Assembly: GCA_963669175.1 (NCBI GenBank)
Contig: OY769902.1
Location: 3,104,001-3,168,000 of the forward strand
Source: a bacterium
GTDB lineage: Bacteria > Electryoneota > Electryoneia > Electryoneales > Electryoneaceae
Reading direction: 5' to 3'
DNA: 64,000 nucleotides
Shown here: piece by piece, positions 1 to 64,000 of the stretch
Layout of the letters: each line of letters opens with the position of its first letter
Position numbering within the stretch: position 1 is the first letter of the stretch
Notes under the pieces: generated by a model
Told to the model about the DNA's origin: nothing
Database searches by the model: none
The model's input: only the letters and a program-made list of their open reading frames with translations
Made by a program: the position numbers and the translations under genes

Positions 1-275
1 GGGCTTCCGGCGGTGGCAAGCTGGACTATGACTTGTCACAACTGGATATGAAATGTGTTGAGATGGCGCGTGATGCTGCCTTGAAATTGAAAATGCAGAG
101 TGTGGCGTTTGATGTTGTCTATAATGCGGATCGAGAACCTCGGATTGTTGAGATTTCCTGCGTATTTGACGGGCCTGCTATTCGTAATTGTGTCGGTCAT
201 TGGGATCTGGAACTGAACTGGCATGATGACCAGGTCTGGCCGCAAGATGCAATACTGGCTGATTTGCTTGAGTAG
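1..275 (+). CDS. ATP-grasp (RimK-like) protein, C-terminal part, truncated by the window start
   Basis: The frame is open from position 3 (ASGGGKLDY...). The segment SVAFDVVY...PRIVEIS resembles an ATP-grasp C-terminus, and the gene lies upstream of a flippase. Confidence 0.65.
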   Translation, partial: ASGGGKLDYDLSQLDMKCVEMARDAALKLKMQSVAFDVVYNADREPRIVEISCVFDGPAIRNCVGHWDLELNWHDDQVWPQDAILADLLE

Positions 276-297
276 CCCGTCCATGCCTGGACGGGGA
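272..297 (+). repeat. GTAG-type REP palindrome (GTAGCCCGTCCATGCCTGGACGGGGA)
   Basis: GTAG head, whose TAG is the stop codon of the upstream gene, plus the 8-bp stem CCCGTCCA/TGGACGGG. Other copies are at 544-569, 55087-55112, 57258-57282 and 57347-57371. Confidence 0.85.
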
Positions 298-348
298 TGC
301 TGCTATTGTGAATCATACTGTTTGTGAAACAGGTTTGAGGTATTGTCG

Positions 349-569
349 CTCGAGATCCCCGTTCAAGCCGGGGATGACATGTGTGGCCGGGGATGACATG
401 TTGTAAGGGATGACATGTGTGGCCGGGGATGACATGTTGTAAGAGATGACATGTGTGGCCGGGGATGACATGTTGTAAGAGATGACATGTGTGGCCGGGG
501 ATGACATGTTGTAAGGGATGACATGTTGTAAGGGATGACATATGTAGCCTGTCCATGACTGGACGGGGA
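349..569. repeat. Composite repeat: hairpin + tandem GATGACAT array (36-bp higher-order unit) + GTAG REP
   Basis: Ten GATGACAT cores at 373, 392, 409, 428, 445, 464, 481, 500, 517 and 534, mostly alternating 19/17-bp spacing. They are bounded by the hairpin CTCGAGATCCCCGTTCAAGCCGGGGAT and a REP at 544-569. Confidence 0.9.
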
Positions 570-612
570 TTGCTGAAAACATGCTGTAACATCAACGTAA
601 GAAAAAACATAC

Positions 613-2103
613 ATGCGTATTCTTCGTCATAGCGGTATTTACTTCCTCGCGCGAGTGATTCCCGGGGTATTGAGTATCGCATCACTGTCCATTTTTACCC
701 GGTTGCTGGACAAGACCGAGTATGGGACATTTGTGCTGGTGATGGCAGGTGCGGATCTGCTGGATTCGTTCCTGATGCAATGGCTGACGTGGACGCTTGT
801 ACGTTATGCGGCGAAGTATGATGGCAAGAAGAATGTTTTCTATTCGACTATCCTGGCGGCGTTTGCCGTCATCCTGATTCCTGCGGGCCTGGTAGCAGTT
901 GGCGCTTGTTTCTTCTGGAAAGCCACGATCCCGATCCCGCTAATCCTGATTGGTTTTGTCTATTTCATTCTGAATGGCTGGTTTGAGCTGAATCTTCAGA
1001 GACGCCGTGCCGATCTGTCGCCGGTGCGGTTTGGAATTCTGGATGCCCTTCGTTCATTGCTTTCTGTTGGACTTGCGACCGTTTTCGCGATGATGGATAT
1101 GGGCGCGTATGGTCTGGTGCTCGGGTATGCACTCGGCCGTCTGATTCCAACCCTGGTCCTGCGTCTTGGCATTTGGAAAGGTTCACTTCCCTGGCAATAT
1201 GATCGAGCCTTGCTGAAAAAGCTGTTCATTTTTGGCTTGCCGCTTGGGGTTAGTGTCGCGTTGGGGTTCACGGTAAACTTCATCGACCGTCTTTTCTTGG
1301 GGTGGTTACGTGGTCCGGAAGTAGCGGGTATGTTCGGTGCGGGATATGATCTTACCTACCGTTTCTTACTGGCGGTCACGACAGTCATCAACCTCGCAGG
1401 CTATCCGTTAATCGTAAAAGCCCTTGAATCCGGTGGTGTCTCTGCGGCACGTGAGCAGCTCAAACAGCATTTCGCGCTGTTGTTCGGCCTGACCGGGGCC
1501 GGAAGCCTTTTCTTCATCATCATGGCCCATGAAATGGCAAACCTGATGCTGGGGCAGGCATTCCGATTGTCCGGAGAGATGGTGATTCCCTGGGTGGCGC
1601 TTGGATTCTTTTTCTCCAGTTTGAGAGGGTTCTATTACAACTACGCTTTCCAGCTTGGTGAACGCACCATGCTGCAGGTATGGGTCGGGATTGTTCCGGC
1701 GGTACTCGATATAGGCTTGAACCTCATCCTGATACCGAAATATGAAATGCAGGGCGCGATTATTGCTTCACTGATATCCTTTGCCGTTGCACTGGTGCTG
1801 AGTATTATCATCGGAAGAAAGGCGTTCCCGATGCCTTTCCCGATGAAAGAGACTCTGAAGATGGCTGTGGTTATACTCGGCTGGTCCTTTGTTTTATTGG
1901 GCACACGTGGTCTCGGACCGGCTATGGGAGTCTGGCTGGAGCAGGATGGAGGTATCGGGGCCAAGATGGCGTTGGCGGCTGGTGTGGGGATTCGTTCAGT
2001 AGTTGCGGTCATTGTTGCTTCCATCGTGGCAATCGCTATCAATACACTGGATATTCGCAACATACTTAGAAGAAAACTGGGCAAGCGAGAAGGCATGGCT
2101 TGA
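613..2103 (+). CDS. wzx: Wzx-type oligosaccharide flippase
   Basis: 496 aa with many hydrophobic helices. It has the N-terminal FTRLL...EYG signature and a DRLFLG motif, and sits among glycosyltransferases. Confidence 0.85.
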   Translation: MRILRHSGIYFLARVIPGVLSIASLSIFTRLLDKTEYGTFVLVMAGADLLDSFLMQWLTWTLVRYAAKYDGKKNVFYSTILAAFAVILIPAGLVAVGACFFWKATIPIPLILIGFVYFILNGWFELNLQRRRADLSPVRFGILDALRSLLSVGLATVFAMMDMGAYGLVLGYALGRLIPTLVLRLGIWKGSLPWQYDRALLKKLFIFGLPLGVSVALGFTVNFIDRLFLGWLRGPEVAGMFGAGYDLTYRFLLAVTTVINLAGYPLIVKALESGGVSAAREQLKQHFALLFGLTGAGSLFFIIMAHEMANLMLGQAFRLSGEMVIPWVALGFFFSSLRGFYYNYAFQLGERTMLQVWVGIVPAVLDIGLNLILIPKYEMQGAIIASLISFAVALVLSIIIGRKAFPMPFPMKETLKMAVVILGWSFVLLGTRGLGPAMGVWLEQDGGIGAKMALAAGVGIRSVVAVIVASIVAIAINTLDIRNILRRKLGKREGMA

Positions 2104-2104
2104 G

Positions 2105-3340
2105 ATGAAGGATGAACATCCCAGAGCACGAATCTGTTTCCTGATCAGCGGGCTGGCACGAGGCGGCGCGGAGACGCAACTGGTGCGTCTGACCTCGGCG
2201 CTGAGTCAGCGTGGATGGAAGGTCTGCCTGATTTCAATGCTTCCAGTTCCCCGTGGGATGTTTCGTGAACAATTACAGAAGAACAATGTTCTGGTGAAAA
2301 GCCTGAATGGGCGCAGAAAATCATTCAATCCCCGTCTTTTCTTCACATTGGTTCGCTTGCTTGCCCGGTTGCGTCCTCATGTACTGATCGGCTTCATGTT
2401 CCATGCGAACATCGCCAGCCGTGTCTTGGGGAGAATTGCGCGTATTCCGGTGATATTGTCATCTGTTCGTGGCGAGCAGTTTGCAACATCTCCTCTGGAT
2501 GGCAACAAAGCAAGGGTAAATGTTCGCGAGAAGCTACTGAAATGGACTGACTTTCTGTGTGACAGTACTGTTACAGTGTCACGTGCCCAGTACAATGACA
2601 TGCAGAAGGCGAATCTTGTTCCCGGCAATAGGATGTGTGTGATTCCTTCCGGCGTGGATACAACACTTTATACGCCTGACATGAGAACCGGTAAAACGTA
2701 TCGAGCACAGACTGGCTTTGATGCAGACCTCTTTGTCTGGCTATGTGTCGGCAGGTTTGAACCGGTAAAGGGGACTGATGTCCTGTTAAAGGCATTCAAG
2801 GAACATCATCGTGCGAACCAACATTCACGGTTAATACTGGTCGGTGATGGTCCGCTACGTGCGCAGTATGCGAGTTGGGTGAAAGCGAATGGTCTGGAGC
2901 AGGTTGTGTTGTTTACCGGACTGCGTGATGATGTCCCGGCCTGGTACCAGATGTGTGATGCAGTAGTGCTGGCGTCGCATCATGAAGGACTGCCAAATGT
3001 ACTACTTGAAGCACATGCTGCCGGGAAGCCGGTGGTATCGACCAATTCGGGATCACAAGGGGAAGTTGTACTCGAGAATGAGTCCGGTTTCCTGGTCCCG
3101 CCCGGAGTGCCTGAGGAATTGTCAGGCGCCATGAATAGAATGATTGGCTTGTCACCAGCACAACGCGCTGAAATGGGCAGCAAGGGTCGTGCGCACATCG
3201 AACGATCATTCAGTGTGCCGACACTGGTTTCACGATGGGAAGAGCTTATGAACAGACTGCTTCGAAGGAAGTGGCAGAGCTGTCCAGTAAGACCGGTAAA
3301 AGTGGTTGTTCCTCAAGCAGATGTGAGCAGACGTTCGTAA
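2105..3340 (+). CDS. Glycosyltransferase family 4
   Basis: Motifs GGAETQ, VGRFEPVKG and EGLPNVLLEA (EX7E). The ATG at 2105 directly follows the wzx stop. Confidence 0.9.
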   Translation: MKDEHPRARICFLISGLARGGAETQLVRLTSALSQRGWKVCLISMLPVPRGMFREQLQKNNVLVKSLNGRRKSFNPRLFFTLVRLLARLRPHVLIGFMFHANIASRVLGRIARIPVILSSVRGEQFATSPLDGNKARVNVREKLLKWTDFLCDSTVTVSRAQYNDMQKANLVPGNRMCVIPSGVDTTLYTPDMRTGKTYRAQTGFDADLFVWLCVGRFEPVKGTDVLLKAFKEHHRANQHSRLILVGDGPLRAQYASWVKANGLEQVVLFTGLRDDVPAWYQMCDAVVLASHHEGLPNVLLEAHAAGKPVVSTNSGSQGEVVLENESGFLVPPGVPEELSGAMNRMIGLSPAQRAEMGSKGRAHIERSFSVPTLVSRWEELMNRLLRRKWQSCPVRPVKVVVPQADVSRRS

Positions 3341-4455
3341 AGCTTCATATACTTGCCTCTGACATACTCCATACTGAAGTATTTTTCCGCCAATCGTCTT
3401 CCTGTTTTTCCCATCCGGACACGTTCTTCCTTGTTCTCGATCAGTCTTTGCAGGGCGTCTGCAAGGCGATTTGCGTCCTTGACCGGGACCAGAAGGCCAT
3501 TGACGCCGTCTCGCACAATTTCACGTGTCCCCGGTACATCCGTCGTTACGATAGGACGTCCTGCCGAGGCTGCTTCTAACAGAGATTTCGGCAGACCTTC
3601 ACGATAGGAGGGGAGACATACGATATGGGACCGTTTGAGAATCATGGGGATGTCGGCACGGTAGCCCATGTATTCCACATAACCCAGCGCATCCCACTGT
3701 TCAAGCGTATTTTTTGGGACTGAACTGGTATTGCCCGGATCAGGATCGCCAACCAGTTGGAAGCGCGCTTGAAGCCCACGTCCTCGAAGGATACGCGCCG
3801 CTTCAACAAACTCATCGACACCTTTATTCCACAACATTCTGCTGACCAGTGAGACAACCGGCCAACCTTCATGTTCGGGCTCGTAGTCAAAACGATTGAT
3901 ATCGACACCGGAACCACGGATCAGGCGAACCTGCTTCCTGGGAAGCACCTGTGATTTTGTGAAAAGATTGGCATCCTGAGGATTCATAAATACGGTGATC
4001 GTTCTACCCGGATTGTTGAATACTTTCATCAGAGAAAGCACAATCGTACGGAGGGTTTTCGTTTTAATTGTGTGTTCGGTAAAGAGATAACCCAGACCGC
4101 CCATTGTGTTCAATACAGCCGGAACTTTGGCAAAGCGTGCTGCGATAGTGCCATCCAGGATCGGCTTCAAGCCCACATTATGGACAATGTCAGGTTTTTC
4201 ACGCATGAGGATGCTGGCGATTTCCGCCACTGTGCGCACCTCATGGACCGGATCGGTATTGTCGCCTTCCATGTTGACTGAGGGATAAAAACGGAACCGT
4301 TCACGGGTAATCGCTTCACGGTGCCCATTATCTCGTGCAACGACCACCACTTTGGCGCCATAATCACGAGCTGCACGTGCGATATCCAGTCGGTGAGAGA
4401 GGAAGTACCAGTCGTTGTTCACGACAAAAAGGATTTTTTTACCGTAGAAGTTCAT
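3313..4455 (-). CDS. Glycosyltransferase family 4 (PglA/CapM-like)
   Basis: Motifs FLSHRL, GSGVD, SRMLWNKG and PSYREGLPKSLLEA. The start is placed at MNFYGKK; the longer ORF-track N-terminus is just antisense to the next gene. Confidence 0.9.
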   Translation of the reverse strand: MNFYGKKILFVVNNDWYFLSHRLDIARAARDYGAKVVVVARDNGHREAITRERFRFYPSVNMEGDNTDPVHEVRTVAEIASILMREKPDIVHNVGLKPILDGTIAARFAKVPAVLNTMGGLGYLFTEHTIKTKTLRTIVLSLMKVFNNPGRTITVFMNPQDANLFTKSQVLPRKQVRLIRGSGVDINRFDYEPEHEGWPVVSLVSRMLWNKGVDEFVEAARILRGRGLQARFQLVGDPDPGNTSSVPKNTLEQWDALGYVEYMGYRADIPMILKRSHIVCLPSYREGLPKSLLEAASAGRPIVTTDVPGTREIVRDGVNGLLVPVKDANRLADALQRLIENKEERVRMGKTGRRLAEKYFSMEYVRGKYMKLYERLLTSA

Positions 4456-4611
4456 CCGTATCCATCCAGCTATGGTGCGACGTTTAACAGCGCCAAGGTA
4501 AATAGAATGTTCACAGGGGACAACCCCGGAATACAGGGGGACAGGGCCACAAAGCTGTTGCATAAGCATAGCGCCTATCCTACCTTCGGGCAACCAAAAC
4601 AAAGCGGACTC

Positions 4612-5226
4612 ATGCAGCCTTTCATCGTACCGAAGTGGAAACGTATTCTTGATCTGACTATTTCCGGTGTTGGCATCATAGCTCTTGCACCAGTCATGCT
4701 CACCATTGCCGCTTTCATCCGTTTCAGTGGAATCCGTGATATCATTTACCGTCAGCAACGTCTCGGTATCGGAATGGAGCCATTCCAGATGTATAAGTTC
4801 CGTTCCATGACCAACGAACGTGATGATGAGGGCAATCTTCTTCCCGATGATCAGCGATTGACACGTATCGGTCAATGGATTCGACGGTGGAGCCTGGATG
4901 AACTGCCGCAGTTGTTCAATGTGTGGGAAGGCACGATGAGTCTGGTCGGACCACGTCCGCAACTGGCGCGTTACACACGTGACATTGATGTCTGCGGGGT
5001 ACGCCGTTTTGAGACGCTTCCCGGGATAACCGGCTGGGCACAGATCAATGGCCGCAATGCGCTTTCCTGGCAGAAGAAGTTCGAACACGATGTCTGGTAT
5101 GTAAGTCATCGCTCTTTCACGCTTGATCTGCTGATTCTGTTCAAGACATTTCTGACCATCATTGATCGTGCGGGTATCGAAAAACAGGAAGAGGATGAGC
5201 CACCCCCGGAACCGATGAAGGAATAG
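4612..5226 (+). CDS. Priming sugar transferase (PglC/WcaJ-like, Bac_transf)
   Basis: Motifs [30 protein letters not shown] and [13 protein letters not shown]. Confidence 0.92.
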
Positions 5227-5284
5227 CTGCTGGTTCACAATACGTCTGCGAGAGCAGGTTCACATCTCATGAGTAGCCCGGCTG

Positions 5285-5957
5285 AGTGGTCCGATCCGCA
5301 AGAAATACAGCTTCCACTTTTGTTTCAGCAGAAATACTCTCACGTCATTGCACGTACAGGCCAGTTCGCTTGAGCGCATCGGGATAGAGGTTGTTAGGTC
5401 AGGCAATGTCGCGATATTGATCTTTGTCCCGATGGGTGGCACGATTTTGCCCCGTGATGAATCCTATGTTGCGCGATACCTGGTAGGGAAAAAGGCTTCC
5501 TCACGCATTGAATCCAGGTGGGCAAAGTCGTGATTGAGACAAGAAAGAATCCTCTATGAGTTGTATGCCGGGTGGCCCGATCCGCAAGAAATACAGCTTC
5601 CACTTTTGCTTCAGCAGAAATACTCTCACGTCATTTCACGTACAGGTCAGTTCTCTTGAGCGCATCGGGACAGAGGTTGTTGGGTCAGGCAATGTCGCGA
5701 TATCGATCTCATTCCCGATGCGCTCCTGGTTGCCGCATGGATAAAAGCATCCTCAGCGTATTCCTGCATCATCGATAGTGGATAACTCCTCACTTGCGGA
5801 TCGGGTCACCCATCTTTGTATAACACGAACACAGTCCCCCAGCCTCAGTCCCGATCCACTCATGTTTGCGTCATGGATAGAACAACATCACAATATTCCT
5901 TCAACATCAATGAGACTACCATCCTCACTTGTGCAACGGGACACCCATTCTTTGTAG
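5285..5957. repeat. Nested GGGTGG-headed palindromic repeat cluster (REP/REPIN-like)
   Basis: A ~149-bp direct repeat (5286-5434 vs 5572-5720) and a second, diverged direct repeat (~5736-5820 vs ~5872-5957). Inverted ends GGGTGGCCCGATCCGCAAG (5570-5588) / CTTGCGGATCGGGTCACCC (5793-5811). Confidence 0.8.
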
Positions 5958-6040
5958 AACTACTGGATATGTGAAGGGCTACTCACAAGGTGTCAAAAAT
6001 TCTGGGACAGGATAACAAAGCAAAACAACGCAAAACAAAA

Positions 6041-6070
6041 CACCCCCATCAGCGTCAGCCAATGGGGGTG
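6041..6070 (-). terminator. Rho-independent terminator of the methyltransferase gene
   Basis: Stem CACCCCCAT/ATGGGGGTG followed by a T-rich tract on the minus strand. Confidence 0.7.
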
Positions 6071-6090
6071 AAGTAGTTTTCGCTAAAGGA

Positions 6091-7281
6091 TCAGATCACT
6101 TCGATTTCCGGCGAGAAACGGATGACACGTGAACCGGCATCAATATGCGGCTCGAGACGGTCCATCATCTGTTCCTGGTGTTTTTCGGAGGTGATCAAAA
6201 CGACATCCTTGTCGCCAGGCTTCAAATCTTCGAGCGGCTGAATCACGTGCTGACTGCCTGCCAGGACAGCGCCGTATCGTTTCTTGTTGCTGGTGACAAC
6301 CTTCCGGATTTCTTCAATCATGCCTGTATAGTAGAGCATGTCAACGGTCGAAACCCCGGCGCCCAGAACCACAATGCCTTCCGGGAAACGATCTCCGATG
6401 ATTTCAGGCAGTGTGTCCGCAATCCGCTCTTTCCGTTCCAGGAACTCGTCAACCTCGTCGTATACCGTATCGAGGAAATCGGAAGGAGGCGGCACAGGTT
6501 CAACATCAGGCGCTCCCTTATCCGCCTTTTTGCCGAACATGGCGATTTCTGTCTCCTCGTAACCACCCAGCAGGTCAAGCCCCTGAATTGTCATCGCATA
6601 ACGCAGGGTCGGGCTGCTCCAGTAACTTCCACGATGGAAGGTGAAGCCGCCAAAAGTGCATCTGCGAATGACATGGTCCATATTCAATGTGCCCAGGGCA
6701 AGAATGCCGCCCGGCTTGAGAAGGTTGACCATGGTGGAAAGGAGGGTTAACGGATCGATGGTATGTTCCAGGACGGAACGGGCAACGACGAGGTCAAACC
6801 GTTCTTCCGGGAAAATATCCGCCTCAAAGCGTCCCAGTTTGACATCAAAGCCACGTTCTTGTGCAAGCTTAACGGCCTCCGGACGCGCATCAATACCTTC
6901 CGCAGTGAATCCCATCTGTTTCAGGTAAGACAGAGTGTAACCGGCTCCACAGCCGATATCCAACGCTCGTCCCTTTTTCGGGGCATAGCGTTGCAGCGCC
7001 TTCAGGAAACGGTTGGCATCTGCCAGGCCAACACTTGTTTCGCTGGGGGGAAGGGGTGGAGGTTGCCGAAAGGCCATTTCATCAAGAAGTTCCAGACTTA
7101 CCGGTTCATATTGAAATATGAATCCGCAAACTCTGCACATTCCGATGGATAAAGTTCCTGACGTGACTTCATCAGCCTTGCTTTTTACAACGATGCCGCT
7201 GCCGGCATGCGGGTAGTCGTCCAGCGCAATAATTTCTTCAATATCGCTTGCGCTGCACACGGGGCATTGCTCCCGCGCCAT
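6091..7281 (-). CDS. Class I SAM-dependent methyltransferase (sugar C-methyltransferase-like architecture)
   Basis: N-terminal CPVC...CRVCG Zn-binding motif, ALDIGCGAG, VLEH, and a C-terminal Rossmann-like segment (VLGAG). Confidence 0.8.
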   Translation of the reverse strand: MAREQCPVCSASDIEEIIALDDYPHAGSGIVVKSKADEVTSGTLSIGMCRVCGFIFQYEPVSLELLDEMAFRQPPPLPPSETSVGLADANRFLKALQRYAPKKGRALDIGCGAGYTLSYLKQMGFTAEGIDARPEAVKLAQERGFDVKLGRFEADIFPEERFDLVVARSVLEHTIDPLTLLSTMVNLLKPGGILALGTLNMDHVIRRCTFGGFTFHRGSYWSSPTLRYAMTIQGLDLLGGYEETEIAMFGKKADKGAPDVEPVPPPSDFLDTVYDEVDEFLERKERIADTLPEIIGDRFPEGIVVLGAGVSTVDMLYYTGMIEEIRKVVTSNKKRYGAVLAGSQHVIQPLEDLKPGDKDVVLITSEKHQEQMMDRLEPHIDAGSRVIRFSPEIEVI

Positions 7282-7459
7282 AGTGTCTCGTGCTCCCTGT
7301 GAAGTAAACGGTGGAAAGCTACTAATAACTTAGTTTAAAGTATGACATATTGGAAAAAGTTGTCAAGTGAGATTTTCCGCTTTTTCGGGGATCAGGAATA
7401 CGATAATCAGGGATTTTACCAGTGAGTTATGGGAAATATTAGCACACATTCAGACATGA

Positions 7460-9394
7460 TCAACCGAAATATTCCTGTAACCAGATGCCAAGGTTGGCCA
7501 GCATCCAGAGCTTCATACCCTCATCTTTGCCACGCTTGGAGGTGATGTAATTCTCCAATGTACCAAGGTTAAAGTACTGTCCCATGATCGGTGTCAGGAT
7601 TCGCTCTTTTGCCCAGTTTTCCCATTTGCCGAAGAACCAGCGATCCAGGGGCACCGGAAACGCCGCTTTCGGACGAAGCAGAATCGCGTCGGGAATATCA
7701 CCGGCAAACGCCATGCGAAGCACGTACTTGGTAACATCCTGTTTCCCGGCCACTTCCATTGCGGACATGGCTTTCGCAGCCTGAATATCTTCCTTGCGAC
7801 CAGCCCAGCGAACCTTGTATTTCAGAGGCATCGAGAAACAGTATTCTACCAGGTCACGATCCGTATAGGGAACTCGTCCTTCAACACCCCAGGCCATGGT
7901 TGTGGCATCCAGCCTGAGCAACAGGGCGGACAGGTGAATCTCTTCAAGTATATGCAGGATGTTTTCATAGGGATTGAGCCGGTAAGATTCCAGATCATCC
8001 CAGGTCTCCTGCCAGAATGATGCTATTTCAGATTCGGCGCGATCGATTTCCAGGCCGTCGCCGGCCAGTTGCTGACGCTCGCCCGGAGGAGTCCATTGGT
8101 AGAGGGGCAGGAATTGCTCACGTTGAGAAGCGAACTGAGTTTTTCCGTATAGCGCCTGGAATGTTGCCAGCAAGCGTTGTTGCTGTTCCGGGAGCAAGTC
8201 GGTCTTGCCCAGCGCAATGCTCCTGCTGGTGATATAATCGTGTGGGCTGCGGACCAAATGGGTATACCCACCGAGAAGCTCGTCGGCGCCTTCACCGGAC
8301 AGGACCACCTTGATCCTGCTGCGAAGGATGCGTGACAGGAATTTTAACGGGACTTCATTGGGCACCGACAGGGGAGTGTCCTTGATACGAATCAGCTCTT
8401 CGAATTCCTTGAAATAGCCTGCCTCAGTCAGGGTAAGCTGTTTGTGTGGAATTTGAAGGAACTGCGCTACAGCAGTAGAGTAGGGGAATTCGTTGTAAGC
8501 CTGCTCCTCAAAACCTATGGAGAAAGTCTGCATTTTCCCCTTGTGATGCTTTTTCAGTAGCCGCACCAGCACAGAACTGTCAATACCGCCGGACAGGTAC
8601 GCCCCAACCGGGACATCGGCTATCAGTCTTCTTCGAACCGCAAGGTCCAACTTTTCCCGGAATGTTTCAGCAACTGTCACTTTGCCGGGATCGTCCTTTT
8701 CCTTTTCCGGGATACGTGGCGCTCGCCAGTAGCGTTTTTCCGAACGGCGTCTGTCATTCCAGACCAGGTAGTGCCCGGCCGGGACTTCATGGATATTGCG
8801 GAAGAACGTGCGTCCCTTGAAAGACAAACGATAGTGCGCAAGATAGTTGACTATTGCTGTAGTATCCGGATTTCGGGCGAAAGTCGGATCGGCGAGAATC
8901 GTCTTGATTTCACTGCCGAAACGGAGCAGACCATCCCGAATGGACCAGTAGAGCGGCTTCACGCCGATGGGATCGCGCGCCAGTGTGAGGCGTCGCGGTT
9001 GCGCTTCCCACAGGGCAAATGCGAACATTCCCCTGAACTTGTCCAGGGCGGTTTCTGTGCCCCAGTGCAGCAGAGCTTTGAGAGCTACTTCGGTGTCGCA
9101 TTGAGAAGTAAACGATACGCCGGATTCTTCCAGCTCGGCGCGAAGTTCACGGTAATTATACAGTTCCCCGTTATAGACAAAAGAAATATTCCCGCCATCC
9201 AGTACCCACGGTTGAGCGCCGCCATCGAGATCGATGATGGCAAGTCGGCGATGCCCTAATCCGGCGCCATTTCCCAACCATACGCCACGTCCATCCGGGC
9301 CGCGATGTATCATGGAATCGGTCATTCGATCCAGGAGATCACGGTCAATGTCTTTACGCCCGTCCAGGGCAATCAATCCGCAGATGCCGCACAT
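7460..9394 (-). CDS. asnB: Asparagine synthase-like glutamine amidotransferase
   Basis: MCGICG Ntn start at 9394, with HRGPD, GHRRLAIID, YNGELYN, LSGGIDSS and SGEGADE. Confidence 0.93.
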   Translation of the reverse strand: MCGICGLIALDGRKDIDRDLLDRMTDSMIHRGPDGRGVWLGNGAGLGHRRLAIIDLDGGAQPWVLDGGNISFVYNGELYNYRELRAELEESGVSFTSQCDTEVALKALLHWGTETALDKFRGMFAFALWEAQPRRLTLARDPIGVKPLYWSIRDGLLRFGSEIKTILADPTFARNPDTTAIVNYLAHYRLSFKGRTFFRNIHEVPAGHYLVWNDRRRSEKRYWRAPRIPEKEKDDPGKVTVAETFREKLDLAVRRRLIADVPVGAYLSGGIDSSVLVRLLKKHHKGKMQTFSIGFEEQAYNEFPYSTAVAQFLQIPHKQLTLTEAGYFKEFEELIRIKDTPLSVPNEVPLKFLSRILRSRIKVVLSGEGADELLGGYTHLVRSPHDYITSRSIALGKTDLLPEQQQRLLATFQALYGKTQFASQREQFLPLYQWTPPGERQQLAGDGLEIDRAESEIASFWQETWDDLESYRLNPYENILHILEEIHLSALLLRLDATTMAWGVEGRVPYTDRDLVEYCFSMPLKYKVRWAGRKEDIQAAKAMSAMEVAGKQDVTKYVLRMAFAGDIPDAILLRPKAAFPVPLDRWFFGKWENWAKERILTPIMGQYFNLGTLENYITSKRGKDEGMKLWMLANLGIWLQEYFG

Positions 9395-9612
9395 CCGGCC
9401 AGGTTCCGTAGCTTGGTTGAATGGAATGTTGTGTCTGATAGTGTACGAAAAGCGGCAATAGTACGCAAACACTGTGGATGCCAAGAATTCTGGAACAAGG
9501 GCAGCGATAACTACAGGTGGCTTACAGGGGAGGCTCCGCTGGAGGATGACGTAAATTCTCTCACACAGGACAATTGTTGGCGAATAGCGTTTCAACATCC
9601 TACCTTGGCAAC

Positions 9613-12438
9613 ATGGCGATATGGGTGCAAAATATTCTTAATGTCCGGCAGGGCGAAGGAAAGAAGGCTGCCTTGATGTTCTTCTATCCCTTCCTGCTGA
9701 TCTCCACGCTCCTGATGGTGAAACCGGTCAGAACATCCCTGTTCCTGACCGAGTTGGGGGTGTCTGCGCTACCATACGCCTACATCCTGGTCGCTGTCTC
9801 TTCGGCAATCCTGATCACTGTCTATTCACGATTAGCGGAACATCATCGTTTACACAAGATGATTTACACAACTCTTGGCCTTTCAATCGCAAGCCTGTTG
9901 GTATTCTGGTTGCTGCTGACTATCGACTACCGAGCCCAGTGGTTGTATTATCTCTTCTGGGCGTGGGTGGCGATCTTTGGGCCTGTTGTTGTCAGCCAGT
10001 TCTGGCTATTGGCGAATTATGTTTTTGATGCACGAGAAGCCAAGCGTCTTTTCAGCCTGCTGGGCGCCGGAGCAATCAGTGGCGGTATCGTTGGAGGTAG
10101 TTTCACCAGCCTCATGACTCCACTGATCGGAACGAACCAGATGCTGCTGTGCGGAGCTGTATTCCTTACGATCAGTGTAGTACTGGTGAAATTGATATGG
10201 AATCAGGAAACTCGTGAACGCTATTCCGATCAATTGAAACGAAGAAAAAAGTACAAATTCGCCAGCGAAGAGAAGCCCACGTTAGCCTTGATCTTCGAAT
10301 CACAGCATCTGACTTACTGGATGCTGCTTGTGGCGATTTCCGTCATCGTTGCCAACCTGGTTGATTATCAATACAACGCCATAGCCAGTAGTGTCATCAC
10401 CGATGCCGATGAGCTCACAGCCTTCTTTGGACTTTGGACGTCCATTTTGAATTTTGCTTCGCTGCTGATCCAGGTCTTTCTGACCAGCAAGTTTATCAAG
10501 AAGTTTGGCGTATCAGCCTCATTGTTTTTCCTGCCGGTTGGGATCATTATCGGGGCAATTTGTGTTTTGGGGACAGGCGCATTATGGGCCGCTGTACTGA
10601 TGCGGTCTAGTGAAGGCAGTATAAAACAATCCATCAATAAGGCCAGCCTGGAATTGCTGGCACTGCCCGTCCCGGCCGAAATAAAAAACAGGGTGAAGGC
10701 GTTTATCGATATTTTTATCGATAACCTGTCAACCGGGTTGGTAGGTTTGATGCTGATCGGGATGACATATTTCCTGAAATGGAATGTCCAGCAAATCGGG
10801 TATGTCATCCTGGGATTGCTTGGGGTATGGCTCTTCCTGAATGTTCAGATGCGAAAAGCCTATGTCCTGGCATTCCGTCAAGCCATTGAGAAACGGACCA
10901 TTCACCTCAAAGATGAAACCGCCCGTCTTGATGACGCTTCCCTTTTGAACAGCCTGTTGACACTGCTTGAAGGCGAAAACGTGCGTCAGATTCTCTATGT
11001 ACTGTCAATTATGGAAAATACCCAGAGTGAAAGACTGGCGCCGTATCTGGATCGTTTATTGGACAACGATAATGAAGAGGTGTTGATTCACACGCTACGG
11101 CTGGCATATCAACAGAAGAATATGGACTTGCAGGAGAAGGTTTGGCCCTTGATCAAACATGACAATCAGCTCGTGCGGATAGAATCTGTGCGATATATCC
11201 TGTTGTCAGCAGAAGATTCCAGAGCCTTGTTCCAGGATTTTATCAAGGATGAAGATATTCGTATACGACTTGCTGCATTGATGGTGGCGGCGCTTGAATA
11301 CAACAGTCTTAAAGATACGGATGGGGTTGAGGTATTCAGAGAATTTTTCACGCGTCTCAATGACGAAATCCAGAATCTGGATGCCGATCAAGATGAGATT
11401 GAATTTTATAAGAAAGAATTTGCCTGCATACTTGGAGCGGCTAAGGATCCTGAATTATATCCTTATCTGCATCTTCTGCTGGGTGATACTTCGCTAAATA
11501 CGCTTCGCCATGCTATCCGTGCTGCCGGCAATACAAGAAGTGAGGAATTTATCCCTACGCTGATTGCTCATCTCAGTACGAGGCGAGTCAGGGGGGTAGC
11601 CCAGGAGGCGCTGGCATCCTACGGTGAAACCATATTGCCGCACCTGTTGCCGCGAATGGATGACCCGCATGAGGATATACGCATCCGAGTTGCCGTACCG
11701 GAAATCATGTATCGTATTTCTTCCCAGGAAGTTGTGACTGTACTTGAAAACTACCTGGCAATCCCGGATGTTATAGTGCGTGATTCCGTTATCCGCGCAC
11801 TGAGTAAAATCAAATCTCGATATAAATCTCTGAAGTGTAACAAACAGATTGTCGCAACCCGGATCAGGGAAGAGGCCAGGCATTATTGTCATATGCTTCT
11901 GGTCTATCATACCCAGCTAAATGTCCTGAAACGGTCCAGGAAGACGAATGATGAAAACAGTGCGTTGAACCTGCTGGTGCGTGCAATCGAAGAGCGATTG
12001 GCAAAAACGCTTGAATGGACATTCCGTCTCCTGTCCATGACCTACTCGCCGGATGACATGTACAATGCGTATACAGGTGTTATTCATGAGAAAGCAGACT
12101 TGCGTGCCAATGCTGTGGAGTTCCTGGATAATGTGCTTGAACATGATCTGAAAAGAGTTATTTTACCTTTGGCCGAGCACAGGACCAGCAGAGTGCTGGT
12201 AAAACATGCCAGGGAGATGTACGGTCTCCAATCTCCGACCGAAGAGGAAAGCCTGGAATACCTGGTGAATACGACAGATGGATGGTTGCGCGCCTGTACC
12301 TTGTTCCGGCTGGCGGAGATTGCTGATCCTGATTATGAACTGTTCGCAGAGAAACACCTGAATGATCAATTCCCGGTAGTGCGCGAGACTGCGCAACTTG
12401 TAATGAGAAAGTTGAACAGGTCAGAGCAGTCAGAGTAA
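9613..12438 (+). CDS. NTT/Npt1-like (TLC) nucleotide transporter fused to HEAT repeats
   Basis: Membrane domain with KPVRTSLF, QFW..ANYVFDAREAKRLF and KAFID motifs, followed by a helical HEAT-repeat region. Probable start is MAIWVQ at 9613. Confidence 0.8.
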   Translation: MAIWVQNILNVRQGEGKKAALMFFYPFLLISTLLMVKPVRTSLFLTELGVSALPYAYILVAVSSAILITVYSRLAEHHRLHKMIYTTLGLSIASLLVFWLLLTIDYRAQWLYYLFWAWVAIFGPVVVSQFWLLANYVFDAREAKRLFSLLGAGAISGGIVGGSFTSLMTPLIGTNQMLLCGAVFLTISVVLVKLIWNQETRERYSDQLKRRKKYKFASEEKPTLALIFESQHLTYWMLLVAISVIVANLVDYQYNAIASSVITDADELTAFFGLWTSILNFASLLIQVFLTSKFIKKFGVSASLFFLPVGIIIGAICVLGTGALWAAVLMRSSEGSIKQSINKASLELLALPVPAEIKNRVKAFIDIFIDNLSTGLVGLMLIGMTYFLKWNVQQIGYVILGLLGVWLFLNVQMRKAYVLAFRQAIEKRTIHLKDETARLDDASLLNSLLTLLEGENVRQILYVLSIMENTQSERLAPYLDRLLDNDNEEVLIHTLRLAYQQKNMDLQEKVWPLIKHDNQLVRIESVRYILLSAEDSRALFQDFIKDEDIRIRLAALMVAALEYNSLKDTDGVEVFREFFTRLNDEIQNLDADQDEIEFYKKEFACILGAAKDPELYPYLHLLLGDTSLNTLRHAIRAAGNTRSEEFIPTLIAHLSTRRVRGVAQEALASYGETILPHLLPRMDDPHEDIRIRVAVPEIMYRISSQEVVTVLENYLAIPDVIVRDSVIRALSKIKSRYKSLKCNKQIVATRIREEARHYCHMLLVYHTQLNVLKRSRKTNDENSALNLLVRAIEERLAKTLEWTFRLLSMTYSPDDMYNAYTGVIHEKADLRANAVEFLDNVLEHDLKRVILPLAEHRTSRVLVKHAREMYGLQSPTEEESLEYLVNTTDGWLRACTLFRLAEIADPDYELFAEKHLNDQFPVVRETAQLVMRKLNRSEQSE

Positions 12439-12464
12439 GCTGAACCTTTAACTCGATAGAATCC

Positions 12465-12911
12465 ATGTTAACAGTCGTCGAGAAAGTCATTTTCTTGCAG
12501 GATATTGATGTGTTCCAGCCGATTCCCACATCGGATCTGGCGCACCTGGCTGCTATTACCGAGCAGTTGAATTTCTCGAAATCCAGCATCCTGTTCAAAA
12601 AGGGCGATATCTCCGACTCGATGTACATGGTGATTGAGGGTAAAGTCAGGTTGCATCGTGATGGGGCGGAGGTGATGGTAGCCGGGTATAAGGAAGTGTT
12701 TGGAACCTGGGCCTTGTTTGACGATGAACCCCGCATGGTGACTGCAGAAGCAATTGAGGATACTACAGTACTGCGGATCGACAAGGAAGACTTCATCGAT
12801 CTGCTGGCTGATCATGTGGAAATCACCCAGGGCATTTTGAAAGCGGTGGTTCAGCGTTTGCGAACACTCGTGGCTGTGGTGGAGAGAGACGCCCGTACCC
12901 GAGGCGCATGA
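12465..12911 (+). CDS. Stand-alone cyclic-nucleotide-binding domain protein
   Basis: Motifs LFKKGD, MYMVIEGKV, FGTWALFDDEPRMVTA; no HTH domain. Confidence 0.85.
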   Translation: MLTVVEKVIFLQDIDVFQPIPTSDLAHLAAITEQLNFSKSSILFKKGDISDSMYMVIEGKVRLHRDGAEVMVAGYKEVFGTWALFDDEPRMVTAEAIEDTTVLRIDKEDFIDLLADHVEITQGILKAVVQRLRTLVAVVERDARTRGA

Positions 12912-13062
12912 TCCCTGCATCATGTGAGTTACAAGTGTGATCTAACAATTGGTTTTCCTTGTTCTTGAGAGCGGAGACACGTCCTTTCGAGGTCTTGCGA
13001 ATCAGGGATCGAACGAATACCTTATGGCTCGCTTGACACACTGTGTTGAGCATTGGTTTTCC

Positions 13063-13137
13063 GGGGCAGTAGCTCAGTTTGGTTAGAGTGCCGGCCTGTC
13101 ACGCCGGAGGTCGCGAGTTCGAGCCTCGTCTGCCCCG
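13063..13137 (+). tRNA. tRNA-Asp(GTC)
   Basis: Acceptor stem GGGGCAG/CTGCCCC, anticodon GTC at 13098-13100, T-loop GTTCGAG. CCA is not encoded. Confidence 0.97.
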
Positions 13138-13143
13138 CTGTAG

Positions 13144-13178
13144 AAGCCTCAACGAAGGTTCTTCGTTGAGGCTTTTTT
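13144..13178 (+). terminator. Terminator after tRNA-Asp
   Basis: Stem AAGCCTCAACGAAG/CTTCGTTGAGGCTT followed by a T tract. Confidence 0.85.
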
Positions 13179-13245
13179 CAGGAGTACCGGTATCGAGGGT
13201 CCCGTAGAACGACCTTCGTGGAGATAGATACGAACGGAGGCAATC

Positions 13246-14469
13246 ATGTCCCCACTCAGCTCGAAGCAGTGCATTGACATGGAAGCGACTTTCGGTGCAC
13301 ACAACTATCATCCACTGCCCATCGTTATCGCACGCGGCGAAGGTGTATGGGTTTGGGATCCCGAAGGCAATACCTACATGGACTGCCTCGCGGCGTACAG
13401 TGCACTGAACCAGGGCTATGGCCATCCGCGCATTATGGAAGCGGCTCGCCAGCAGCTCGAAACCGGTGTAACACTCACCAGCCGTGCTTTCTTTAACACG
13501 CGTCTTGGTGAATTCCTCAAGATGGTCAGCGAGATCACCGGTCATGATCGTGTGCTGCCGATGAACACCGGCGCAGAAGCGGTTGAATCCGCGATCAAGC
13601 TCGCCCGTAAATGGGGCTACGAGAAGAAGGGCGTTCCTGCGGACGAGGCGGAGATCCTTACCTTTGCCGGCAACTTCCATGGTCGCACGACAACCATCGT
13701 CGGTTTCTCGACAGACGAAGACTACAAGAAGAACTTCGGCCCGTTTACACCTGGATTCACATCCGCCATTTTCGGCGATTATGATTCCTTCCTTGAGAAT
13801 GTTACCGACAATACCGTCGCCATCCTGATCGAGCCGATCCAGGCTGAAGGCGGCATTCTGATTCCGCCGGCAGGTTATCTGAAGAAGGTGGCGGATTACT
13901 GTAAAGAACATAACATCCTGTTCATGGCGGACGAGATTCAGACCGGCCTGGGACGTACCGGCAAGATGTTCGCTTGCGAGTGGGAAGATGTACATCCTGA
14001 TGTATATACCCTGGCAAAAGCCATCAGCGGTGGCTTCATGCCGGTCAGCGTGGTGACAGCCAACGCGGACGTGATGGATGTCTTCACCCCCGGTATCCAT
14101 GGCAGCACCTACGGCGGCAATCCGCTCGGAGCCGCGGTCGCAGTTGAAGCGCTCAAGGTTCTCCTTGAGGAAAAGCTTCCGGAACGCGCTGCGGAACTGG
14201 GCGAATACTTCGTTGAAAAGCTGAAAGCCATTGATTCACCGCATGTAAAGACGATCCGTGCGCGCGGCCTGTTGGTCGGTGTCGAGATCAAGAAAGAAAG
14301 CGGCGTGGCGCGCCCCTTCTGCGAAAAGCTCAAGGAAAAGGGAATCCTGGCGAAGGAAACCCATGAAAGCGTTATCCGCTTTGCGCCTCCGCTTGTTATC
14401 AAGAAGGAAGAAATCGACTGGGCGCTGGAACGCATCGAAGCCGTTCTTACCACTGAAGCCCCGGTTTGA
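13246..14469 (+). CDS. rocD: Ornithine--oxo-acid aminotransferase
   Basis: Motifs GAHNYHPLP, AAYSALNQG, PMNTGAEAVE, EPIQAEGG, DEIQTGLGRTG and HGSTYGGNPL. Confidence 0.95.
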   Translation: MSPLSSKQCIDMEATFGAHNYHPLPIVIARGEGVWVWDPEGNTYMDCLAAYSALNQGYGHPRIMEAARQQLETGVTLTSRAFFNTRLGEFLKMVSEITGHDRVLPMNTGAEAVESAIKLARKWGYEKKGVPADEAEILTFAGNFHGRTTTIVGFSTDEDYKKNFGPFTPGFTSAIFGDYDSFLENVTDNTVAILIEPIQAEGGILIPPAGYLKKVADYCKEHNILFMADEIQTGLGRTGKMFACEWEDVHPDVYTLAKAISGGFMPVSVVTANADVMDVFTPGIHGSTYGGNPLGAAVAVEALKVLLEEKLPERAAELGEYFVEKLKAIDSPHVKTIRARGLLVGVEIKKESGVARPFCEKLKEKGILAKETHESVIRFAPPLVIKKEEIDWALERIEAVLTTEAPV

Positions 14470-14511
14470 TCTAATCTCTTTATTTGCTTGTAGTTCTGTT
14501 TAGATCGCTAC

Positions 14512-14544
14512 TGCCCGAGCCTACCGAGGCTCGGGCATTTTTTT
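14512..14544 (+). terminator. Terminator after rocD
   Basis: Stem TGCCCGAGCCT/AGGCTCGGGCA followed by T7. Confidence 0.85.
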
Positions 14545-14554
14545 GGTTTTCATC

Positions 14555-14583
14555 TTGACCAAAGCGGCGGTGGAGAGTAGCTT
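14555..14583 (+). promoter_or_regulatory. Putative sigma70 promoter of glgP
   Basis: TTGACC-N17-TAGCTT. Confidence 0.55.
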
Positions 14584-14628
14584 CAACTATCATGTCTAAT
14601 CATGTTCCATTGATCTACAGGAAGAGCC

Positions 14629-17208
14629 ATGCACCCAGCCCATACTTTCCATGTTACTCCCAAGCTGCCAAAGAACCTGGAACGCTTACGCGATATCATC
14701 TATAACCTGCACTGGACCTGGAATCATGAAGCGATAGATCTGTTTCGCAGGCTTGACCAGGATTTGTTCAAGAAGGTCGGCCAGAATCCGGTCAAGCTTA
14801 TCGCCCAGGTCAGCCAGGAACGCTTGAAGGAAGCTTCCGAGGATGACGGCTTCCTGAGCCACCTGGAGCGTGTCTGGTTGGACTTCGAAGTGTACCAGAG
14901 CGAAAAAACCTGGTACAAGTCAACCTATGACAATCATGAGGACCTGAAAATCGTTTATTTCTCCGCGGAGTTCGGGTTGCATGAGAGTATCCCCGTGTAT
15001 TCGGGTGGTTTGGGCATCCTTGCCGGTGATTACCTGAAAGCTGTCAGCGACCTTGGCGTACCCATGGTTGGCGTTGGGCTGATGTATCAGAAGGGGTATT
15101 TCACCCAGTATCTGAACGCTGAAGGGTGGCAGGGTGAGAAGTATCCGGAAACAGATCTGTTCCATACGCCGGTGCGGTTGCTGCGTAACGAGGATGAAAC
15201 TCCGCTCGAGTTTGAGTTGCGTGTTGGTCCGCGTGATGTCAAGGTTCACATCTGGCTGGCAAAGGTTGGCCGGGTCAATCTGTACCTGCTGGATACAAAT
15301 GTTGTGGCAAATCATCCTGATGATCGCAGTATCACCGAGAACCTGTATGGTGGCGACACGGAGACACGTGTCAAGCAGGAGATCGTGCTTGGTGTCGGTG
15401 GTATACAGGCAATGGAACTGCTGGGAATCAAGGGTTCAATCTACCATATGAATGAAGGCCATTCCGCGTTCATGGCGCTGGAACGGATTCGTATGCTGAT
15501 GGAGAAGCAGCATATGAGTTTCGATGAAGCTCGTGAAGCTGCGCGCGCTGGAAATGTCTTTACCACACATACCCCGGTTCCGGCGGGTATTGATCGTTTC
15601 GGGCTGGATCTGGTTGAGAAGTATTTCAGCGATTACTGGCCCACACTTGGTATTGACAAGACACGCTTCTTTGAACTTGGCGGGGTCGGTTCGCAGGGCA
15701 ATGAGACCAGCTTCAACATGGCGATTCTGGCCATTCGTTTATCCGCGTATACCAATGGCGTGAGTGATTTGCATGCCAAGGTCAGCCAGGACATGTGGCA
15801 CTACCTCTGGCCGCAGTTCCCCAAATACGAAGCGCCGATTTACCCGATCCGCAATGCGATTCATGCGCGTTCCTGGATCGCTCAGGACATCAGCATGTTG
15901 CTGGACCGTTATCTCGGCGCAAAGTGGGAAGAGGATCCGACCAACCGGAACATGTGGAAGCGGGTACAACAGATATCAACTGAAGAGTTCTGGCGGACTC
16001 GGGAACGTCAGCGCGCCCGTCTGGTGGAATTTGCCCGCGACCGTCTGGCGCAACAGTTCAAGCAGCGTGATGAAACCCACACTGTGATTGAACGCGCCAA
16101 GGATGTGCTTGACATTCAGGCGCTGACCATCGGGTTTGCAAGGCGTTTTGCCACATACAAACGTGGCAGCCTGCTGATGAGTGACAAGGAACGCTTGAAG
16201 AGGATTCTGAACAATCCGAACATGCCGGTGCAGTTGATTTTCGCGGGGAAGGCGCATCCGCAGGATAATCCCGGCAAGCAGGTTATTCGTGACATTATTC
16301 ATTTCGCCCGTGAAGAAGAAGTACGCAACAAGATTGTATTTCTTGAAGATTATGATATCGGTGTTGCTCGCAAGATGGTGCAAGGGTGCGATATCTGGCT
16401 GAACAATCCCCGTCCACCAAAAGAAGCTTCGGGCACAAGCGGTATGAAGGCCGCTGTAAATGGCGTCATACATGTCAGTACACTTGATGGCTGGTGGGCG
16501 GACATCTTCACCCCGGAAATCGGTTGGGCGATTGGCGCCGGTGAGAAGTATGAGGGAAGCGTATTCCAGACCGATGACATGGAAGAGTACCAGGATAAGG
16601 TTGAGTCGCAAGCCCTGTACGATTTGCTGGAAAACGAAATCGTTCCCCTGTTCTACAAACGGGATCGTGCCGGTGTGCCCCGTGGCTGGGTGCAGAAAGT
16701 ACTCAAGATGATGGAGGTTGTCTGTCCGGAGTACATCACCTCGAATATGGTATTCAACTATACATCCAAGGCATATTTGCCCTGCCATGAACGTGCGACA
16801 CGACTGGCTGAAGACAGTTACAAACGGTCACGTGATCTGATCAAATGGGAGAAGCGTATTCACACCTCCTGGAGGGATGTGAAAATCCTGCAGGTGGAGT
16901 CGGAGTACATAAAGAACCTGACAGTTGGGAATACACTTCCGATACGCGCTACAGTACATCTTGGCAAGCTTCGTCATAGTGATGTCAAGGTGCAGGTGTT
17001 TATGGGCACTTTGGCCGGGGATCGTGAGTTAAAGAATGGGAGCGGCATTGACCTGAACTATTTCCACGATGTTGAATCTGACAAGGCTTTGTTTGTAGGT
17101 GACATTCCATGTGATACATCAGGAAATCATGGTTTCTCCATCAGGGTGTTGCCTTTCCATGAAGACATGAACAGTCCGCTGGATCTTGGGGTAGTTTGCT
17201 GGGAGTGA
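14629..17208 (+). CDS. glgP: Alpha-glucan (glycogen/maltodextrin) phosphorylase
   Basis: Motifs YSGGLGILAGD, HMNEGH, FARRFATYKR, AGKAHP and EASGTSGMKA (PLP lysine). Confidence 0.95.
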   Translation: MHPAHTFHVTPKLPKNLERLRDIIYNLHWTWNHEAIDLFRRLDQDLFKKVGQNPVKLIAQVSQERLKEASEDDGFLSHLERVWLDFEVYQSEKTWYKSTYDNHEDLKIVYFSAEFGLHESIPVYSGGLGILAGDYLKAVSDLGVPMVGVGLMYQKGYFTQYLNAEGWQGEKYPETDLFHTPVRLLRNEDETPLEFELRVGPRDVKVHIWLAKVGRVNLYLLDTNVVANHPDDRSITENLYGGDTETRVKQEIVLGVGGIQAMELLGIKGSIYHMNEGHSAFMALERIRMLMEKQHMSFDEAREAARAGNVFTTHTPVPAGIDRFGLDLVEKYFSDYWPTLGIDKTRFFELGGVGSQGNETSFNMAILAIRLSAYTNGVSDLHAKVSQDMWHYLWPQFPKYEAPIYPIRNAIHARSWIAQDISMLLDRYLGAKWEEDPTNRNMWKRVQQISTEEFWRTRERQRARLVEFARDRLAQQFKQRDETHTVIERAKDVLDIQALTIGFARRFATYKRGSLLMSDKERLKRILNNPNMPVQLIFAGKAHPQDNPGKQVIRDIIHFAREEEVRNKIVFLEDYDIGVARKMVQGCDIWLNNPRPPKEASGTSGMKAAVNGVIHVSTLDGWWADIFTPEIGWAIGAGEKYEGSVFQTDDMEEYQDKVESQALYDLLENEIVPLFYKRDRAGVPRGWVQKVLKMMEVVCPEYITSNMVFNYTSKAYLPCHERATRLAEDSYKRSRDLIKWEKRIHTSWRDVKILQVESEYIKNLTVGNTLPIRATVHLGKLRHSDVKVQVFMGTLAGDRELKNGSGIDLNYFHDVESDKALFVGDIPCDTSGNHGFSIRVLPFHEDMNSPLDLGVVCWE

Positions 17209-17212
17209 TTCG

Positions 17213-17758
17213 ATGGCGACCGAAGTAAACGAAAAGGGGAGTACACGAGTTGTCAATACCGAATGGCTGCAGATGTCGGATGACAGCAAGCGCAGCAGAA
17301 AAGAAACTCACAGGATTCTTGAGAATACACCGTTTTTTACAGAATTGCCCAAGGCGGATTGGCGGCAGTTGGAAACCCTGTTTCATCATCGCCAGTTCGA
17401 AACCAATGAGACAATATTTTACGAAGGAACGCCCGGGCTTGGCATGTATGTCATTCTGGATGGGAAAGTTCGAATCCTGTCCAACAAGAACGGCCGGGAC
17501 GTGGAATATGCTTTGCTTGAGCAGGGCGACTTCTTCGGTGAACTTTCCCTGGTTGAAGAAGAACATCCACGCAGTGCAACGGCAGTAGCTGTCTCCCCGA
17601 CACGACTGATAGGATTTTTCAGGCCGCAACTGTTGTCCCTGTTGCATACTCGTCCCAAACTGGGTGTAGTGCTCATGGAGCGTCTTGCTCGCAGCATTGC
17701 CAAGAGATTGCGTGAATCCAATAAACTGTTGGAACAGCATGAGCGACTTGAAGACTGA
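17213..17758 (+). CDS. Cyclic-nucleotide-binding domain protein
   Basis: Motifs IFYEG, GMYVILDGKV and GDFFGELSL...PRSATA. Confidence 0.85.
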   Translation: MATEVNEKGSTRVVNTEWLQMSDDSKRSRKETHRILENTPFFTELPKADWRQLETLFHHRQFETNETIFYEGTPGLGMYVILDGKVRILSNKNGRDVEYALLEQGDFFGELSLVEEEHPRSATAVAVSPTRLIGFFRPQLLSLLHTRPKLGVVLMERLARSIAKRLRESNKLLEQHERLED

Positions 17759-18866
17759 TATGGCAACAGTGGCCCAGCAACCGGTGGTGCGTCCAATCTG
17801 GCGCAGGCTGATCGTTCTCCTGTTCAGTCTGCTCGCGGCCTATCTCTTTTTCAAGGCTTACAACCTGATTAGCGATATTGTTACCGCAGTAGTTATTTCC
17901 GTGGTGCTGACCTATGTCATCCGTCCCCTGATGCTCGCCCTTGAAAGGCAGTACATTCCACGAGTTGCTTCTATTCTTGGCATCTTCGCGATAATTACCG
18001 GTCTGTTGATCCTCCTGATCACCTTCATTGTCCCGATCCTGGTTGATGAAATACAGGGATTGGCGATGAATCTACAGCAGATCGATATCAGTACTCAGCT
18101 TTCCAAGTTGCGTGTGTGGCTGGATTCCAAATACTCGGGATTGTCCACCATCATCGGGATTGATCCTGAGCTGTGGAAACAGGAGGGGCCGACTGCTGAG
18201 CTCCTGAATCAGTTAAAGGGCTATATGAGCAATGTGCTGGAAACCTCGGGCAATATCCTTTCCGGCGCTTTTAATTTTGTTGCGCTTGCCATTGTGGTGC
18301 CATTCCTGACATTCTTCATGTTGCGTGACGGCGATTCCTTTGCCAAGAGGATTATTGAAAAAGTACCCAACCGTTACTTCGAAATGACCCTGTCGTTGAC
18401 CCATAAAGTGGACAACACCATGGGGGACTACCTCCGGGGAATCTTCATCGAATCGCTGATTGTCGGCGGCTTGTCCTGGATTTTCTTCCAGATCATGGGG
18501 TTAAAATTTGCCCTGGTGCTGGGCGTAGTCGCCGGGTTGCTGAACATGATTCAGTTTTTCGGGCCGATGCTGACGTATATCCCTGTACTACTCGTAACGG
18601 CGTTGACCTATCAACCAGTCTGGGCCGGGATTTTCTGGGCGATTGTGATCAACCTGTCAGTGCAGGCGCTTGATAATATTGTGCTGAAACCGGTTGTCAT
18701 TTCACGTTCGGTTAATGTGCATCCTGTTGCAGTATTGCTGACTGTGCTTGTCGGTGGCAAGCTGGCCGGTGCGCTGGGGATGTTCATTGCTGTGCCCGTA
18801 TATGCCATTGCACATACGGTTATTCTTGACCTGTATTCCCATTTGAAAGCGTACCGGGTTATATAA
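17739..18866 (+). CDS. AI-2E family transporter
   Basis: Hydrophobic, with motifs FFMLRDG, YLRG, LNMIQFFGP and VNVHPV. The start is 17739 or 17760. Confidence 0.85.
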   Translation: MSDLKTDMATVAQQPVVRPIWRRLIVLLFSLLAAYLFFKAYNLISDIVTAVVISVVLTYVIRPLMLALERQYIPRVASILGIFAIITGLLILLITFIVPILVDEIQGLAMNLQQIDISTQLSKLRVWLDSKYSGLSTIIGIDPELWKQEGPTAELLNQLKGYMSNVLETSGNILSGAFNFVALAIVVPFLTFFMLRDGDSFAKRIIEKVPNRYFEMTLSLTHKVDNTMGDYLRGIFIESLIVGGLSWIFFQIMGLKFALVLGVVAGLLNMIQFFGPMLTYIPVLLVTALTYQPVWAGIFWAIVINLSVQALDNIVLKPVVISRSVNVHPVAVLLTVLVGGKLAGALGMFIAVPVYAIAHTVILDLYSHLKAYRVI

Positions 18867-18986
18867 AAGGATGGCTCCGTTCCTGTTGAATCCGGAACAG
18901 AGTCTCTGTATTGTTTTGGCCCAAAGGCAGTCCTTTCGCAACAAGCGAACATCCATTGTTTTTCAACGATACAGGATTTTCCAGTC

Positions 18987-21242
18987 ATGGCAGACATATC
19001 CGCGAACACACCCGGCGCTTATCCCGGTGATCCCGAAGTTACACGGGAACTGGCGCATGCCCATCAATTAAATGATGAAGAATATGATCGCATACTTGAG
19101 TTGCTTGGACGTACGCCTACGTATACCGAGCTTGGTATTTTCTCTGTCATGTGGTCAGAGCATGCCAGTTATAAGAACTCAATTCAACAGCTGAAGACAC
19201 TTCCACGCAGTGGTGGCAAGCTGCTTGTCGGCGCTGGCGAGGAAAACGCCGGACTGATCGATATCGGTGATAATCTTGCCGTAGCATTCAAAATCGAAAG
19301 CCATAACCATCCTTCGGCGGTTGAACCTTACCAGGGAGCCGCGACAGGTGTTGGCGGGATTCTGCGTGATGTGTTCACCATGGGCGCTCGTCCCATTGCC
19401 GCACTGAACAGTCTGCATTTCGGACCGCCGGAAGACAGCCGGGTACGATACCTGGTGGATGGTGTGGTTCGTGGAATTGCAGACTATGGCAACTGCTTCG
19501 GTGTCCCGACTGTGGCGGGAGAAGTCATCTTCGAGAAAGAGTACAAGGGCAATCCGCTGGTCAATGCCATGGCTGTTGGGTTGGTGGAACATGATAAGGT
19601 GATGAAAGCGAACGCGGATGGGCCCGGCAATCCTGTGATTTATGTTGGCTCACGGACCGGACGCGATGGCATCCACGGCGCCACCTTCGCCTCAGAAGAA
19701 TTGTCCGAGGAATCCGAAAGCCGTAAAAGTAATGTGCAGGTCGGTGATCCTTTCGCTGAGAAATTGTTACTGGAAGCCACGCTTGAGCTGGCCGATACAG
19801 GCGCTGTTGTCGGTATTCAGGATATGGGCGCTGCCGGGTTGACTTGCTCCTCTTCCGAGATGGCTGCCAAAACCGGCGTCGGAATCGATTTGAACCTGGA
19901 CCTGGTGCCTCGCCGTGAAGAGAAGATGACCCCTTACGAAACCATGCTGTCCGAATCTCAGGAACGGATGCTGCTGGTGGCGGAACGTGGGCGTGAAGAA
20001 GAAATCTATCAGGTTTTCCGCAAGTGGGATCTGGAAGCGGTTGAGGTTGGGCAGGTAACTGATAATGGCCGCTTGCGTGTATGGCAGGACGGTACAATGG
20101 TCGCCGATATGCCTGCACCGCCGTTGGCATTGGGTAGCGGCGCTCCGGTCTACGAGCGTGAAACCAGCAAACCGGCTTATCTCGACAAGATCACAGAACT
20201 CGGCGAGATGGCTGAACCAGAAGATTTCGCGCAAACAGCCCTGGATCTCCTGGCGCAGCCGAACATCACATCCAAGCGGTGGGTGTACCGCCAGTATGAC
20301 CACATGGTCCGTGGCAACAGCCGAGTTATTCCTGGTGGGGGAGATGCGGCCGTAGTGCGTGTTCCGGGAACGAAAAAAGCGCTTGGGATGAGCACAGACT
20401 GCAACCCGCGTTATGTGTATCTCGATCCACGCAAAGGCGCGTCAATCGCTGTTGCGGAAGCGGCACGAAATGTGGCCTGCACCGGGGCACGCCCGCTCGG
20501 TGTTACCAACTGCCTGAACTTCGGCAATCCCTATAAACCGGAGATGTACTGGCAGTTTGTCGAAGCAGTAGCCGGAATGGGTGAGGCTTGCCGTGTACTG
20601 GAAACACCTGTCACCGGTGGAAACGTGTCCTTCTACAATGAGAATCCGGCCGGTTCCATCTTCGCTACACCTACGATAGGTATTGTCGGCCTGGCAGAAG
20701 ATGCGACAAAGACAGTAGGCATGGCATTCCCGGAAGATCAGCAGGCGATCTACCTGATCGGCGCATCGGAGGTCTCCTGGGCCGGCAGCGAATGGCAGAT
20801 GATGCAGCATGGCAGCCCGCGCGGCAAATTGCCTGAGCTGGATCTTCAGCTTGAGAAGCGGTTGCAGGATCTGCTCATCAAGGGGATTGAAAAGGGCTAC
20901 ATCATGGCCGCGCATGATCTCGCCGAGGGTGGGCTTGTGACTGCCTTGTGCGAGATGGCGGTTGCGGATCGTCATAACCCACGCGGCGCTCTGCTGGAAA
21001 TCGAAGAGCCAACCGCGTTGAACCTGTTCGGTGAAGGTCCAAGCCGGGCGGTCGTGGTGGTCAATTGTGAGCTGCTGGAAGAGTTTGAAGCATTGGCAGA
21101 AGAACTTGATGTGCCGGCTGAATGGATTGGAACCACCGGAGGAATCGGAATCGGTTTCAAACAGGTGTTCCGTGTCATGCTGGAAGAAATTCTGGACGCC
21201 TATTACAACAGCCTGGAGAAGCATCTCGGCCTGAAGAAATGA
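18987..21242 (+). CDS. purL: Phosphoribosylformylglycinamidine synthase subunit PurL
   Basis: Motifs [34 protein letters not shown] and NCLNFGNP. Confidence 0.96.
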
Positions 21243-21271
21243 CGTAGCCGGATTTTTGCGCGACACTTTCG

Positions 21272-21304
21272 ACATCCCCGTTCCATTTAGCGGAATGGGG
21301 ATGT
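21272..21304 (+). terminator. Hairpin/terminator after purL
   Basis: Stem ACATCCCCGTTCC/GGAATGGGGATGT followed by an AT/T-rich tail. Confidence 0.65.
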
Positions 21305-21359
21305 ATATTTTGAAGGATGCAAATAGCAGCAAGCCATATTTGAAGACAAAGAGGTGTAT

Positions 21360-21421
21360 ATTAGTAGTTAATGCTACTAATAAACTCTTGACGTGGCCAA
21401 AAAACTGTCGTAGTATATAAT
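21360..21421 (+). promoter_or_regulatory. Palindromic operator plus sigma70 promoter of the FG-GAP gene
   Basis: ATTAGTAG-N6-CTACTAAT (21360-21381) just upstream of TTGACG-N17-TAGTAT, with an overlapping TATAAT. Confidence 0.55.
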
Positions 21422-21493
21422 ACGAGCCGGAATAACCCGCCTTGTACGCTTCCTTGTCGGACACCAGGGCGCTTGAGGTAGGAGACTATTCTT

Positions 21494-23560
21494 ATGAACC
21501 GTATACTGCCCTACGGTCTTTTCGCATTTCTCTGTCTGTTCCGGGTTTCCACAGCACTTGCCGATTTCCCATTCCATCAACACAGTGTCACGACCACCTT
21601 TAACACGGCCGCCGCCGCTCGTATTGGCGATCTGGATGGCGATGGCGATATGGATCTTGCTGCCACGGGGTGGGAAGCATCTGACGTGGCCTGGTTCGAA
21701 AATGACGGTGATCAGAATTTTACTGAACACACCATCGAAGAAGGATTCAGCGGTAGAGATGTGATTCTTCGTGATATCGATGGCGATGGCGATCTGGATG
21801 TATTCGCCTGTGATTCTGATGTCAACGAAGTCAAATGGTGGGAAAATGATGGGACGGGCTCATTTACCGGGTATATGATAACATCTGAACTGGCTTCCGC
21901 GCATACGATGGAAGTGGGTGACATTGATGGGGATGGTAACCTGGACCCGATCTGCGCGTCATGGTTGGGCGGACTTGTCTGGTTTGAGAATGATGGCGAA
22001 GAGAACTTCACTCAGCAGGTTATTGATGATGAAGGTACAGGCGGAACATGTGTACATGCGATTGACTGGGATGGAGACGAGGATACTGATCTTGTTGTAT
22101 CATGGTATGAAGATGCCATGATAGCGCTGTACCTGAATGATGGGTCCGGTAGTTTTACCCGTATCGATGTTGGTGGCCGTAATGGCATGCACTGGATTCA
22201 TGCTAATGATATTGACAGTGACGGCGACATGGACATCGCATCAGCCGCATATGCCGCTTCCCTGATCGGTTGGTGGGAAAATGATGGCAACAACGTATTT
22301 GAACATCATTCCCTTTACAATTTCAGGGGTGCAAGCTGGGTAACCACGGGCGACATTGATAATGATGGCGACATTGACATTTTCGGATCTGCCGAAATTG
22401 CGGATGAGATTGGCTGGTGGGAGAATGACGGCGAAGCTGAGCCCACCTTTGAGCGTCATATCATAGCTGAGAATTTCCAGAGAGTGATGGGGGAGGATCT
22501 TGGCGACATCGATGGTGATGGCGATATCGATTTTGTCGCTGCTGCGGTTGACGGAGATGATGTTGCCTGGTGGGAGAGCCTGCTGCTTGATACTCATTTT
22601 TCACAGGGGGCGGTTGCGCCGATTTTCATGCGTCCCGAATCAGGATCGTTTGTTATTAATGCAGAAATTATCAATCCACATGAAAATGCTTTGCTGGTTT
22701 CCTGCTATATCAACAACGAGGATAGTACCTACGTAAACAATTTGAGCTTGTATGATGACGGCCAGCATAGCGATCTTGAAGAAGGCGACAATATCTGGGG
22801 GAATGAGTTGGCAGCGCCTGCAATGGAAGATTTCTTCTCTATGGATATAAACATTATGGACACAGATGCCCTGTACGGGGATTTTGTGGCCGATTTTGCT
22901 CATTGCACCACGGTCGGTCCTTTGACCTTTGACCAACTGGAAGTACGCAGCGATCCACTTCCCGGTCCCGGCGAACGTATCACTTTCCAGGTATCCCTGC
23001 ATAACGAGTCTGCTTCTGCCATTGCGCCGGAAATTCGAGCCGAGATGGTTACAGAAGATCCCCTGATTACGGTTCAGAGCGGAGTGAATGTCGGGTACAA
23101 TGATGTTGGTCCCGATTCAATCTATATGCCGACGTCCAACCGCAGGGTGCTGGTAGATGAAAACCATCTCGCTGAGACGGAAGTGCCATTCACGCTTAAG
23201 ATCACTTCGAACGGAGTCCAGTACTGGACGGATTCATTCATGCTGCCGATTGGCGTCAATGCAGTCGATGACAGGGATGATGTTGCGTTGATAAAGGGAT
23301 TCAGGATGGCGGAACCCTATCCAAACCCGTTTAACTCGACTTCCCTGGTGTCAATTGAGCTGCCCGCCACATGCGAGCTTGAATTGCGTCTGTACAATCT
23401 GCTTGGCGAGGAAGTACAGGTTATCGAAAAAGGGATTTTTGCACCCGGAACACACCAGTTTGCGATCCATGCCAACAACCTGGCCAGTGGTATCTACCTG
23501 GTGCAGGCGAAATCCTCCGAATTCGGTTCACTGCAACGCAGGATTGTGCTGGTCAGATAG
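21494..23560 (+). CDS. Secreted FG-GAP/VCBS repeat protein with T9SS-type C-terminal sorting domain
   Basis: Signal peptide, seven DxDGDGDxD...W(F/W)ENDG-type repeats, a LYDDG.H.D...GD.IW motif, and a YPNPFN...LASGIY C-terminus. Confidence 0.85.
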   Translation: MNRILPYGLFAFLCLFRVSTALADFPFHQHSVTTTFNTAAAARIGDLDGDGDMDLAATGWEASDVAWFENDGDQNFTEHTIEEGFSGRDVILRDIDGDGDLDVFACDSDVNEVKWWENDGTGSFTGYMITSELASAHTMEVGDIDGDGNLDPICASWLGGLVWFENDGEENFTQQVIDDEGTGGTCVHAIDWDGDEDTDLVVSWYEDAMIALYLNDGSGSFTRIDVGGRNGMHWIHANDIDSDGDMDIASAAYAASLIGWWENDGNNVFEHHSLYNFRGASWVTTGDIDNDGDIDIFGSAEIADEIGWWENDGEAEPTFERHIIAENFQRVMGEDLGDIDGDGDIDFVAAAVDGDDVAWWESLLLDTHFSQGAVAPIFMRPESGSFVINAEIINPHENALLVSCYINNEDSTYVNNLSLYDDGQHSDLEEGDNIWGNELAAPAMEDFFSMDINIMDTDALYGDFVADFAHCTTVGPLTFDQLEVRSDPLPGPGERITFQVSLHNESASAIAPEIRAEMVTEDPLITVQSGVNVGYNDVGPDSIYMPTSNRRVLVDENHLAETEVPFTLKITSNGVQYWTDSFMLPIGVNAVDDRDDVALIKGFRMAEPYPNPFNSTSLVSIELPATCELELRLYNLLGEEVQVIEKGIFAPGTHQFAIHANNLASGIYLVQAKSSEFGSLQRRIVLVR

Positions 23561-23585
23561 AGTTTGTCCAAGTAGACACTATTAC

Positions 23586-23617
23586 AATCCCCTGTCTTTA
23601 CCGATGGGGGATTTTTT
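23586..23617 (+). terminator. Terminator after the FG-GAP gene
   Basis: Stem AATCCCC/GGGGATT followed by a T tract. Confidence 0.7.
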
Positions 23618-23705
23618 CGGAACAACATCTGTGAATCTGGAGTTTGATCTTTATAAATCAGGATATTTGGAAAGATAACCTGTTTTGTCACGTCTGGGAG
23701 GGAGG

Positions 23706-24095
23706 ATGGGAAACGGATTACGTCTTACCTTGTTCTGGTCGCCACGGATTCTCACGATCCTGTTCATCCTTTTCCTGGGATTGTTTGCGCTGGATGTTTT
23801 CGATGGCGAGCATTCGTTCTGGGAAACCATCCTGGGATTTCTGATTCACCTGATCCCCAACTTTGTCCTGGTGATTTTTCTTTTGATTGCGTGGCGCTGG
23901 GAATGGGTTGGGGGTGTTGTATACCTCGCTGCAGGCATCTTCTATCTTGTCGTTGCATGGGGCAAATTCCATATCTCTGTTTATTTTTTCATCTCAGGTC
24001 CGTTATTTCTGGTGGCGGCTTTGTTTCTGGTCGGCTGGTTTTTCCGGGACAGGATACGAACGAAACCGAATGTGGCAATAAAGGGGAACATGTGA
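23706..24095 (+). CDS. Small 4-TM membrane protein of unknown function
   Basis: Purine-rich RBS before the ATG at 23706; WSPRIL...FLIHLIP...IAWRWE with hydrophobic helices. Confidence 0.75.
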   Translation: MGNGLRLTLFWSPRILTILFILFLGLFALDVFDGEHSFWETILGFLIHLIPNFVLVIFLLIAWRWEWVGGVVYLAAGIFYLVVAWGKFHISVYFFISGPLFLVAALFLVGWFFRDRIRTKPNVAIKGNM

Positions 24096-24324
24096 GCAGA
24101 CAGCAAGCAGCCGGGGCAAATGCCCAGCATCAGTAAACACAGATGAGTAAATCCTTCTAGCCCGAATATTTCATGAACGGAACATGGATATTCATCTTAA
24201 CACAGTTAATATCAACACAATACAACTGATTCATACAGCATTTTTCAGGGGACAGTTTGCTCCGGTATCCCTTTGCGTGCCTATTCCCTGTTTCGCTGGC
24301 AAAATAGGCTGAGAATCGGCAACC

Positions 24325-24571
24325 GCCCCGGCAGGGGCAACCTGTATTAGCCCCGGGCAGCCGCCGTCAGTTTGGCGGCTACCCGGGGAGATAATGCGCA
24401 CAATATATTTACTCCGGAAGGAGTAACCTGATAATTATCAAAAGTATACAGTGGTGATATTTAGGTAACCCGCTGCCGGGGTTGGCAAGTAGCGTACATC
24501 CTATTCCCACCGTGAGCGCCAAACAGACGGCGCTGGACGGTGGGCTAATACAGAGAACCACTGCCGTGGTT
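24325..24571. repeat. Mirror-symmetric three-hairpin palindromic element (PATE/REPIN-like)
   Basis: Inverted pairs CTGTATTAGCCC (24342-53)/GGGCTAATACAG (24542-53) and CGCCGTCAGTTTGGCG (24362-77)/CGCCAAACAGACGGCG (24517-32). Same layout as 53950-54251. Confidence 0.75.
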
Positions 24572-24630
24572 CTTGTACTGGCCATTCCATCAAATACCAA
24601 ATTTGAAATTGCATTGGTGAAATATTCGGG

Positions 24631-27429
24631 CTAGAAATCAAACCCAATTCCGACTTGCCAGCGTCGTCCAGCCTGCCAGAAACGTGGATCATTATAATAC
24701 CCATCCACATCAAAGTCAGGGCTGCCGTCACCATCGCTATCGTTCGTGGAATAATACACCGGATCAGCATTTTCCTGAAAATACAACTGGTCAATATTGC
24801 GCTGATCGAATAGGTTGAACGCCTGAACATAAGCATATACCGCATTTCTGTTGGCAAATGTGAAGCGTTTCATCAGGCGTGCATCGACAGTCGTTGTGGA
24901 TTCGAGACGATCCGGGGGGCGAACAAGTGTGTTGTTGAAATACGAAGTCGCATATGGTATTCCGCTACCGTAGCGCACAACTGTAGAAAGGCTTAATTCT
25001 TCGATCGCACGGTTGAAACATTTCCATGGCGTCAGGTCAGCCTCGCGTGGGATAGTCAGCAGCAGGGTGCCCGTTAGCGTTGTCGCTTGATCCCAATCTG
25101 CACTGACCTCGCTGAGGTCGTAATGATCTTCCCAGTATTCGCCCCGCAAATACAAATCGTAATCGTAATTCATCTGGACACGCATGGGTGTATAGCGGAT
25201 CTCGCCCTGAACAAAGGAATTGGCATCATAACAGAGAGTGATTTCCATACCACGTATGTCGTATTCCGGCATGTAGAAAGTATATCCGATATAACCAGTC
25301 TGGTAAGAAAATCGCTGTGCCGGATCAACCCATTTCAAGAATCCGGTGATTCCGGTATATCCGAAGGAGGGTATTTGTTGACGAATCTCCAGTACGAGTT
25401 CCGAGGTGCGGTCGGGATCGGTATCATCAATACTGGATGGATAGAAATACCAATTATCCGGGATCTGTGAAATCATGCTGCCAGTTAGTGATACCTGTGT
25501 AACCGTAAACGGTTGCCAGGTTATTGACAGCATCGGGCTGGCCATAAACTGTGATTTGGGATCATCCTGTTCCATAGCGAACTCATAGTCTTTAATCTCA
25601 TCCGGTTCAAACAGGTCCGCACGTACCCCGCCAGTCAATACCAGTTGCCAAATATCAGTTCGCCCTTTAATCCATGCGCCATACCGGGTTGGAGTGAACT
25701 TGGTATGTGTTTGGCCCATCCCGCCGCCCATTCTGGCAATTGTATGATCAATAATCTCGTAGAAGTCAGCATCGAGACCGACTTGAATGGTCGTATTCGG
25801 TTTCATCCTATAATCGAGATGCCCTTTAAGGGAGGTTGTCTCAGTGATCTGCACGCCCCACAGGTTGTAGTCATACACCCAGCCATCTCCGTAGGTAAAG
25901 TCGCCATTATCATTGCGTTCATGGTCGTAATACACATCTTCCCAGGCCATCCATTCGCTTTCCGGTCCATGTTCAGAAGCGTCGATGTACCCGTTGTTAT
26001 TGTTATCTGTGAACAGGTCGGTAGAGGAGCCGTAAACCGCCCAATCCCAGACACCGTTTCCATTACGGTCTTCATAATCCCATGCGCCGTTCCGGTTGAA
26101 ATCAAAATAATAGAACTGCGGATCAGCGGAGCTGGGCCACGCAGCCAGGTATTCTGCATTCTCCGAAAGGAAATCTTCAGGAATATCGCTGATGGCGCTG
26201 TAACGAGGTTCGAGGTCGAAAATGCCGTCCTGGTTACTGTCCTCATTGGTGTCTTCACGGATGTTATATTTCGTTTCCGAGCGTGTCCTTGCTACCTGCA
26301 AATGATAAGACAAGTCAGGGGAGAGGTGGTGATCCAGTTGTGCATTCCAGTACCAGGCGTGAGTTTCCCAGGTCGGCAGATGATCCAGCATACGTTCCAT
26401 TCGGATCAACGAACCATCCCCATAGACATCAACAGGCGCATCATGTTCCCACTGGTTGTCGAAATGAGAAAAATACGAGTTGGAGGAGCCACCGCTGATA
26501 TTCAGTCGCACGTCACGCAAAGGTGTCAGGATCAGTTTTCCGAATGCGCTGGTGTTGGTTGAATCGTCATTGTCGAATCGTCCGCGAGTCAGGTAGTTCT
26601 GCCCGGCTACGTAAAACGTCCCGAATTTCTCCAGCTTTGGGATGGGGCCGCCGAAACTCAGTTCACCATCCTGCAAACGGTCACGTTCATCCAGGATACT
26701 GTTCCCTTCGCCAAGCGTGCTACTGCGGTATTCCACATTTCCATGATATTCGCCTGTGCAGGATTGGGTAATGAGCTGCCTGAATCCACTGGGGACGTAT
26801 GGATATTCAATATCTGGTATTGGTTGGCTTGTTACTTGGGCATACGCGGATTGTGGCAGGTTGATACGATTTCTGCTACTGATCCAGTCGCCCAATGCAA
26901 CACCATCGATGAAGAAACCGGAAGCGTTGATTTTTCCGCCACGGATGTGACCGTATACGGTCCCTGGGGCCAGTGGCAGGATATCTCGATAATCTTCATG
27001 TGGGAGATAACGGATCTGATCATCAAGCCTGATGAACTCACCCTGAAGGGGAGGAGCTGTTGTGAAGACCTGGCTGGAACGTGTCAGGATGATAGTTTCC
27101 TGATCGGAGTCCGCGCTAAGCATGAATTCCAGCGCCTGTGTTTTTCCGGCGAATAGCTGGATGTTGTAATACGTTGTTGTTCCGTAACCGTCAGCCTCAA
27201 TGCTGAGAGTATAAACACCTGGGGAAAGCTGTTGAAACGAAAATGATCCCGCTTCATCAGTCGCCTGAGTGTTGCCAGTATTCAGAAGATTAACTGTCGC
27301 TTGCACAATCGGGTTTTGAGATTGAAGGTCAGTCACAATTCCAGTCAGCTTACCATTAACCGTTGCATATCCGGAAGATGCGATTAGAAGTGTCAACAGT
27401 ATTCCCGACAGCCAGCGCATGCAATTCAT
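24631..27429 (-). CDS. TonB-dependent receptor-like outer-membrane protein with N-terminal carboxypeptidase-regulatory-like domain
   Basis: Signal peptide, GKLTGIVTD, plug-like HIRGG...FFIDG, and FNLFD...GRRWQVGIGFDF with a terminal Phe. Confidence 0.85.
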   Translation of the reverse strand: MNCMRWLSGILLTLLIASSGYATVNGKLTGIVTDLQSQNPIVQATVNLLNTGNTQATDEAGSFSFQQLSPGVYTLSIEADGYGTTTYYNIQLFAGKTQALEFMLSADSDQETIILTRSSQVFTTAPPLQGEFIRLDDQIRYLPHEDYRDILPLAPGTVYGHIRGGKINASGFFIDGVALGDWISSRNRINLPQSAYAQVTSQPIPDIEYPYVPSGFRQLITQSCTGEYHGNVEYRSSTLGEGNSILDERDRLQDGELSFGGPIPKLEKFGTFYVAGQNYLTRGRFDNDDSTNTSAFGKLILTPLRDVRLNISGGSSNSYFSHFDNQWEHDAPVDVYGDGSLIRMERMLDHLPTWETHAWYWNAQLDHHLSPDLSYHLQVARTRSETKYNIREDTNEDSNQDGIFDLEPRYSAISDIPEDFLSENAEYLAAWPSSADPQFYYFDFNRNGAWDYEDRNGNGVWDWAVYGSSTDLFTDNNNNGYIDASEHGPESEWMAWEDVYYDHERNDNGDFTYGDGWVYDYNLWGVQITETTSLKGHLDYRMKPNTTIQVGLDADFYEIIDHTIARMGGGMGQTHTKFTPTRYGAWIKGRTDIWQLVLTGGVRADLFEPDEIKDYEFAMEQDDPKSQFMASPMLSITWQPFTVTQVSLTGSMISQIPDNWYFYPSSIDDTDPDRTSELVLEIRQQIPSFGYTGITGFLKWVDPAQRFSYQTGYIGYTFYMPEYDIRGMEITLCYDANSFVQGEIRYTPMRVQMNYDYDLYLRGEYWEDHYDLSEVSADWDQATTLTGTLLLTIPREADLTPWKCFNRAIEELSLSTVVRYGSGIPYATSYFNNTLVRPPDRLESTTTVDARLMKRFTFANRNAVYAYVQAFNLFDQRNIDQLYFQENADPVYYSTNDSDGDGSPDFDVDGYYNDPRFWQAGRRWQVGIGFDF

Positions 27430-27531
27430 AACATCTCTCCCAAAAAAACTGAGCATACCTGTTCTCCAGATATGCTCAGTATGATGTATCTACAATCGGA
27501 TCACGTAGTGTATCCTCAAGTTACATATCTA

Positions 27532-28974
27532 TCATGCAGCTTCGGCCTGTTTCTTCTTCCTGCTTTCCACGTCCAGCCATTTGCGTCCAAGGAACAAAGT
27601 GATCGGGCTGATCATGGTGCTTACGCCAACAATGATCCACATCAGCTCGGTATTTCGAGCGCCGGTTTCAGGACAAAGGTTGTACAATAATATGCCTGTT
27701 GCCGGTCCGGCTGCCACCTTGGCGAAGAACATCGGCGCCTTGGAGTAGGCCATATAGCTCGACTCCTTTCCTTCAGGCGCGATATTCGCCGTGTAGTCGT
27801 AGATCTTCGGTGAATAGATCGCTTCGCCGATGGACAGGACGACCTGGAAAAGTACGATCATCATAATCGATTCACCGAATCCCATGAAGAACACAGACCC
27901 GGCTGAGACCGCTGCGCCCAACATGATCACATTGTACCCCTTCATATTGCGGGTGATGGCGGTCATGATCGGGACCAGGAAGATGACAATGGCCGGGTTG
28001 ATAGAGTACAGTTTTCCGGTCCAGTTCTTCAGGCCGATCCTCTCCATATAAAGAGGATACAGCGAATGGTTATACTGGAAGATCATTTTTACCAGAACCA
28101 GCAGGAAAATGAAAGTGATGAATATCCAGAATGTCTTTTCGCTGGCAACTTCTTTCATTATCTGGAACGCTGACTTGTGTTCTTCCTGCTTTTCCGGTTT
28201 AGGTTTGGCTTCCTTCTTCTCTGTGGTCTTGTCATTCACCTCGTCTTCTTTGAATGCTTCCTTCGGAATCTTGTTACGGACAAAGAAGGTGACCAGCACA
28301 AGCGAGACTACGGTTGATAACACTGCTACCAGGAAGATGATCTGTGTGGGACGCACCACCAGGTCCATGCCCAGGAAAGAGAAGTTGTAGATAGTCGTAA
28401 AGGTTTCACGTAACCAGTCCAGGCTGAGTCCCGCCAGCAGGCTGCCTACATTCATCACGACATAATACCATGAGAAAGCGTATTTCTGAGCTTTTTTCGT
28501 GGAGAATAACTTCACCGCGGCGGCGATCAACGGGATCATGTAGGCAAAACCCACGGATAAAACAAACAATCCCGGATAGATGAGGTATGGCGACGTGGTA
28601 AAGGTGATCAGCAGACGTCCGACCAGGGCGATAACCAACCCGACCAGCAACGCTTTCTTGATCCCCAAGCTGTCCGCAATGAACCCGACAAACAGCATGA
28701 AGAAGCTCATCGAAGCGGAGAAGATGCCGAAAATGGTTCCGGCTGTGACATCATCAAGCCCCATGTCCTGCGTAAGGAAAGCCATCAGGACCAGCACGGA
28801 GGAGAAGTAACAGACACTCTCCAGCACCTTGATGGCAAAGGCGATCCAGATCTCACGCGGGCATGATCCCAGGTTAATCAGACCTTGCCAGTAATCAACA
28901 GCAGTTTCAATGGGGAAACGTAAAACAGTCGGCAGGTGAGAATACTTGCTTGCACCCTGTGCGGCTGCGGCCAT
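27532..28974 (-). CDS. MFS transporter (POT/peptide-transporter-like)
   Basis: About 12 TM segments, GFIADSLGIKK (MFS motif A), FSWYYVVMNVGS, SINP and GEAIYSP. Confidence 0.8.
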   Translation of the reverse strand: MAAAAQGASKYSHLPTVLRFPIETAVDYWQGLINLGSCPREIWIAFAIKVLESVCYFSSVLVLMAFLTQDMGLDDVTAGTIFGIFSASMSFFMLFVGFIADSLGIKKALLVGLVIALVGRLLITFTTSPYLIYPGLFVLSVGFAYMIPLIAAAVKLFSTKKAQKYAFSWYYVVMNVGSLLAGLSLDWLRETFTTIYNFSFLGMDLVVRPTQIIFLVAVLSTVVSLVLVTFFVRNKIPKEAFKEDEVNDKTTEKKEAKPKPEKQEEHKSAFQIMKEVASEKTFWIFITFIFLLVLVKMIFQYNHSLYPLYMERIGLKNWTGKLYSINPAIVIFLVPIMTAITRNMKGYNVIMLGAAVSAGSVFFMGFGESIMMIVLFQVVLSIGEAIYSPKIYDYTANIAPEGKESSYMAYSKAPMFFAKVAAGPATGILLYNLCPETGARNTELMWIIVGVSTMISPITLFLGRKWLDVESRKKKQAEAA

Positions 28975-29019
28975 CGGCAACACCTTTCGTTAAAATGGAG
29001 ATGGTCGAATCAGTCACCT

Positions 29020-29048
29020 AAGATGAATCGCAGGGCTTTCTTTGTCAA
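29020..29048 (-). promoter_or_regulatory. Putative sigma70 promoter of the MFS gene
   Basis: TTGACA-N17-CATCTT on the minus strand. Confidence 0.55.
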
Positions 29049-29202
29049 GAGAGGGGGGACTCGTGGGTCAGAAAATGAATTTGGTAGATTAGCCAGGCAT
29101 TCATACAGTATAATCGTTGGTGAAAATGATGTAAGTATTTAGTAATAATATGGTAGGGGGGGAGATGTTCAAAAAATGAGAAAAGAGTCCGGAGTCAGGA
29201 TC

Positions 29203-29231
29203 TTGCTTGTGACCTTCCGTTTTTTTATCTT
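29203..29231 (+). promoter_or_regulatory. Putative sigma70 promoter driving the long gdhA leader
   Basis: TTGCTT-N17-TATCTT. The same TATCTT -10 occurs in the promoter at 41357-41385. Predicted TSS is near 29238, at the first hairpin. Confidence 0.6.
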
Positions 29232-29237
29232 CCCCTT

Positions 29238-29880
29238 CGCCCAATTCCCGGGCGAAACGAAGAACAGCCACCGATAAAGTAGGATGGCCTTCCAGAGTTG
29301 CAATGTTTTCCCGTAGAAAACCACTTGCAAACCCAGCCCTTTAAGGCTTGTTCGAAACCCGAAAAAGCCTAAGGGATTCCCTTATCGACAGAGTGGGATA
29401 GCGTTAGCTCTGTCCGTTTCTCGTGATTCCATTAACAAAAGAATATATCAAGGATTAACGTCCTTTAAATCCTTGCGGCTGATATCAGGGAATCCCGTAT
29501 ATGGTGAACTGTATTCGGGTTATGTCAATGAGTTACGAGAGCACTGCGAGCACGAAGGCTATCTCTCGGAAGGAATAGACCTTATATTTATCTCCAGACG
29601 CCCAGCAGGGCATGAGAGATTGACAATTCGGAAGCAGGCGTGGCCGCCGGAAAATCGCTGTGAGCGTTTCCCGGTAAGCCGCGCCGCCGTAGTTAAGAGA
29701 GCCCCATGCGTTATTTTTCACAAATTGGGTTTCGGGGCTCGGTTACGGTTCCGGTGGCTTGCGGCACACGATGAAAAGCGGACGAGAAACATTGTGATAG
29801 GACCGTGTACCTGAAAAACACGGACCACTTGATAGATGCCTGGAAACAACATCTGACCGGCCGGGGAAAATCCTGCGGCC
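29238..29880 (+). ncRNA. Candidate ~650-nt structured RNA / 5' leader of gdhA
   Basis: More than 15 stems, with G-U pairs and multi-branch junctions, tile the region between the promoter and the RBS. No convincing ORF. Family not recognised. Confidence 0.55.
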
Positions 29881-29901
29881 ACCCAACGGAAGGAGTCATT
29901 C

Positions 29902-31263
29902 ATGGGCAGTTTCGTCAACGAAATCATGGAAATCGTGAAGGCCAAAGATCCGGCACAGCCCGAATTCCATCAAGCAGTCCAGGAAGTAGTCGAGTCTCTC
30001 GAACTCGTCATGGAGAAGCACTCGATTTATCGTCAGATGAAAGTCATGGAACGGATCATTGAGCCGGAACGTGCGTTCCAGTTCCGTGTACCGTGGGTTG
30101 ACGACGCTGGTGACATCCAGGTCAACCGTGGCTTCCGCGTTGAAATGAATAGCGCGATTGGTCCGTACAAGGGCGGTCTTCGTTTCCACCCGTCGGTCAA
30201 TCTCGGCATCCTCAAGTTCCTCGCCTTTGAACAGGTCTTCAAGAACAGCCTGACCACACTTCCGATGGGTGGTGGTAAGGGTGGTTCAGACTTTGATCCC
30301 AAGGGCAAGAGCGATATCGAAGTGATGCGTTTTACCCAGAGCTTCATGAGCGAACTGTTCCGTCACATCGGCCCGAACACCGACGTCCCGGCTGGCGACA
30401 TCGGCGTTGGCGGTCGTGAGATCGGTTTCATGTACGGCCAGTACAAAAAGCTCCGCAATGAGTTCACCGGTGTTCTGACCGGGAAGGGCCTGAACTGGGG
30501 CGGCAGCCTGATTCGTCCGGAAGCTACCGGTTACGGTGCAGTATACTTTGCAGCGAACATGCTGGCGACCCGCAACGAGACCCTGGAAGGCAAGACCTGC
30601 CTCGTCTCCGGCGCCGGTAACGTCTATCAGTACACCACAGAGAAGATTCTTGACCTCGGCGGCAAGGTTGTCACCGTTTCCGATAGCGGCGGCTACGTCT
30701 TTGACGGCGATGGCATCGACCGTGAAAAGCTGGCGTTCATCATGGAACTGAAGAACGTGAAGCGCGGCCGTATTTCCGAATACGCCGAAAAGTACCCGAG
30801 TGCTCAGTACTTCCCGGTGGATTCCGCTCTCGATCACAACCCGCTGTGGGATCACAAAGCCGACTGCGCGTTCCCGAGCGCAACCCAGAACGAAATCAAC
30901 GCGAAGGACGCTGCGAATCTGCTGAAGAACGGTGTCTACGTTGTTTCTGAAGGCGCGAACATGCCGACCGTCCCGGATGGTGTCGAGCAGTTCGTCAAGG
31001 CCGGTATCCTGTACGGCCCGGGCAAGGCTGCCAATGCTGGTGGTGTGGCAGTTTCCGGTCTGGAAATGAGCCAGAACAGCCTGCGCTTGAGCTGGACACG
31101 TGAAGAAGTCGACAACCGTCTCGCCGGCATCATGAAGAGCATCCATGACAACAGCGCCGCGGCCGCCGAAGAATATGGCACGCCCGGCAACTATGTCAAT
31201 GGCGCCAACATCGCCGGCTTCCTGAAGGTCGCCGACTCCATGCTGGATCAGGGTGTTGTCTGA
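29902..31263 (+). CDS. gdhA: Glutamate dehydrogenase (GdhA family)
   Basis: Motifs GPYKGGLRFHP, MGGGKGGSDFDP, DVPAGDIGVG, RPEATGYG, EGANMP and KAANAGGVAVSGLEM. Confidence 0.97.
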   Translation: MGSFVNEIMEIVKAKDPAQPEFHQAVQEVVESLELVMEKHSIYRQMKVMERIIEPERAFQFRVPWVDDAGDIQVNRGFRVEMNSAIGPYKGGLRFHPSVNLGILKFLAFEQVFKNSLTTLPMGGGKGGSDFDPKGKSDIEVMRFTQSFMSELFRHIGPNTDVPAGDIGVGGREIGFMYGQYKKLRNEFTGVLTGKGLNWGGSLIRPEATGYGAVYFAANMLATRNETLEGKTCLVSGAGNVYQYTTEKILDLGGKVVTVSDSGGYVFDGDGIDREKLAFIMELKNVKRGRISEYAEKYPSAQYFPVDSALDHNPLWDHKADCAFPSATQNEINAKDAANLLKNGVYVVSEGANMPTVPDGVEQFVKAGILYGPGKAANAGGVAVSGLEMSQNSLRLSWTREEVDNRLAGIMKSIHDNSAAAAEEYGTPGNYVNGANIAGFLKVADSMLDQGVV

Positions 31264-31287
31264 TCCTTGCTGTACCTGACAGATTCT

Positions 31288-31320
31288 ACGCGGGGCGGGG
31301 TTTTCCGTCCCGCGTTTTTT
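31288..31320 (+). terminator. Terminator after gdhA
   Basis: Stem ACGCGGGGCGG/CCGTCCCGCGT followed by a T tract. Confidence 0.85.
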
Positions 31321-31478
31321 GATCAGAAGTACAATTGCTTTTGCTCAGAAAGTCTGTCGTAGACGTACGCACGGAGGTTGTTCAACAGCAGAAAATGCTT
31401 GCTGTAACATTGCATTGTGTCGCATCTTTATTGATGCTCGAACATTCAGAATACCTGTAGCCATAATACGGGGGGATC

Positions 31479-34466
31479 ATGCCAGGCGGTGATCAGAGCA
31501 GTAAGATGGAACTGAACTTCAGCGACATTGCCAGTCCGATTCGTGGATTCCAGAACCTGATGCGGAATCGTGTCCACGAGATCCTCCTCGTATCCAGCCT
31601 GTATGATTCTTTCATCCTGTCCCAGGATGGGCATTTGAATGTGATGATGATCGGTGAATTCACCGACATGAACCTGTATCACACTCCGAACCTGACCCGT
31701 GTTTCCAGCAGTGCGGAAGCCTTGGAAGCGGTTCATTACGGGCCACGTTTTAACCTGATTATTACCACCTCCAATATTGGTGAAATGCACGGGCTTGAAT
31801 TCGCACGGACCTTAAAAGCTGAGAACCGTCGTGTGCCTATAGTGCTACTGGCTTATGACCAGCAGGAAGTCAATGAGTTGATTGAACGGTATGATACGTC
31901 GGCTTTGGATCACATTTTCCTCTGGCAGGGTGATTTTACGGCTTTACTGGCTATCGTAAAACTGGCCGAGGATAAGAAGAATGTGGACCATGACACGCAT
32001 ATGATGGGGGTGCAGACAATTTTGCTGGTAGAGGACAATGTTAAGTTCTATTCTGCGTATCTGCCGGCAATTTATACGGAAGTAATGAAGCAGTCACAGA
32101 ACCTGATCAGCGAAGGTTTGAACCTGCCGGACAAGCTGCTGCGTATGCGTGCGCGTCCCAAGATTCTCCACGCTACCACGTACGAACAGGCATGGGAATA
32201 TTACACCCGTTATGAAGAGTATATGCTGGGTGTATTGACGGATATTGAATTCCTGCATGGCGGGAAAAAGGATTCGCGTGCAGGTGTTGAATTGGCGCAA
32301 CAGATGCGGAAACGTCGTCCCGAATTGCCTATTCTGATGCAGTCTTTTGATGGGTCAAACGCTGAACGAGCTCAAGAAGTCGGAGCGAATTTCGCAAAGA
32401 AGAATTCACCCACCTTGCTCAAGGAATTACGTGCATTCATGATGAGTAATTTCGGGTTTGGCGATTTCATCTTCAGGAAACAGGAAGGCGGGGAAGAGCT
32501 GGATCGTGCGGTTGATCTGCGATCCCTGCAAACGAAACTTCAAACTGTGCCGGCAGAGTGCCTGGTGTATCATGGGCAACGTGATCACTTTTCAACCTGG
32601 TTGAAGGCGCGGACTGAATTCGACCTGGCCCAGAAATTAAAACCGAGGAAGGTGGAAGATTACGGATCTCCGGAAGATCTTCGTCTGGAACTGATCGAGT
32701 CACTGGGGACATTTCGCCAGGAACGACGGCGTGCGCTGGTAACCGATTTCGATCCGATCAATTTTGAAGCCAGCGGAACCTTCGCAGTTATTGGCGAGGG
32801 ATCGCTTGGCGGGAAGGCGCGAGGATTGGCTTTCGCTAACAGGTTGATCGAGTTGAGTGGGCTTAGAGATGAATTCAGTGACATTGAGATCAGTGTTCCA
32901 CCTACAGTTGTGCTTAGTACCGATATCTTCGACAAGTTCATGGAAGCAAATGATTTGTGGGAGTTTGCGCTACACTGCGAGGATGATGAGAAGCTGACAG
33001 AGAGATTCTTGCAGGCAGAATTACCTGAAGCGATTGAAGCCAACCTGCGCTTCCTGACTGAGCTGATGGATTGCCCCCTGGCGGTACGTTCCTCAAGCTT
33101 GCTGGAAGATTCGCAATACCAGCCTTTTGCCGGTGTTTACGAGACGTTCATGCTGGCGAATGATCATCCAGATCCCACACGGCGAATAGACATTCTCGCT
33201 GAAGTAATCAAACGGATTTACTGTTCAACCTTCAAGACCGTATCAAAACGCTATATAAAGGCCACGGCATATCGTCTTGAAGAAGAGAAAATGGCGGTGA
33301 TGATCCAGAGCGTGGTGGGGGCGCCTCATGAGGATCGTTTTTACCCGGATGTTTCCGGTGTGGCCAAATCACATAATTTTTATCCTGTCAGGAAGATGAA
33401 ATCCAGTGATGGTGTGGCCATGGTGGCGCTGGGACTTGGGGCTACGGTTGTTGACGGCGGGAAAGTGATTCGTTTCTGTCCACGCTATCCGAAACATATG
33501 CACCAGTTTGGTACGGTTGATGATTACCTGGATAATACGCAACGTGAATTCTACGCGCTGAAATTGCACGATGAAGTCAAGGAAGGTATGTCGCGTATCA
33601 CGCCACAGTTGTTTGACCTCAGTGTAGCCGAAAAGGATAACACGCTTCATCGTGTTGCGTCGGTGTATTCGCCTGACAACGAGGCGGTATATGATGGGTT
33701 ATCGCGCAAGGGTGTGCGCCTTGTAACATTCGCTCCTATCCTGAAACATAACCTCTTTCCATTACCTGAAATTGTGCGATCCCTGCTTGAGCTTGGGGCG
33801 CACGGAATGGGGCGTGCGGTAGAACTGGAATTTGCGGTTAATCTCTCTACACCCCGTGGAAAACCCAAAGAATTCATGTTATTGCAGATGCGTCCGATGG
33901 TACTCCAGAACGAAATGGAAGAGTTGGACTTCGGCGCTGTCAGGGAAAAGAACCTGCTGTGTCGAAGCAAGAATGTGTTGGGGATGGGAAAGGTAGATAC
34001 GATCAGAGATATTGTCCTGGTGGACCGTGAGAAGTACGACCGTGCAGATTCCCGAAGAGTGGCAGACATTGTTGGCAAAATGAATGGCAAGTTGATGAGG
34101 GAAAACAGGCCGTATTTGCTGATAGGGGTGGGGCGTTGGGGATCATCCGACCCGTTCCTTGGCATTCCTGTTCACTGGGGGCAGATTGCCGGCGCCCGGG
34201 TGATTGTTGAGACCGGCTTCAAAGATATGAAGGTCACTCCCTCGCAGGGGGCGCATTTTTTCCATAACCTGACCGCGTTCAGAGTTGGCTATTTCACCGT
34301 GAATCCGGACAAAGGCGATGGCATGCTTGACTGGGAGTGGCTGAAGAATGCCCCCGTAGTTGAAGAGGACGATCCTGTCAGGCATCTCCGCTTCATTCAG
34401 CCACTGGAAATCAAGATGAACGGCAAGAATAACGCAGGTATTATCAGCAAGCCCCCAAAGAGGTAG
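31479..34466 (+). CDS. Receiver-like domains fused to a PEP/pyruvate-binding (PPDK_N/PpsA-like) ATP-grasp domain
   Basis: REC-like ILLVEDN...GVLTDIEF; kinase motifs GSLGGKARGL, LAVRSSSLLED..FAG and ELEFA..LQMRP; C-terminal PSQGAHFF. Confidence 0.85.
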   Translation: MPGGDQSSKMELNFSDIASPIRGFQNLMRNRVHEILLVSSLYDSFILSQDGHLNVMMIGEFTDMNLYHTPNLTRVSSSAEALEAVHYGPRFNLIITTSNIGEMHGLEFARTLKAENRRVPIVLLAYDQQEVNELIERYDTSALDHIFLWQGDFTALLAIVKLAEDKKNVDHDTHMMGVQTILLVEDNVKFYSAYLPAIYTEVMKQSQNLISEGLNLPDKLLRMRARPKILHATTYEQAWEYYTRYEEYMLGVLTDIEFLHGGKKDSRAGVELAQQMRKRRPELPILMQSFDGSNAERAQEVGANFAKKNSPTLLKELRAFMMSNFGFGDFIFRKQEGGEELDRAVDLRSLQTKLQTVPAECLVYHGQRDHFSTWLKARTEFDLAQKLKPRKVEDYGSPEDLRLELIESLGTFRQERRRALVTDFDPINFEASGTFAVIGEGSLGGKARGLAFANRLIELSGLRDEFSDIEISVPPTVVLSTDIFDKFMEANDLWEFALHCEDDEKLTERFLQAELPEAIEANLRFLTELMDCPLAVRSSSLLEDSQYQPFAGVYETFMLANDHPDPTRRIDILAEVIKRIYCSTFKTVSKRYIKATAYRLEEEKMAVMIQSVVGAPHEDRFYPDVSGVAKSHNFYPVRKMKSSDGVAMVALGLGATVVDGGKVIRFCPRYPKHMHQFGTVDDYLDNTQREFYALKLHDEVKEGMSRITPQLFDLSVAEKDNTLHRVASVYSPDNEAVYDGLSRKGVRLVTFAPILKHNLFPLPEIVRSLLELGAHGMGRAVELEFAVNLSTPRGKPKEFMLLQMRPMVLQNEMEELDFGAVREKNLLCRSKNVLGMGKVDTIRDIVLVDREKYDRADSRRVADIVGKMNGKLMRENRPYLLIGVGRWGSSDPFLGIPVHWGQIAGARVIVETGFKDMKVTPSQGAHFFHNLTAFRVGYFTVNPDKGDGMLDWEWLKNAPVVEEDDPVRHLRFIQPLEIKMNGKNNAGIISKPPKR

Positions 34467-34486
34467 ATGCCATTATTTATAACAGA

Positions 34487-34978
34487 TCAGTGATTGCCGT
34501 TCTTGTTGTCATTGTGGATCTGTCTGATTTTCGGGCCGAGAATATGCTTTTCAAACAGGCTGATGACCAGGAGAAGCAATACAATTCCGACAGATAGAAT
34601 GAACCCGGGCAGCATATAGCCTAATCCAATGATCATTCCGATTCCAGCCGCAACCCAGATGGTCGCTGCAGTCGTTAAACCTCGTATTTTATCCTGCGAC
34701 ATCAGGATTGTTCCTGCGCCAATAAAACCGATACCGGAAACAATTTGAGCAGCGATTCGACCGGGATCGCTGACATAGCTGACAACGCCATTCAGGTCTT
34801 TCGAAAGACCGACGATGAGTGACAGGATCATGAACAGACATGCCCCAAGAGTGATCAGGGTGATGGTCTTGAGGCCCGCTGCTTTCTGACGGAATTCACG
34901 TTCAAAACCAATCAATGCTCCAGCCAGGATGGCTACCAGCAGTCTTTCACCAATTATTAGCCAGTGTTCAAACGTCAT
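34487..34978 (-). CDS. MgtC/SapB family membrane protein
   Basis: Motifs IGFERE..KAAGLKT, RIAAQIVSGIGFIGAG and GLTTAATIW. Confidence 0.92.
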   Translation of the reverse strand: MTFEHWLIIGERLLVAILAGALIGFEREFRQKAAGLKTITLITLGACLFMILSLIVGLSKDLNGVVSYVSDPGRIAAQIVSGIGFIGAGTILMSQDKIRGLTTAATIWVAAGIGMIIGLGYMLPGFILSVGIVLLLLVISLFEKHILGPKIRQIHNDNKNGNH

Positions 34979-35335
34979 GTGCTAACCTCTTTGTTTTCTT
35001 TACCATGTATGATACTGCTAAAATGATCAACAGTGCAAATATCTGCATAGTGAGTTGTGAGAATCTTCGTAGGGTTCATATAAACAAAAATATACGAACA
35101 CACTTGTGTCATTTGTGACGCTATCCTCGGAGGGCAGAAAGACCTCAGGAGACTCTCTCTCTATTAATAGTACTTTTTTTTCCGAGAACGCCTCTACTTA
35201 CAGAGCATCTAACAGAGGCTTGTATTATTTTAACCAGCTAAATGAGAAGTCCACCGGATCGTACAGAAGTTTCAGTTCTTTTCATAAACGGCCTGGACAA
35301 CAGGTGAGCCCGCATTGATTTGGAGGGACAGAAAG

Positions 35336-38300
35336 ATGCGAAGATGTGCCGTGGTGTTGTTGATGTTGGCTTTGGTGGGACTAGCCACTGCTTCCGAAAC
35401 TGCTTCCTTAACCGACCAAACCATCCAACCTTTGCAAGTAGTCAACAGACAGATTACAGATTCCGGGATCAGTCTGACGCTTGAGGTTGGCGAACCGATG
35501 TGGATTTCCGTTGATGCCGAAAACGGCGATCAACTCGAGATGGCCTCATATCCCTTAAGTGGCTACATCTCAGAAGATGGTATGCCGGCTGTCCCGGTAG
35601 CTTCTTCACTTTTCAGGATTCCACCACGCAGTGGTGTATCTGTTGAGATTATCGAGGCAGAATACGAGACTTATTCAGATGTTGAATATGCCTCTATGTA
35701 TACCGAGGAACTTGACGACGGCATCAACGAGATTTACAGGCGAGCAAATGCCGAAGATCGCTGGTTCCCGGGCAACCTGGCTGAAGCAGGCGAGCCGGCA
35801 ATCTTCCACGATTTCCGTGTTACCAACCTGTTGACCTATCCTGTCCAGGTGAACCCTGCCAGACGTGAAGTACGCGTGTATTCAAATATCAGAGTCCAGA
35901 TCACCTACGAAGGTGTTGATGAACGTAACGCCCTTGAGGACTGGCCCACCCGGATCAGCCGTTCCATGGTCCCCAAGTACGAGGCATTCCTTGATTGGGA
36001 GCTGGATGAGCTGAACGACTACGAATTTTATGATGGCAATGTCCAAGTTGTCATGGTTGATGATGATGCTCTCTGGGCCGCGATGGAAGACTGGTTTACC
36101 TGGAAACGGGAAAAGGGCTGGAAGCTCGATTTTATTCACCCTGCCGATGTTGGCACCTGGTCCGCAGCAAACATTCGCGCAGAACTGATCGAACGCTACA
36201 ACAACAATCCTGACAAGTTTGATTACATCGTTATCATTGGTGACGACCAGGGTTCCTTTGCTGTTCCCCCCGGATCTGGCAGCAGTGGCTACGGCGCTGG
36301 TGACCAACCCTACAGTTGTATTGTTGGTGATGATAACCTGGCTGATATCGGTATTGGTCGTATTTCAATACAGACAGTGGCCCAGGCTGTTGCTTACCAG
36401 CAAAAAGTACTCACGTACGAACGCGATGTTGATTTTGACAATACCGACTGGTATTTGCGTGGAATGCTGAACCGGGCCGACACCCATGCCGGTATCAGCA
36501 AGGTCATCATGCTTCGTTATTACAAATATCTCATGTTACAACATCTCGGCTTCACCCAGGTTGATACGGTGATGTGGGGTAATGGCGATAACTTTGCCAT
36601 GCAGCGTATTGATGATGGCGTCAGTTTCTACGGCGGGCGCGGCTATTTGGGATATGGTCTAAGCACTGGCGAAATAGCTCAGCTCGAAAATGACAATATG
36701 ACCCCTGTTGTTATTGATGTGACCTGCGGAACGGGAAACTGGTCGCAAGGGACATCCATCAGCGAAGCCTACATGCTGGCAGGAACAGTGCAAGCTCCTC
36801 GTGGTGGTGTAGTTGCCATGTCCATGGCGACATCAGGAACCCGCCCGGACTTCAACAATGTTCTGTCCGGAGCATCCGGCTGGTCCATGCTGCAAATGCA
36901 ATGGCCGACACCGGGTGACATGATGCTTGCCGGTAAGATTAACGGCTGGGTGAACTACCACGGGCATAACGATGCTACGTTGAACAGCTTCCTTCAGTGG
37001 TACAACCTGATGGGTGACCCGCTTGTTTACATCTGGACAGATATTCCCCACGAACTGGATGTTGATGCTCCTGCAAGCATGGTTCTGGGGCAGCATGAGT
37101 ATTCAGTCATCGTGACCGAGGATGGCGAACCGGTTGTTGATGCCTGGGTTACCTTCCTGAAAGAATCCGGCGGTGACAATATTCAGGTTTCCAAGTACAC
37201 AGACGAGACCGGTTCAGTAACATTCTATCCTGAAGTTGGTGGCGCCGGTGAGGCAAAACTGACTGTAACAAAGTACAATTGTGCGCCAGTGCAGGTTGAT
37301 GTTGCTGTTAGCGCCTTTAATGCTACTGTTGGCTGGGATGGCATCACAATCATAGACAATGGTGTCGGCGGCACTATTGGCGATGGTGATGGTATTCCGG
37401 AAGCTGGGGAACGTGTTGGTCTGCAAATGCTGCTGAAGAACTATGGTGGCGCTGAAGCAACCGACATCAGCATCACCGGTGATTCGGACGATCCCTACAT
37501 CAACGATGTATACGGTTCTGTCAGTCTTGGCTCGCTGAGTCCCAACCAGTCTTCGCAAGGTAGCGGTATGGTTATCGTTGATATCGCAGACTTCGCGCAG
37601 GACAGATGGCTTGCCATTATTAACCTTGCCATCGAAACTGACGATGGTACAGTTGAGGATGCCTACCAGCTTACCCTCAATGCTCCCAACTTTGTGATTA
37701 CCCAGGTTACGCTTTCAGGAGATTTACAGCCCGGACAGTCACGTGAGGCTATCTTGACGGTTGGCAATATCGGTGGCAGCGATGCAACTGCCGGTACCGC
37801 CTTGTTTGTCAGCCGCGATCCATGGTTGCGTGTTACCCAGTATAATGGTACTGTCCCGGCTTTGGATATCAATAGCGCTGGTGTCAGTTCAAGTTTCCAG
37901 GTTGAAGCGCTTGTTGGAAGCTTCCCGGGCTATGAGGCGAAAGCCATGTTGCTGGTAACCACTGAAACCGGTCAGGTTGATACTGCATACACGACAGTAC
38001 TTTTCGGTACACGTGAAGAGAGCGATCCGATTGGCCCGGACAACTACGGTTACATGGGATTTGACAACATCGATACCGATTGGGACTATGCTCCTGTGTA
38101 CGATTGGGTAGAGATTAACCCGGATGCACCCAACAACGACTATTCAGGCATTGCGCTGGATATTTCGGACCTTGCGGAAAATGATGAAGATGAAGACATG
38201 GGTGTAACCCTGGATCTGGAAGAAATTGCATTCCCGATTCAGTATTACGGCGAGACCTTCACAGAGATTTCCGTTCATAGTAACGGTACCGTTGCTATGG

Positions 38301-40411
38301 GCGCCCAGGCCAGCATTTCATCCAACCGTAACTGGACTATCCCAAGCGCGGCAGGCCCCAGCGGAATGCTTGCTCCTTACTGGGATGAGCTACAGACCAA
38401 CGGTGACTGTGCTATCCTCTATCATTATGATGAGGATAATGATCGCCTCATTTTCGAATTCTACAAAATGCGGCATCATGTTACCAGTTACGAGAGCACT
38501 TTTGAAGTTATCATCTATGATACGGAAGCGTATCCCACCGCGACGGGCGATAACGAAATTGTTTTCCAGTACGGTGAGTGTGATCATTCCACTGGTGGTA
38601 TGACAAACGATGTTCCTTACTGGACAACCGGTATTGAGAGTAACGATCAGTCCGACGGTCTGCTGGTTGCCTATTGGAACGAGTATACCGATGGTTCTGC
38701 CAGCATCACCCAGGGACGCGCCATTAAGTTTACTACCAACATTGCTGTACCGGTTGGAAGGATTCATGGTGTGATTTCGGATCTGGAAACTGGCAATCCG
38801 ATTGAAAATGCCATTGTTCGTACAAGCGACTGGATGTTCACGGCTGTAACAGATGCTGAAGGTGAGTATGCGATTGACAGCGTATTCATCGGCAATTACG
38901 ATCTGGTTGTCGAAGCAGTCTGCTACAACGAAACGACGATAGAGAACATATCTGTCGCTGATGGCAGTGATGAAACTGCGAATGCGCAGATGACTCACCC
39001 GGAGTTTGAGCTGTCAACATTGATGCTTTCGACTGAAATTGCTCCGGATTCCGCAGTCTTCCTCGAGTTCGCGATCAACAACGATGGCAACGGCCCGCTA
39101 ACCTACAATGCCAGCCTGCATTTCCCGAATGAAGCATTGCTTAACGGCAATGGTGATTCAGGAAACAGGGGACCGGTACAGAGTGATAACGAGCTGGATG
39201 AAGCCTGGGATCAGATTTACCAGTTCGATTTAGATCAGATGGAGCTGCGTTATCGTGGTGTCGTTTTCGATGGTGAATATTTCTGGTTGAGCGGTTCCAA
39301 CAACTATGATGTCAGCGGTCCGAACAAGCTGTACCAGTACGATGCTGAAGGTATGTACCTGGCGACATTCGATCAGCCGGTACCGGCTGAGGATCGTACC
39401 AGCCAGGGCTTCTACGGCATGGCATGGGACGGTGAATACTTGTATGCGGCGGATGGCGGCATCATGTACCAGATGGAGTTCGATGAAACGGAATGGACTG
39501 TTCTCGACACATGGGAAGTCCCGGCCAACCCGGCACGTTATATCGTACTCGATCCGAACACGTACTACTTCTACATTGGCGATTATGGTACAGAGATCCG
39601 TGCGATACATCCGGACAGCTCAGATATAATCTACGAATTCGGTCAGGAATTCTATCCTCGCGGCGGTGGTTGGTTCCCGGAAGATGAGGATGGATACAAC
39701 ATTTACTTCATCGCACAGCAAAGCGGCGAAGCGATGATCAGTTTTGTCAAGATGGACCCGGTTACTGGCGATACACGTCCTATCTATTCGACACAGGTCG
39801 AAGAAGGCTATCTTGCTACTGGCGGCGACATTACCTACTTCTGGGATCCGTCCGTGTGGCAATTCATCAGCGTGCTGGAAAGCAGCGATCTGGACAAGGT
39901 GACTCTCTGGGAAGTTGATACCTACTCCAACTGGGTAGAAGTACTCAATCCGACTGGAACAGTTGAAGCTGAGGGAAGCAATACCGTGGAACTGCGTGTG
40001 CATTCCTATGGTTTGCCGCCGGATACTTTCAACGTGGCAATCGAGATCAGCCATGACGCCTGTACTGAAAACCAGGAATGGGTCGATCTGACCATGATCG
40101 TTTACGATCCCAAGGGAATCGAAGATCATGATGTCACTGACCTGCCGACCGAGTTCTCGTTTGATGGTGCGTACCCGAACCCGTTCAACCCGGTCGCAAC
40201 AGTTCGCTTCGGCCTGCCACAAACAGCGGTCGTGAAGGCTACAGTATTCAACCTGTTGGGCCAGAAGGTTGCCACATTGACGAATCAACCGATGCAGGCG
40301 GGATACCACCAGCTTACCTTTGATGGAAGTAACCTGGCCAGCGGCATGTACTTCCTGAACTTCCAATCCGGTCCGATCAACGAGACGACAAGGTTGATCC
40401 TGATGAAGTAG
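35336..40411 (+). CDS. Gingipain-like C25-family multidomain secreted protein, paralogue 1
   Basis: Signal peptide; propeptide (GMPAVP...YPVQVNP); C25 core (IIGD, IGRIS, VTCGTG, YNLMGDP); Ig-like, GPDNYGY and carboxypeptidase-regulatory-like modules; YPNPFNP...LASGMYF CTD. ATG 35336 follows GGAGG. Confidence 0.85.
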   Translation: MRRCAVVLLMLALVGLATASETASLTDQTIQPLQVVNRQITDSGISLTLEVGEPMWISVDAENGDQLEMASYPLSGYISEDGMPAVPVASSLFRIPPRSGVSVEIIEAEYETYSDVEYASMYTEELDDGINEIYRRANAEDRWFPGNLAEAGEPAIFHDFRVTNLLTYPVQVNPARREVRVYSNIRVQITYEGVDERNALEDWPTRISRSMVPKYEAFLDWELDELNDYEFYDGNVQVVMVDDDALWAAMEDWFTWKREKGWKLDFIHPADVGTWSAANIRAELIERYNNNPDKFDYIVIIGDDQGSFAVPPGSGSSGYGAGDQPYSCIVGDDNLADIGIGRISIQTVAQAVAYQQKVLTYERDVDFDNTDWYLRGMLNRADTHAGISKVIMLRYYKYLMLQHLGFTQVDTVMWGNGDNFAMQRIDDGVSFYGGRGYLGYGLSTGEIAQLENDNMTPVVIDVTCGTGNWSQGTSISEAYMLAGTVQAPRGGVVAMSMATSGTRPDFNNVLSGASGWSMLQMQWPTPGDMMLAGKINGWVNYHGHNDATLNSFLQWYNLMGDPLVYIWTDIPHELDVDAPASMVLGQHEYSVIVTEDGEPVVDAWVTFLKESGGDNIQVSKYTDETGSVTFYPEVGGAGEAKLTVTKYNCAPVQVDVAVSAFNATVGWDGITIIDNGVGGTIGDGDGIPEAGERVGLQMLLKNYGGAEATDISITGDSDDPYINDVYGSVSLGSLSPNQSSQGSGMVIVDIADFAQDRWLAIINLAIETDDGTVEDAYQLTLNAPNFVITQVTLSGDLQPGQSREAILTVGNIGGSDATAGTALFVSRDPWLRVTQYNGTVPALDINSAGVSSSFQVEALVGSFPGYEAKAMLLVTTETGQVDTAYTTVLFGTREESDPIGPDNYGYMGFDNIDTDWDYAPVYDWVEINPDAPNNDYSGIALDISDLAENDEDEDMGVTLDLEEIAFPIQYYGETFTEISVHSNGTVAMGAQASISSNRNWTIPSAAGPSGMLAPYWDELQTNGDCAILYHYDEDNDRLIFEFYKMRHHVTSYESTFEVIIYDTEAYPTATGDNEIVFQYGECDHSTGGMTNDVPYWTTGIESNDQSDGLLVAYWNEYTDGSASITQGRAIKFTTNIAVPVGRIHGVISDLETGNPIENAIVRTSDWMFTAVTDAEGEYAIDSVFIGNYDLVVEAVCYNETTIENISVADGSDETANAQMTHPEFELSTLMLSTEIAPDSAVFLEFAINNDGNGPLTYNASLHFPNEALLNGNGDSGNRGPVQSDNELDEAWDQIYQFDLDQMELRYRGVVFDGEYFWLSGSNNYDVSGPNKLYQYDAEGMYLATFDQPVPAEDRTSQGFYGMAWDGEYLYAADGGIMYQMEFDETEWTVLDTWEVPANPARYIVLDPNTYYFYIGDYGTEIRAIHPDSSDIIYEFGQEFYPRGGGWFPEDEDGYNIYFIAQQSGEAMISFVKMDPVTGDTRPIYSTQVEEGYLATGGDITYFWDPSVWQFISVLESSDLDKVTLWEVDTYSNWVEVLNPTGTVEAEGSNTVELRVHSYGLPPDTFNVAIEISHDACTENQEWVDLTMIVYDPKGIEDHDVTDLPTEFSFDGAYPNPFNPVATVRFGLPQTAVVKATVFNLLGQKVATLTNQPMQAGYHQLTFDGSNLASGMYFLNFQSGPINETTRLILMK

Positions 40412-40458
40412 CAGGGAAGAAGATGAAGGCCTTGCGCTTTCACTGAGATGTGATTTCT

Positions 40459-40491
40459 ACCGGCAACGTCTTATGGCGTTGCCGGTTTTTT
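40459..40491 (+). terminator. Terminator after C25 paralogue 1
   Basis: Stem ACCGGCAACG/CGTTGCCGGT followed by a T tract. Confidence 0.85.
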
Positions 40492-40669
40492 GGGTTCGCA
40501 CGGCTATTGCATCAACTACTGACGCTCGATAGAATTCTGCTGAAAATACCCTGACTTGACGATAGCAGGGAGTGAGGTTTCAACCGAAGAGAAGCTGAGA
40601 TTGGGCGGAAAACAGAAAGGTGAAATGCCAAAACCTATATGGATTTTCAGCTATGTTAGTATAGCAGGA

Positions 40670-41290
40670 TTACGAAAGTTCAGGACGTGTCACAAAAAGA
40701 TAATTGTATATCACTACCGACAGTTCATGCAGGAAATCTTCCTTCTCCAGATTCTGCTCAAAGACAGTGTATGAACGGAAAGATTCCTTGAGGAGCAAGA
40801 GAAGAAGTTGGGCTGATTTCTTCTTGTCCGGGACACAGACTTCATCACCGAAACTCTCGATTAGTTTAGTCAAAAGAGCAACAGTGACTTGCTCCTCTTT
40901 TTTATGAAATTCCTCAAAACGCCAGTTGCTGTATCGTAGTCCGGAAACCTGCCGCTGAAGTGATTCAGGAAGGTTCCTGGTATCCAACATCATTCGCAAT
41001 ATCATGTAGATCGTCTCAAAAGGGGGCCTCTGTTCTGAGTTCTGCAACATCTTTGCGATTGAATCTTCTACCTGAATCTGTTTCTGCTGATGCACGATTT
41101 CGAGGAGAACATCAACCTTGTCTTCAAAATAGGAGTAAAAGGTACCAACCGATACACCCGCAGCCCTGGCAATTTCCTTGGTGTTCGTTTCGTCCAGACC
41201 TTTGTGGCAAAACAGACCATACGAAACGTCGATAATTCTCTGCTTCTTTTCCTGGCTTCTTTGTTGAACAGGTGTTCTGACCTTTTCCAT
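40670..41290 (-). CDS. TetR/AcrR family transcriptional regulator
   Basis: Q.RS...K..I, followed by the HTH TKEIARAAGVSVGTFYSYFEDK. Confidence 0.92.
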   Translation of the reverse strand: MEKVRTPVQQRSQEKKQRIIDVSYGLFCHKGLDETNTKEIARAAGVSVGTFYSYFEDKVDVLLEIVHQQKQIQVEDSIAKMLQNSEQRPPFETIYMILRMMLDTRNLPESLQRQVSGLRYSNWRFEEFHKKEEQVTVALLTKLIESFGDEVCVPDKKKSAQLLLLLLKESFRSYTVFEQNLEKEDFLHELSVVIYNYLFVTRPELS

Positions 41291-41329
41291 AAAAACAATT
41301 TATTCGGTTTGAAAATCAGAATCAAGGGT

Positions 41330-41409
41330 AAACCTGAACTTAGTTCTCATTTGCTCTTGACAAGGCATGCGCGCGCACCTATCTTTTAATGTGAACTTGG
41401 TTCATGTTT
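41330..41409 (+). promoter_or_regulatory. Sigma70 promoter flanked by two putative TetR operators
   Basis: TTGACA(41357)-N17-TATCTT(41380). Operator-like boxes TGAACTTAGTTCT (41335-47) and TGAACTTGGTTCA (41392-404) are inverted near-copies of each other. Confidence 0.7.
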
Positions 41410-41428
41410 TAACCTGACGGAGGTTTTG

Positions 41429-42414
41429 ATGGATATGATTGAATCTTCAGTATGTGGCGGAAGCCCAAGGGTTGCATCGCAATGGATAGGTGGTTTTCAG
41501 GCCTATTTCTATGACAAGGTCATGGAAAAAGTGATATTCCCAAAAAAATTTGGTGGAGATCTGGAACAGCACTATACGATTTTAAACAGGTACACTTCGG
41601 CATTTCACGGATTAGATGTTTTGGAACTGGCTGCCGGCAGTGGCGATTGTGTTCGATTTCTTCCAACAGACAACACCTATACCGGTGTCGATATCAGCAT
41701 GGGCCTGTTAAAACAGGCAAAGCGAAAAATCAACAAGGCCGGGTATAGACATGCACGACTTCTTCACTGTGCAGCAGAAGATCTTCCTCTTCCTGGTAAT
41801 CAATACGACCTGGTCCTTTGTAACCTGGCGTTGAACTTCTTCACAGATTCCGATTCTGTGTTGAATGAGTGTTGTCGTGTATTAAAAACGGGTTCCTCAC
41901 AAGAATTTGTGCATTCGGGCGATGTTGTGGCAGGTCTTGACGCGACATTTCGTCTTCGACTTTTGCTGTGTTTTCCAGAATGCACAATGATACTGAAACC
42001 ACCTCGCGCCCTGTTATTGTCGCGTTGTGACCTGCCACCTGATACAACATTCTCGCTGTCGTCAGGTCACAACGTGATGCCTGATGACGATCCATCAAGC
42101 GAAATAGCATGTGTGAAGTCGGACAGGTGTCTGAAATTGCGGAGAAGAACGCGAAAACGGCATCACGTCAAGACCTGACGAAACGTACTCGTAGATAATA
42201 CGCACAAATTCCTGTGAGAAGCCTAAAAACGAAAGGCATGATCCTGGGGTCTGTTCCAGTACCCGAAAGAAAAAAGACAGATAGTAAAATCAGGGGAAGG
42301 CTGAAGACAGAAAAGGAATTGGAGTCTTTCTTTAAAGAGAAGGGGTTCAGTTTTCAATCACTGGAAGAACATAATGGCGCTGTTTTCTATTTCAAAGCTG
42401 AACTCGTGGACTAA
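41429..42414 (+). pseudogene. Class I SAM methyltransferase disrupted by a MITE
   Basis: VLELAAGSG, GVDISMGLL...CCRVLKT. After removing the insertion it continues in frame as KGMILGSVPVPE...ELVD*. Confidence 0.88.
41891..42223. mobile_element. 333-bp MITE with 22-bp TIRs and 8-bp TSD (ISL3-like ends)
   Basis: TIR GGTTCCTCACAAGAATTTGTGC vs reverse complement GGCTTCTCACAGGAATTTGTGC (19/22). TAAAAACG is duplicated at 41883-90 and 42224-31. Confidence 0.9.
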
Positions 42415-42848
42415 CACTTAGGTTTCCGAGTTCGCAATGCAGATGGACGAGGAACGCTATGGATTAAGTCATTTATATCAAGTTGTTTGCTGAGTTTAAA
42501 TCGTCCGGTGTGTGAAACATGAATGATGCATTTTTGTCGTTCAAACAGGGGAGACGGTTAACAGCAAAACGTCGCTTTTCTCTGTGCCGTAAAATAGAAA
42601 TTTCTAAAATAAGTAGACTCTTCTATGAATGTTAGGTTGGCTTGACTTTTTTATGGTACTTCCATAAGTTGTTCCTGACTTTCAGGGATGAATCACTTTT
42701 CAATCATGTGAAGAATTTCGCAAAGGTGGGACTATACAGTGGTACCTGATGCTGCTAAAGAAATGAAAGGTGTTAAGTCGAATGTTTAGGTTAATTCCCA
42801 ACCCAACACACAACCTCGAGATGAGGATCTCGGCAGTGAGGCATTTAC

Positions 42849-45212
42849 ATGAAGATTCAACAGATTAACAGCTTTTTCCGTCGTTTAGGCGCTTTTCAAA
42901 TTCATTACCGCTGGTGGTTTCTGCTACTTACCGTTTTGTTGCTTGCAGTAGGCATTTCTGGTATGAGCAGGGTAAGGACAGCCAATTCCAGGGAAAACTG
43001 GTTTTACGACAGCGAGGAAATCGAGATAGCAACCGAGCGTTTCGAGGAGCAGTTCGGAAACAACGAGAATGTTGGCATTCTTATAACAGCGAAGGATGTA
43101 TTTTCACCTGAAGTGCTTGCGGCAATTGACCAGTTGGGTGAAGAGTTTCTACTCAATGTGCCCTATGCTGATGAAGTAATTTCCTTGACTGAGCTTGAGA
43201 TATCCGTGGGGACAGCCGAGGGCATTGAGGTTATCAATCCATTCGAGGAAGGTATCCCCGAGGATCCTGAACGTCTGGATGAGATACGTGAACTTATCAT
43301 GTCCAGACAGTCTCTGGTCAACCGGCTTGTTTCGGATGATGGGACCGAGACCTGGCTGACCCTCGAATTACTGGAGTACCCGGAAGAAGAGGAATGGTCT
43401 AAAAGTGGTTCTCTCGATCCCATGTTCGAAGTGGGCGAAGCAGCCATTGCTATCGTTACAGATCCTCGCTGGGAAAGTGATCTTTATAGCCTGAAGGCTG
43501 CCGGCATGCCATACACGGAAACCGAGGAAAGGGATTTCTTTGGTCGTGAGACAATGATTCGTGTTTTGTCGGGCTTCCTGCTGATGATTGTCCTTCTGGT
43601 TCTCTTTCTGCATTCTTTGCGTGGTGTGCTTGTACCTGTTTTCACAACGGGCGCCGGAATTATCGTTGTTTTCGGTATCATGGGGTGGTTGGGAATCGAG
43701 TTGGACGCCAACATGGTGACACTGCCAGTGTTGCTTGGCATGGCGCTGGCTGTGGGATATTCCATTCACATGGTCAACGCTTTCAAGCGAAACCTTGGAC
43801 CGGACACTGAACGTCGCGAAGCGGCAATCATAGCTGTAGAGGAAACAGGTTGGCCGATATTCTTTACCGCGATTACCACAATGGGATCGGTGATGTCTTT
43901 CGCGGCTACCGGTATTCAGACGATTAGCTGGCTGGGATTTACGAGTGCAGCAGTCGTATTGGTCAATTATCTTTTCGTTATTATTCTGGTTCCCATATTG
44001 ATGAGTTTTGGTAAAAATAGGGGGCGAAGATCTACAGGCGTGCGTAAAGCTTCGCTCCTGGATCTGATGATGGGTAGTTTGGCCTCCCTGGTGCTGAAAA
44101 GACGAGTTCCGCTTCTCCTGGTTGTGCTGATCTGCGTAGGTGGCTTGGCGCCGGGTGTGGCTATGATGAAAGTAAACATGGACATGTTTAGGTTCATGGG
44201 CACGAAAGTCCCGTATATTCAACGTGTCTGGGAGGTTGTTAATTCGCAGTTGGGGTCATACCTGGCTTATAATATTACAATCGAGTATGAGGAGACGGAT
44301 GCGATAAAGGACCCCGAGACGCTGAGGCATTTCGAGGCTTTGCTGGACACTGTTGGCGGGTTTGAGCTTACCAAGTCGCACCATGAGGCGACCAGTGTTT
44401 TCTCCATACTGGATATCATCAAAGAAATGAACCAGACTCTTAATGATGACGATCCTGCCTTTTATACCATCCCTGAGAATCGTGATCTGGTTGCACAGCT
44501 TCTCTTTCTTTACGAGATATCAGGCGGCACCAAGACCTTTCGCTGGATTGATGAAGATTATTCCATGATGCGTGCGCGTGTTCAAGTGTGGAAGTTTGAT
44601 GCCAATGAAATTGTACGAGAGTTGGACACTATAAAGCGCATTGGGCAAACCAGCTTCCCCGGGGCAAAGGTCAGCGTTGTAGGGAGTGCGGTTCAGTTTG
44701 CTGAATTGAACAAGAAGATCGTCACGGGTGAAATAATGTCGATTCTGGTAGCGCTGCTTGTGATCGGTATTTTGCTGATAGCAGTATTCGGCAGCTTCAA
44801 GACCGGTCTGATTGGAATGCTGCCCAACATCATGCCGCTGGTAGCCATCGCTGGGTACATGGGGTACACCCGTTCGCCCCTGGACATGATGACTATGACC
44901 ATCATGCCAATGCTACTGGGGGTTGCTGTCGATGATACGATTCACTTCATCAATCATGTGAAGTATGAGTTCGAGCGTTGTTTGAACTACGAAAAGGCTA
45001 TTCGAGCATCTTTTGTCACTGTGGGCAAGAACCTGGCAATGACGACCATCATCCTGGGGGGCACCTTTGCCATGTATACCCTCTCACCTGTGTCCGCGCT
45101 GGGACGAATTGGAATGTTGGCATCCATCGGGCTGCTGGTTGCACTGATTACTGATTACCTGGCAACACCGGCATTCATCCTGCTAACCAAACCTTTTGGG
45201 GAGGAAAAATAA
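42849..45212 (+). CDS. MMPL/RND-family exporter
   Basis: Two repeats of a periplasmic loop plus TM block; [12 protein letters not shown] and [12 protein letters not shown]. Confidence 0.9.
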
Positions 45213-46009
45213 TGAATACAGGGACAAAGCTACTGGTAAACGCTGCATTGGTACTTCTTATTTCCACTGCAGGTTTTGGTGAACAACTGACCGGGCGTGA
45301 AATTATGCAGAAAGTTCACGATCGCCCTGACGGCGATTCACGCTATTCCGAGATGACCATGACACTGATCAACAAGCGAGGTCATGAACGCGAACGTCGC
45401 TTGAGATCCTGGTCCATGGATGTGGGCGATAACAAGCTTGACAGCAAAATGCTGATGTTTTTCGACTCGCCTGCGGACGTCGAAGGTACAGGATTCTTGA
45501 CCTGGGATTATGATGAGATTGGCAAGGACGACGACAGGTGGCTATATCTTCCTGCAATGAAGAGAACTCGACGTATCAGCGGTTCGTCCGCAAAGAGTGA
45601 TTATTTCATGGGGACAGACTTTACCTATGACGATATGGGAAGCCGTAACGTGGACGAAGATGAGCATACACTGCTGCGTTCAGAGGAGTATGAGGGGCAC
45701 CTTTGCTGGATAATTGAATCAGTCTCAAAGGATGAACGAGACATTTACTCAAGGAAGGTTTCCTGGATTCGTCAGGACTGCTTTGTAGCAATGCGGGTAG
45801 AATACTATGATCGAAAGGGCAGGTTACATCGTGAGTTGATGCTATCCGATATTGAACAGGTAGATGGATACTGGCTGGCAAAACGACTCCATATGACCGA
45901 CGTACAGAAGAATCACCAGACGATTCTGATGATCCATTCGCCGCAATATGACCTTGATCTGAACGAAAACAGCTTCAATGTGAATCAGTTGGAAAAGGGG
46001 AGTCTGTGA
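45212..46009 (+). CDS. Outer-membrane lipoprotein-sorting (LolA-like) protein
   Basis: Motifs [24 protein letters not shown] and [10 protein letters not shown]. Confidence 0.88.
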
Positions 46010-47247
46010 AACAAGTAATACTGATTTCTCTGCTTTGGCTGGCATTGTACTCGACCTGGCATAGTCCAGCCAAAGCGGAGCCGAATTGGGGCATCAGCGG
46101 CTTTGTGGACACATACCATGCGGTCCGAGTTGAAGACGAGAACGATTTCCTCAGTTCGCGCACCCGGCTGAGAAGCGAGCTCTCACGTACTTTGGCTGAA
46201 ATGTATGTCTATGCTTCTTTTAATGTGATCCATAATGCCCTGCTCGATTCGGAATCAGGCATTGAACTTCGGGAGGCCTTCTTCCAGTATTATCGGGACA
46301 ATTGGGAGTTGAAAGCAGGCAGGCAAATCATCATCTGGGGGGTGGCTGATGGCCTTCGCATTACTGACATGGTCTCACCAATGGATATGACCGAGTTTCT
46401 GGCGCGTGACTACGATGATATTCGCACACCCGTTGATGGATTCAGGGGCAGATATTTTAATAACAGCCTCAATGTTGACCTGGTCTATTTACCTATCGCA
46501 GCTTTTGACCATATTCCTTTAGATGTACGCAATCCCTGGTCACCCTTCAGCACAAGCGGTATGACATATGTGGACCTGATTGATGATGGACAACCTGATA
46601 AGACGTTGGAGAACGGCGAATTCGGATTGCGTACCTCCATGTATCTTGCAGGGTTAGATATGAGCTTCGCAGCTCTTCGTACCTGGAACAAGACGCCTGT
46701 CTACGTTTCCAGAGTTTCTTCTACGGGTGACACGCTAAAACTTGAAGCCAGGCATGCACGGCTGAACATTCTCGGGGTGGATCTGTCGCGTCCAATGGGA
46801 CAGTTTGTCCTGCGAGGTGAAGCTGCTGCTTATTTGAACGAGTTGCATGAGACACAATGGGAAAGCGGAGGTGGTAGCGTTGAAGAAACTACGTATCACT
46901 TCCTTGCAGGAATGGATTGGTATCCAAGTGGAGATTGGACGATTACAGGTCAGTACATCAACGATTGGATTCCAGACCGCCAGCCAGGAATGGTAAGCGA
47001 TGAGCATGAAACCATGGCGACATGTGGAATAACACTACAGTTTCTTCGCAACACGCTTAAAGTTTCCACTTTTACTTATATGGATCTGTCACACGAAAGT
47101 CTCTTCAATCGCAGCTACGCAGAATACAGCCTGACAGATGATCTTCACCTCTTGGCAGGGCTCGACTGGTTCAATGGTAATTCAGGCTCTTATGCAATAT
47201 ATAAGAACAATTCAGAAATGTGGATGAAAGTGAAGTGCAGTTTCTAG
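46006..47247 (+). CDS. Outer-membrane beta-barrel (DUF1302-like)
   Basis: Signal peptide, [18 protein letters not shown] and a terminal Phe. This is the usual third gene of MMPL-LolA operons. Confidence 0.75.
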
Positions 47248-48013
47248 CCCGGATATAGCCATTCCCATTATTAATCCGTCATATGGTCTTGTTCCATATC
47301 AGTGAAAGATCAACGATATAGTTGTAATAAAGGAGATGGAAAAAGGGGACAGTTTCCTTTCCCTGGGGCAAAGCCTTCCCAGCGTGAGCATGGACTGGGA
47401 AAGGTGGCTGTACCCTTTTTCTTGAGAGCAGGCAGGAATTACACGGAAAAGGGGACAGTTTCACGAAATCTTGGTAGTTCTATTCTAAGTGAAACTAACG
47501 CAGAAATCAGCCATCAAAAACAAGCCCGAAGGGAGCGCGCGCTTTACCCCATGACTGCGTTGATTTCCCTTGAAATAGCCTGCTATGTCTGTGGTCAAGC
47601 GCTTTGTCTTGGGGCAAAGCGCGCAGCTCAGAAAACATCATAGCAGGTGCAATGGATCACGAGTATTGCAGGGGCGTGATTAAACAGAACGGTTCATGTG
47701 GATTGAATGAAAGTAGAAATAATCCTGTATAGCCGGGAAGCGCAGCTAATCGTCTTGTGTTGAACGATGGATGATGCAGCGCTCGATGCCTGCCTGTCTT
47801 TGAGTACCGATTCCACAAGTTTCTGCCGATTTCGCAGTAGTCTCTCTTCTCGTGATTATTTCAGGATATTTTTTTCGTTTATCTGTCGCAGGCAGGCAAT
47901 TGTACAGGTGGTGATGCTATTTTACTTAGAATAATGGAAAACACCGTGAGCACATTGACTCTATACATAGAGGGTTGGAGAAAGCGTTTGCCAACAATGT
48001 TTGGAGGATTGCG

Positions 48014-51000
48014 ATGTACAGATTGCGAGTGTTGTTTTTGATTGCAGCAATTACGGGTATTGCTGCAGCATCCGAATCCCTTACCCCACAATCCGACCAG
48101 AGCATGTCTCCCTTTCAGGTTGTAGAACGGCAGGTTACTGAAGCGGGAATTACTGCGACATTTGCGGTCGAAGAACCAACCTGGGTGCCTGTCGAGGGTA
48201 TCGATGGCAGTCAGCTTGAACTTGCCGTATTCCCATTAAGTGGCGCACTTACGGAGAACGGAATGCCATCCGTTCCCGTTGCGGCAACCCTTTTCAGGCT
48301 TCCACCTCGAAGCGGCGCTATAGTAGAAGTTCTGGAAGCCGAATATGTTACGTATTCAGATGTTGAATACGCTTCCCTGTACGCAAACGAACTGAACGAA
48401 GGCAGCAATGAAATAGAGTACGCATGTGCAGATAGAGAGTTGGATAGCTGGTATCCGGGAACACTTGCGGAGATTGGCGAACCGGCAATCCTCCATGATT
48501 TCCGTGTAACCAACCTGATGACTTACCCGGTTCAGGTTAATCCTGCACGGAATGAAGTGCGGGTTTATACCACGTTGCGAGTTCAGGTTCGCTATGAAGG
48601 TATTGACGAGCGTAATGCACTGGAGAATTGGCCCACACGGTTGAGTCGTTCCATGGTGCCAAAGTATGAAGCGTTCCTGGATTGGGAACTGGACGAATTG
48701 AACGACTACGAATTCTATGATGGCAATGCTATTGTCATTATGCGTGATGATGATGCCTTGTGGAGCGCGATGGAGGATTGGTTTGAGTGGAAGCTTCAAA
48801 AGGGATGGAAGCTTGATTTTATCCATGAAAGCGATGTCGGCTCATGGTCGGCCGCAAGTATTCGTAGCGAACTAATCGAACGATATGAGAACGCCCGGGA
48901 CAAGTTTGATTATGTCGTTGTAATTGGTGACGATACCGGGTCGTTCGATGTGCCTGCCGGTTCCGGTGGGAGCGGTGGCGGTAATGGTGATCATCTCTAT
49001 AGCTGTCTTGTAGGGAATGATAACCTGGGTGATGTTGGAATTGGCCGGATTTCTGTACAAACTGTTACCCAGGCAGTGGCATACACCAACAAAGTGCTTA
49101 TATACGAACGGGATGTAGATTTCGATAATACAGACTGGTATCTCCGTGCCATGTTAAATCGAGCCAATTCAGGCGCTGGGATCAGTAAGATAATCATGCA
49201 TCGGTATTATAAATGTCTCTTGTTGCAGCAGCTTGGTTTTACGCAGGTTGATACAATCAACTGGGGTGGTCAGGATCCTTTAGCGATGCAGAAAATTGAC
49301 GATGGAGTCAGTTTTTATTCTGAGCGAGGGTACCTGGGGCAGGGGTTAAGTATTGCTGAAGTGAACCAGTTGAACAATGACAACATGACACCTGTCGTCA
49401 TTGATGTCACCTGCGGTACCGGGAACTGGTCCGATAATACAGGAATCAATGAAGCGTTCATGCTGGCCGGTACTGTAAACGCACCGCGTGGCGGTGTGGT
49501 CGCCATGTCCATGGCAACTTCAGGCACACATCCGAACTTCAACAATGTACTATCCGGAGCGTCCGGTTGGTCCATGTTGCAGATGCAATGGCCAACGCCC
49601 GGGGACATGATGCTGGCGGCAAAGATTAATGGCTGGGTAAACTATGAAGGTCGTAGCAATGAACTGGATAACTTCCTGATGTGGTATAACCTGATGGGCG
49701 ACCCACTGGTGTACATCTGGACTGATATGCCGCATGAGTTTGAGGTGGACGCGCCTGCCACGATAGCCCTTGGCCAGCGTGAATATGTGGTAACTGTCGA
49801 AGAAGGCGGAGTTCCGGTAGAGGATGCCTGGGTTACTTTCTACAAGGATTCTGGTGTTGACGATATTCAGATTTCCAGGTACACTGATGAGAACGGCGTT
49901 GCCACATTCTATCCTGATGTGAATGCTTCCGGTAATGCCATGCTTACGGTGACCAAGCTGAATTTCGCCCCAACGCAGATTGAGGTTAATGTGAACGGTG
50001 TTGGCGCTTCTGTCAGCTACCAGAGCATTAACTATATCGATACTGGCATGGGGGGGACAATCGGTGATGGCGATGGTATTCCTGAAGCCGGTGAGCGTGT
50101 TGGTTTGCAACTTACCCTGAAAAACTACGGTGGAGCTGAAGAAACGGACATCAATATCACTGCAGAAATAGATGATCCCTATATCAATGATGTCTATGGC
50201 GCGGTTACCCTGGGATCATTGGGCGCAAATCAATCATCCCTGGGAAGTGGGGTTATTCTTGTTGATATCGCTCCTTTTGCACAGGACAGGTGGCTGGTTC
50301 CGGTAACCCTGGTTGTTGAAACCGAATCCGGGACAACGACGGATGGATTCGAACTATCTATTGCCGCACCGAACTATGTTGTTACCAGTGTGGCAACAAA
50401 TGGAAACCTGAATCCGGGGGCAAACAGGGAGGTAACTTTAACCCTGGGTAATGCCGGTGGAAGTGACGCAACACTTGGCAATGCCATGTTGATCAGCCGC
50501 GATCCCTGGTTACGGTTTATCGAGTATTCCGGCACCATCCCGGCAATAGAAGTAAACGGAACGGCAACCTCATCCGTTTTCAGAGCCGAAGCGCTTGTAG
50601 GCAGTTTCCCGGGGTATGAGGCGAAAGCCATGTTGATCGTAACCACTGAAACGGGCCAGGTTGATACGGCGTATACCTCAGTGGTGTTCGGAACTCGCAG
50701 TGAAAGCGATCCGATTGGTCCGGACAGATATGGTTACATGGCATTTGATAACATTGATACTGATTGGGACTATGCGCCCACATACAACTGGATTGAAATC
50801 AATCCGGATGTGAACGGGTATGATTATGAGGGAACGGAAATAGAGATCGAAGATCTGGCAGAAAACGATGACGAAGGCGATACTTTGAACCTGGAGGTTC
50901 ATGGTTTCCCGATCACGTATTATGGTGAAACATTCAACTACATCTCGATCACAACCAACGGTTTTCTGGCTATGGGGTTGCAACCCAGCATCTGCAACAA

Positions 51001-53086
51001 CCGGAACTGGTCCATTCCAACTCCTGCCGGTCCTTCCTACATGATTGCGCCTTACTGGGATGAACTTCAGACCAATGGCGATTGCGCGATACTGTACTAT
51101 CATGATGAAGAGAATGGCCGTCTGATTTTCGAGTTTTACAAGATGCGGCACCACAGTACTGTCTATGAAAGCACTTTTGAAGTCATTTTCTACGATACGG
51201 AAATGTATCCGACAGCGACTGGCGATAACGAGTTTGTGTTCCAGTACGGTGAATGCGATCACTCGAGTGGAGGTATGTCTTATGATGTGCCCTATTGGAC
51301 AACAGGTATCGAGAATGGCGATCAGAGTGATGGCTTGCTGATGGCTTACTGGAATGAATATGCGCCCGGCGCTGCTGAAATCGAGCAGGGAAGAGCGATC
51401 AAGTTTACCACCAACATTGACGTCCCGATTGGAAGCATTCACGGTGCAATCTCCTGCCTGGCAACGGGCAATCCGATTGAAAATGCCTTAGTTGCTACCA
51501 GTGACGGCATGTTCCAGGCAATCACCGATGCTGAAGGTGAATACATCATCGACAGCGTTTTCATTGGTGAATATAACCTGGTTGTTTCGGCGGATTGTTT
51601 CAATGATGGGGCTGTTGCGGGGATTGTTGTCAATGATGGAAGCGATGTAACAGCAAATGCGCAGCTTCGCCATCCGGAGTTTGAATTGTCAACTCTCGAC
51701 CTGGCAACAGAGTTGCCACCGGATTCTGAGACGACACTCCAGTTTGAATTGACTAATAATGGGAATGGGCCTTTATACTATGAAACTGATTTGAGCTTCC
51801 CTAATGAAGCTCTGTTTAATGGTGGAGGGGGATCAGGGAATCGTGGACCAGTGCATAGCGGCTCAGAGCTGGATGAAGCCTGGGACCAGGTGTTCGAGTT
51901 TGGACTGGATCCGATGGAGCTTCGCTACCGTGGTGTAATCTTCGATGGCGAATACTTCTGGATGACCGGATCAAATTCGTATGACGTCAGCGGCCCAAAC
52001 AAATTGTATCAGTACGATGCAGCGGGCACATACATCGCCACCTTTGATCAGCCGGTACCGGCCGAGAATCGTACCAGCCAGGGGTTCTTTGGTATGGTTT
52101 GGGATGGGGAATACCTGTACGCAGCGGACAATGGAATCATGTACCAGATGGAGTTTGTCGGCGATGAATGGACCGCTGTCGATACCTGGGATATCCCCGC
52201 CAATCCTGCACGGTATATTGTTCTCGATCCCGATAACTACATTTTCTATGTAGGTGACTTCGGTACTGAAATACGTGCAGTGCATCCTGATAGCCAGGGA
52301 GTCATCTACGAGTTTGGTCAAGATTTCTATCCACGTGGTGGCGGCTGGTATCCTGAGGATGAAGATGGATTTTACATCTACTTCATAGCACAGGAAAACG
52401 GCACTTCAATAGTAAACTTTATCAAGATGGACCCGGTTACCGGTGAAACACGTCCTGTCTTCAACACAGAAGTCGATGCTGGTTACCTGGCAACGGGTGG
52501 TGATGTGACTTATTTCTGGGATCCGTCCATCTGGCAATTCATCAGTGTGCTTGAGAGTTCTGATAGTGACATGGTCAGGCTGTGGGAAATCGATACCTAT
52601 GCCAATTGGGTTGAGGTCTTGAACCCGACAGGCGTGGTAGAAGCAGGGGAGAGTAGAGTTATTGAGGTCCATGTGCATTCGTACGGACTGCCGCCGGATA
52701 CATTCAGCGTAGCCGTTGATCTCTACCACAACGCCTGTACTGAGAACCAGGAGTGGGTCGATGTTGTCCTGGTGGTTACTGATCAGGGCGCGATTGACGA
52801 TCCTGATGTTGCGAATCTGCCCACGGAATTCACCTTTGACGGCGCCTATCCGAACCCGTTTAACCCGATCGCGTCTGTACGTTTTGGCTTGCCGGAGACT
52901 GCGATGGTAAAGGCGAACGTGTTCAACCTGCTGGGACAGAAGGTTGCGACGCTGGCGAATCAACCCATGCAGGCAGGATATCATCAGCTCACCTTCGACG
53001 GTAGCAACTTGGCGAGCGGGATGTACTTCCTGAACTTCCAGGCCGGACCGCTTCAGAAAACGACGAAGCTGATCCTCATGAAATAG
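48014..53086 (+). CDS. Gingipain-like C25-family multidomain secreted protein, paralogue 2
   Basis: Collinear end to end with 35336-40411, with the same motifs and CTD. ATG 48014 follows GGAGG. Confidence 0.85.
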   Translation: MYRLRVLFLIAAITGIAAASESLTPQSDQSMSPFQVVERQVTEAGITATFAVEEPTWVPVEGIDGSQLELAVFPLSGALTENGMPSVPVAATLFRLPPRSGAIVEVLEAEYVTYSDVEYASLYANELNEGSNEIEYACADRELDSWYPGTLAEIGEPAILHDFRVTNLMTYPVQVNPARNEVRVYTTLRVQVRYEGIDERNALENWPTRLSRSMVPKYEAFLDWELDELNDYEFYDGNAIVIMRDDDALWSAMEDWFEWKLQKGWKLDFIHESDVGSWSAASIRSELIERYENARDKFDYVVVIGDDTGSFDVPAGSGGSGGGNGDHLYSCLVGNDNLGDVGIGRISVQTVTQAVAYTNKVLIYERDVDFDNTDWYLRAMLNRANSGAGISKIIMHRYYKCLLLQQLGFTQVDTINWGGQDPLAMQKIDDGVSFYSERGYLGQGLSIAEVNQLNNDNMTPVVIDVTCGTGNWSDNTGINEAFMLAGTVNAPRGGVVAMSMATSGTHPNFNNVLSGASGWSMLQMQWPTPGDMMLAAKINGWVNYEGRSNELDNFLMWYNLMGDPLVYIWTDMPHEFEVDAPATIALGQREYVVTVEEGGVPVEDAWVTFYKDSGVDDIQISRYTDENGVATFYPDVNASGNAMLTVTKLNFAPTQIEVNVNGVGASVSYQSINYIDTGMGGTIGDGDGIPEAGERVGLQLTLKNYGGAEETDINITAEIDDPYINDVYGAVTLGSLGANQSSLGSGVILVDIAPFAQDRWLVPVTLVVETESGTTTDGFELSIAAPNYVVTSVATNGNLNPGANREVTLTLGNAGGSDATLGNAMLISRDPWLRFIEYSGTIPAIEVNGTATSSVFRAEALVGSFPGYEAKAMLIVTTETGQVDTAYTSVVFGTRSESDPIGPDRYGYMAFDNIDTDWDYAPTYNWIEINPDVNGYDYEGTEIEIEDLAENDDEGDTLNLEVHGFPITYYGETFNYISITTNGFLAMGLQPSICNNRNWSIPTPAGPSYMIAPYWDELQTNGDCAILYYHDEENGRLIFEFYKMRHHSTVYESTFEVIFYDTEMYPTATGDNEFVFQYGECDHSSGGMSYDVPYWTTGIENGDQSDGLLMAYWNEYAPGAAEIEQGRAIKFTTNIDVPIGSIHGAISCLATGNPIENALVATSDGMFQAITDAEGEYIIDSVFIGEYNLVVSADCFNDGAVAGIVVNDGSDVTANAQLRHPEFELSTLDLATELPPDSETTLQFELTNNGNGPLYYETDLSFPNEALFNGGGGSGNRGPVHSGSELDEAWDQVFEFGLDPMELRYRGVIFDGEYFWMTGSNSYDVSGPNKLYQYDAAGTYIATFDQPVPAENRTSQGFFGMVWDGEYLYAADNGIMYQMEFVGDEWTAVDTWDIPANPARYIVLDPDNYIFYVGDFGTEIRAVHPDSQGVIYEFGQDFYPRGGGWYPEDEDGFYIYFIAQENGTSIVNFIKMDPVTGETRPVFNTEVDAGYLATGGDVTYFWDPSIWQFISVLESSDSDMVRLWEIDTYANWVEVLNPTGVVEAGESRVIEVHVHSYGLPPDTFSVAVDLYHNACTENQEWVDVVLVVTDQGAIDDPDVANLPTEFTFDGAYPNPFNPIASVRFGLPETAMVKANVFNLLGQKVATLANQPMQAGYHQLTFDGSNLASGMYFLNFQAGPLQKTTKLILMK

Positions 53087-53093
53087 GGAGGAT

Positions 53094-53215
53094 GTCACAC
53101 TCGAGGACCGATCCATGTGAATCGGTCCACGAGCGTGACGATTCGCGTGGATTGATCCACAGGAAAGCCCAACGAAAACAACCAACCGGCGATGTCATTT
53201 GATATCGCCGGTTTT
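53094..53215 (+). terminator. Long 3'UTR hairpin plus terminator after C25 paralogue 2
   Basis: Hairpin GTCACACTCGAGGACCGAT/ATCGGTCCACGAGCGTGAC (53094-139) and terminator AACCGGCGATGTCA/TGATATCGCCGGTTTT (53184-215). Confidence 0.7.
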
Positions 53216-53365
53216 CCATGCCTGGGCTGGGATCTGCTGAATCCGTCGGCGAACTCGCGTGGCCCGACTTATGCGCCGAGGCGTACTGCTTGCTGGCGGG
53301 TTCCTGGTCAGATGTCATTCCGCGATACAGTGATATAATGAGGGATCAAATGAATATCTCGCATT

Positions 53366-53460
53366 ACTACTGAAGGATTATATCTCTAAGTAAAATAGAC
53401 CACCGCCGGGCAGCCGCCTACGCTTCGCTTCGGCGTGCTTCAAGCCGGCGGGGCCAAATA
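53366..53460 (+). repeat. ~95-bp palindromic repeat, inverted copy of 57595-57686
   Basis: ACTACTGAAGGA...CCGCCGG...GTGCTTCAAGCCGGCGGGGCCAA is shared with the reverse complement of 57595-57686. Confidence 0.8.
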
Positions 53461-53462
53461 AG

Positions 53463-53654
53463 TCAACTGGCTATTGCATCTTCAGCATACTGAAATACAG
53501 GGCAAAGCTGTGTGCATAATCCGCAATTCATACAATTGTCCTGGTTTATAGTCGGTACTCCGAAACCAACCTGAATGATTGCATTGGTTGGACAGGCATT
53601 TATCACCGGACATGGGTGATTATGTGGGCACATGTGTTTCAGGACGTGAATCAT
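53463..53654 (-). CDS. Small 4Fe-4S ferredoxin-like protein
   Basis: CPHNHPCP...CPTNAI...CMNCGLCTQLCP, with a GGAGG RBS upstream. Confidence 0.85.
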   Translation of the reverse strand: MIHVLKHMCPHNHPCPVINACPTNAIIQVGFGVPTINQDNCMNCGLCTQLCPVFQYAEDAIAS

Positions 53655-53884
53655 GGTATGGTATCCTCCCGTGAGTTTAACCGTTTTCAAGCGTTGGATG
53701 CGAGAACAGGCGGTTCGATGCTTTTGGGAGGAACGGGGAGGCAAAGTAAGGATGAACAAGAGTTTGGCTAATGAAACTTCTTTCGAGTTTAACCGGTCAT
53801 TTTTATCTGCCAGGTTTTGGTATGTTAGTGGTCTGTCCGTTTTAGCCTGCTTCAGCAGGCTCTTCTTAGCACCCGGCTTTAGCC

Positions 53885-54280
53885 CTGTCTCTTACCCACA
53901 TCTTCTGAAAGCTGTATCAGTAAAAGAGTTGTGGACATAGCATTTTTAGAATCCCGGCGGGATTCCCTATTTTAGCATAGTGTACAGGCCGTCTGTTTGG
54001 CCTGTACACTATGTCAGGTATTCTAACGAATAATCAACCCTGGAAGGGTTGCATAATACGCGATTCATATTAGTACGTTCAATAAATACAGGAAATAACG
54101 CATTTTATATTCTATACAAACCAATTGGGTGTAAATTATACGTTATGCAACCCTTCCAGGGTTGAGATAAGGTTTGATCTTTTTCGTAGGGTAGACGCTA
54201 AACAGACAGCGTCAACCCTACGCTAAAATATACCACCCCCTCTGGGGTGGCAGAAACACGAAGATGTGAGCAAGAGACAG
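53885..54280. mobile_element. 396-bp non-autonomous IS4-family (IS50/Tn5-like) element
   Basis: 19-bp inverted ends CTGTCTCTTACCCACATCT (53885-903) and AGATGTGAGCAAGAGACAG (54262-80). GGCTTTAGCC is duplicated at 53875-84 and 54281-90. Confidence 0.85.
53950..54251. repeat. Inner three-hairpin palindromic element carried within the IS50-like MITE
   Basis: Inverted pairs TATTTTAGC/GCTAAAATA, CCGTCTGTTTGG/CTAAACAGACAG and CAACCCTGGAAGGGTTGCATAA/TTATGCAACCCTTCCAGGGTTG. Same family as 24325-24571. Confidence 0.8.
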
Positions 54281-54486
54281 GGCTTTAGCCGGGGTGAATA
54301 GAACGTGTAATAATCAGGAGCGCGCTTTAGCGTGCTTTCCAGTACGTAAACTCTGCGTTGGTAAGCACCCTGAAGGGCGCTCAGTATTTTGTGGTATCTT
54401 CACACCTGGCTAAAGCCAGGTGCTAAGAGGGAGCAGGCTAAAGCCTGCTAAAATAATAGAAATAAAGTAAAGATGACAAATGATTT

Positions 54487-54637
54487 CACAAGCCTACAGC
54501 ATCAGTGAAATCGTCTCGCCATTGGGAGTTAGGAATAAAGTATAGATGATAAATGATAAATGATAAATGATAAATGATAAATGATAAATGATAACACAAG
54601 GCTACAACATCAGTGAAATCGTCTCGCCATTGGGAGT
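54487..54637. repeat. 43-bp direct repeat flanking an (ATGATAA)7 microsatellite
   Basis: 54487-54529 vs 54595-54637 (2 mismatches); seven perfect heptamers at 54546-54594. Confidence 0.9.
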
Positions 54638-55489
54638 GAGGGGGAGTTCGGGCATTTCCATGTATGGTTTCCCATCCAGCAACCGTCCCGCTTTTTTCTT
54701 GTTCAGCCCGCCCCATTGTTTGAAGAAGAAGGGGACGTTCTGTTCATGGCACTGATCACGGATGCTTCGAACCCAATCCGGTTGAATGACACGCGCCTGC
54801 GGGCCGGACTCGCCGCCCACGATCACCCAGTGGATATCCGTCAGGTTAAGGTTGTCGATAGGGCCGAGCAACGGTTCGATGGACAGGAAACGAATGGCAG
54901 CCGGTGTGCGTCGTAGATGCTCAATCCGCCAGGTATAATCACGGTTCTCCACACTGACACCCAACCAGATATGAGGTGGTACAGTATCTGGATCTGTTTG
55001 GCCCGACTGCTTGCTGTCGGGAACGCCTGAATCCCTCGAAGAACTCGTGTGGCCCGACTGCTTGCTGTCGGGAATTGCGGAATCTCGTAGCCCGTCCATG
55101 CCTGGACGGGGATCGGACAATACATCTTGATAAATCTGCGGAACCAATTCTTCCAACCGTTCCGCGCGCTTTGTCAGCACCTGGTAAACGTGACGATTGC
55201 ACTGTATCATTACCTCGAACACCCGCTTCACATACTCGTATGGGATGTCCTCGTGAAACAGGTCGTTCATGGAATTGACGAAAATGACCTGTGGTTTACG
55301 AAGGTGGAACGGCTCGCGCAGCACATCCTCATGGCAACGCACCGCAAACCCATCGGCGTACTTCTCCTGTCCCATGGCCTGTAAGCGTTTCGCCATCCGT
55401 TCAGCGTAACAATGTTTGCAGCCCGGGCTGATTTTGGTACACCCTGTAGTCGGGTTCCAGGTAGAAAATGTCCATTCGATTTTCGACAA
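54602..55489 (-). CDS. DUF5131 / phage Gp37-Gp68 family (radical-SAM-like) protein with an in-frame REP insert
   Basis: SKIEWT..TWNPTTGCTKISPGCKHCYA, FVNSMNDLFH, LTKR, WLGVSVE, SIEPLL, WVIVGGESG, FFFKQWG. Probable TTG start at 55489. Confidence 0.88.
   Translation of the reverse strand: MSKIEWTFSTWNPTTGCTKISPGCKHCYAERMAKRLQAMGQEKYADGFAVRCHEDVLREPFHLRKPQVIFVNSMNDLFHEDIPYEYVKRVFEVMIQCNRHVYQVLTKRAERLEELVPQIYQDVLSDPRPGMDGLRDSAIPDSKQSGHTSSSRDSGVPDSKQSGQTDPDTVPPHIWLGVSVENRDYTWRIEHLRRTPAAIRFLSIEPLLGPIDNLNLTDIHWVIVGGESGPQARVIQPDWVRSIRDQCHEQNVPFFFKQWGGLNKKKAGRLLDGKPYMEMPELPLTPNGETISLML
54998..55112 (+). repeat. Three REP palindromes inside the DUF5131 coding sequence
   Basis: (G/T)TGGCCCGACTGCTTGCTGTCGGGAA at 54998-55023 and 55049-55074; a GTAG REP at 55087-55112 identical to 272-297. 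Confidence 0.9.
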
Positions 55490-55690
55490 AAAACTGTCCT
55501 TATGTATACTGAACAAAATAGCAGTTTGTGTATCAACCAATCAATACTTCTGTTACGGGGAGCCCCCCGGTTTTAATCAGTTGCCCCGGTAGGTTAAGGG
55601 CAATATATTGCCGCTTCGAAGGAGTTGTTTTTCCTCGCAGTAACCAGCAAAAAGTCAACACGTTGATAACTGAAGATCAAGGGGGCCATC

Positions 55691-57241
55691 ATGGCACTTT
55701 TACCATTCACGAACGAACCATTGACCGATTTCAGCATTCCCGAGAACAAGGCCGCGTTTGAAGCCGCTCTCGAGAAGGTGCGTGGCGATTTCAACAAGCA
55801 TTGGGATTTGTTGATTGGCGGCGAACGTGTCGCTTCCGATAAGAAGATCACCTCGTATGATCCGGCGAACCCGGAACAGGCCGTGGGCACTGTTGGCAAG
55901 GCCAACAAAGAGCAAGCCCAGATGGCGATTGACAAGGCCTACGAATACTATGAAGAATACTGGCGTTACACGGCACCGGAATTCCGTGCCCGTATCATCC
56001 TGAAGGCCGCGCATATGATGCGTGTGCGCAAGCATGAGTTCAGCGCCACGATGGTATACGAAGAATCGAAGAACTGGGTAGAAGCGGACGCCGATACCGC
56101 CGAAGCGATTGACTTCCTCGAGTTCTACGGTCGTGAAATGATGCGTCTCGGTGGCGCACAGCCGGTAGTCCCGTACGCCGGTGAAGAGAACAATCTGTAT
56201 TACCAGCCGTTGGGTGTTGGCGTTGTGATTCCGCCATGGAACTTCCCGTGCGCAATTATGGCCGGCATGACCACCGCATCATTGGTCACCGGTAACGCGA
56301 CAGTCCTGAAGCCGGCATCCACCGCTCCGGTGATTGCGGCCAAGTTTGTCGATCTGCTGCTGGAAGCCGGTATGCCCGCGAAGGCAGTCACTTTCTGCCC
56401 GGGCAGCGGCGGTGAAGTAGGCGATACCCTAGTCGGTCATCCCAAGACCCGTTTTATTGCCTTCACCGGTTCCAAGGAAGTCGGTCTTCATATTCACGAA
56501 CTGGCAGCCAAGACTCAGCCGGGCCAGATCTGGATCAAACGCACCATCCTGGAAATGGGTGGCAAGGATGCGTTGATCGTAGACGAAACGGCCAATCCGG
56601 ATTATTCGGCATTGCAGGCCGTCCTGGGCGCCTTCGGGTTCCAGGGCCAGAAGTGCAGCGCATGCAGCCGTCTGATCATCGACGCCAAGATTTATGATGA
56701 AGTCGTGGCGAAGGTCGTTGCGCTGACGAAGGAACTGAAGGTCGCGCATCCGGAATCCAACCCGAACATGGGCGCTGTGATTGATGGCGCTGCGTTTGAG
56801 AAGATCAAGGAATATATCGAGTTCGCCAAGCAGGACGGCAACAAGCTGGAATGCGGCGGTGGCACGATTGACGGCGGTTTCTTCGTCGAGCCGACTGTGT
56901 TCTCCGGTGTCAAGGAAAACGACAAGATCGCACAGGAAGAGATCTTCGGCCCGGTGCTGGCCTGCATCAAGGCGGACAACTACGAACATGCGGTGAAGAT
57001 CTTCAACGGCACCGAATTCGGTTTGACCGGTGGCTTGATTTCCAATGATCGTGAACGCCTCGAGCACGCACGTTATCACCTGCACGCCGGGAACCTGTAC
57101 CTGAACCGTAAGATCACGGGCGCCCTGGTTGCGGTGCAGCCGTTCGGTGGCTTCAACATGAGCGGTACCGACAGCAAGGCCGGGGGCCAGGATTACCTGA
57201 TGCTGTTCATGCAGGGCAAGTCCGTGACCGAACGCTGGTAG
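55691..57241 (+). CDS. pruA: L-glutamate gamma-semialdehyde (P5C) dehydrogenase
   Basis: Motifs FTNEP, EADADTAEAIDF, IPPWNFP, FTGS, EMGGK, FQGQKCSACSR, EEIFGP and QPFGGFNMSG. Confidence 0.95.
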   Translation: MALLPFTNEPLTDFSIPENKAAFEAALEKVRGDFNKHWDLLIGGERVASDKKITSYDPANPEQAVGTVGKANKEQAQMAIDKAYEYYEEYWRYTAPEFRARIILKAAHMMRVRKHEFSATMVYEESKNWVEADADTAEAIDFLEFYGREMMRLGGAQPVVPYAGEENNLYYQPLGVGVVIPPWNFPCAIMAGMTTASLVTGNATVLKPASTAPVIAAKFVDLLLEAGMPAKAVTFCPGSGGEVGDTLVGHPKTRFIAFTGSKEVGLHIHELAAKTQPGQIWIKRTILEMGGKDALIVDETANPDYSALQAVLGAFGFQGQKCSACSRLIIDAKIYDEVVAKVVALTKELKVAHPESNPNMGAVIDGAAFEKIKEYIEFAKQDGNKLECGGGTIDGGFFVEPTVFSGVKENDKIAQEEIFGPVLACIKADNYEHAVKIFNGTEFGLTGGLISNDRERLEHARYHLHAGNLYLNRKITGALVAVQPFGGFNMSGTDSKAGGQDYLMLFMQGKSVTERW

Positions 57242-57257
57242 GTTCATTGCGAATTTG

Positions 57258-57470
57258 CCCCGGCCAGGCATGGCCGGGCTACACGCTAGGACAATTCAAG
57301 GGACAGACCTTCAGTGGTTTGTCCCTTTTTTCTAGTTTTCCGCTTCCCCCGGCCAGGCATGGCCGGGCTACGTATGTCATTCCCATTCTTATGTCATCCC
57401 ATTCTTATGTCATCCCATTCCTATGTCATCCCCGAAACAGCGTTTGTTTGCTGTTATCGGGGATCTCGAG
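57258..57470 (-). repeat. Two GTAG REPs plus ATGTCAT tandem array plus hairpin (same composite as 349-569)
   Basis: REPs at 57258-82 and 57347-71; four ATGTCAT cores (57374, 57391, 57407, 57423); hairpin ATCCCCGA...TCGGGGATCTCGAG. Confidence 0.85.
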
Positions 57471-57506
57471 GATACTGTGCGAAAACTGCTTTTAACTGAT
57501 TAATTC

Positions 57507-57584
57507 CACGCAAAGACGCAAAGAATAAAGACATTAAGGCGCAAAGATGAAAAGATGAAAGACGCAAAGGTACAAGAGCGCAAA
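57507..57584 (+). repeat. Degenerate (A/G)CGCAAAG short tandem repeats
   Basis: CCACGCAAAGACGCAAAG...GGCGCAAAG...GACGCAAAG...GCGCAAA. Confidence 0.6.
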
Positions 57585-57594
57585 TATGGATATG

Positions 57595-57686
57595 TATTGG
57601 CCCCGCCGGCTTGAAGCACACCGTAGCTTGCGAAGGTGGCTGTCCGGCGGGGTTTATTTTAACGAGAGCGTCAGTCCTTCAGTAGT
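57595..57686 (-). repeat. ~92-bp palindromic repeat, inverted copy of 53366-53460
   Basis: Its reverse complement aligns with 53366-53460 along its length. Confidence 0.8.
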
Positions 57687-57700
57687 TTTTGTATGAGAAA

Positions 57701-57892
57701 CCCGACAGCAAGCAGTCGGGCCACGCAGTATATGGAAGAATCCCGACGCACTTATAGAGACTCGCCTGTTTTTCAGTACGGGAAAGCGTAGCCATTTTCG
57801 TTTTTAATCGTACAAATGGTTGCTGCGCATCGGGCCATACGATCTGTGGTAGTTGTATGAGAGAGAAACCCGACAGCATGCAGTCGGGCCAC
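57701..57892 (-). repeat. Two GTGG-type REP palindromes
   Basis: CCCGACAGCA(A/T)GCAGTCGGGCCAC at 57701-24 and 57869-92, with similar flanks. Confidence 0.85.
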
Positions 57893-57967
57893 GCGACAGA
57901 TGGATATCGCTTGCCGTTTGTATGGACTTATTAGTCCTTGATTGTTGCACCATAGGGGAGCTCACGG

Positions 57968-57996
57968 TTGACAGGGGAACTCTTTCGAGCTAACGT
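57968..57996 (+). promoter_or_regulatory. Putative sigma70 promoter of the CDF-mazG operon
   Basis: TTGACA-N17-TAACGT. Confidence 0.55.
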
Positions 57997-58071
57997 GCAG
58001 GTCACAGTACGTTGCTTTCTTCTGATGCGAGTAGCGAGACAAAGCAGGAAACGAGATCCCTTGAAGGGGAT

Positions 58072-58998
58072 ATGAGGAAACCCGTGGAAGACCGGAAAAC
58101 AGCGGATCATCTGGCACGCCGTGTAACGATAACAGGGTCTGTCCTGAATGCGCTCCTGGCAGTAACGAAGTTCTCCGCAGGTTGGTTTTTCAACAGTCGC
58201 GCCCTGATGGCGGATGCCGTTGATTCAACGACGGACCTGTTGACTGATGTCATTACCTTGATCGCCTATCCGCTCTCACGCAAACCCCTTGACAAGTCGC
58301 ATCCTTATGGACATGGTCGGATAGAATCACTCGCCTCCATGTTCGTTTCCGGATTCCTGATGCTGGCAGCTTCGCTGATTGCCTATAAAGCGATCAGTGC
58401 AATGATGTCAGGAGAAGTGAAAGTTCCGATGTGGCCGGCAGCGCTGGTGGCGATTGCTTCGCTGACGGTAAAAGAGTGGCTGTATCGTTGGACGAAACGC
58501 ATCGGTGAGAAGCTGCATTCACGTGTGCTTATCGCCAACGCCTGGAATCACCGGGGGGATGCATTTTCCTCGATTGCTGTGCTGATTGGTATTGTCGGAT
58601 CGATCTTTATTCCTGGCTTTCATTTTCTGGATTCAATTGCTTCGCTGGTGGTAGTGATCTTCATTTTCAGGGCCGGAGTGAAGATTTTTATTGATTCCAT
58701 GAATGACTTACTGGATAAATCGCAGGATCCTGAGCTCATTGGTGAGGTTCTCAAGCTCGCAGTGGCGGAGCCGGAAGTTGCTCATGCGCATCGAGGCCGG
58801 GCGCGTCGCTATGGACATCTGACCTGCATTGATCTTGATATCGAACTTCCGCCGGATATGACCGTACAAGAAGGGCATGAAGTGGCGCATCGAGTACAAA
58901 ACAAAATACTGGAAGCCTATGATTACGTAGGCGATGTGATCATCCACATCGAACCGGAAGGCGACCACGAAACAGGTGAAGGAAACATACGAATCTGA
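58072..58998 (+). CDS. Cation diffusion facilitator family transporter
   Basis: Motifs SRALMADAVDS..D, HPYGHGRIE, ANAWNHRGD and VIIHIEP. Confidence 0.92.
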   Translation: MRKPVEDRKTADHLARRVTITGSVLNALLAVTKFSAGWFFNSRALMADAVDSTTDLLTDVITLIAYPLSRKPLDKSHPYGHGRIESLASMFVSGFLMLAASLIAYKAISAMMSGEVKVPMWPAALVAIASLTVKEWLYRWTKRIGEKLHSRVLIANAWNHRGDAFSSIAVLIGIVGSIFIPGFHFLDSIASLVVVIFIFRAGVKIFIDSMNDLLDKSQDPELIGEVLKLAVAEPEVAHAHRGRARRYGHLTCIDLDIELPPDMTVQEGHEVAHRVQNKILEAYDYVGDVIIHIEPEGDHETGEGNIRI

Positions 58999-59864
58999 TG
59001 GCTGACAACACGCATGCAGACGATAGGTTCCAGGATATACCGAAGGAATTCCTGGGAGACGGTACAGTTGGTGGGGAGATGGAAGCGCTGGTGGCGATCA
59101 TGGCACGGTTGCGTGCGCCGGACGGCTGTCCCTGGGATCACAAGCAGACCCATGAAAGCTTGCGTCCCTACATCCTGGAAGAGACCTATGAAGTTCTTGA
59201 GACAATCGATAAGGGCGATTACGATAACCTTGGTATCGAACTTGGCGATCTTTTGTTACAGATTGTCTTCCACGGTCAGATCGGCGCGGAGGCAGGACGT
59301 TTCACCATCGTTGACAGCATCCGTTCGATTCGTGAGAAACTGATCGAACGTCACCCGCATGTTTTCGGCGAGTTGAAACTGGAAACGGCTCAGGATGTAC
59401 GTGACAACTGGGAAAAGATCAAGCTGACCAATGGCAAGGAGCATGGGGAACGCAAGACTACGCTTGGCGGCGTGCCGGATGCATTGCCCGCATTGACCCG
59501 TGCCTTTCGTGTGCAGGAGAAAATGGGCGGGGTCGGTTTTGATTGGGAAAGCCCGGATGGCGCGCTTGAGAAGTTGAAAGAAGAGGTGGAAGAGACTAGC
59601 GAGGCGATCCTGTCACGTGATCCTGAAGCAGCCGAGGAAGAGATCGGCGATCTGTTGTTCAGTGTGGTCAATGCGGCGCGGTTGATGGGATTCGGGGCCG
59701 AGGAAGCCTTGAGAAAATCCATCAATAAAGTGATCAAACGATTCAACAGTATGGAAGCGATGGTGAACAATGACGGCCGTTTCCTCCCGGATATGAACCT
59801 TGATGAGATGGATGAGTACTGGGAGAAGGCCAAGAAGCTGGAAAAAGAGGGGAAGCTGAAGTGA
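58998..59864 (+). CDS. mazG: Nucleoside triphosphate pyrophosphohydrolase MazG
   Basis: Motifs LRAPDGCPWD..QT, EETYE, ELGDLLLQ, RHPHVF and EEEIGDLLF. Confidence 0.95.
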   Translation: MADNTHADDRFQDIPKEFLGDGTVGGEMEALVAIMARLRAPDGCPWDHKQTHESLRPYILEETYEVLETIDKGDYDNLGIELGDLLLQIVFHGQIGAEAGRFTIVDSIRSIREKLIERHPHVFGELKLETAQDVRDNWEKIKLTNGKEHGERKTTLGGVPDALPALTRAFRVQEKMGGVGFDWESPDGALEKLKEEVEETSEAILSRDPEAAEEEIGDLLFSVVNAARLMGFGAEEALRKSINKVIKRFNSMEAMVNNDGRFLPDMNLDEMDEYWEKAKKLEKEGKLK

Positions 59865-60868
59865 GCCTGGTATTTGTCTTTCTTGATGGAGTCGGGTTCG
59901 GAACGAATGATCCTGCACGCAACCCCTGGGCCGGTGTGCAGAACGGTTCCCTGATAGCGGTTGATGGACGTGATCCGGGATATCCGGGCGCTCATTGGAA
60001 ACCGCTCGATGCCTGCCTTGGCATTGATGGCCTGCCGCAATCGGCAACCGGAACAACAGCGCTTTTGACCGGAGTAAATGCACCGGCCAAGCTTGGGCGT
60101 CACCTTTCCGGATTTCCCAACCAGGAACTGGTTGACATTATCAACGAAGCATCCATTCACAAGCAGGCTTCGGCCCGAGGCATCAAATCCACATTCGCCA
60201 ATGCTTACAACGAAGCCTATTTCCGTCGTCCGTCCGGGCGTCAATCGGTAACCACGCATGCCGTTCGAGCAGCGGGGCAGTCTTTTCGTATGATGGATCA
60301 GTATCGTGCCGGGGAGGCGGTCTTTCATGACCTTACCGGTGAATTGATTTTGACACAGGGAAACGGTGATAAACTATCAGCGCCCGGTTCTGTTGTTCCC
60401 AGGGATGTGGTTGAGCGCAGAAGTGAACTGGTGCTGCGTCACGCGAAAAAGTATATGGGTGATGGGGATACGTTTGCTGAACTGCTGGATGACAACGATA
60501 TCCCGATCATTACCCCGGAAGAGGGTGGGCAACGTATCGTTCGTCTGTCGAAATCGTACGATCTGGTTGTATTCGAATATGTGAAGACGGATATGGCCGG
60601 GCATTCGCAGAACAAGGCGTGGGCGGATTCTATCATCGATGAAGTGATGAGATTCCTGCATACGATCCTTGACGGGCTGGATCTTGAAAAGGATACGCTC
60701 CTGATCGGCAGCGATCATGGAAACAGTGAAGACCTTGAGGTACGAACACATACCCGTAATCCGGTTCCGGCAGTCGGAGTGGGAGTGCATGCGGAAAGCA
60801 TACTGAATGAGTCTGAAGCAATTACCGATCTGACGCCCTCGATACTGCGAGTATTGTCGAACCGGTAG
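59861..60868 (+). CDS. Alkaline-phosphatase-superfamily metalloenzyme (PGM/phosphopentomutase-like)
   Basis: Motifs FLDGVG, GLPQSATG, TDMAGH, SDHGN and HTRNPVP. Confidence 0.85.
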   Translation: MSLVFVFLDGVGFGTNDPARNPWAGVQNGSLIAVDGRDPGYPGAHWKPLDACLGIDGLPQSATGTTALLTGVNAPAKLGRHLSGFPNQELVDIINEASIHKQASARGIKSTFANAYNEAYFRRPSGRQSVTTHAVRAAGQSFRMMDQYRAGEAVFHDLTGELILTQGNGDKLSAPGSVVPRDVVERRSELVLRHAKKYMGDGDTFAELLDDNDIPIITPEEGGQRIVRLSKSYDLVVFEYVKTDMAGHSQNKAWADSIIDEVMRFLHTILDGLDLEKDTLLIGSDHGNSEDLEVRTHTRNPVPAVGVGVHAESILNESEAITDLTPSILRVLSNR

Positions 60869-62236
60869 TTACATCTGCATTAAAATTTCCTGATCCAGCT
60901 TGCGCCAGTGTATCGAACGAATAAAACTGTCAACATCTTCATGGGACATGGAGAGTGATTTGAAATAACTTCCCAGCCTGTTTGTAGAGATCCTTTCGAT
61001 CTCAAGCCCAGCCTTGAACTTTGTGACGATAAGATCTGACAGGTGAACGATATGCGTCAGGCTGGATGTTGATTTCATCTTTTCCGGGTTGTGATGATAG
61101 CCAATCGGGCCACGGAAAACATCCGGCAACTGCCAGCTTTTGGCCAACAATAGTCCGATTTCCTGGTGGTTCATGCCGAACCATTCACTTTCCACATCGA
61201 TTGCCGCCATGTTCTGCAGCATCACTTTTCGCATGAAGCGGTTGTACATCTTTGATACAAACTGATCCAGGATCACCTTGCCGATATCATGCAGCAAACC
61301 GGCCGTATACGCAATTGCGGTATCCGGGTAATCCAGGTACATCGCCAGTAGTTCGCTGATACGCGCAACATATAGCGAATGATGATACATACCACCTTTT
61401 CGCAGAGAATAACCGTCCGTAGGGTGAGAGCTGAAATAGGGCTCTATGGACATTGCCAGCAGGATCTGGAGGAATCGTTTTTCACCGATGTAAGTGAAAG
61501 CGTGATCAATCGTGGATATCTCTCGTTTTGGAGAATAAAGCGCGCTGTTGCATATACGAAGGACACGGGCAGTAAGAACCTGGTCTGTATTGACCAGGAT
61601 AGATACGGCTCGAACCGAGTAATCATCATCGGATAACATGTTCATCACTTTCAGGGTAACCTGGGGAATAGGCTGGATAGCTTCCAAGGCTCTGAGAAGC
61701 TTATCAACGGTTACCGTCTCCTTGGAATCCGATTTACTTGAAGAGATACGGGCATAGGGCTCAATTTTGGTTTCAAAAGTCTCCATATTCAGGCAAACCT
61801 GGTAACCGAAATAACCGCCAGTTTCAGCATTGGAAACGATAATGCCTTCTGAAGAGAGATGTTGCTTGATTATATCAACGGTACGTCCGCCAATGTCCAG
61901 CAGGGGATCATTTTTTGCCAGTGAAGAAAGCAATGCGCCTCCAGCGATAACAGCTTCGATGTTCTCAACAGAAGCTCCCTTTTCAATCATGGCGCGAAGA
62001 AAGAGAGGCATCCCCAGGGAAGCGTATGCTTTTTGTTCGTCTGCCGGAATAGAGCTGAGTGGAGGTTCTGGAAGAATCGCGTGGTAAAGTCCGCTTACGC
62101 CTGCTTTCTTGTCAATCAGGATAACGCTAACACAAGTGCCTAGTATGGCGCTGACTTGCCTGGATACTTTTCTGTCAACAGCAAATTCACCTGAAGGGAT
62201 ACTCTCGTTGTGGATGCAGGAATGATTAACTGTCAT
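60869..62236 (-). CDS. CheD-HDOD fusion protein
   Basis: CheD part ILGTCVSV, HAILP, IAGGA, DIG.R, ETGG; HDOD part DQVLTARVLRICNS and AGLLHDIGK. Confidence 0.85.
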   Translation of the reverse strand: MTVNHSCIHNESIPSGEFAVDRKVSRQVSAILGTCVSVILIDKKAGVSGLYHAILPEPPLSSIPADEQKAYASLGMPLFLRAMIEKGASVENIEAVIAGGALLSSLAKNDPLLDIGGRTVDIIKQHLSSEGIIVSNAETGGYFGYQVCLNMETFETKIEPYARISSSKSDSKETVTVDKLLRALEAIQPIPQVTLKVMNMLSDDDYSVRAVSILVNTDQVLTARVLRICNSALYSPKREISTIDHAFTYIGEKRFLQILLAMSIEPYFSSHPTDGYSLRKGGMYHHSLYVARISELLAMYLDYPDTAIAYTAGLLHDIGKVILDQFVSKMYNRFMRKVMLQNMAAIDVESEWFGMNHQEIGLLLAKSWQLPDVFRGPIGYHHNPEKMKSTSSLTHIVHLSDLIVTKFKAGLEIERISTNRLGSYFKSLSMSHEDVDSFIRSIHWRKLDQEILMQM

Positions 62237-62392
62237 CTCTTCCTCGTTATGGTTGGGCGGCTCTCCCAGACAGGTGTCCCGAATTTTACAACAGATTCAT
62301 AATTTTTTTTCGCAATCCTCAGTGGACATTCAGGTTCCAGATTTATTTACTTAGGTGCGACATAGACTAGCGCATTCACTACGGGACATCAC

Positions 62393-63325
62393 ATGAATAG
62401 TATAGTCTTAGAAGTAGATAATTTGCAACGAAAATATGGCTCCCTTGAAGCGGTCAGGGATATCTCGTTTTCGGTGCATGCGGGTGAGATTTTTGGCATG
62501 GTTGGGCCGAATGGAGCCGGGAAGACAACGACTGTGGAATGCATCGAAGGGTTGCGTACCGCCTCTGCCGGCACAATACAGGTACTGGGACTTGATCCGG
62601 TGAAAGACGGTGAGAAATTAAAACAGCGTATCGGCATGCAGCTCCAGGAAGCTTCTCTGCCAGATCGTTTGCATGTGTGGGAGGCGATGAAACTGTTTGC
62701 CTCTCTTTACGATAAACACCTGGACTGTGACACTTTACTGGAAGCTGTCGGGCTGGCTGAGAAAAGAAATACAGCGTTTGCCAAGCTGTCCGGAGGACAG
62801 AAACAACGCCTCTTTGTCGCGCTCTCCATGCTCAATGATCCCGAGGTGATCTTCCTTGACGAATTGACAACCGGGCTTGACCCGCATGCAAGGCGACTGA
62901 TGTGGGAACTGGTTGAGCAGCTTCGCAGTCGTGGGAAAACGATTATCCTGACAACACATTATATGGAAGAGGCGCAAAGGCTGTGTGATCGTGTTGCGAT
63001 TGTCGAAAAAGGACAGATCATTGCACTGGATTCACCGGAAGCGTTGATCCAGAATCTTGGCGTGGAACAATGTGTGTCATTCTCCATAGATCCTGAGGCA
63101 AATCTTGAGAAGCTTGAGGGGATGGACAGGGTAAAACGTGTTGAGAGAAGTGGTGAGAAAACTCGTGTGTATGGCGCTGATGAACAGGTTGTTGTTGATG
63201 TCGTGCAATACCTGGTTGCAGAGAAAATTCCGATTCGTGAACTGAAAACAGAACAGGCCACCCTGGAAGATGTATATCTCCAGGTCACAGGACAGGAATA
63301 TGCCAGGAATGGGGGGGATGCTTGA
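62393..63325 (+). CDS. ABC-2 type exporter ATP-binding protein
   Basis: Motifs GPNGAGKT, LSGGQKQR, FLDELTTGLD and TTHYMEEA. Confidence 0.95.
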   Translation: MNSIVLEVDNLQRKYGSLEAVRDISFSVHAGEIFGMVGPNGAGKTTTVECIEGLRTASAGTIQVLGLDPVKDGEKLKQRIGMQLQEASLPDRLHVWEAMKLFASLYDKHLDCDTLLEAVGLAEKRNTAFAKLSGGQKQRLFVALSMLNDPEVIFLDELTTGLDPHARRLMWELVEQLRSRGKTIILTTHYMEEAQRLCDRVAIVEKGQIIALDSPEALIQNLGVEQCVSFSIDPEANLEKLEGMDRVKRVERSGEKTRVYGADEQVVVDVVQYLVAEKIPIRELKTEQATLEDVYLQVTGQEYARNGGDA

Positions 63326-64000
63326 TGAAAGGGCTATGGACGCTAACCTGGATACAGATCAAGCTTTTCTTTCGTGAACCAGCGGCATTCTTCTTCACGC
63401 TTGCCTTTCCGGCAATCATGCTCCTGCTGATGGGCGGTATTTTTGGGCAGGGAAACAGGGTGATTGAAGGCTACCTGGAGAATTATGGGATTGTGGACGC
63501 CATGGTTCCCGGTTTTATTGCCATGGTTATTGGCACCATTGCTCTGATGGGAATTCCGGAAGAAACAGCCACGATGCGTGAAAAGCACATCCTCCGCCGT
63601 TTCCATGCGAGCCCATTGAAGCCAATGACTTATCTTGGGGCTGATCTGCTTTCCAATTTTATGATGATCGTGGTAGGGATTATCATCCTGATCATCATTG
63701 GTATACCTGTTTTTGACTTGCGCATGCCGGCGTCCATTTTTGGTGTGTGTGTCGCATTTGTGTACGGTACACTTTCCTTCTTCGCGTTTGGATATCTGTT
63801 GGCGGCACTGGCTTCAACACCACGTGTGGCGCAGGTTGTCGGCAATGTCCTCTACTTCCCGAACCTGTTCCTTTCAGGCGCAACATTTCCTGTGGAGATT
63901 ATGCCCAAGACCATGCAGGAAATCTCAAAGTTCATGCCGCTCACCTATGTTGTTCGAATCCTGAAAGGGCAGTGGCTGGGCGAGGGGTGGGGTGAGCTGA
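63325..64000 (+). CDS. ABC-2 type exporter permease, truncated by the window end
   Basis: The ATG overlaps the ATPase stop (TGATG). It reads MKGLW...REPAAFFFTLAFP...FLSGATFP...PLTY with no stop before 64000, and is absent from the ORF track. Confidence 0.88.
   Translation, partial: MKGLWTLTWIQIKLFFREPAAFFFTLAFPAIMLLLMGGIFGQGNRVIEGYLENYGIVDAMVPGFIAMVIGTIALMGIPEETATMREKHILRRFHASPLKPMTYLGADLLSNFMMIVVGIIILIIIGIPVFDLRMPASIFGVCVAFVYGTLSFFAFGYLLAALASTPRVAQVVGNVLYFPNLFLSGATFPVEIMPKTMQEISKFMPLTYVVRILKGQWLGEGWGEL

Follow-up and report, generated by a model that had tools for sequence, protein, structure and literature searches.

gdhA and an MFS transporter gene diverge at this locus from a shared spacer of 918–927 nt. 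In the window, i.e., the whole stretch of 64,000 nt that was analyzed and whose coordinates are used throughout, the genes and the elements next to them lie as follows:

27532-28983, minus strand: MFS transporter gene, diverging from gdhA (Pfam MFS_1, E 8.1e-39)
29057-29163, no strand assigned: AT-rich variable segment with sigma-70-like matches on the minus strand, candidate MFS promoters
29888-29904, plus strand: Shine-Dalgarno sequence GGAAGGAG and gdhA ATG, a block 88% identical in the congener G001
29902-31263, plus strand: gdhA, ATG at 29902 (Pfam ELFV_dehydrog, E 5.7e-82)

The MFS gene more likely starts at the ATG at 28974, since the alignment of its N-terminus with the G001 orthologue begins at this second ATG. 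Within the AT-rich segment, a consensus scan reported TTGAAC-16-TATTAT and CTTACA-17-TATACT on the minus strand. In a strain of about 95% identity, represented by a contig of run X3 that spans the spacer, a 105-nt stretch at 29057-29163 is swapped for 104 other letters; this replaced segment and three indels make up our strain comparison. As read from the sequence, gdhA likewise has a divergent MFS-like frame upstream in two other genomes of the family (L093, L096), and the window's spacer is about three times as long as theirs (~300 nt).

The first-pass annotation had described most of this spacer, 29203-29902, as one multi-domain RNA of ~650 nt that starts from a promoter at its 5' end (P1) and forms the gdhA leader. 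All 14 helices listed for this RNA are indeed present in the window, with 111 of 112 pairs canonical or G-U, and so is the promoter-like sequence. Its 5' elements are:

29203-29231, plus strand: P1, TTGCTT-N17-TATCTT, with TTGCTT at 29203-29208 and TATCTT at 29226-29231
29236-29475, plus strand: five perfect local hairpins, lineage-specific, all pairs of which form in the window (H1 29236-29256, H2 29298-29330, H3 29337-29375, H5 29387-29414, H6 29449-29475)

P1 has a counterpart of the same spacing at the aligned place in G001, TTGCGC-N17-TATTTT, and could yield the long transcript proposed earlier. The surrounding block is 56–58% identical to G001, which is the neutral level, and P1 scored below the threshold of the consensus scan.

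No family in Rfam matches the region, as had been supposed. Between 28900 and 30000 every match stayed below half of the respective gathering score (Rfam 15); at E <= 10 there were three weak ones, which scored 17.1, 16.8 and 15 bits where 96, 70 and 35 are required. The sole match of the window at gathering thresholds is a tRNA at 13063-13137. The spacer is also single copy: as a whole it matches only itself, twelve sub-segments give chance matches of 12–17 nt, and we found no other copies of the hairpin cluster at 29236-29475 in the genome. With REP- or MITE-like repeats such as a ~615-nt repeat at 53840-54455 of the window, the spacer shares perfect short palindromes, its non-coding nature and the 11-mer AGGGAATCCCG; unlike that repeat its segments are unique, and the similarity amounts to chance matches of 9–14 nt. 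In the surveys of candidate structured RNAs in bacteria listed by a full-text literature search, term counts were 0 for gdhA and for 'glutamate dehydrogenase'.

The spacer folds better than dinucleotide shuffles, but no better than other ORF-free DNA of this genome. For the 664-nt stretch we obtained z -2.96 on the plus strand and z -3.40 on the minus strand, with 0/20 shuffles as stable in either case. Because both strands fold about equally, this signal is not indicative of a plus-strand RNA. Sliding 200-nt windows of the region reached z <= -2.5 in 7 of 20 cases, both strands considered, compared with 3.4% of 118 random windows of the genome. In the ORF-free background of the same genome (109 windows; mean -1.37, sd 1.9), however, 28% had z <= -2.5 and 14% z <= -3.5, and the values of the spacer are ordinary on this scale. 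ORF-free DNA here is routinely 1–4 sd better than its shuffles, and fold z-scores alone will hence over-call structured RNAs. Locally, 29200-29399 gave z -3.7 on the plus strand; the strongest value, z -4.17, belongs to the minus strand of 29575-29774.

Among 78 other genomes of the phylum, DNA similar to the spacer occurs in one, the congener G001. Conservation in related genomes, expected for the whole of the proposed RNA, was found for its gdhA-proximal part, with 70% identity over 29484-29726 and 76% over 29821-29901, and not for its 5' half. Conserved blocks of the 3' part are 70–88% identical, against 56% (34/61) at four-fold degenerate sites of gdhA, and the gdhA-adjacent part is conserved above the neutral level in this comparison. 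The 5' half (29236-29480) gives no alignment with G001; identity there is 31–58%, except that 29352-29384, a 33-nt block at the first GGGAWTCCC box, reaches 73%. The folding signal has the same distribution in the congener: its counterpart of the 5' region shows no excess stability over shuffles (z 0 to +1), whereas its last 370 nt reach z -3.0 to -3.5 on the plus strand. Further afield, spacer-like DNA was present in 0 of 80 gdhA loci from other lineages, and genus g10 shares one box and some short blocks with the window. Scans of metagenomes gave 0 matches for a 22-base spacer pattern and 12 for a degenerate gdhA-start pattern, 0/12 of which encode GDH.

We next to this consider the helices themselves, for which the window and G001 are the two informative sequences, too few for a statistical covariation test. 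G001 retains 55 of 98 ungapped pairs of the 650-nt model, and 21 of these 55 fall to H9 (8/8), H12 (7/9) and the box helix H4 (6/7). Of the 74 ungapped pairs in the other eleven helices, 34 are kept (46%, where ~38% is expected by chance), and 14 more pairs are gapped. The five 5' hairpins, located, the 33-nt block at 29352-29384 apart, in blocks of 31–56% identity, retain 20/35 ungapped pairs, 14 further pairs being gapped. The helices that were to close the domains are lost in this only orthologous sequence: 4/7 pairs are left of 29523/29619, 1/5 of 29629/29749 and 3/14 of 29687/29748 together with 29699/29740. In the X3 strain all three indels hit unpaired positions of H3 and H6, which has a chance probability of ~0.34 with ~70% of positions unpaired.

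A single ~650-nt multi-domain RNA, riboswitch-like or otherwise functional, that starts from P1 near 29238 and makes up the whole gdhA leader would agree with the listed pairs, with the stability of the whole stretch, with the equally spaced P1 counterpart, and with a single-copy region outside Rfam. We nevertheless regard it as very improbable. Its 5' domains are missing from the congener in sequence as well as in folding signal, its closing helices decay there, the minus strand folds equally well, the P1 block is conserved at the neutral level only, and a promoter-like box shared within the family, described below, lies in its middle.

This box is preceded by further conserved elements:

29371-29386, minus strand: box 1, an inverted copy of the 16-nt ATMAGGGAATCCCKTA
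29484-29500, plus strand: box 2, ATCAGGGAATCCCGTAT, at the 5' edge of the conserved region, 17/17 identical in G001
29535-29573, plus strand: conserved block with the hairpin CGAGAG/CTCTCG, runs of 15/15 and 12/12 identical in G001
29583-29588, plus strand: P2, TATATT, at -319 from gdhA, identical and also at -319 in G001

Boxes 1 and 2 are the arms of the helix 29373/29487, which had been taken for a switch. In G001 the counterpart of box 1 stands ~120 nt upstream of box 2 in direct orientation, where the window has it inverted. Since box orientation differs between the two genomes, protein-binding boxes fit better than a conserved RNA helix. A near-copy of box 2, ATCAGGGAATACCCTATA, is found upstream of gdhA in another genus (G010), and the 13-mer of box 2 has only two occurrences in the genome. 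The boxes match no regulator motif among those testable. A genome-wide 2–3-fold excess of GGGAATCCC was discarded as a regulon signal, its source being the unrelated ~615-nt dispersed repeat. In the CGAGAG/CTCTCG stem, the two positions changed in G001 still pair on the plus strand, as U-G and G-U. This block also contains the family box TCTCTCGGAAGG at 29562-29573; in 6 other loci of the family TATATT has a similar box upstream, of the form CCCTCGGAG in five and CTCTCTTGGGG, as in G001, in L085.

Of 13 family loci that belong to other genera, nine have TATATT itself no more than 500 nt upstream of gdhA, and four (L086, L087, L089, L091) lack it over this distance. The box lies 85–278 nt from the ATG elsewhere in the family, and the distance is longest in the genus of the window. 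We take P2 as the probable -10 element of the gdhA promoter, with transcription predicted to start near 29595. As a -10 hexamer it matches TATAAT in 5/6 positions; its -35 region, ATCTCT/TCTCTC in the window, is poor, and the consensus scan did not report P2. In three of four sequences read by eye, a hexamer that agrees with TTGACA in 4/6 positions stands 17 nt before TATATT, and the rRNA operon of the same genome has promoters of the type TTGACA-N17/18-TATCAT. Because TATATT and the preceding TCTCTCGG box recur in other genera, we suggest that a promoter lies within the proposed RNA and that the leader measures ~310 nt. All transcript boundaries given here derive from motif conservation. The conserved blocks begin ~100 nt upstream of P2, and an RNA that starts at or before 29484 would explain this beginning as well as the promoter reading does.

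Downstream of P2, the following elements precede gdhA:

29595-29901, plus strand: predicted gdhA 5' UTR, about 307 nt, as follows from P2
29637-29685, plus strand: H9, GC-rich hairpin GGCGUGGC/GCCGCGCC; its inner stem is CCGG/CCGG and its tip varies
29705-29723, plus strand: conserved box CATGCGTTATTTTTCACAA, apparently unpaired, 18/19 identical in G001
29800-29842, plus strand: H12 hairpin (29800-29826, base GGNCCG/CGGACC, variable tip) and conserved box CACTTGATAGATGCCTG
29859-29880, plus strand: H14 hairpin just upstream of the Shine-Dalgarno sequence, 8/8 pairs in the window

As far as can be read from the two sequences, H9 is the only strongly conserved structure in the region. Its basal pairs are identical in G001 (8/8), its tip is 12 nt shorter there, and its 14-mer is unique in the genome. 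Structure conservation indices of 0.55–0.62 with alignment-shuffle z-scores of -2.9 to -5.8 were obtained only in windows that contain H9; without it the index was 0.08–0.47 and z-scores were mostly not significant. H9 includes a U-G pair, which on the other strand reads C-A, and it is followed by a U-tract on neither strand. The genus g10 can be aligned to H9 in two ways. One alignment has four H9 pairs with both partners changed; under the other, the stem of G010 equals the tip stem of the window and nothing covaries. As the two are equally plausible, covariation in H9 was not counted.

The helix 29699/29740 listed around CATGCGTTATTTTTCACAA retains 1/7 pairs in G001. H12 retains 7/9; where the window has an A-A mismatch, G001 has U-A, and the tip of G001 exceeds that of the window by 8 nt. 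By alignment H14 keeps 3/8 pairs, and reading by eye shows another GC hairpin at this place in G001 (GGCC-CGGC/GCCG-GGCC). A hairpin ends 8 nt before the Shine-Dalgarno sequence in the window, and a different one occupies the same place in G001; among the listed helices, neither pairs with the Shine-Dalgarno sequence. The scan for terminator-like sites found none in 29480-29901. Folded over 316 nt, the gdhA leader had z -2.13 in the window (2/100 shuffles as good) and z -2.89 in G001 (0/100), and the two minimum free energy folds differ apart from a few hairpins.

These elements could also belong to a shorter but genuine structured cis-regulatory leader of ~310–420 nt (29484 or 29595 to 29901) that is specific to the genus and responds to a metabolite or protein via the hairpins adjacent to the Shine-Dalgarno sequence. 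Conservation of the region exceeds the neutral level, and excess folding is seen in both congeners, over the 316 nt and over the last 370 nt of G001 alike. H9 keeps its base while its tip varies, the H12 mismatch is repaired in G001, and five one-sided G001 changes in two short stems are all compatible with G-U on the plus strand. Moreover, other genera have a conserved gdhA leader hairpin of their own, so that leader RNA control may be a family habit. This stands against comparison of just two informative sequences, low structure conservation apart from H9, minimum free energy folds that differ between the congeners, a leader where no terminator-like expression platform was found, and z-scores typical of the ORF-free DNA of this genome. 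We consider this reading possible, though on balance rather unlikely.

Independent small RNAs on either strand would be another way to account for local features of the spacer, e.g., a transcript from P1 that ends near 29415-29480 or an antisense RNA across 29575-29774. The latter segment has the strongest local z-score, on its minus strand; a weak terminator-like site is located at 29396-29415 on the plus strand, and conserved boxes such as 29705-29723 are without an assigned role. Terminator-like sites, however, numbered 2 where 1.4 are expected from shuffles, the P1-proximal region is not conserved, and H9 has no U-tract in either direction. Small RNAs are quite unlikely on this evidence.

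The conserved blocks could also be the trace of a small minus-strand gene, live or decayed, that ends at a TGA inside box 2. Read by eye, the window and G001 give similar translations of the minus strand over ~45 residues, with several third-position differences. Substitutions in 29482-29627, however, are flat over codon positions in six frames (13/12/16), and the candidate frame has 8 synonymous versus 21 non-synonymous codons, an in-frame stop in both the window and G001, and in G001 also a frameshift. It has 0 Pfam and 0 NCBIfam matches and, outside G001, no homologue in 15 family genomes (best other match E 0.23); in G010, by eye, a stop in this frame precedes the conserved box. With the codon-position test, the domain searches and the genome searches all against it, we rejected a gene or pseudogene across 29484-29742, a reading that is scarcely credible.

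Sister genera have a gdhA leader hairpin of their own, which we described by a model, R1; it is present in 4/4 genomes of genus g11 and 1/1 of genus g5. Like the leader of the window, it follows a TATATT box and precedes the Shine-Dalgarno sequence of gdhA, and its 5' arm starts GGGAGCCGGCGTG, which resembles GGAAGCAGGCGTG at 29630-29642 of the window. Its conserved loop CATGGCCNNTCAGCG, on the other hand, is missing from the window's spacer, and the leaders of the R1 genera measure ~120 nt versus ~310 nt in the window's genus. Homology of the two was rejected: among 16 loci searched at E <= 10, R1 recovers only its five training sequences, with nothing in the window or G001, and across 79 genomes at E <= 0.01 it again returned training sequences only. 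A pattern search for the sister-genus loop with one mismatch gave mostly chance matches, and the exact match in the own genome falls inside a 924-codon frame.

It may still be that the family controls gdhA by fast-evolving, lineage-specific structured leaders, of ~310–420 nt (29484 or 29595 to 29901) around H9 and two unpaired boxes in the genus of the window, and with an unrelated ~55-nt hairpin that has an invariant CATGGCC..TCAGCG loop in the sister genera. We hold this to be unlikely. Among known RNA elements, the glutamine riboswitch (glnA RNA) and other cis-regulatory leaders in Rfam resemble the gdhA spacer in their position upstream of a nitrogen-assimilation gene and in conserved hairpins; the element proposed for the window differs in that it is far longer and has no core supported by covariation. 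Bacterial nitrogen-assimilation genes such as gdhA and glnA can have long 5' UTRs, divergent control regions, tandem promoters and operator boxes. The spacer agrees with such control regions in its divergent genes, sigma-70-like -10 boxes, paired near-palindromic boxes and a hairpin adjacent to the Shine-Dalgarno sequence.

Our preferred reading, which we hold with about even confidence, is that 29203-29902 is not one large RNA but the three quarters nearest to gdhA of a divergent control region of unusual length. From its sequence it looks like an ordinary lineage-specific region of this kind with a moderately structured 5' UTR. The main gdhA promoter would use TATATT at 29583-29588 as its -10 element, which would give a 5' UTR of ~310 nt. 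This UTR would carry H9, two hairpins with conserved base and variable tip (29800-29826, 29859-29880) and two conserved unpaired boxes, elements whose probable role is to determine translation or the stability of the mRNA, or to bind a protein. The two ATMAGGGAATCCCKTA boxes and the TCTCTCGG box, which lie upstream of the promoter, are putative operator sites, plausibly for regulators that respond to nitrogen status. The five hairpins at 29236-29475 would be palindromes of this lineage within the spacer, and their transcription would depend on the activity of the weak P1.

A new class of large structured RNA tied to glutamate metabolism, as originally proposed, is unsupported by the evidence. 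The locus comes down to a long regulatory spacer that is specific to the genus and contains one conserved hairpin along with a few conserved boxes, which is not surprising. If lineage-specific leaders did control gdhA in this family, they would be elements responsive to a ligand or protein that act in nitrogen assimilation and have not been described. The anatomy of the spacer is of use where the promoter and 5' UTR of gdhA are to be annotated in a little-studied phylum.

The spacer under study lies between two genes in a source genome that consists of a single contig of 5.45 Mb:

27532-28983, minus strand, MFS transporter gene (Pfam MFS_1, E 8.1e-39)
29902-31263, plus strand, gdhA (ELFV_dehydrog, E 5.7e-82)

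Orthologue comparison suggests ATG 28974 as the start of the MFS gene, and the spacer measures 918-927 nt. The gene 3' of gdhA (31479-34466) encodes a 995-aa protein with a response-regulator receiver domain (E 2e-9) and PPDK_N, the pyruvate phosphate dikinase ATP-binding domain (E 1.6e-35).

The first-pass annotation had read 29203-29902 as one ~650-nt multi-domain RNA forming the gdhA leader. Its observations are real: the promoter-like TTGCTT-N17-TATCTT was found at 29203-29231, and its fourteen helices (H1-H14) comprise 112 pairs, of which the window sequence gives 111 as canonical or G-U. The 664-nt stretch folds at -229.3 kcal/mol on the plus strand (z -2.96) and at -226.7 kcal/mol on the minus strand (z -3.40), with 0/20 dinucleotide shuffles as stable in either case, and z <= -2.5 is reached in 4/10 plus-strand and 3/10 minus-strand 200-nt sliding windows of the spacer. 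The hairpins are real and non-random. The gain over dinucleotide shuffles is present on both strands, without favouring that of gdhA, and it is ordinary for non-coding DNA of this genome. Among 118 random 200-nt genome windows, 3.4% had z <= -2.5 (mean -0.14), and among 109 windows drawn from stretches of at least 300 nt without long ORFs 28% did, with 14% at z <= -3.5 (mean -1.37, sd 1.9). Because ORF-free windows reach such values often, folding of this strength is the norm for the non-coding DNA of the genome. A crude stop-to-stop filter yielded 671 ORF-free stretches of at least 300 nt, 112 of them at least 800 nt long; their mean advantage over dinucleotide shuffles is 1.4 sd, so that fold z-scores alone over-call structured RNA in this genome.

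The claim that the spacer belongs to no known RNA family held, with 0 Rfam matches at gathering thresholds and, at E <= 10, three weak matches far under their own thresholds. The spacer is single-copy, and twelve sub-segments, each hairpin among them, gave no more than chance matches of 12-17 nt in the rest of the genome. It is unrelated to the ~615-nt dispersed repeat at 53840-54455. This repeat lacks long ORFs and occurs in about 45-50 genome copies at 88-99% identity. In 40 copies within ORF-free stretches, a 33-nt string with a GAATCCC/GGGATTC hairpin is the same letter for letter; against Rfam at E <= 1 the repeat gave no match except one 15.8-bit chance match. By coverage profile, another short repeat (~53390-53470, about 80-100 nt) has ~74 genome copies. 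Elsewhere in the window, the 11-mer ATTGGTTTTCC occurs twice 5' of the tRNA gene 13063-13137, at 12938-12948 and at 13052-13062, where it adjoins the tRNA 5' end; TTGACA stands at 13033-13038.

Of 40 relatives one carries spacer-like DNA, as does, in a phylum-wide search of the sample of 79 species genomes, 1 of the 78 others; in both cases it is the congener G001. Its locus is syntenic, with the MFS gene, an 821-nt spacer and gdhA. Nothing similar to the spacer turned up in 80 gdhA loci of other lineages, and two metagenome scans gained no further orthologue. Measured against a neutral yardstick of 56% identity (34/61 gdhA four-fold sites), 29482-29627, 29628-29653, 29666-29726, 29810-29842 and 29888-29904 are 70-88% identical to G001, with exact runs of 17, 15 and 14 nt. 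The stretch 29164-29239, which includes the TTGCTT-N17-TATCTT motif, stays at the neutral level (56-58%) except for a 10-nt block at 80%, and 29247-29471 is effectively unaligned (31-56%) except around the first GGGAWTCCC box, where a block of 33 nt reaches 73%. Folding in G001 agrees with this conservation: the excess lies in the last 370 nt (z -3.0 to -3.5, plus strand), with none in the 5' 500 nt (z 0 to +1). In a marine metagenome contig of a ~95%-identical strain, the AT-rich 105-nt segment 29057-29163, site of minus-strand promoter-like matches for the MFS gene, is swapped for 104 unrelated letters between flanks 95-97% identical.

The helices fared unequally in the congener.

Pairs of the fourteen helices kept in G001
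H1: 3/4 ungapped
H2: 6/12
H3: 3/8 ungapped
H4 (box helix, 29376/29493): 6/7
H5: 5/7
H6: 3/4 ungapped
H7 (29523/29625): 4/7
H8 (29629/29753): 1/5
H9 (29637/29685): 8/8
H10: 2/7
H11: 1/7
H12 (29800/29826): 7/9
H13: 3/5
H14: 3/8

Outside H4, H9 and H12, 34/74 ungapped pairs are kept (46%), against ~38% chance pairing. When the pairwise alignment was scanned for structure conservation with a column-shuffling control, in all alignment windows except that starting at 29862, significance was confined to those containing H9 (SCI 0.55-0.62, z -2.9 to -5.8); away from H9, SCI was 0.08-0.47. The supposed 'switch' helix (29373/29487) arises from a near-palindromic 16-nt box, ATMAGGGAATCCCKTA, whose two occurrences are inverted in the window and direct in G001, with a near-copy also upstream of gdhA in genus g10. 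The interpretation as one large RNA is not supported, and we regard the full model as very improbable.

A promoter may instead lie inside the proposed RNA. TATATT stands at -319 in both congeners (29583-29588 in the window) and within 500 nt of the gdhA ATG, at -85 to -278, in 9 of the 13 gdhA-bearing family genomes compared outside the genus, being absent from these 500 nt in 4. It is preceded by CCCTCGGAG in five loci of genera g11 and g5 and by CTCTCTTGGGG in a g6 locus (L085), close to CTCTTGGGGGG of G001 and TCTCTCGGAAGG of the window (29562-29573). In 3/4 sequences read by eye, a hexamer 17 nt upstream matches TTGACA at 4/6 positions; the -35 region in the window is poor. Promoters of the rRNA operon are of the TTGACA-N17/18-TATCAT type, so this genome follows classical sigma-70 logic. 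From the recurrent box, the boxes upstream, the -35-like hexamers and the rRNA promoters, we infer a gdhA -10 element at TATATT, a TSS near 29595 and a leader of about 307 nt. This putative leader folds at z -2.13 in the window (2/100 shuffles as good) and at -2.89 in G001 (0/100), and the two MFE folds have little in common beyond H9, the H12 base and a hairpin preceding the Shine-Dalgarno sequence.

That a shorter, truly structured leader RNA exists is unlikely, though several details would fit it. The H9 base is identical in G001, with a tip 12 nt shorter there; an A-A mismatch of H12 becomes U-A, and a different GC hairpin takes the place of H14. Two small stems show five one-sided changes, each allowing a G-U pair on the plus strand, a count biased by RNAalifold having picked the structure. 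In the ~95%-identical strain all three indels hit unpaired positions in H3 and H6 (chance about 0.34).

Sister genera have a gdhA leader of their own, ~120 nt long, in 4/4 genomes of g11 and 1/1 of g5:

L090, 2860-2989, minus strand, sister-genus gdhA leader
L092, 1371-1500, sister-genus gdhA leader
L093, 1371-1500, sister-genus gdhA leader
L094, 2860-2989, minus strand, sister-genus gdhA leader
L096, 1371-1500, sister-genus gdhA leader

It contains a ~55-nt hairpin with an outer CCCGGG/CCCGGG stem, an inner 8-bp stem and an invariant loop, CATGGCC..TCAGCG. RNAalifold on the five sequences predicted 26 pairs, 8 of them kept via two-sided changes. The leader occurs once per genome, always upstream of gdhA, and has no Rfam match.

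A minus-strand coding reading of the spacer, where window and G001 translations look alike by eye, was rejected: substitutions are flat over codon positions in every frame, stops occur in frame in both genomes, no Pfam or NCBIfam family matched, a search of 15 family genomes gave no homologue beyond G001, and the frame is closed in the g10 genome.

With about even confidence, we view the spacer as an unusually long, otherwise ordinary lineage-specific divergent control region. A gdhA promoter at about -319 would give a 5' UTR of about 310 nt with one well-conserved and two weaker hairpins, preceded by a spacer rich in lineage-specific palindromes, and operator-like boxes would form part of the control region.

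Follow-up and report, generated by a model that had tools for sequence, protein, structure and literature searches.

A MITE with Tn5-like ends and a Y1-type hairpin doublet as its body, inserted in a hairpin tip of a Y1-type palindromic element

How does a non-coding element with ends close to those of Tn5 come to lie in the tip of a hairpin while carrying further hairpins of its own? The locus that raises this question occupies positions 53841-54452 of the window (the whole stretch of 64,000 nucleotides that was analysed). We will argue that it very probably records two successive non-autonomous insertions, first of a Y1-type outer element and then of an IS50/Tn5-group MITE, which a Tn5-type DDE transposase would have moved in trans into one of the hairpin tips, and that the MITE body consists of Y1-associated arms multiplied as a passenger. 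The observations comprise the anatomy of the locus, a copy census, the target duplications and target spectrum, the homology of the palindromes to Y1 gene flanks, and the Tn5-type transposases of relatives with similar ends. The features are as follows (window coordinates; strand where one applies).

53841-53874: outer palindromic element, left arm, with hairpin Ha AGCCTGCTTCAGCAGGCT at 53844-53861 and the left half-stem of hairpin Hb, CACCC, at 53870-53874
53875-53884: target duplication, left copy GGCTTTAGCC, which is the tip of hairpin Hb
53885-54280, plus strand: MITE assigned to the IS50/Tn5 group, subfamily A, 396 bp, non-coding, one of 44 copies in the genome
53885-53903, plus strand: left 19-bp terminal inverted repeat CTGTCTCTTACCCACATCT
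53950-54056, plus strand: inner Y1-type doublet, left arm, with H1 at 53950-53964, H2 at 53976-54013 (loop GTCTGTTT) and H3 at 54034-54051, followed by GCATAA
54057-54142: A+T-rich spacer of 86 bp separating the inner arms, the site of the Y1 gene in gene-bearing relatives
54143-54250, minus strand: inner doublet, right arm, inverted, with H3' at 54148-54165, H2' at 54180-54227 and H1' at 54233-54250
54262-54280, minus strand: right 19-bp terminal inverted repeat, minus-strand reading CTGTCTCTTGCTCACATCT, an imperfect partner of the left end
54281-54290: target duplication, right copy GGCTTTAGCC
54291-54452: rest of the outer element, with the Hb right half-stem GGGGTG, Hc at 54317-54340 and its mirror at 54364-54381, Hb' at 54403-54422 and Ha' at 54432-54449
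Intact target hairpin: CACCCGGCTTTAGCCGGGGTG

The preliminary description had proposed 19-bp inverted ends and a perfect 10-bp duplication, and both were found: the 396-bp non-coding element at 53885-54280 begins and finishes with the ends at 53885-53903 and 54262-54280, and GGCTTTAGCC stands on both sides. The degenerate 19-mer matches twice in the window, where 0.05 matches are expected, and two matches are reached in 0 of 100 shuffles. Excision was said to restore a hairpin. Indeed, taking out the element together with one repeat copy yields CACCC-GGCTTTAGCC-GGGGTG, which mirrors CACCTGGCTAAAGCCAGGTG at 54403-54422 (21 nt, 95% complementary), and the reconstructed outer element can be aligned continuously with paralogous copies (e.g., 85% over 212 nt to positions 1678722-1678929 of this genome), which stand in as empty sites. 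An orthologous empty site was not found in the sole same-genus genome (G001), which keeps the downstream gene, but with other neighbours and without the outer element. Likewise, no joint skipping exactly the MITE at this locus was seen in the short-read contigs of older runs, which break at repeat borders.

The interior of the MITE (53950-54250) is itself mirror-symmetric, as had been noticed at the outset, with perfect 23-nt arms at 54034-54056 and 54143-54165 and a further pair of 44-nt arms with 77% complementarity. As single-stranded DNA, the whole MITE of 396 nt folds to -90.1 kcal/mol, compared with -36.9 for shuffled sequence (z = -13.3); an Rfam search gave nothing above threshold, the best match being whalefall-1 with 15.8 bits against 37. 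The locus had thus been described as a three-level nest. All three levels are present, but only two insertions took place here: the interior is common to every MITE copy and hence belongs to the MITE itself rather than to a third event here.

Two smaller features adjoin these elements. A minus-strand frame (...SEDVGKRQG*) running through the left end had been considered as a possible remnant of a transposase C-terminus. We reject this candidate, since the frame has 30 codons, ends at a stop codon beyond the element, in the target duplication, and bears no similarity to the Tn5-type transposase found in another genome of the same taxonomic family (G009, discussed below). Immediately to the right of the outer element, window positions 54457-54641 contain an (ATAAATG)n run together with a direct repeat of 72 nt (86% identity).

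The genome is a closed single contig of 5.45 Mb (50% G+C, 95.9% complete), and searching it for both 19-mers, as the preliminary description had advised, recovered 44 end pairs. Of these copies, 42 are uninterrupted and 395-398 bp long, whereas one is split by a 469-bp element and one by a 1312-bp IS4-family IS with different ends; no reading frame of at least 60 codons lies inside the MITE sequence of these two interrupted copies. Subfamily A counts 29 copies with a mean pairwise identity of 99.4%, 13 of them identical, and subfamily B, about 90% identical to A, counts 11 copies (98.9% identity); a few old MITE fragments are also present. The 10-bp duplication is perfect at 36 copies, shows one or two mismatches at 4 and more at the remaining 4. 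Being short, non-coding, multi-copy and uniform in length, the element is a MITE in the usual sense. It was not found in 60 relatives, including the sole same-genus genome, or in plasmid, phage and viral collections. Marine metagenome contigs from another study contain diverged pieces of the MITE and the outer element (90-95% identical); judging from such sequences, relatives bearing both appear to occur in the sea.

Some of the copies have flanks or interiors of their own particular history. At MITE copies 271929, 1183775, 1750582, 2144036, 3926219 and 4781297 the flanking 10-mers are unequal and are often different GGCTNNAGCC words or reverse complements. Unequal flanking 10-mers suggest recombination between MITE copies, and hence inversions or deletions of the intervening DNA; unequal repeats flanking ISRm22 have been explained in the same manner, as recombination between copies (Tobes and Pareja, PMC1525189). 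The 1312-bp IS has a 413-codon frame with a YREK-type motif, ends CAGAACTGTCCGG and a 9-bp duplication, and is present in two copies, at 4494776-4496087 (inside the MITE copy 4494613-4496329) and at about 2420500-2421800. The former sits in the H3 hairpin loop of its MITE copy, and hairpin tips within the MITE are therefore landing sites themselves. The 469-bp element belongs to a non-coding family of 41 near-full copies, many of them 99-100% identical, with ends CCCGAATATTTCA and TGAAATATTCGGG; one lies at window 24161-24629 (genome 3128161-3128629), and the copy at 847912-848380 occupies the H2' hairpin loop of a MITE copy.

Before the ends can be assigned to a transposase group, it has to be asked whether they are natural at all. 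They match the Tn5 mosaic end at 17/19 and 16/19 positions, and the right end matches the IS50 inside end at 17/19, which agrees with the counts first given. With such a resemblance they might be remains of Nextera/Tn5 library adapters fused to genomic DNA by misassembly, and adapter remains containing the mosaic end itself do occur in public assemblies: a scan of public genomes with the degenerate 19-mer, a pattern that also admitted adapter variants, matched at least 100 loci, and most of the matches listed are adapter read-through variants at contig ends. An artefact of this kind would have an exact mosaic end at a contig end, adapter sequence after it and no duplication. Here, by contrast, there are 44 copies within a closed contig, 36 of them with perfect 10-bp duplications, and no adapter sequence follows the ends. 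Furthermore, the copies form two diverged subfamilies, natural relatives possess transposase genes, and the MITE core is found at 23 and 32 times the flank depth (short-read contigs, two runs of one sample). Chimeras had already been deemed unlikely, and the copy census and the duplications refute this explanation.

The scan also illustrates how close the two kinds of sequence are, as no more than 1-3 bases separate natural Tn5-like ends from adapter variants. Among the matches listed, Nextera remains include head-to-head adapter pairs inside long scaffolds (Bittarella, Xanthomonas arboricola). A scaffold of Pseudomonas sp. HS-2, also among the matches listed, has 24 matches to the 19-mer pattern at a regular spacing of 99 nt; the motif is therefore contained in a tandem array. 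The occurrence of near-mosaic-end sequences in natural multi-copy elements outside the Proteobacteria bears on adapter trimming and contamination screens.

The group to which the MITE belongs can be read from relatives with similar ends. In genome G009 a 1476-bp IS occurs twice. Its ends are CTGTCTTTTAGTCACATCT and CTGTCTCTTAGTCACATTT, and it has a stop codon within the right end and a 10-bp duplication in a hairpin; its transposase aligns with Tn5 transposase (PDB 1MUS) with an E-value of 1e-88 over residues 11-467 of 477. A Ktedonobacter genome, found among the matches listed in the public-genome scan, holds MITEs of 137 bp as well as an IS of 1437 bp whose ends are CTGATTCTTACCCACATCT; the IS protein matches 1MM8 (E 1.4e-35) and contains Pfam domains PF14706 (Tn5 DNA-binding) and PF01609 (DDE), and relatives of it are encoded in 3 of 15 same-family genomes, one being a short weak match. 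Since these like-ended relatives encode Tn5-type transposases, the MITE ends are natural IS50-subgroup ends, and the group proposed at first sight is borne out by both elements. The duplication fits as well, as the subgroup is characterized by about 9-10 bp and 10 bp are found at 36 of the 44 copies; that of IS50 itself is 9 bp.

The preliminary description had also foreseen a cognate transposase, and on this point the genome does not comply, as no Tn5-type domain, protein or remnant is detectable in it. Profile searches with PF02281 and PF14706 gave no match in this genome, PF01609 is present in four IS groups that all have other ends, and tblastn with four Tn5-type proteins returned nothing better than E 0.6. 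A parent IS was likewise not found in the 60 relatives or in the plasmid, phage and viral collections; nor did the public-genome matches listed include a full-length IS with exactly these ends. The nearest ends, those of the G009 and Ktedonobacter ISs, are 16-17/19 identical to them. Apart from its outermost ~20 nt, nothing in the MITE resembles the ends of the related ISs, and a protein atlas gave no taxonomic lead. Having no Tn5-type transposase in its genome, the MITE is therefore an orphan of the IS50/Tn5 group. The missing resident transposase marks it as such and is compatible with membership of the IS50 subgroup; orphan MITE families without a resident transposase are common. The 13 identical copies nevertheless imply recent activity, though the genome has no Tn5-type transposase. 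Enzymes of the G009 or Ktedonobacter type are candidates that may act on this MITE, with ends only 16-17/19 alike.

We now turn to the palindromes, beginning with the outer element. It is about 206 bp long and gives 77 BLAST loci, about 26 of them full length, with 74-85% identity; as its copies are only this similar, it predates the MITE. Sequences matching its arms stand in inverted orientation on either side of the Y1 gene at 5361186-5361680 (84-85%, 94-96 nt on each side) and of the paralogous Y1 gene at 1503042-1503494 (83%, ~95 nt), so that, as in REPIN-RAYT systems, a Y1 gene stands between the same inverted palindromes. The outer-linked Y1 protein tested scores 61 bits with the NCBIfam model NF033573 (IS200/IS605; cut-off 55) and 21 bits with the RAYT model NF047646 (cut-off 80), and is thus not of the RAYT family proper. 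Because its arms are shared with the flanks of Y1 genes, the outer element is a gene-less form of an IS200-like Y1 (HUH) unit, and its tie to a Y1/HUH transposase is given by the two genes that its arms flank. One MITE copy lies within the left arm of a gene-bearing outer unit.

The genome has ten distinct Y1-family genes, 8 with inverted repeats in both flanks (e.g., 117-nt arms, 86%, around 5013752-5014225). These genes and their flanks point to several coexisting Y1-and-hairpin-repeat systems in this genome. Tandem-repeat arrays with units of 17-18 bp or ~50 bp adjoin two Y1 loci (2671400-2671960; 1502360-1502500 and 1503600-1503850).

The inner doublet leads to a third Y1 gene, at 2672107-2672558, whose protein scores 70 bits with NF033573 (cut-off 55). 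MITE positions 61-172 and 259-346 match two arms beside this gene, with 80.5% over 113 nt (E 6e-19) and 77.7% over 94 nt (E 1.6e-13) in BLAST. Nine arms, drawn from subfamilies A and B, from an old copy and a fragment, and from the Y1 locus, were aligned. In this alignment 96.4% of the cells pair, and both partners have changed in 11 of the 28 pairs; the covariation score is reached by 0 of 500 shuffles, and slid controls pair at 26-40%. The nine arms also share the unpaired motifs CTATTTTAGC, the loop GTCTKTTT and TCAACCC...GGGTTGCATAA. With arms homologous to the flank of a Y1 gene and stems that covary, the proposal that the MITE carries a Y1/HUH-type palindromic element is well founded. 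A paralogous Y1 gene (5013752-5014225) has H1-H2-H3 arms on both sides, and the 469-bp family is the gene-less form of this unit, its right part matching the arm downstream of the gene. In the MITE, the inner arms face each other over the 86-bp spacer, at the position of the gene.

The arrangement at 2672107 is less regular, as only the upstream arm adjoins the gene, and the second, inverted arm lies 660 bp further upstream, past tandem repeats. This irregularity would suit a reverse origin, in which an old MITE fragment landed beside the Y1 gene. Yet no Tn5-like end with up to 3 mismatches occurs near 2671100-2672200, the arm order is inside-out compared with the MITE, with H3 abutting the gene start, and the paralogous gene at 5013752 bears arms of like build on both sides, independently of any MITE. 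We therefore consider a reverse origin improbable and continue with the Y1 unit as the source of the doublet.

If the doublet stems from a Y1 unit, a resident Y1 (HUH) transposase might have moved the whole 396-bp unit in the manner of a REPIN, with no part for the Tn5-like ends. The covarying Y1-type arms of the interior would agree with such a mover, as would a genome with 10 Y1-family genes and no Tn5-type gene. Transposition of the IS200/IS605 Y1 type makes no target duplication, though, whereas 36 of the 44 copies have exact 10-bp duplications and are bounded precisely by the 19-bp inverted ends; moreover, no inner doublet without those ends occurs, save the arms at the Y1 locus. A Y1 mover is thus very improbable. 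The free population of self-moving doublets that a REPIN would form was not found: outside the MITE copies there is no free inner doublet, only the two arms at Y1 locus 2672107 match, and 57 of 67 H2-type hairpins lie within MITE copies. As the Y1 gene has an upstream arm only and no free doublets were found, mobility of the inner part on its own account cannot be shown. Since the doublet is not found outside the MITE, it reached its 44 copies as MITE cargo.

What remains is the choice of target. Taken together, the 36 perfect duplications yield a palindromic consensus, GGCTTAAGCC (G28 G31 C26 T25 T24 A22 A30 G26 C32 C29 of 36). The preliminary description had predicted that other copies, too, would sit in GGCTNNAGCC hairpins, and this holds for 24 of the 44, which occupy GGCTNNAGCC hairpin tips of the outer family (21 in Hb and 3 in Ha, with flanks read by eye). 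Also by eye, six further copies lie in a second hairpin class, GAATAGCGCGG-N10-CCGGG, and two in hairpins of the 469-bp family. Together with the like-ended relatives and with genome G003, where a Tn5-type IS adjoins ...GCACCCGGCTTCAGCC, the same hairpin type as at this locus, these copies support the view that an IS50-group DDE transposase targets such palindromes.

Another account is a plain sequence preference for the 10-bp palindrome GGCTNNAGCC, like that of Tn5 or IS10, in which hairpin repeats are struck only as carriers of the word. The palindromic consensus agrees with it. The target consensus of Tn5 and IS10 is symmetric, and that of the MITE duplications is similar. In addition, GGCTNNAGCC words are more frequent in the genome than expected (223 versus 84) and lie mostly within repeats. 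Tn5 sites have been described as palindromic with G/C ends (Tobes and Pareja 2006, PMC1525189). On the other hand, a flanking stem of at least 3 bp is present at all 24 occupied GGCTNNAGCC sites compared with 118 of 178 free ones; a choice blind to stems would give (142/202)^24, or ~2e-4, a value to be read with the caveat that the sites are related to one another. Relatives in other phyla, moreover, duplicate unlike 10-mers (GGTTCCATCC, TCATTGATGC, GCCTAAAGGC and CGCTAAACCA), likewise between complementary G/C runs as read by eye. We regard a preference for the word alone as rather unlikely; either the hairpin or an extended palindromic sequence may be what is preferred.

How far hairpin targeting extends beyond this genome is judged from 12 related elements with both ends in hand and from flanks read by eye. 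Seven of the 12 have a perfect 10-bp duplication, and six of these seven duplications, with differing 10-mers, lie between complementary G/C runs (G009, Ktedonobacter, a haloarchaeon; by eye). At 80 metagenome loci encoding relatives of the transposase, inverted ends could be placed in 22, several of them doubtful, and a perfect 10-bp duplication was seen in 3, using a simple end finder on possibly chimeric contigs. It is conceivable, and to our minds nearly an even matter, that a widespread Tn5-type clade (several bacterial phyla and haloarchaea) with 10-bp duplications seizes G+C-clamped hairpin tips whatever the 10-mer, with Y1 hairpin repeats as its natural landing pads. The Y1 doublet would here have become DDE cargo in 44 copies, and traffic between the two superfamilies would run both ways, with the hairpins of the MITE serving as landing sites again.

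From these observations we infer how the chemistry ran, that the transposase came in trans, and in which order and when the events took place. As a first step, the ~206-bp palindromic element, a gene-less Y1 form, would have settled between two genes. Later, the 396-bp MITE would have entered the tip of its second hairpin, the agent being a Tn5-type DDE transposase supplied in trans. By analogy with Tn5, this enzyme would bind both 19-bp ends, excise the element and link its 3' ends to target strands cut 10 bp apart; repair of this stagger would duplicate GGCTTTAGCC. On this reading the transposase clade prefers the 10-bp palindrome GGCTTAAGCC atop a G+C-clamped hairpin, which makes hairpin repeats its main landing sites, and the inner Y1-associated repeat family was brought to its 44 copies by DDE transposition, as a passenger. 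For other repeats of Y1 transposons the same route, multiplication as DDE cargo, could let them spread without an enzyme of their own. The 44 insertions, with their 10-bp stagger and hairpin tips, also make up a clean natural data set on whether a Tn5-type enzyme reads structure or sequence.

Compared with known systems, the MITE is closest to IS50/Tn5 (IS4 family, IS50 subgroup). Its 19-bp ends begin with CTGTCTCTT and finish with ACATCT, the transposases of like-ended relatives can be aligned with that of Tn5 along the full length, and the target is symmetric. In IS50 a stop codon lies inside the right end, as in the IS of G009. Unlike IS50, the MITE has no gene, its duplication measures 10 bp and its targets are strongly biased to hairpin tips; for the IS4 family, the duplication is given as 'about 10 bp' (De Palmenaer et al. 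2008, PMC2266710). Its host also falls outside the mostly proteobacterial list of 19 subgroup members given there (PMC2266710).

A second group for comparison are the ISs that target REPs, namely ISRm22 (IS4 family), IS1397, ISKpn1, IS621 and ISPpu9/10, which, as described by Tobes and Pareja (PMC1525189), enter a repeated palindrome at one set place on its axis of symmetry. The MITE does the same, and as in those ISs (PMC1525189) some copies have unequal flanking repeats, here 8 of 44. It differs from ISRm22, which is reported with 6-bp repeats and its own gene (PMC1525189), in being a non-autonomous IS50-group element with 10-bp repeats, and the palindromes targeted here are those of IS200-like Y1 elements, not classic proteobacterial REPs.

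With the REPIN-RAYT systems, as portrayed by Bertels and Rainey (2011, PMC3116915) and Nunvar et al. (2010, PMC2817692), the genome shares distinct, non-duplicated Y1 genes between inverted hairpin arms and many gene-less doublets. Unlike in those accounts, both Y1 proteins examined score above the cut-off of the IS200 model but below that of the RAYT model, each arm has three hairpins, and the inner family is almost confined to a DDE-type MITE. The small size, the non-coding and multi-copy nature, the terminal inverted repeats and the target duplication are those of prokaryotic MITEs as outlined in a review (PMC10969869). Unlike usual MITEs, the body is not a shrunken IS but a doublet of another transposon superfamily. 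A literature search that had most subscription journals outside its scope gave no paper on a Tn5-like MITE carrying a REPIN or targeting hairpins. The components are all of known kinds, namely a MITE of the IS50 group, repeated palindromes as insertion sites, and hairpin doublets associated with Y1. Unusual are the Y1-type doublet as cargo of a DDE-type MITE, a duplication at hairpin tips that is consistently 10 bp in distant hosts, and the occurrence of 13 identical copies in a genome without a resident transposase.
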